Below, piece by piece: positions 1 to 20,000 of a stretch of 20,000 nucleotides of DNA. The translations under genes and the position numbers were made by a program. Numbering within the stretch: position 1 is the first letter of the stretch; every line of letters starts with the position of its first letter. Where the stretch lies: assembly GCA_030591685.1 (NCBI GenBank), contig JAUVAX010000001.1:143140-163139 (forward strand), written 5' to 3'. The notes below the pieces were generated by a model. The model had not been told where the DNA came from. It saw only the letters and a list, made by a program, of their open reading frames with translations, and ran no database searches. The DNA is from Pseudobdellovibrionaceae bacterium. Its GTDB lineage: Bacteria > Bdellovibrionota > Bdellovibrionia > Bdellovibrionales > UBA1609.

Positions 1-53
1 TTGATAGCTATCAGGCGACCTATCATAGTGATAAACATTTAAAAGGCCGAGGT

Positions 54-1208
54 TCATTTAAAAACCCTTTTAAAGGTCTTTAAAAATTGCTCTTCAGTGA
101 CCGGTACCATATTTGTTTGATGGCAGGGGTCTTTGAAGGCTTTTTGAGACAAGGGGCCTAATTGGTCCTCACTGACTCCATGGTTTTTTAAACCAAACTG
201 AAGGCCTAAGGACTTAAAAAAGCTCGAGCACTGGAGCGCGAGAGTGTCCTGATTATATCCGTATTCATTAAAAATATATTTTACTCTTTGAATTTGCTTT
301 AATTGACCTGAGTTTAATTGGCTGCTTTCAATAAACTCTATACAACCGGGCAAGCAAAGAGCATTGGCTAAACCATGGTGCATTCCGCACTCAGTAGATA
401 AGGGGTGGGCCATTGAATGAATCATACCTAAACCCTTTTGAAAGGCCGTCGCCCCCATGGTGGCTGCAATAAGCATTTTAGCTCTTGCCTGAACATTCGC
501 CCCGTCTTTATATACCTTTGGCAGCTCAGAGAGAACTATACGCAAGCCCTCTAAAGCAATACCATCTGCCATTGGGTGAAACCCCGGGGCCATAAAAGCC
601 TCTAAGTTATGTGTCAATGCATCTAACCCTGTTGCCACCGTTAAGTCGGGAGGAAGACCGATAGTAAAAGAAGGGTCTAAGACTGCAATTTTAGGCAACA
701 TATCAGGATGAAAAAAAATTGTTTTTGTATTTGTAGAGGCCAGTGTGACCACCCCACTTCGACCCACCTCTGACCCCGTCCCTGCTGTTGTTGGGATAGC
801 GTACAACGGGGGCATATCGTTAACGATCAGTCGATCTCCACCGAGAGCGTCATCATAGGGCTCTAAAGGGCCCTCATGGTTTACTCTAAGCATAATAACT
901 TTTGCCACATCAATAGGGCTCCCCCCACCAAGGGCCACTAAGCAATCACAATCATGGTCTTTGTAAACAAGAATACCCCTCTCTACGTCCTCCTCAAGGG
1001 GGTTCGTGTGCGTCTCTGAAAAAATAGTTAACTTAAGTCCCTCTATACCAAATGGACCCTCTAATTTACTGACAAGACCCAGTTTAACAAGTGTTTTATC
1101 TGTAACTACTAAAGGCTTATGGTAACCACTCTTTTTAATAGCACTTGCTAGTGGTTGCAAACAGTCTTCACCATAAAAAATTGTTGTCGGGTAATTAAAT
1201 TGCTGCAT
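54..1208 (-). CDS. Iron-containing (family III) alcohol dehydrogenase
   Basis: Motifs GGGSPID, PTTAGTGSE, DALTHNLE, GMIHSMAH, HHGLANA (NAD binding plus Asp/His metal ligands). AAGGA RBS; starts 8 nt after the GS-like stop. Confidence 0.93.
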   Translation of the reverse strand: MQQFNYPTTIFYGEDCLQPLASAIKKSGYHKPLVVTDKTLVKLGLVSKLEGPFGIEGLKLTIFSETHTNPLEEDVERGILVYKDHDCDCLVALGGGSPIDVAKVIMLRVNHEGPLEPYDDALGGDRLIVNDMPPLYAIPTTAGTGSEVGRSGVVTLASTNTKTIFFHPDMLPKIAVLDPSFTIGLPPDLTVATGLDALTHNLEAFMAPGFHPMADGIALEGLRIVLSELPKVYKDGANVQARAKMLIAATMGATAFQKGLGMIHSMAHPLSTECGMHHGLANALCLPGCIEFIESSQLNSGQLKQIQRVKYIFNEYGYNQDTLALQCSSFFKSLGLQFGLKNHGVSEDQLGPLSQKAFKDPCHQTNMVPVTEEQFLKTFKRVFK

Positions 1209-1216
1209 AGGTATCC

Positions 1217-2593
1217 TTATATAATTTCAAAGTATCTTTGTAACTGCCAGTCGGTGATGGCCTTCTCGTGCTCTCTCACCTCCCACTCTCTTGTGATCAC
1301 GTAGTGTTCAATAAATTTTTCACCAAAAACTTCATAGGCTTTTTTACAAGATTTTAAATTCTCTACACTTTTACTTAAAGAGCTGGGGAGTTGTAACTCA
1401 AAGGGCAAGCTGTCCTGAACCTCATAAGCACTCCCAACAACAGGGTCTGAGAGAGTTAAACCCTCCTCTATACCTAGTAGACCTGCGGCTAACATGGCTG
1501 CGGCCACAAGATAAGGATTTGCGTCAGCAGAACCCACTCTAAACTCAATACGTTGAGATTTTTCGTTGCCGGGTATTACCCTTAATGCTGTTGTTCTATT
1601 TTCAACCCCCCATGTTGCTGCCGTTGGCGCCCAGAACCCCTTAACAAGTCTTGTGTACGAGTTTATGGTGGGTGAGGTTAAAGCTAAAAATGACTTTAAA
1701 TACTTAACCTGACCAGCCGTGTAACTTTTCATAATACTGGTCATGCCATTTTTATCACTGGGGTTAAAGAAAACATTCTCTTTTGTCTTTATATCATATA
1801 GTGACTGATGCATGTGCCCGCTTTGCCCTGGGTAATCCAAGTTCCATCGTGCCATAAACGTGGGTATCATACCTTGTTTTTGAAAAAACACTTTTGCAAA
1901 AGTTTTAAAAACACTAGCTCTGTCAGCACTTTCAAGGGCTTCATCGTACTCAAGCGCCGCCTCCCAAACCCCGGGGCCGGTCTCACAATGAAGACCCTCT
2001 ATGGGAACATTGAGGGCTTCAAAGTAATCCATAAAATCATTAAATAACTCTGAGTATGTAGAGCTTCGAAGGGTTGAGTAACCAAACATACCAGGAGTTA
2101 AAGGGGTTAAATTTCGATAATTTTTATCGCGCACTGATTGAGAGTTTTCTAAAAATAAAAAGAATTCGTATTCAAACGCGAGGTTGGCCCCAAACCCCAT
2201 AGTATTTGCTTTTTCTAATATCTTCTTTAATAAATTACGTGGGCAGACAGGGTGATACTCCTCCCCGTCTGGTGGTAAAAAATCACCTAAGAAAAAGGGG
2301 AGGTTTTCATCGGGTAGGTACCTCTCTGTGGCTCGATCTATTTTAAACGGAGCATCTGGGTAGGCCGTATGCCATCCAGTAAATTTAGCGTTATCATATA
2401 AGGTGTCCGCAACATCCCAGCCGAAAACACAATCGCAAAAAGCACTACTGGAGTTTATAACTGAATCAAATTTTTTCTTTGATATATACTTCCCTCTTAA
2501 CACACCATCAATGTCTGTTATGGCTAGCTTTACCCTAGACAAATCAGAGTTATTAAAGGCTGCATGTTTAAACTTAAAATTATTATTACTCAT
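1217..2593 (-). CDS. Glutamine synthetase-family protein, probably a gamma-glutamyl-amine ligase rather than a true GS
   Basis: DIDGVLRGK, EYEFFLF, HCETGPGVWE, SGHMHQSL, ENRT, RIEFR and ANPYL motifs. GFWAP replaces GYEAP and there is no FDGSS motif. ATGA overlap with the upstream ALDH. Confidence 0.88.
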   Translation of the reverse strand: MSNNNFKFKHAAFNNSDLSRVKLAITDIDGVLRGKYISKKKFDSVINSSSAFCDCVFGWDVADTLYDNAKFTGWHTAYPDAPFKIDRATERYLPDENLPFFLGDFLPPDGEEYHPVCPRNLLKKILEKANTMGFGANLAFEYEFFLFLENSQSVRDKNYRNLTPLTPGMFGYSTLRSSTYSELFNDFMDYFEALNVPIEGLHCETGPGVWEAALEYDEALESADRASVFKTFAKVFFQKQGMIPTFMARWNLDYPGQSGHMHQSLYDIKTKENVFFNPSDKNGMTSIMKSYTAGQVKYLKSFLALTSPTINSYTRLVKGFWAPTAATWGVENRTTALRVIPGNEKSQRIEFRVGSADANPYLVAAAMLAAGLLGIEEGLTLSDPVVGSAYEVQDSLPFELQLPSSLSKSVENLKSCKKAYEVFGEKFIEHYVITREWEVREHEKAITDWQLQRYFEII

Positions 2594-3972
2594 AGTGTGT
2601 ACCCCTCTTTTAATTTCTGCTTAAAGTGAATCGATTTATTTTGTGTTAAATTATAAAATCCAAATTTTGATAAACTTGACCCGCGTCCTGAATTTTTATA
2701 CCCAGTCCATGGTAACTCGGGGTCTAAATAGTCACACCTGTTCATAAATACGGTACCCACTTGAACTTTTTGAGCAAATGTATCCGCTAACTCTCGATTT
2801 TTTGTAAAAATAGCCGCTGTAAGCCCCAAAACAGAATCATTTATTAATTCTAAGGCCGTGTTAATATCAGGAACCTTCATCACCGGCATGATAGGGCCAA
2901 AGTTTTCTTCGTTCATAATTCTCATTTTATGGTTCACATCAACGATAAGTGTGGGGGCAAAAAAAATGGCTTCATTAATTTTAAGCTCTTCACCACCAAC
3001 TAAAACCTTGGCCCCCATTGTTGTAGCCTCATTAACTTGCTCACTCATAACTTTACTAGCACTTGACTTAAATAAGGGCCCCATATTTGTAGTTTTACTC
3101 TTTGGGTCCCCTAATTTATAATCACTCATCAGTGTTTTAGCTTTTAAAACAAATTCATCAAAAACTTTTTCGTGAACATAAACCCTCTCCACCCCACAAC
3201 AAGACTGCCCTGAGTTAAACATGGCTCCATCAACTATAGACTCCACAGCGTCATCCACATCAGCATCATTATTGACAAATACACCGTCTTTACCCCCGAG
3301 CTCTAGGCCTGGGGTTATTAAACTCTCCGCACAGTGACGTAAAATTTGTTTGCCACCATTAACAGAGCCCGTAAACACGACATGGTTGACGCTTCCGGAT
3401 TCTATCACCTGCCCCGTAGTGGCGTGATCTAGTATCACATTTTTAACTAATACATCAAAGGCTCTCTCAAAATGCAAACCCACCTCAGGGGTCTGACCAG
3501 AGTGCTTTAACAGCACGGTGTTGCCCGATAACAGTGCTGGCACTATTGAGTTGACCGCAACAAGTAACGGATAGTTCCAAGCTGCAATCGTAAACACAAC
3601 ACCAAAGGGCTCGTGTGCGATGGCTCTGTAAAAATTAGGTTTTTGTGACACCTCTTTTGTTTTTAAAGTGCTTTCAGAAATACTACACATAAAGCGAGCC
3701 CTATCTAACATTCCATCAACTTCAAAAATGGCTTGATGCTGGGGACGACCCATTTGTAAGCTAATATCACTGGCGATTGTTTGCTTGTTCACTTCAAAGT
3801 AAGTTAAACACTTCAATACATGCGCCACACGCTGCTCACAGGTCTTCATGGACCAGCTCACTTGCTGAATCTTTAATTGTTTCACGGTACTCAGTGCTTG
3901 CTCAGTATTAGAGTACTCATATACTCTATCAACGCAGCCCTCAAAGGGGTTTATAACTTTTAATGTTTTCAT
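2590..3972 (-). CDS. NAD(P)-dependent aldehyde dehydrogenase
   Basis: AWNYP, FTGS, LELGGKD (catalytic Glu), NSGQSCC (catalytic Cys), EENFGP. Start placed at ATG 3972 (GGAG 9 nt upstream); the ORF track start at 3990 is also possible. Confidence 0.93.
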   Translation of the reverse strand: MKTLKVINPFEGCVDRVYEYSNTEQALSTVKQLKIQQVSWSMKTCEQRVAHVLKCLTYFEVNKQTIASDISLQMGRPQHQAIFEVDGMLDRARFMCSISESTLKTKEVSQKPNFYRAIAHEPFGVVFTIAAWNYPLLVAVNSIVPALLSGNTVLLKHSGQTPEVGLHFERAFDVLVKNVILDHATTGQVIESGSVNHVVFTGSVNGGKQILRHCAESLITPGLELGGKDGVFVNNDADVDDAVESIVDGAMFNSGQSCCGVERVYVHEKVFDEFVLKAKTLMSDYKLGDPKSKTTNMGPLFKSSASKVMSEQVNEATTMGAKVLVGGEELKINEAIFFAPTLIVDVNHKMRIMNEENFGPIMPVMKVPDINTALELINDSVLGLTAAIFTKNRELADTFAQKVQVGTVFMNRCDYLDPELPWTGYKNSGRGSSLSKFGFYNLTQNKSIHFKQKLKEGYTL

Positions 3973-3998
3973 GGCTTTGGACTCCGTCATCTATACTT

Positions 3999-4610
3999 TC
4001 AACTGTACTTTACTAAAAACTGCTCTATTATTTCGCCTGAACAACTTAAATACTCTTTTTGAGCTAATACTTTTTGAGCATATTGTTTAGAAGGCTCTAC
4101 AAATTTTATATGCATAGGGTTTACTTGCTTATAAAACTGCTCTTTAACCCCCTCTGGGGTACGACCTCGTTCGCGAGTGTCCCTTTCAAGACGCCTTTTA
4201 AACCTAAGGCCTTCATCACATTGTATAAAAATAGAATCATCAAAAGAGTCTCTTGTATACTCTTGAGATAATAACAAAATCCCATCCACTAAAATAATTT
4301 TTTTGGGCTTAAAAAGGCAGTTATCAAAGCCCCTCGTATGAGTTTTAAAATCATAACTAGGCATCTGTATGGGCTCCCCGCTTTTTAATAACTCTAAGTG
4401 TTCACAGAGCAATTTAAAATCTATGGCCGAAGGGTGATCAAAATTAACTCGGCCCCCGTCTTTGTCAAACGATGCACTTTGGTCATGGTAGTAGTTATCT
4501 TGTAATAAAATAGAGCACTCGCTCTCACCAAAAGCGGAGCATAAACTATTTGCAAAGGTTGTTTTACCCGAACAACTCCCCCCTACTATGGCAATAATAT
4601 TTACATTCAA
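3999..4610 (-). CDS. udk: Uridine/cytidine kinase
   Basis: Walker A GGSCSGKTT, QDNYY, NFDHPSAID, YDFKTHTR, RRLERDTRERGR, FVEPSKQYA. TTG start with AAGGGG RBS. Confidence 0.92.
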   Translation of the reverse strand: MNVNIIAIVGGSCSGKTTFANSLCSAFGESECSILLQDNYYHDQSASFDKDGGRVNFDHPSAIDFKLLCEHLELLKSGEPIQMPSYDFKTHTRGFDNCLFKPKKIILVDGILLLSQEYTRDSFDDSIFIQCDEGLRFKRRLERDTRERGRTPEGVKEQFYKQVNPMHIKFVEPSKQYAQKVLAQKEYLSCSGEIIEQFLVKYS

Positions 4611-4625
4611 ACAAATAACCCCTTA

Positions 4626-5252
4626 TTATTTTGTACTATAAAGTCGGTCGCCTGCGTCACCGATGCCTGGCACTAAGTAACCCTCATCATTAATTTCATT
4701 TTCAACCTCAAGGGTGTAAACCATTATATCTGGATGATATTTTAGTAATTTTTTTAACCCTAACTGTCCGGCAATTAAACATAAAATAGATATTTGACCC
4801 ACCTCATATTGCTTTAATCGATCGACACAAGCAATGACCGTGTCGGCGGTGGCAATTAGTGGGTCTACTAATAATATTTTTTTACCTTTGCAGTCATCTG
4901 GTAATTTAAAATAATACTCCACTGTATTTTTAATAAATTTATCTCTGTAAATACCAATATGACCACTTTTAGCAAAAGGTAGGCTTGATAATACCCCCTC
5001 TAACATTCCGTTACCGGCTCTCATTACTGAAACCACAATAGGAGCTTCAGTGACTTTTTGTACTTTTGCCTCACAAATAGGAGTGTTAACTGTGTGCGTA
5101 CTTGTAGACAGCTCCCTTGTCGCCTCAAACGCTAAGTATCGACTCATTTCATTAACGAGAATTCTGAACTCTGAGGACGAGGTCGTTTCATCTCTAAGTC
5201 GACCGAGTTGATGCTTTAATACAGGGTGGTCGAGCACGCTCACTTGTTTCAT
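4626..5252 (-). CDS. upp: Uracil phosphoribosyltransferase (URC6/Urg2 equivalent)
   Basis: DHP...LRD N-terminus, MRAGNGM, GHIGIYRD, C-terminal GYLVPGIGDAGDRLY. Start is most likely ATG 5252 (MKQVSVLDHP) with AAGGA RBS just after the URC4 stop; the 5363 start overlaps URC4. Confidence 0.92.
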   Translation of the reverse strand: MKQVSVLDHPVLKHQLGRLRDETTSSSEFRILVNEMSRYLAFEATRELSTSTHTVNTPICEAKVQKVTEAPIVVSVMRAGNGMLEGVLSSLPFAKSGHIGIYRDKFIKNTVEYYFKLPDDCKGKKILLVDPLIATADTVIACVDRLKQYEVGQISILCLIAGQLGLKKLLKYHPDIMVYTLEVENEINDEGYLVPGIGDAGDRLYSTK

Positions 5253-5262
5253 ATATACATCC

Positions 5263-6468
5263 TTAAAATACGGTTCCATCACTTTTAATTTTAATCGGAG
5301 GTTCGCCACTGGCCCTAAGGGACTTTGCCACTTTACGTCCAGCACGCCAAGTGCCCCCTTCAAGTATTTTCACTAAAGGGAAGTTCTCTTCGGTGAGTGA
5401 AAGTTTATTTCTAATAATAGTACTAATTTGTTTTAGCAATTGTACCGTCAAGGCCCGCCACTCAATAACAAGGTCACTGCCTGGTGCGTGCAGAACCTCT
5501 AACTGTAATTTATCTTTTACCTCAATAACCTGTTGATCAACAAACAACCCACCATTGCGGTACTCAGCAAGCCCCGTTAATGCGTCTAAATGAGAGACCA
5601 CAAAGTTAGCCTCTTCTAAAGGCTCAATGAGTGAGTACGTGAGCCACTGTGAGAGTTTATGAAAAACAACATAGGACTCTTCTTTTGAGCCCAGTTGGGA
5701 GTGAGACCAGACATCCCCTAAATTAACATTATTATACTGAGTACGGCCGGGCCAAATTTCACCTAAAGCCTTAAGAACTGTGCTTAATAATTCGTTAGCT
5801 CTTATTGTTGTACCAAATTTATTTTGAAGGTAAACCACTAAGTCCCCTAAACGAGCCGACGGGAAGTAAGTATTATTGCTCTCTATCACTTGGCCGAGAG
5901 TTTGTAATAAACGAGCTCGCCCTTCTAGTCCCACGAGGGGGTTATCTTTTGTCACTTGAAAGTGCTTTATTAAGTCTTGTTCTGTAATTGTTTTTAATCT
6001 TTCAGCATCGACCCGTAAAGGTTGGCTTGAGTCACTTGAAAAGCTGCCGCTTTTAAACATTTGTAAACTCGCAACAGCCAACCCCTCGGAACGGCTGAGA
6101 GTTTGCTGAGTTTCAGGGTCGATATAACTCCAGTCAGGGCCTGACCCTGCATCTAATAAAACAGAAATAATAACCAAATCAAACTTTGATTCGGCCCACT
6201 GTAAATTATCGCCTGAAAAATCCTTATATACAGGAGGTATACGATCTACCCCGCCGACTTTAAAGTGCCCCCAGCGTGAGTGGTATGGGATGTCCAAGCT
6301 CGGGTAGTTCTCTTTAATGACATCTATAACATAGTTGGCACAAGTGTCTAATCGGTCCATGTGAAGAGTAAAATGACCCTTGCCCGATTGAATGTAATCA
6401 AATACATTTTCAGTCGTATCATTAACGGCCTTTGAAGAAAGAAGGTAGTCTATAGAAAGCTCACTCAT
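5263..6468 (-). CDS. URC4: URC4/Urg3-family uracil catabolism protein (DUF1688)
   Basis: Family motifs IPYHSRWGHF, SVLLDAGSGPDW, RSEGLAVAS, FHKLSQWLTYSLIEP, LTGLAEYRNGGL, EWRALTV, LEGGTW, IKSDGTVF. Adjacent to URC1 and upp homologues. Confidence 0.9.
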   Translation of the reverse strand: MSELSIDYLLSSKAVNDTTENVFDYIQSGKGHFTLHMDRLDTCANYVIDVIKENYPSLDIPYHSRWGHFKVGGVDRIPPVYKDFSGDNLQWAESKFDLVIISVLLDAGSGPDWSYIDPETQQTLSRSEGLAVASLQMFKSGSFSSDSSQPLRVDAERLKTITEQDLIKHFQVTKDNPLVGLEGRARLLQTLGQVIESNNTYFPSARLGDLVVYLQNKFGTTIRANELLSTVLKALGEIWPGRTQYNNVNLGDVWSHSQLGSKEESYVVFHKLSQWLTYSLIEPLEEANFVVSHLDALTGLAEYRNGGLFVDQQVIEVKDKLQLEVLHAPGSDLVIEWRALTVQLLKQISTIIRNKLSLTEENFPLVKILEGGTWRAGRKVAKSLRASGEPPIKIKSDGTVF

Positions 6469-7734
6469 TTACTCCTCCAGCTTTCGACCTTGAACTTTTC
6501 TTAACTTGGCGTCTGATTTGACTTTGTCCTCTGTAAAATAACCGGCCGCCTTTTTGGCCTCCATTTCAACAAGAGCATCCTCGGGGATCAACTCATTGGG
6601 GATCGAAATGCGGTTTTTAACCTCAATGCCACTTTTAACAATAGCATCGTACTTCATGTTGCTCATTGAGTGTAAGTTATCAATTTTTTTAATATTAAAA
6701 TAATGAAGAGCATCGGGCATAAATTCCTGAAAACGAGCATCTTGCACACCTGCAACGCACTCTGTGCGTTCAAAGTAGGTGGAGGCACTGTCGCCGCCCT
6801 CTTGTCGTTTACGTGCATTATAAACTAAGAACTTAGTCACCTCACCTAAAGCACGCCCCTCTTTTCTGAAATAAATAACAATACCGACCCCGCCCCTTTG
6901 AGCTGTTCGGGCGGCATCTTCTATGCCATAGGTTAAATAAGGTCGGCAGGTGCATATATCTGAACCAAAAACATCTGAACCGTTGCACTCATCATGCACT
7001 CGACATGTTAACTCAACATCAGGGTTTGATAGGTCATTAATATCTCCAAATATATAGGCCGTAGAGCTGCCTATTGGCGGCAAAAGGACTTTTAAATCGG
7101 GGCGTGTTACAAGTTCAGGGAACATACCCCCGGTCTCTTGGTACAAAACCCTTCTTAGCTCTCCCTCTTCTAAGTTAAACCTCTTGGCTATACTAGGTAA
7201 GTACCATACAGGGTCTATAGCCACCTTTGTGACTTTTATGTCTTTAGTGTCAAAAACAACTTTTCCATCAATTGATAATCGACCCTCATCAATGGACTTA
7301 TGGATTTCAGGGATACTTAATCGGGCTTGAGTGACAGCAATAGTGGGCTGAACATTGACCTTCTTGTCGATATAGTCTTTAAATACCTCACTCACATGAG
7401 CCCCCCAGGGGTCCAAAGAAACTATTTTTTCAGGGTCAAACCACGAGGGACCTGGTTTTATTATATTTGTGGGCTCCGTATTTTCTAAGTCCGGCTTATG
7501 ACTTACATCAAACGTACCTGCTGCAATAGAAAGAGCCCTGTACACCGTGTAACTCCCCCCATGACTCCCAATAGCGTTTCTGTTTTCTTTTTCGCTGAGA
7601 GTGGCAATCACGGGCCCCCGTTGATGGGGGTCAGACTCGCCCCAGTGGATAGGGACCACCTCTTTAAAAATCTGATTTGAATGGGATGTTAAAATAACAT
7701 GTGAATTACGTTTCATAAAATCTTTATTTGCCAT
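6469..7734 (-). CDS. URC1: URC1/Urg1-type GTP cyclohydrolase II-like protein (N-terminal extension plus GCH II domain)
   Basis: N-terminal RGPVIAT/RNAIGSHGGSY region; Zn motif RVHDECNGSDVFGSDICTC, KEGRALGEVTK and AKKAAGYF typical of URC1-like proteins. At 421 aa it is much longer than a standalone RibA. Confidence 0.9.
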   Translation of the reverse strand: MANKDFMKRNSHVILTSHSNQIFKEVVPIHWGESDPHQRGPVIATLSEKENRNAIGSHGGSYTVYRALSIAAGTFDVSHKPDLENTEPTNIIKPGPSWFDPEKIVSLDPWGAHVSEVFKDYIDKKVNVQPTIAVTQARLSIPEIHKSIDEGRLSIDGKVVFDTKDIKVTKVAIDPVWYLPSIAKRFNLEEGELRRVLYQETGGMFPELVTRPDLKVLLPPIGSSTAYIFGDINDLSNPDVELTCRVHDECNGSDVFGSDICTCRPYLTYGIEDAARTAQRGGVGIVIYFRKEGRALGEVTKFLVYNARKRQEGGDSASTYFERTECVAGVQDARFQEFMPDALHYFNIKKIDNLHSMSNMKYDAIVKSGIEVKNRISIPNELIPEDALVEMEAKKAAGYFTEDKVKSDAKLRKVQGRKLEE

Positions 7735-7747
7735 TAACTACCCTCAT

Positions 7748-9226
7748 CTAAGACATCCAATTGTCATCTTTTTGTTTTTGCCATTTACAGGTTACTTTTT
7801 TTAAGTCGGACCAAAAGTTTAAACTTGCAGGCCCCGTAATATCTCCGTGTCCAAACTTAGATTCATTCATCCCCCCGAAAGAAAAGGGCTCTCTAGGGAC
7901 AGGGACTCCAATGTTCACCCCTACCATCGCAGACTTTGCATTTGAAATTACTTTTTGAGCAAAGTGACCACTGTTTGTAAACACAGAGCACGCGTTGCCG
8001 TAAGGGTTAGAGTTTTCGATTTCTAAAGCCTCTGTAATCGTCTTACAGGGTACTATAGTTAGAATAGGGCCAAACAATTCATTTTTAACAGCTTCGCTCT
8101 CAGGCTTTAAACCGGTGAGTATAGTTGGGCCTATCCAGTACCCCTCTTTAAATATTTCTGGCACTTTTGGGTTACGACCATCGACCAAAATCTGAGCCCC
8201 TTCGTATATGGCACGATCAATGGCTGCATTTAAAAAATCAACTTGTTGTTTTGTGATTATTGCTCCCATGCCATCGCCTATTTTTGTTGCCTCAGCCACG
8301 TGTTTAATTTGCTGGATATGCCGATCAACATCCCCCACAGCCAATAGCACACTAGCAGCCATGCAGCGCTGTCCAGCGCATCCGGTAAAAGAATCACTAA
8401 TCCCCTGACCAGCCAGTTCAACATCTGCATCCGGAAGGAGCACAATATGATTTTTGGCGCCGCCTAAGGCTAAAGCTCTTTTACCATGATTTGAGGCTCT
8501 CTTGTAAACAGCCTTTGCCACTCTTGAAGAGCCAACAAACCCGATGGCCTTTATATCTGTGTGATCAATAATAAACTCTACTGTTTCTTGCCCCCCCTGA
8601 AGCACACTAAATACTCCGCTGGGGAGACCTGCTTTATTGAGGGCGTTTGCAATAAATTTTGATGTTAAAGGGGTTTTCTCAGAGGGCTTCCACATATAAG
8701 CATTACCCAAGACGAGTGCTATAGGCAAAGTCCACATCACCACCATTGCTGGAAAATTAAAAGGGGTCACACTGGCTACCACACCCAGAGGTTCTCGAAT
8801 ATACTCACAGGTCACACCTCTTGAGACTTCCATTTTTCCGCCCTGATCAGAGTTCTGCAGGCTCAAGGCGTACTCTAAAACCTCAATGCCTTTCATTAAA
8901 CCCGCCTTGGCCTCGGTAAAAGTTTTACCGCTTTCTAAAGCCACTATTTTTGAAATTTCATCGGCTTCACTCAGCAAAATACTACGAAATTTAAACAACA
9001 CCTGTGTCCGCTCTTTTAATGGCGTTTTACCCCACAAGGCCTGCGCTGATTTGGCGCTCTTTACGGCGTTGTTAATGTCTTCAAGCGTTGACTCATGGCT
9101 TACGCCAATGACTTTACCAAAATAGGGAGACTCAATGGTAAACTCAAGCCCCTTTGGCTTTACCCATGAACCGGCAATGAAATTATCAATTTTATGTGGT
9201 TGATCTGGCAGCTCTGTTAATGTCAA
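7748..9226 (-). CDS. mmsA: CoA-acylating (methyl)malonate-semialdehyde dehydrogenase
   Basis: TPFNFPAMV, KPSEKTP, FVGSS, GGAKNH, GCAGQRCMA, ELFGP, GVNIGVPVP, FSFGG. Start is probably TTG 9226 (GAGGA RBS 8 nt upstream); GTG 9241 is the alternative. Confidence 0.9.
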   Translation of the reverse strand: MTLTELPDQPHKIDNFIAGSWVKPKGLEFTIESPYFGKVIGVSHESTLEDINNAVKSAKSAQALWGKTPLKERTQVLFKFRSILLSEADEISKIVALESGKTFTEAKAGLMKGIEVLEYALSLQNSDQGGKMEVSRGVTCEYIREPLGVVASVTPFNFPAMVVMWTLPIALVLGNAYMWKPSEKTPLTSKFIANALNKAGLPSGVFSVLQGGQETVEFIIDHTDIKAIGFVGSSRVAKAVYKRASNHGKRALALGGAKNHIVLLPDADVELAGQGISDSFTGCAGQRCMAASVLLAVGDVDRHIQQIKHVAEATKIGDGMGAIITKQQVDFLNAAIDRAIYEGAQILVDGRNPKVPEIFKEGYWIGPTILTGLKPESEAVKNELFGPILTIVPCKTITEALEIENSNPYGNACSVFTNSGHFAQKVISNAKSAMVGVNIGVPVPREPFSFGGMNESKFGHGDITGPASLNFWSDLKKVTCKWQKQKDDNWMS

Positions 9227-9256
9227 TTCTCTAGTCCTCACTTAAGGTATTTACTA

Positions 9257-9292
9257 ATACTAAATTTCAAAACTAACTTGTAAAACTGTCAA
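9257..9292 (-). promoter_or_regulatory. Putative sigma-70 promoter(s) of the URC operon
   Basis: On the minus strand TTGACA (9292-9287)-N17-TGAAAT, overlapping TTTACA-N16-TAGTAT, just upstream of the mmsA start. Confidence 0.5.
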
Positions 9293-9684
9293 GAGTACAG
9301 TTGAATTGCTACACCGCTCATCAGCAGACAGCTGAATAAATCACTCGCATTTTTCCTTTTAGCAACCTCAAGGACCAACAACTTATTTAAAACACATAAT
9401 TAGCTAGTTTTTTAAGCACGGATCTGTCTCAATATAAGTCAGCTCACAAAAAAAATAGCATAATTAAGTTAGGGTTCGACACTTAAACTCATGGGCCTAG
9501 GGCTTGTTATACCACACTAAGGTCGCTTGGGCTTTCGTTTAAAGCTCACAGTCGTTCCCTGCTAATAAGGGCCCTTACTTAACAACTGCAAGAAAGATCA
9601 TCAAAAAACATTAAACCCAGTCGCTTATTTTAAATAATTTATTATAAATAATTGCCCTCACTCTGCTGATTGTAGAAACTTAAC

Positions 9685-9711
9685 TAAATAACCCCTCTAA
9701 GGTACCGATAA
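9685..9711 (+). promoter_or_regulatory. Putative sigma-28 (FliA) promoter
   Basis: TAAA (9685-9688)-N15-ACCGATAA (9704-9711) versus consensus TAAA-N15-GCCGATAA, directly upstream of a chemotaxis (CheX) gene. Confidence 0.7.
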
Positions 9712-9741
9712 AGAACTACAGCGAATTCTATGGAGAATAAG

Positions 9742-10620
9742 ATGAACACCATTTTGCTACCTCAAGATAACCATAAAGATTTTGAGCATGTAAAAAATGC
9801 CATTGAAAGGCAAAATATAATCACCACCTCTGGTGATGAAAAGGATACGTTTTCAAAAGCGGATCATCAAAAATACGATGCCATTTCTATCTTTTTTGAT
9901 GACGAGGTGAAGAAGGTCTTTAAGTTGGTAGATACCATTCGAAAGAGTCGCTTCAATTACACAACCCCCATTCTTTTATTTACAGATAATTTTGATGAAG
10001 CGGCTCAGGTTTTCACCGCTATTAAAAACTTTCATCTCATTGACTGTGATGGAAGCGCTGAACATCTGATTCAGAAAATAAACACGGCTCTTAAAGGCCC
10101 TCATTCCGAAAGAAAAAAAATAAGTCTCGACGCTTCTATAATAAATATTTTTGCAAAAGCCACGATAAACACTTTGGATGTCATGGGAAACCTTAGAAAC
10201 ATAGAACATCAAAAACCTTTTTTATATGAAGGTGACCTCCCCTTTGGGATAGATGTTTCAGGGTTTGCCGCTATAAATTCGGATCACTTTAAAGGATTTT
10301 TATCCTTAAACCTGCCCGAGCAAACCTTACTCAAACTCGCAGAGACCATGTTGAATACAGAGTATGATGAAATCAATGATGAAATCAACGATATGGCCAG
10401 TGAACTTAACAATGTCATTTATGGACAGGCTAAAAAACAGTTTTCACAACTAGGGTTTAACTTACCCCGACTGATCCCCATTATTGTAAAGGGCGAAGAG
10501 ACCATTGTGAGGTCTCTATCTAGTGGACCCTCAATAGTTATACCCTTCACCTCAAGCGCTGGTCCGTTTTTAGTTTCGGTATCCTTAGGCCAACTAGAAA
10601 GGCCCCCTAAAGTAGGCTGA
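9742..10620 (+). CDS. cheX: Degenerate receiver domain fused to a CheX-family chemotaxis phosphatase
   Basis: C-terminal CheX signature (DVSGFAAINS..FKGFLSLNL, ASELNNVIYGQAK with ExxN, VIPFTSSAGPF). N-terminal REC-like pattern (KYDAI, TPILLFT). ATG 9742 has a GGAG RBS; 9730 is the alternative start. Confidence 0.8.
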   Translation: MNTILLPQDNHKDFEHVKNAIERQNIITTSGDEKDTFSKADHQKYDAISIFFDDEVKKVFKLVDTIRKSRFNYTTPILLFTDNFDEAAQVFTAIKNFHLIDCDGSAEHLIQKINTALKGPHSERKKISLDASIINIFAKATINTLDVMGNLRNIEHQKPFLYEGDLPFGIDVSGFAAINSDHFKGFLSLNLPEQTLLKLAETMLNTEYDEINDEINDMASELNNVIYGQAKKQFSQLGFNLPRLIPIIVKGEETIVRSLSSGPSIVIPFTSSAGPFLVSVSLGQLERPPKVG

Positions 10621-10626
10621 TCTTAT

Positions 10627-11175
10627 TTATAAGCTACACCAATCACCTGGCAACACAATTTGTTTTACACTTTTAGCCCGTACACCCAAAGAGTGCGTAC
10701 CTAATTTGAGCACAAATCTTTGATTTCTAACAGAGCCAGGGGTAACTAAGCGCACCTGTCCGTAGCCTTCATCATCTATTGGTATTGAGCCACTTCTTGG
10801 CCCTAATATCCATTTTATCGAACTCGTAGAAAGAGGGGACAACTCGTCGCGAGAAACTAACTCCACAGTCCCTGTACTATTACGGCACAAGAGACGAAAG
10901 TGAATCACTGTAAACCTCTTTCCGCGACATTTACTTGATAAATCTTGCCCAATTTTACACGTATCAAACCACCTGTTTTGAAATCCAAGCTCGTCAGCCT
11001 CTCGATTCATCCTTAGGGTGGTCTGAAGTTGATCTAAGTTAATGGAGGGGCGCTTGGGGGGCATTTTAACTTGGCCCCTGGACTCACCATAGTCACCTGA
11101 TTGAGGTTTTTTAGGGGCTTGCACGCAAGCTGTGACAGCGAACATAATAAATAAAATGTATATTGAATATCTCAT
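10627..11175 (-). CDS. Hypothetical lipoprotein
   Basis: From ATG 11175: MRYSIYILFIMFAVTA-C lipobox, Pro/Lys-rich linker and four further Cys. Convergent with the CheX gene (6-nt gap). Confidence 0.75.
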   Translation of the reverse strand: MRYSIYILFIMFAVTACVQAPKKPQSGDYGESRGQVKMPPKRPSINLDQLQTTLRMNREADELGFQNRWFDTCKIGQDLSSKCRGKRFTVIHFRLLCRNSTGTVELVSRDELSPLSTSSIKWILGPRSGSIPIDDEGYGQVRLVTPGSVRNQRFVLKLGTHSLGVRAKSVKQIVLPGDWCSL

Positions 11176-11181
11176 TCTTCG

Positions 11182-11211
11182 ATTGTAAACAGTCCCTCTC
11201 ACCCTTGGCAA
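11182..11211 (-). promoter_or_regulatory. Putative sigma-70 promoter giving a leaderless mRNA
   Basis: TTGCCA (11211-11206)-N18-TACAAT (11187-11182), then 6 nt to ATG 11175. No SD between them. Confidence 0.5.
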
Positions 11212-11271
11212 AGAAAACTCTACTGTTGACCGCCCAACTGGACTGGTCTCTTTTTTTACTCATTACAGAGA

Positions 11272-11344
11272 TAACTAAAGTCATTCATAAATTAACTATG
11301 ACTAAAAACTTAGGCTCAAACCAAAGTCAGTCTGACCAAAGTCA
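11272..11344. repeat. Three copies of a (T/A)(G/A)AC(T/C)AAAGTCA motif, putative operator array
   Basis: TAACTAAAGTCA 11272-11283, AAACCAAAGTCA 11318-11329 and TGACCAAAGTCA 11333-11344 (TGAC-N4-GTCA dyad), lying between divergent genes. Confidence 0.55.
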
Positions 11345-11395
11345 GGCCTGCCGGATTTAATTATTTTTACGTCATAATTTTCCGATAGGTATTCA

Positions 11396-13048
11396 ATGAA
11401 ATCAGTATTATACACCTTTATATTTTTCAGTGTCTTGGCCACTTATACCGCCGTCGCTGAAAGCGTTGAAAGAAACGTCAAACAGGGAACAAACCTCATT
11501 GTACTTGATGGGTCCAAGGTTTGGGCTCGCTCTAAAAGGGACTTTCGAGAGTCCCCTGACAAAAACTCTATTTTGATTAATGACAACACTGAGTTAGAAA
11601 TTTATTATGAACGTAAGCTTAATAGTGGAGCCAAGCACCTATATGTTCGCATTTTATCTGGTCCGCATAAGGGGAAAATGCGTTGGGTTTACTTTCCAAA
11701 AGCTAATAAAAATTATCACCTTAAAATCAGTCAGCAATTAATACCAGAACAAGATGTAAAAAAGGCGGACACTCTCTCTGAGGCCACACATGTCACAGTG
11801 ACAAAGCCAACCTCTGACCCAAAAGCAGAGCTGCCCCTCATGAAAGCCACTCGTGAAAATGAATTTATAGGTAAAACGGCCTTCTCAGACTTTAACGTCA
11901 CAACAAACACTACAGCACTCCCAAAAGATACCACAGATGCTCAAGTTAATAATGCTCTTCAAAGAACAAGTAAACTCCTCTCCACAGGAGTAAAGGGCTC
12001 TTTAAATAGCAGCCTTCAGCATTTACACGGCCGTGACTGCCAAGACAAAGGTAGTTTAGAGCACAATGACTGCAAAATTGGAGTGAATGACTACCTTGAT
12101 GGGCGCCTTGAGCACGTGAGCCCCTCTCCTCCAGTAAACCTTACTAACCCTAAAAGCCAGCTCCCCCTTGAATGTATCAAGGCCGGCATGACGGGGTTTG
12201 ATACTCTGAATAATAGCAACTATGCCGTATGCAATGACAGTACAAGTAAGCCTAGTTTTTATATCACTGACCCCAAAAACCCTGGGCATCCTCGAGAAAC
12301 CGAAAAACCATGTGCCTCTAATAAATTAGCCTTTAAAGTTCACACTTCATTCACCCATATTGCCGACTGCTACGGGATAGACGCAAAAACAATGGTCCCC
12401 TTAATGATGGCTGAAAGTGGGTTTCATGTAAATGCTGTCAGCCCCTCAAACTGTGCTGGGCCCTTTCAGCTCTGTGGTGGGAAGGCTACAATTAAAGACG
12501 TCAATCAGCGTTTTTATACAAAAATGATGAGCCGATTTAAAGACTCTAAGAAGGCCTCGTGCCACTGGATCGCTAAATCTGTAGAGACACCCATGAACCA
12601 TAGAAGCTCAAAATCCTGTGAGCGAATTGGGCAAAAAGTAAATGGGAAATGGGTCTACGACCCCACTCGTAATTTAGTTTACGGGACCGAATCCTTTAAA
12701 CAAAACCTAATGACTACAAAAACTCGATTAGGGCTCACTAAAAGGTTTAGGGGTTTACCACCTGAAGAGCAATCAAAAATTTCAAATACCATTGCCCTCT
12801 GGGCAAACAACACAGGGCCCGGTATTATTAGTTTTGCTCAGAAAATATTTATGAGACATAAATACACCTCCTACAGTAATTTTATTTCAACGCTTAAAAG
12901 ACGTTTAAAAACATCCTTTCCTGGAGATAGCAAGCGAAAGCTTGAAGTCTCAAACTTTATCAACCTTATGAGCAGTGGGGTGAAATCACTTAATAAAAAT
13001 TTACCTGACCACGTGAACCCTAAAGACTGTGGATGGAGTGTCAAGTGA
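11396..13048 (+). CDS. Secreted Cys-rich lytic transglycosylase (SLT domain) with an N-terminal SH3-like domain
   Basis: Signal peptide MKSVLYTFIFFSVLATYTAVA; SLT motif I MMAESGFHVNAVS (catalytic Glu), motif II AGPFQL, motif III-like ALWANNTGPG; SH3b-like segment ending GPHKGKMRWVY; 11 Cys. Confidence 0.75.
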   Translation: MKSVLYTFIFFSVLATYTAVAESVERNVKQGTNLIVLDGSKVWARSKRDFRESPDKNSILINDNTELEIYYERKLNSGAKHLYVRILSGPHKGKMRWVYFPKANKNYHLKISQQLIPEQDVKKADTLSEATHVTVTKPTSDPKAELPLMKATRENEFIGKTAFSDFNVTTNTTALPKDTTDAQVNNALQRTSKLLSTGVKGSLNSSLQHLHGRDCQDKGSLEHNDCKIGVNDYLDGRLEHVSPSPPVNLTNPKSQLPLECIKAGMTGFDTLNNSNYAVCNDSTSKPSFYITDPKNPGHPRETEKPCASNKLAFKVHTSFTHIADCYGIDAKTMVPLMMAESGFHVNAVSPSNCAGPFQLCGGKATIKDVNQRFYTKMMSRFKDSKKASCHWIAKSVETPMNHRSSKSCERIGQKVNGKWVYDPTRNLVYGTESFKQNLMTTKTRLGLTKRFRGLPPEEQSKISNTIALWANNTGPGIISFAQKIFMRHKYTSYSNFISTLKRRLKTSFPGDSKRKLEVSNFINLMSSGVKSLNKNLPDHVNPKDCGWSVK

Positions 13049-13428
13049 GGTATATATTTTTTATAACGGTCTTTTTATTTTCGTTTTACAGTCATTCAGA
13101 AGCCTATGTTCAAAGTTTTTGGAACCACTCGTTAAGTCAGTTCCAGAGCAGCACTAATAATGACATTCTTTTAAAAAATATTAATCATTTTGAAAAGAAG
13201 CTCAATCAAATAAAGCTCACAGAACATAAAGATCAAGAGCTCATAATGCTCCTTCACTTAAAAGCTATTTTTGAAGAGTTAAATTTATCAAAATTTAAAC
13301 CTCAAAGCTGCTCCGCCTACGAATCTTTTTTAGATATATATTTTGACCCAATACGCGGTCAAAGCAGCAAGGTCAGCCCTCTGATTCGGCAAATTAAAAC
13401 TTTAATCATTAAGCCTCTTTGTACGTAG
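13045..13428 (+). CDS. Small secreted hypothetical protein
   Basis: GTG 13045 overlaps the upstream stop (GTGA) and has a GGAG RBS. This gives signal peptide MRYIFFITVFLFSFYSHS and a helical-looking mature part with 2 Cys. The ORF track start at 13033 is less likely. Confidence 0.7.
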   Translation: MRYIFFITVFLFSFYSHSEAYVQSFWNHSLSQFQSSTNNDILLKNINHFEKKLNQIKLTEHKDQELIMLLHLKAIFEELNLSKFKPQSCSAYESFLDIYFDPIRGQSSKVSPLIRQIKTLIIKPLCT

Positions 13429-13527
13429 TTGTCTTTTTTTAACTTCGCCCTATACACCCCTACTATTGAGGTCAATAAAGGCCACGCCCAGCTCTTTAAA
13501 CTGTAACTTGTCCCTGAGGGTACAGTC

Positions 13528-13557
13528 GCTCATTTGCGCGCCAAACGAGCTTATTTT
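13528..13557 (+). terminator. Candidate intrinsic terminator after the SLT/partner pair
   Basis: GCTCATTTG-CGCGC-CAAACGAGC hairpin (one mismatch) followed by TTATTTT. Confidence 0.4.
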
Positions 13558-13655
13558 ACTAACATATACGCGCTGTAATATACCTTTTTTATGAGTTAAT
13601 TCAGTATTTTAAATAGCCCCTCTTGTTGAGCATAGTTATTGCAATTAAGTATATT

Positions 13656-13961
13656 ATGTTTATTAAAAGCCTCATTTTAATGATTTTTTTGACCAGTCAA
13701 TTGACATTTGCTGCCAATTTACGCGAACAGGACAAGCAAAAACACCTGGCTGTGAGTGCTGGCATTGCAACCATATCTTATAGTGCTTTTAGGGCGGCCG
13801 ATTTTAACAAAACTTCTTCAGCCATATTGTCGTTTATACTCGCTATGGGTGCTGGGCATATAAAAGAGCACTCAGACCCCTTTTATGACGAGCAAGATAT
13901 GCAGGCCAATGCAGCAGGGGCCAGTTTAGGGTTAATACTCCCTTTGAGCTTTCAGTTTTAG
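13656..13961 (+). CDS. YfiM/DUF2279-like small membrane protein
   Basis: Signal-like N-terminus from ATG 13656; DKQKH, KEHSD and DMQANAAG motifs with hydrophobic helices. Confidence 0.6.
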   Translation: MFIKSLILMIFLTSQLTFAANLREQDKQKHLAVSAGIATISYSAFRAADFNKTSSAILSFILAMGAGHIKEHSDPFYDEQDMQANAAGASLGLILPLSFQF

Positions 13962-14085
13962 ATTTTTTCTCTAAGCCCCCGAGCCACTTATATCAACTGA
14001 GGCTCAAGGTGATTATAATTAACAAAAAAACTCTTTAATAAAAAATATATCAACCCCTTTTAACTCATTAGATCAGCTCATGATG

Positions 14086-14115
14086 TTGACAGGAAGTGGT
14101 TTTGTTAAATATAAG
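14086..14115 (+). promoter_or_regulatory. Putative sigma-70 promoter of ppiC
   Basis: TTGACA (14086-14091)-N18-TATAAG (14110-14115). Confidence 0.45.
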
Positions 14116-14126
14116 TAAGCCTCTGT

Positions 14127-14181
14127 TTAATGGTACCAAATTAATGGTACTAATTAACGGTACCAACTTAATGGCACTAAC
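14127..14181 (+). repeat. Four tandem 13-14 bp repeats TTAAYGGYACYAA(N) in the ppiC leader
   Basis: TTAATGGTACCAAA / TTAATGGTACTAA / TTAACGGTACCAAC / TTAATGGCACTAAC, ending just before the GGAGG SD. Confidence 0.85.
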
Positions 14182-14194
14182 CCTTGGAGGCCCT

Positions 14195-14467
14195 ATGAGC
14201 AGCATCAGTGCAAAGCACATACTTATTAAAGAAGATCACGAAGCCCAGGATATAATAAAAAAACTAGATGAGGGCTCCTCTTTTGAGGATATGGCTGAAA
14301 AATTCTCGCTCTGCCCCTCAGGCAAAGAGGGTGGTGATTTAGGGGACTTCGGGCGCGGCCGCATGGTGCCAGCTTTTGAAGAGGCGGCTTTTGCCCTTGA
14401 ACTGGATGAAGTTTCAAAACCTGTTCGCACCCAGTTTGGGTATCACCTTATTAAAAGATATAAATAA
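14195..14467 (+). CDS. ppiC: Parvulin-type peptidyl-prolyl cis-trans isomerase
   Basis: 90 aa from ATG 14195 (GGAGG RBS): [50 protein letters not shown]. Confidence 0.93.
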
Positions 14468-14492
14468 GTTTTTTGTACTCTTACCTAATGAC

Positions 14493-14527
14493 AATGGGCT
14501 TAATTAAAAACTTAAGCCCATTTTTTT
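14493..14527 (+). terminator. Rho-independent terminator of ppiC
   Basis: AATGGGCTTAA-N8-TTAAGCCCATT perfect stem running into a T tract, 25 nt after the stop. Confidence 0.85.
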
Positions 14528-14773
14528 ATGGATTTTACTCCCCCCCCCTCATTTTTTAAATATCGCAAGGGGCCCTCGTGGGGCTCTTATGTCCCACAAA
14601 CAAACCCCCTAATAAGTTAAGCTAACACCGCCTCCTAAGGACAGGTCCTTTTAATCAAAAATAGCCTTATTCTGATTTTAAGGTTCTAATATCGTGCATT
14701 ATTTAATTAAACTTACTGCCAGGAGGCTTAAGTTTTTTATACTCTAATTATGATTTATTTTTAGGAGGGTTTA

Positions 14774-16672
14774 ATGATTCGTATTAACAACCAAGATGAG
14801 TATCAGCATTATTACACGCAGGCCCTTAATGAACCCAATGAATTTTGGTCTGAAGTGGCCTCGAGCTTTACATGGAGAAAGCCCTGGACGTCGGTTTCAA
14901 CAGGTGATTTTGAAAATTTAGATATTAAATGGTTTAATGGTGCCGAGCTTAACATTACAGAAAACTGCCTAGACCGACACTTAAAAACTCAACCCCATAA
15001 AACAGCTATTATTTTTGAACCCAATAACCCGGACTCTGCCACAAGGACCTTTACTTATAAAGAGCTCCACACTGAAGTGTGCCGAGCGGCAAACATGCTC
15101 AAACAACAAAATGTGAAAAAGGGGGATGTGGTGTGTTTTTACATGTCTATGATCCCTGAATTACTTATAGGTGTTCTGGCCTGTGCACGCATTGGAGCTG
15201 TGCACTCGGTTGTTTTTGGTGGGTTTTCGTCTAAAGCCCTCTCTGATAGAATTAATGATTGTAAAGCTAAAGTACTCATCACAAACGACAGTGGATTTAG
15301 AGGGACTAAAGAGGTTTTGTTAAAAAATATCTGTGACAAGGCTCTTGAAACAAGCCCCAGTATATCAACTGTTATTATAAAAAAGCACTCTGGCTCTCCG
15401 GTGAATTTAAAAAGTAATCGAGATTTTTGGTGGGACGAGCTCACAAACAAAATCACAAGCAGTGACTGCTTGCCTGAGGTGATGCAGGCTGAAGACCCTC
15501 TTTTTATTTTATACACCTCTGGCTCCACCGGAAAGCCTAAAGGATTGTTGCATACAACTGCCGGCTACATGGTTTTTGCCCAGTATAGTTTTGAAAATGT
15601 CTTTCAAATGAAAAGCGATAACGATATATTTTGGTGCACAGCTGACATTGGGTGGATTACTGGACACAGCTATATAACCTACGGCCCCCTTTTAGCTGGC
15701 GTGACTCAAGTAATGTTTGAGGGCGTGCCCAACTGGCCTGATGCCGGTCGTTTTTGGCAAACCATCGATAAACATAAAGTCACACACTTTTATACGGCCC
15801 CCACGGCCATTCGAGCTCTTGAGGCCTGTGATATTAACCTTGTTAAAAAGCAAAACCTTTCGAGCTTAAAGGTCTTAGGCTCTGTTGGAGAACCTATAAA
15901 TGTAGAGGCCTGGGATTGGTATAATAAAAATGTCGGGCATAAAAATTGCCCCATCGTAGACACTTGGTGGCAAACTGAAACCGGGGGCATTATGATATCC
16001 CCCCTTGCTGGTATCACTAACACGATCCCGTGCTTTGCCATGAGCCCATTACCTGGAGTTCAATTAAAGCTTATGGACGCCCAAGGCCAAGTGGTTGAAG
16101 AAAACGGCGTTGAGGGTAACCTTGTGATCACAGCCCCCTGGCCGAGTATAGCCCGAACCATCTACGGAGACCATAACAGGTACAAAGACGTTTATTTTTC
16201 AGACTACAAGGGTACTTATTTTACCGGGGACGGAGCCAAAAGGGATGACAACGGCTTTTACCGCATCATTGGACGAGTGGATGATGTTATGAATGTCTCT
16301 GGCCACCGCATAGGCACGGCTGAGGTTGAAGATGCCCTCAACCAACACCCTCAAGTGGTTGAAAGTGCCGTTGTTGGATACCCTCATAATATTAAAGGCC
16401 AAGGTATATATGCTTATATTATTTGTCTTAATAAATGCGAAGGAGAGGCCTTAAAAACTGAACTTTTAGACACAGTCACTCAACAAATTGGTGCTTTTGC
16501 AAAGCCAGATAAAATACAAGTGGTGTCCGGTTTACCTAAAACACGTTCGGGTAAAATTATGCGTCGAATACTTAGAAAGGTGGCCAACAATGATACTTCA
16601 GATTTAGGAGATACCTCTACCCTACTTAACCCCGAAATTGTTGAAGAGGTCATGAAGCGCAACACTTTGTAG
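14774..16672 (+). CDS. acs: Acetyl-CoA synthetase (AMP-forming)
   Basis: YTSGSTGKPKG, WCTADIGWITGHSY, VDTWWQTETGG, GRVDDVMNVSGHRIGTAEVE, PKTRSGKIMRR (acetylatable Lys). AGGAGG RBS. Confidence 0.96.
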   Translation: MIRINNQDEYQHYYTQALNEPNEFWSEVASSFTWRKPWTSVSTGDFENLDIKWFNGAELNITENCLDRHLKTQPHKTAIIFEPNNPDSATRTFTYKELHTEVCRAANMLKQQNVKKGDVVCFYMSMIPELLIGVLACARIGAVHSVVFGGFSSKALSDRINDCKAKVLITNDSGFRGTKEVLLKNICDKALETSPSISTVIIKKHSGSPVNLKSNRDFWWDELTNKITSSDCLPEVMQAEDPLFILYTSGSTGKPKGLLHTTAGYMVFAQYSFENVFQMKSDNDIFWCTADIGWITGHSYITYGPLLAGVTQVMFEGVPNWPDAGRFWQTIDKHKVTHFYTAPTAIRALEACDINLVKKQNLSSLKVLGSVGEPINVEAWDWYNKNVGHKNCPIVDTWWQTETGGIMISPLAGITNTIPCFAMSPLPGVQLKLMDAQGQVVEENGVEGNLVITAPWPSIARTIYGDHNRYKDVYFSDYKGTYFTGDGAKRDDNGFYRIIGRVDDVMNVSGHRIGTAEVEDALNQHPQVVESAVVGYPHNIKGQGIYAYIICLNKCEGEALKTELLDTVTQQIGAFAKPDKIQVVSGLPKTRSGKIMRRILRKVANNDTSDLGDTSTLLNPEIVEEVMKRNTL

Positions 16673-16689
16673 TAAAGGATTTAGGGTGC

Positions 16690-16718
16690 TGATGGCTCGT
16701 TATTAGCCCGAGCCATCA
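16690..16718. terminator. Hairpin between convergent acs and DEAD-box genes (possible bidirectional terminator)
   Basis: TGATGGCTCG-N9-CGAGCCATCA 10-bp perfect stem; no clear U tract on either side. Confidence 0.55.
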
Positions 16719-16732
16719 AATGCTTAGGGCCT

Positions 16733-18391
16733 TTAGTGTGAGCTCTGAGGCCGCGAACCACCGCTTGAGCGTTTAGGCGAAGACCCGCCTGGCCGACGAC
16801 CACCACTAGCATTTCTTCCGCCGCCGCTGCCACTACTTCTACGTTCGCCGCCACTGCTTCGGCCGCCTCCGCTACTAGTACTTCTACGTTCGCCGCCACT
16901 ACTTCTGCCGCCTCCGGCTCCTCTACGAGGACGTCCTCCGGCAGAGGCCCCTCGACCTCTTCCGCCACGTCCACCTGAGCGACCAGAACCACTAAATTGA
17001 GGCCTTGAGGCTAAAGATTTAATCTCTTCTATACTTAGACCAATCTTATTTGGGCCCTTTACTGACTCACTTTTTTGTAAACACGTAAACATACGGCAAA
17101 AGAACTCTTCAATGTTGGACTCTGAACTGAGCTGACTAAAAAATTCTTTGGCCTCAGGAGCAATTTCTATATTATTAACCTTCTCAATCAGTTTATCTTG
17201 ATACTTATCTTTAAGTTCAGTTCTTGAGGGTATGACTTCTACTTTAAATTTATCCATAGGTTGTTGTTTGTAGAAGTAATGCTGCCGAATATCTTCGGGG
17301 GTAGCAATAGAAATGGCTTTACCTTTTTTACCCGCACGGCCCGTACGTCCAATGCGATGAGTGTACCGCTCTTTATTATCTGGAGCATGGTAGTTAAATA
17401 CATGGGAGAGTTCGGATATATCAATACCTCTCGAGGCGACATCAGTGGCCACAAGTATCTTTGTGGTCCCCTGCTTGATTTCTCGCATGGCCTGATCGCG
17501 GGCTGACTGGTTCATGTCACCATGAATAGCTCGGGCTCGTATACCGCGCTTAGTGATGGCGATACAGACGTCATCTGTATCCCGTCGAGTTCTACAAAAC
17601 ACAAGTGCTTTTTCAGGGTCCTCAGAGCTAATCAGTCGAACAAGGGCGTCTAAACGCTCTTTACGGTTCACGATGTATAAAATCTGCTCAATATCTTTGT
17701 GCCGCTCACCACTGTTTTTTGCCATAATAGTTTTAGGGTTGTTCATTTCTTCTTCAGCGAGCTTTCTAATGGCTTTCGGCATTGTGGCCGAAAACATGAC
17801 TGTCTGTCGGTCATCAGGCGTATACGAGAAGATTTTTTTTATGTCTTCAATAAAGCCCATATCAAGCATTTCATCAGCTTCATCTAAAATGACCAAAGAA
17901 GGGCTAAAACGCTTAAACTTTTTTGAGCGCAAATGGTCTAATAATCGACCAGGTGTTGCCACAACAACCTGGGCCCCCCTATTTACTAACTCGATTTGAC
18001 GATAAGCGGGTTGGCCACCAACGACGGTCACAACTTTTGTGTCTTTAAATTTACCTAAGCGGGTGAACTCATCAACAACCTGCTGAGTGAGTTCTCGAGT
18101 GGGCGTTAAAACCAATACTTCAACGGTTTTATCAAATTTTAAATTCTGAATGGCTGGCAACGCGAAGGCCGCCGTTTTACCGCTGCCTGTTTGTGCCTGC
18201 CCCAATAAGTCTTCACCTCTTAAAAGTGCGGGTATAGCTTGGGCTTGGATATCTGTAGGGGTCTCGTAGCCAGAGCTTGTCACCGCCTTAAGCACCTCTG
18301 TGCCAAGGCCAAGATCAGAAAATTTAATTACCTTGTCTTTTTTAGTATCATCAACTGTTTTAGTGTTTTCATTATTATCAACATCAGCCAT
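16733..18391 (-). CDS. DEAD-box ATP-dependent RNA helicase (DeaD/CshA-like) with an Arg/Gly/Ser-rich C-terminal tail
   Basis: Q motif (GYETPTDIQ), AQTGSGKT, PTREL, TPGR, DEAD, SAT, SRGID, HRIGRTGRAG. Confidence 0.95.
   Translation of the reverse strand: MADVDNNENTKTVDDTKKDKVIKFSDLGLGTEVLKAVTSSGYETPTDIQAQAIPALLRGEDLLGQAQTGSGKTAAFALPAIQNLKFDKTVEVLVLTPTRELTQQVVDEFTRLGKFKDTKVVTVVGGQPAYRQIELVNRGAQVVVATPGRLLDHLRSKKFKRFSPSLVILDEADEMLDMGFIEDIKKIFSYTPDDRQTVMFSATMPKAIRKLAEEEMNNPKTIMAKNSGERHKDIEQILYIVNRKERLDALVRLISSEDPEKALVFCRTRRDTDDVCIAITKRGIRARAIHGDMNQSARDQAMREIKQGTTKILVATDVASRGIDISELSHVFNYHAPDNKERYTHRIGRTGRAGKKGKAISIATPEDIRQHYFYKQQPMDKFKVEVIPSRTELKDKYQDKLIEKVNNIEIAPEAKEFFSQLSSESNIEEFFCRMFTCLQKSESVKGPNKIGLSIEEIKSLASRPQFSGSGRSGGRGGRGRGASAGGRPRRGAGGGRSSGGERRSTSSGGGRSSGGERRSSGSGGGRNASGGRRPGGSSPKRSSGGSRPQSSH
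16827..16916 (-). repeat. 45-bp tandem duplication in the helicase tail (GGGRSSGGERRS.. x2)
   Basis: TACTTCTACGTTCGCCGCCACT at 16834-16855 and 16879-16900; GCCGCCTCCG at 16862-16871 and 16907-16916. Confidence 0.85.
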
Positions 18392-18562
18392 CTTTAAGAG
18401 CTCCTGCGCGGGGTCGGCTCCACCAAGTCCGAACAGGGTAAAGCAATTAATTGAACTTTGTTTATATGTTATTTTTACTCTTTAATCTAGATTAAGTTAT
18501 CAAACAATATAAAACCAACAAGTTATTACATGGTTTTAGAAGAGTTTTCAAAGGGTAAACTT

Positions 18563-19333
18563 TCAATGGCACTTTTCTGTTATTAGCTCAAAAGCCCTTA
18601 TAACGGGAGGAGTATGGTAATTGTACCACCTCCATTGAAATTGTGGGCACTGGGTCCAAGGTCGAAAATAGGACTGCGAACCCACTACACCCTCTAAGGC
18701 CTCTTTCTCGAGCCCTTCACTTACCGTTTTAATAAAAGGTGTCAGGCTTTTAGACCTTAACAAATGAGTCTGATGAAGCTCTAATGCTACTTCTAAGGGG
18801 GTCACAAAGCCCACCTGATTTTTTAAAAGACCCAACACCTCTGGCTCGTAATAAGAGATCCGAATAAACTGTTTAAACTCAATCCCTTGAGGTGAGAACT
18901 CTTTAACTATTTTTTCATAAACTAAAATATCTTTCTCAGCATTGTCACCCAGTAAAATAACAACACTTGGCATTGATGTATTTAAAATAGAACGAATGGC
19001 TTTGATTTTATGATTATTTTTGTTTTTTAGGGTTCGAAAATAAATAGGGCCACTCGGGTACCCCCAGTTTCTAATAAACTGTGTGTGACTTTTTTTCATT
19101 AAAAAACTAAAAGCGTTGGTTACGTAATGAAACTCGGCCTGGGGGTGGTTTGCTTTTAATAACTGATACAAACCCTGCATTTGAGTGTAGTTATTCAGTT
19201 TAAATGCGTTTTTAATACTGCCAATGGTGCTGCGAATGTGTGAGACCTTCACCGTATCATCGATGTCAGATATAATAATGAGCTTTGAGTGCCCAAGCTC
19301 TGCAAACAATAATATACCGATAATTAAGAACAT
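18563..19333 (-). CDS. App1-like (DUF2183) HAD-type phosphatidate phosphatase, probably exported
   Basis: Hydrophobic N-terminus followed by IISDIDDTVK (DxDxT), FHYVTN and LLGDNAEKD motifs. Confidence 0.75.
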   Translation of the reverse strand: MFLIIGILLFAELGHSKLIIISDIDDTVKVSHIRSTIGSIKNAFKLNNYTQMQGLYQLLKANHPQAEFHYVTNAFSFLMKKSHTQFIRNWGYPSGPIYFRTLKNKNNHKIKAIRSILNTSMPSVVILLGDNAEKDILVYEKIVKEFSPQGIEFKQFIRISYYEPEVLGLLKNQVGFVTPLEVALELHQTHLLRSKSLTPFIKTVSEGLEKEALEGVVGSQSYFRPWTQCPQFQWRWYNYHTPPVIRAFELITEKCH

Positions 19334-19498
19334 GCTGTTTTTTAAAAAAATTATTGGCTCCCCCTTTGATCGATTTACCCTCGAAAACTAAAACTACCTT
19401 AGCAGCTGAGGGCACAATATCAAACCCTTTGAAAAAATTGCTTTTTTGGATCTAAAACACTGCTGCCACAAGTAAAATAACCCTATTAATTCATGCGC

Positions 19499-20000
19499 TT
19501 ACAGGGAATACCTATTAAGCTCGTGCACTTGGTCTACAGGCACAAACTTACCCCTGTCGTCTTGATTTATTTTCGAAGCACAGTACTCACTATCATGGGT
19601 GTAAAAAAAGTAGGTTGTAAGTAGGTTTTGGTCTTTATAAAGCCTGGCCTTTTCATCAATAACAAGCTCTGCATACCGGTCATACCCCATTGTTATGGGC
19701 AAATGCACCCAATGAGTCCCGGGGACCAAATCTCCAGTAAAAATGATCGTACTTTCGGCCCCTTTAACTTGAGTCAGCATTTGACCGGGGGTGTGCCCAT
19801 GACTGTAAATAAAGCTCACCTCACGGGGCAAGGCTGCGTGCACAGGCTCATTAGGAGCGACAGTTAATAGTCGGCCAGAACTTTTAAGTTTCTCTAAAAG
19901 CCCTGGTATAAAAGAGGCTCGATCTCTTAGGTGGGGGTGCTGGGCCCTCTCATAGGCCTCGTGACCCACTACAAATTGTGCGTTTTTAAAAACTAAGCCC
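19499..20000 (-). CDS. MBL-fold metallo-hydrolase (YtnP-like), 5' end outside the window
   Basis: Frame is open to the window edge (GLVFKNAQFVVGHEAYERA...); HGHTPGQ, GDLVP, MGYD and YTHD motifs. Confidence 0.8.
   Translation of the reverse strand, partial: GLVFKNAQFVVGHEAYERAQHPHLRDRASFIPGLLEKLKSSGRLLTVAPNEPVHAALPREVSFIYSHGHTPGQMLTQVKGAESTIIFTGDLVPGTHWVHLPITMGYDRYAELVIDEKARLYKDQNLLTTYFFYTHDSEYCASKINQDDRGKFVPVDQVHELNRYSL

Follow-up and report, generated by a model that had tools for sequence, protein, structure and literature searches.

A gamma-glutamylation cassette behind the URC operon of a Pseudobdellovibrionaceae bacterium: probably a separate route from ethanolamine to glycine

Does a cassette for the glutamylation and oxidation of an amine, located directly behind the URC genes of uracil breakdown, represent a new branch of pyrimidine catabolism or a neighbouring pathway of its own? 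This question is raised by a window of 20,000 nucleotides, the whole stretch of DNA analysed here, from a Pseudobdellovibrionaceae bacterium. The first-pass annotation favoured an undescribed branch, in which an amine released by pyrimidine ring opening would be glutamylated and oxidised, and named a separate amine pathway converging on malonate semialdehyde as the alternative. The genes concerned are all encoded on the minus strand, with ALDH, ligase and Fe-ADH following udk in one tightly packed run.

1..57, minus strand: 5' end of the gene for a class I glutamine amidotransferase (GATase; 243 aa, PF00117); the whole gene spans window positions -674..57 (G000:C47:142465-143196)
54..1208, minus strand: iron-containing alcohol dehydrogenase (Fe-ADH; 384 aa, PF00465 and PF25137)
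1217..2593, minus strand: GS-like gamma-glutamyl-amine ligase (458 aa, PF00120 only)
1625..1639, minus strand: GFWAP flap motif of the GS-like ligase (residues 319-323), in which Trp replaces the GS-I flap Glu
2590..3990, minus strand: aldehyde dehydrogenase (ALDH; 466 aa, PF00171)
3999..4610, minus strand: udk, uridine kinase, at the end of the conserved URC operon (NF004018 above cut-off)
4626..5252, minus strand: upp / URC6, uracil phosphoribosyltransferase (TIGR01091 and NF001097 above cut-off)
5263..6468, minus strand: URC4 (DUF1688; PF07958, E 1.6e-142)
6469..7734, minus strand: URC1 / GTP cyclohydrolase II-like protein (PF12471 and PF00925; NF005536 above cut-off)
7748..9241, minus strand: CoA-acylating (methyl)malonate-semialdehyde dehydrogenase (MSDH-like), first gene of the URC operon (TIGR01722, 447.8 bits vs a cut-off of 448.5)

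The ALDH and ligase genes overlap by ATGA, a gap of 8 nt separates the ligase from Fe-ADH, and 4 nt at the Fe-ADH stop are shared with the GATase gene, nearly all of which lies outside the window. Coordinates and translation confirm the three genes of the first-pass annotation, i.e. a ligase with GFWAP and without FDGSS, its overlap with the ALDH gene and the subsequent Fe-ADH; the fourth gene, the class I GATase from position 57, had been missed. Upstream on the same strand lie the MSDH-like gene, URC1, URC4, upp and udk, an order seen in many relatives that corresponds to the standard bacterial URC operon (cf. URC1/4/6 of Lachancea kluyveri). The gap between udk and ALDH measures 8 nt and contains no terminator-like match, so that both gene groups are probably read as one transcript. 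A promoter and terminator scan gave counts not above those of shuffled sequences (40 vs 31.9 +/- 6.1; 17 vs 12.7 +/- 4.1) and is therefore useless for defining operon limits. GC content is 0.37-0.44 across all genes (genome: 0.40), and base composition shows no sign of a recent import of the module. A GGAG lies 9 nt before the Met codon at 3972, which may be the real ALDH start.

The GS-like ligase carries FCDCVFGWD at residues 52-60, and its branch is marked by the motifs FCxVxGWD, TGWHT and GxWAP. In the alignment, Trp321 occupies the Glu-flap column, where GlnA of the same genome has Glu and reads GFEAP. The metal and substrate ligands (E141, E143, E204, E211, H260, H262, R333, R338, R348, E350, R352) are invariant in 47 homologues. 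The predicted structure (pLDDT 88.8) adopts the GS fold; a fold search returned 5DM3 (Csal_0679) with Z 46.0 and 33% identity, a result that confirms the fold only; the top-ranked matches are tied and uninformative on the substrate. The protein stays below every curated cut-off matched, with 216 of 429 bits for GlnA (TIGR00653), 191 of 470 for type III GS and 177 of 650 for the PuuA-type profile NF045547. The GS fold, the retained metal, Glu and ATP ligands and the loss of the ammonium residues, which in type I GS are the flap glutamate E327 and those of the Asp50 loop, place it among the GS-like gamma-glutamyl-amine ligases. The literature searched, chiefly openly accessible articles, yielded no characterised member of this branch (a published assignment may be missed) and no link between URC and GS-like proteins. 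The earlier view that the protein is a gamma-glutamyl ligase rather than a GS, acting in a protect-then-oxidise route, gains support from the Trp321 flap, a hydrolase candidate closing the cycle and a separate true glnA (511 bits) in the genome.

The partners of the ligase point to the same type of chemistry. The Fe-ADH (motifs GGGS, DALTHNLE, HSMAHP, HHGLAN) reaches no NCBIfam cut-off; it is 37-39% identical to the Fe-ADHs of eto-type operons, being their sole match in the genome, and is a candidate gamma-glutamylethanolamide dehydrogenase. The ALDH (LELGGKD, GQSC) shares 39-42% identity with eto-type ALDHs, vs 24-31% for the other ALDHs of the genome, and is a candidate gamma-glutamyl-aminoacetaldehyde dehydrogenase. 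The GATase (PF00117, E 1.6e-14) has the motifs GICFGHQ (Cys97) and HPE; its best NCBIfam match, NF004212/PRK05665, scores 204 bits, below the cut-off of 309. It is likely a gamma-glutamyl hydrolase and a candidate for cleaving gamma-glutamyl-glycine. Among 80 related ligase loci, Fe-ADH is present in 60, ALDH in 54, and the GATase follows the module in 24; neighbour clustering revealed no recurring fifth gene beside the window's ligase sub-branch.

A ligase clustered with an alcohol dehydrogenase, an ALDH and a candidate gamma-glutamyl hydrolase constitutes the gene set by which an ethanolamine gamma-glutamylation pathway is recognised, and the cassette matches the published combination of PF00120 ligase, PF00465 Fe-dehydrogenase, PF00171 ALDH and hydrolase (PMC10132767, PMC9397018). 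Proteobacterial operons for the gamma-glutamylation of ethanolamine are described for the Csal_0678/0679 region of Chromohalobacter salexigens, Agrobacterium tumefaciens C58 and Phaeobacter sp. MED193 (MED193_10021-10056) (PMC10132767). As in these operons, all four functions lie together here, and Csal_0679 is one of the two best solved-structure sequence matches to the ligase. However, the latter is only 32-33% identical to Csal_0679 and the eto-type ligases and falls into a separate clade, so that it does not count as their orthologue; where it reads FCDCVFGWD and GFWAP, they read CNYLLATD and GTFAP. The cassette also differs in its gene order (ALDH-GS-FeADH-GATase), in lacking RpiR and a transporter, and in its hydrolase, a class I GATase instead of the PF05013 enzyme of the proteobacterial route. 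Two tblastn queries for such a formylglutamate-amidohydrolase-type enzyme found no match in the genome.

Related logic is known from further systems. The alcohol dehydrogenase of the cassette is an iron enzyme, unlike that of the GlnA4 cluster of Streptomyces coelicolor, where SCO1611 is presumably a short-chain dehydrogenase. This cluster (SCO1611-SCO1615) combines a gamma-glutamylethanolamide synthetase with a predicted dehydrogenase, an ALDH and a hydrolase, yielding glycine and glutamate (PMC6529630). Compared by description, GlnA4 has an aromatic flap residue (F331) in place of the Trp found here, and PauA7 has Trp as well (PMC6529630). The PuuA/PauA polyamine and IpuC isopropylamine routes likewise protect, oxidise and hydrolyse, and the ligase is 36-38% identical to Paenarthrobacter proteins annotated as IpuC; unlike these routes, the cassette contains no PuuB-type amine oxidase or P450.

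From gene content and neighbourhoods, the cassette is most readily understood as a stand-alone pathway that would convert ethanolamine to glycine by gamma-glutamylation via an uncharacterised ligase branch (probability roughly 65%). The ligase would join glutamate and ethanolamine at the expense of ATP, the Fe-ADH would oxidise the resulting gamma-glutamylethanolamide to the aldehyde, the ALDH would form gamma-glutamyl-glycine, and the GATase would release glycine and recycle glutamate. The choice of substrate leans on neighbouring genes of relatives. An ethanolamine-permease-like gene lies directly upstream of same-clade ligases at 18 of 36 loci in the phylum, and at 6 of the 80 wider ligase loci. 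These same-clade ligases are 47-53% identical and have pocket motifs in common, and of 13 such permeases scored against TIGR00908, 10 exceed its cut-off. At one locus (L077), a TRAP binding protein is 85% identical to one from an operon with eto gene order. The genome itself has three GDPD matches and glycine decarboxylase matches, and none to eutB.

The same independent cassette with the same chemistry, unrelated to URC, might in the window's sub-branch serve another small amino alcohol or amine, e.g. 1-amino-2-propanol, serinol or a longer amino alcohol; this is a distinctly less probable reading. Neither Eat nor EtoX is encoded near any of 26 members of the sub-branch, Eat is likewise missing from 11 further second-branch loci of the same order, and no permease of the genome exceeds the TIGR00908 cut-off. 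Two sub-branch-specific residues lie near the pocket loops, position 55 being Cys in 25 of 26 sub-branch members vs Val in all 21 Eat-linked ones, and position 318 differing as well. Other members of the wider clade have neighbours connected with other amines, namely polyamine ABC transporters, aminotransferases or a deacetylase. Against this, the sub-branch and the 21 Eat/EtoX-linked members agree without exception at most positions of the pocket motifs, the Fe-ADH and ALDH are of eto type, and the transporter-linked members form two branches that flank the sub-branch and have its pocket motifs in common.

The presence of an MSDH in the same gene run suggests a C3 route, in which 3-aminopropanol would be glutamylated and processed via gamma-glutamyl-beta-alanine and beta-alanine to malonate semialdehyde as substrate for the operon's MSDH. 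ADH and ALDH chemistry would fit, and in Pseudomonas aeruginosa 3-aminopropanal is known to be oxidised to beta-alanine, which is converted further to acetyl-CoA (PMC9397018). This route is nevertheless improbable. The gene run contains no aminotransferase, and the two class III aminotransferases of the genome are HemL and one unassigned ArgD/GabT-like protein. At none of the 80 ligase loci is an MSDH orthologue encoded nearby; they show only ALDH matches of 25-29%. MSDH travels with URC1 and precedes it in many relatives without the module. The amine pathway considered in the first-pass annotation is right in its separateness, and the neighbours point to ethanolamine and glycine instead of a convergence on malonate semialdehyde.

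The proposed link to pyrimidine breakdown is not supported. In the source genome the cassette does adjoin the URC genes, an arrangement that is not conserved: URC genes are absent near the ligase at all 80 closest ligase loci, and the ligase is absent from all 80 URC1 loci (36 informative; 30 URC1 loci with flanks of only 1.5 kb were excluded from the linkage counts). The order was covered with 383 genomes: the ligase is missing from 132 of the 148 that have URC4, URC4 is missing from 15 of the 31 that have the ligase, and none of the 16 carrying both shows linkage. Of 23 double-positive genomes in the phylum, one (G284) carries a module of the same clade 9.4 kb upstream of URC1, as a separate unit; the rough chance of one such near case in 23 is 13%. 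The module of G284 falls into a different sub-branch and is accompanied by an ethanolamine permease; roughly 4.3 kb, containing ORFs on the opposite strand, separate it from MSDH. A weak genome-level excess (23/47 vs 86/253, p 0.068) disappears without one family (p 0.58), and the four co-occurrence tests overlap one another. In relatives, udk follows upp and the gene after udk varies. In G588, which has the order's most similar ligase (73%), both contigs are broken, so that this case counts neither for nor against linkage; the metagenome ligases P0002-P0013, which together with that of G588 are 70-73% identical, likewise carry no weight in either direction. 3-Hydroxypropionate, ribosylurea and urea are the products reported for URC, with no free primary amine among those named (PMC7530994). 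No gamma-glutamylation step appears in the available URC descriptions, and relatives carry none; the genome has no urease or urea carboxylase above cut-off.

This independence across genomes suggests that MSDH, URC1, URC4, upp and udk work without the cassette. The co-occurrence data exclude the URC branch as a general rule; a recent recruitment of the cassette into the URC operon of the source lineage, with the ligase acting on a ring-opening amine or an MSDH-feeding C3 amine as a lineage-specific new branch, appears very unlikely, and a module glutamylating and oxidising an amine from URC ring opening slightly more so, despite the probable shared transcript. The co-occurrence check suggested by the first-pass annotation hence turned out against its proposal. 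The least probable reading, an ordinary ammonia-dependent glutamine synthetase, agrees with the GS fold, the complete metal ligands and the label of relatives and is rejected on the profile scores, the genome's own glnA, the missing FDGSS, the fixed association with dehydrogenases and hydrolase, and the Trp at the flap, as reported for PauA7 (PMC6529630).

The URC operon adjoins what is most likely a known kind of pathway, and the cassette probably does not extend uracil breakdown by a new branch. Once the link to URC falls, the remaining finding is modest: probably, a ligase and a hydrolase different from those of the studied versions run B12-independent ethanolamine breakdown in a widespread GS-like branch. 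Of 8000 candidates scored in a database search, 7997 match at E <= 1e-50, not all of them from the same clade, and relatives of the ligase carry the database label 'glutamine synthetase'; an assay of the ligase would re-annotate thousands of proteins now labelled in this way. For a Bdellovibrionales-type cell, the ethanolamine pathway, if true, would suggest the use of phosphatidylethanolamine head groups of the prey, beside genes for burning uracil.

The genes of the URC operon (uracil catabolism) and of the module that follows it form a single tight run of eight genes on the minus strand, from MSDH-like to Fe-ADH, continued beyond the window edge (negative positions) by a class I glutamine amidotransferase (GATase) gene.

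Genes of the run (position in the window, strand, product)
7748-9241, minus, MSDH-like
6469-7734, minus, URC1
5263-6468, minus, URC4 (DUF1688)
4626-5252, minus, upp
3999-4610, minus, udk
2590-3990, minus, ALDH
1217-2593, minus, GS-like ligase
54-1208, minus, Fe-ADH
-674..57, minus, class I glutamine amidotransferase, 243 aa, PF00117

In this order, the intergenic gaps down to Fe-ADH are 13, 0, 10, 15, 8, -4, and 8 nt, with a further overlap of 4 nt between the Fe-ADH stop and the GATase gene. The first-pass annotation described ALDH, GS-like ligase, and Fe-ADH correctly, but overlooked the fourth gene of the module. The GATase harbors GICFGHQ and HPE motifs, scores 204 bits against the nearest NCBIfam model, PRK05665 (cut-off 309, not reached), and completes a cycle of ligase, dehydrogenase, dehydrogenase, and hydrolase. 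The next gene beyond the GATase, 69 nt away and on the same strand, belongs to the bacterial Scramblase family (PF03803, E 1.3e-47; window -1367..-744, minus strand, on G000:C47 of the source genome; L001:2633-3256); it would give the putative ethanolamine cassette a lipid-related neighbor, but does not recur among the neighbor clusters of related loci. The region is bordered by two receiver-like/CheX proteins that look alike (9730-10620, plus strand, with a PF13690 match, and -6022..-5153, minus strand), and a secreted-looking protein of 550 aa with a weak SLT transglycosylase match (E 5e-6) is encoded at 11396-13048 (plus strand).

The GS-like ligase is not a glutamine synthetase. The GS fold is kept (predicted structure with pLDDT 88.8; Z 46 in a fold search), and the metal and substrate ligands are invariant across 47 homologues. 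FCDCVFGWD occupies residues 52-60, GFWAP is encoded at 1625-1639, and the FDGSS motif is absent from the ligase sequence. An ordinary GS is rejected on the score against the GlnA model (216 bits, cut-off 429), on Trp321, aligned to the column holding the flap Glu in the genome's own GlnA, and on a separate glnA above cut-off in the genome. PauA7 likewise has Trp at this place of the flap, whereas GlnA4 has Phe (PMC6529630). GlnA-like pieces with overlapping sequence ranges lie at two contig ends of the source genome (G000:C1:1-672 and C20:7091-8247), being either two copies or one gene split by assembly.

That the cassette makes up a gamma-glutamylation pathway of its own, independent of URC, has a probability near 0.9. 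The 8-nt gap between udk and ALDH suggests one transcript. The undescribed branch of pyrimidine catabolism that had been proposed at first is not supported from the side of either the ligase or URC. Among the best 80 of 302 ligase relatives in GTDB genomes, matches to URC1, URC4, upp, or udk were found at 0/80 loci; some of these loci are closely related to one another (Inquilinus, Photobacterium), so the set does not amount to 80 independent cases. Upstream of the module, at least 3 kb of sequence is available in 70/80 and at least 8 kb in 51/80; the module itself is kept, with Fe-ADH in 60/80, ALDH in 54/80, and GATase in 24/80. Of the 24 genomes that carry the closest ligase loci, six have URC1, and the six URC regions taken from them all lack the ligase. 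From the opposite side, the ligase occurs at 0/80 of the best 80 of at least 556 URC1 relatives from metagenomes, 36 of which cover 5.3 kb or more on the downstream side of URC1; nine of the 15 with udk extend at least 4 kb past it. Besides these 80, no ligase was detected in 28 URC regions from genomes (13 + 6 + 9; several short). The genes following udk in relatives vary, e.g. a PutA-like protein (1378 aa in L087, L088, and L234) or a small deaminase (TadA-like, 157-169 aa, below cut-off, in L283, L284, and L285), possibly a guanine deaminase.

Whole genomes gave a similar picture. The MSDH-URC1-URC4-upp-udk operon is common in the phylum Bdellovibrionota (109/300 genomes) and the order Bdellovibrionales (148/383), two overlapping samples. 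Among the 300 genomes, URC1 occurs in 109, the ligase clade in 47, and both in 23 (Fisher p 0.068, or 0.58 minus one family, kin not being independent). Both lie on different contigs in 19 of these, 128-660 kb apart in three, and 9.4 kb apart in one, G284, the sole near case of linkage to URC. Its module belongs to another sub-branch than the window's, comes with an ethanolamine permease of its own, and lies about 4.3 kb from MSDH, with opposite-strand ORFs in between; the rough chance of one such case in 23 is 13%. In the order, URC4 is found in 148 genomes, the ligase in 31, and both in 16 (p 0.13), on different contigs in 14 and at 460 and 660 kb in two; contig breaks could conceal linkage in a few genomes, notably G588, which harbors the closest ligase in the order (73%) on one of two cut contigs.

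UTP cyclohydrolase I is reported to open the ring of UTP to a phosphoribosyl-ureidoacrylate. The yeast URC products are 3-hydroxypropionate, ribosylurea, and urea, and a free amine needing protection is named neither in the available part of this account (PMC7530994) nor for the opening of UTP. A weak match of URC4 to Q_salvage (PF10343; E 6e-5, under the cut-off) hints that it may act as an N-glycosylase on the phosphoribosyl-ureido product. Neither urease nor urea carboxylase passes its cut-off in the source genome, so URC may serve carbon or ribose recovery here more than nitrogen.

The ligase branch of the window carries independent pointers to ethanolamine. A Phaeobacter operon induced on phosphoethanolamine encodes an ethanolamine gamma-glutamylase, two dehydrogenases, a gamma-glutamylglycine amidohydrolase, and the ethanolamine-binding protein EtoX, related genes being functional in C. 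salexigens and A. tumefaciens (PMC10132767), and the families of the route are PF00120, PF00465, PF00171, and PF05013 (PMC9397018). For the enzymes of such eto-type operons (L248, L249, and L254, identified from gene order and annotation rather than by comparing them with the Phaeobacter proteins), the best matches in the genome are the window's ALDH (39-42%) and Fe-ADH (37-38%). The window ligase is of a different branch, only 33% identical to Csal_0679 (5DM3); in a FastTree tree of 121 sequences, rooted on the partial GlnA of the genome itself, the three eto-type ligases group as a separate clade. An Eat-like ethanolamine permease lies directly upstream of the ligase in 14/29 phylum loci, 4/7 more, and 6/80 wider loci; 10/13 tested pass the TIGR00908 cut-off, and the remaining three reach 329-357 of 382, two being partial translations. 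The TRAP binding protein of L077 is 85% identical to that of L254. In the FastTree tree, the window's sub-branch of 26 members lies between two branches, of 27 and 48 members, that hold the transporter-linked ligases, and C53, G58, W59, D60, D63, W74, G168, G171, Y172, S173, R176, H202, and W321 are invariant in this sub-branch and 21 transporter-linked members. The genome has three GDPD matches and glycine decarboxylase matches, and no eutB match. Against this, ethanolamine transporters were found near 0/26 sub-branch members, Eat at 0/11 further second-branch loci from the order, and no Eat over cut-off in the source genome; residue 55 is Cys in the sub-branch versus Val in Eat-linked members, and residue 318 mostly Lys versus Glu/Pro/Asp. 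More distant clade members (44-47%) sit amid genes for other amines, and our literature search found no characterized member of the branch. Ethanolamine therefore remains a probable, inferred substrate.

A second version of the cassette in the phylum, (Eat)-GS-FeADH-Peptidase C26-ALDH (L225, L227, L235, L238, L299-L320), replaces the PRK05665-type GATase with a PuuD-type hydrolase. Oleiphilaceae loci (L048, L067, L071, L072, and L076) show a ThrB-type homoserine kinase after ligase or module, over the NF003558 cut-off in L048. On a Rhizobium leguminosarum plasmid (L246), a same-clade ligase and an ALDH cluster with 2-aminoethylphosphonate transaminase, desaturase, GMC oxidoreductase, and C26 hydrolase, possibly a biosynthetic reuse.

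The cassette is probably a variant form of an already known pathway type, a URC branch not being supported, and the simplest account of its position would be that a rearrangement put it behind another catabolic cassette. Most of the closest ligase loci that carry a name (65-69% identity) are titled Bdellovibrionales or Bdellovibrionota, which would suggest a predatory lifestyle of the host; shared expression of module and URC during prey digestion is possible.
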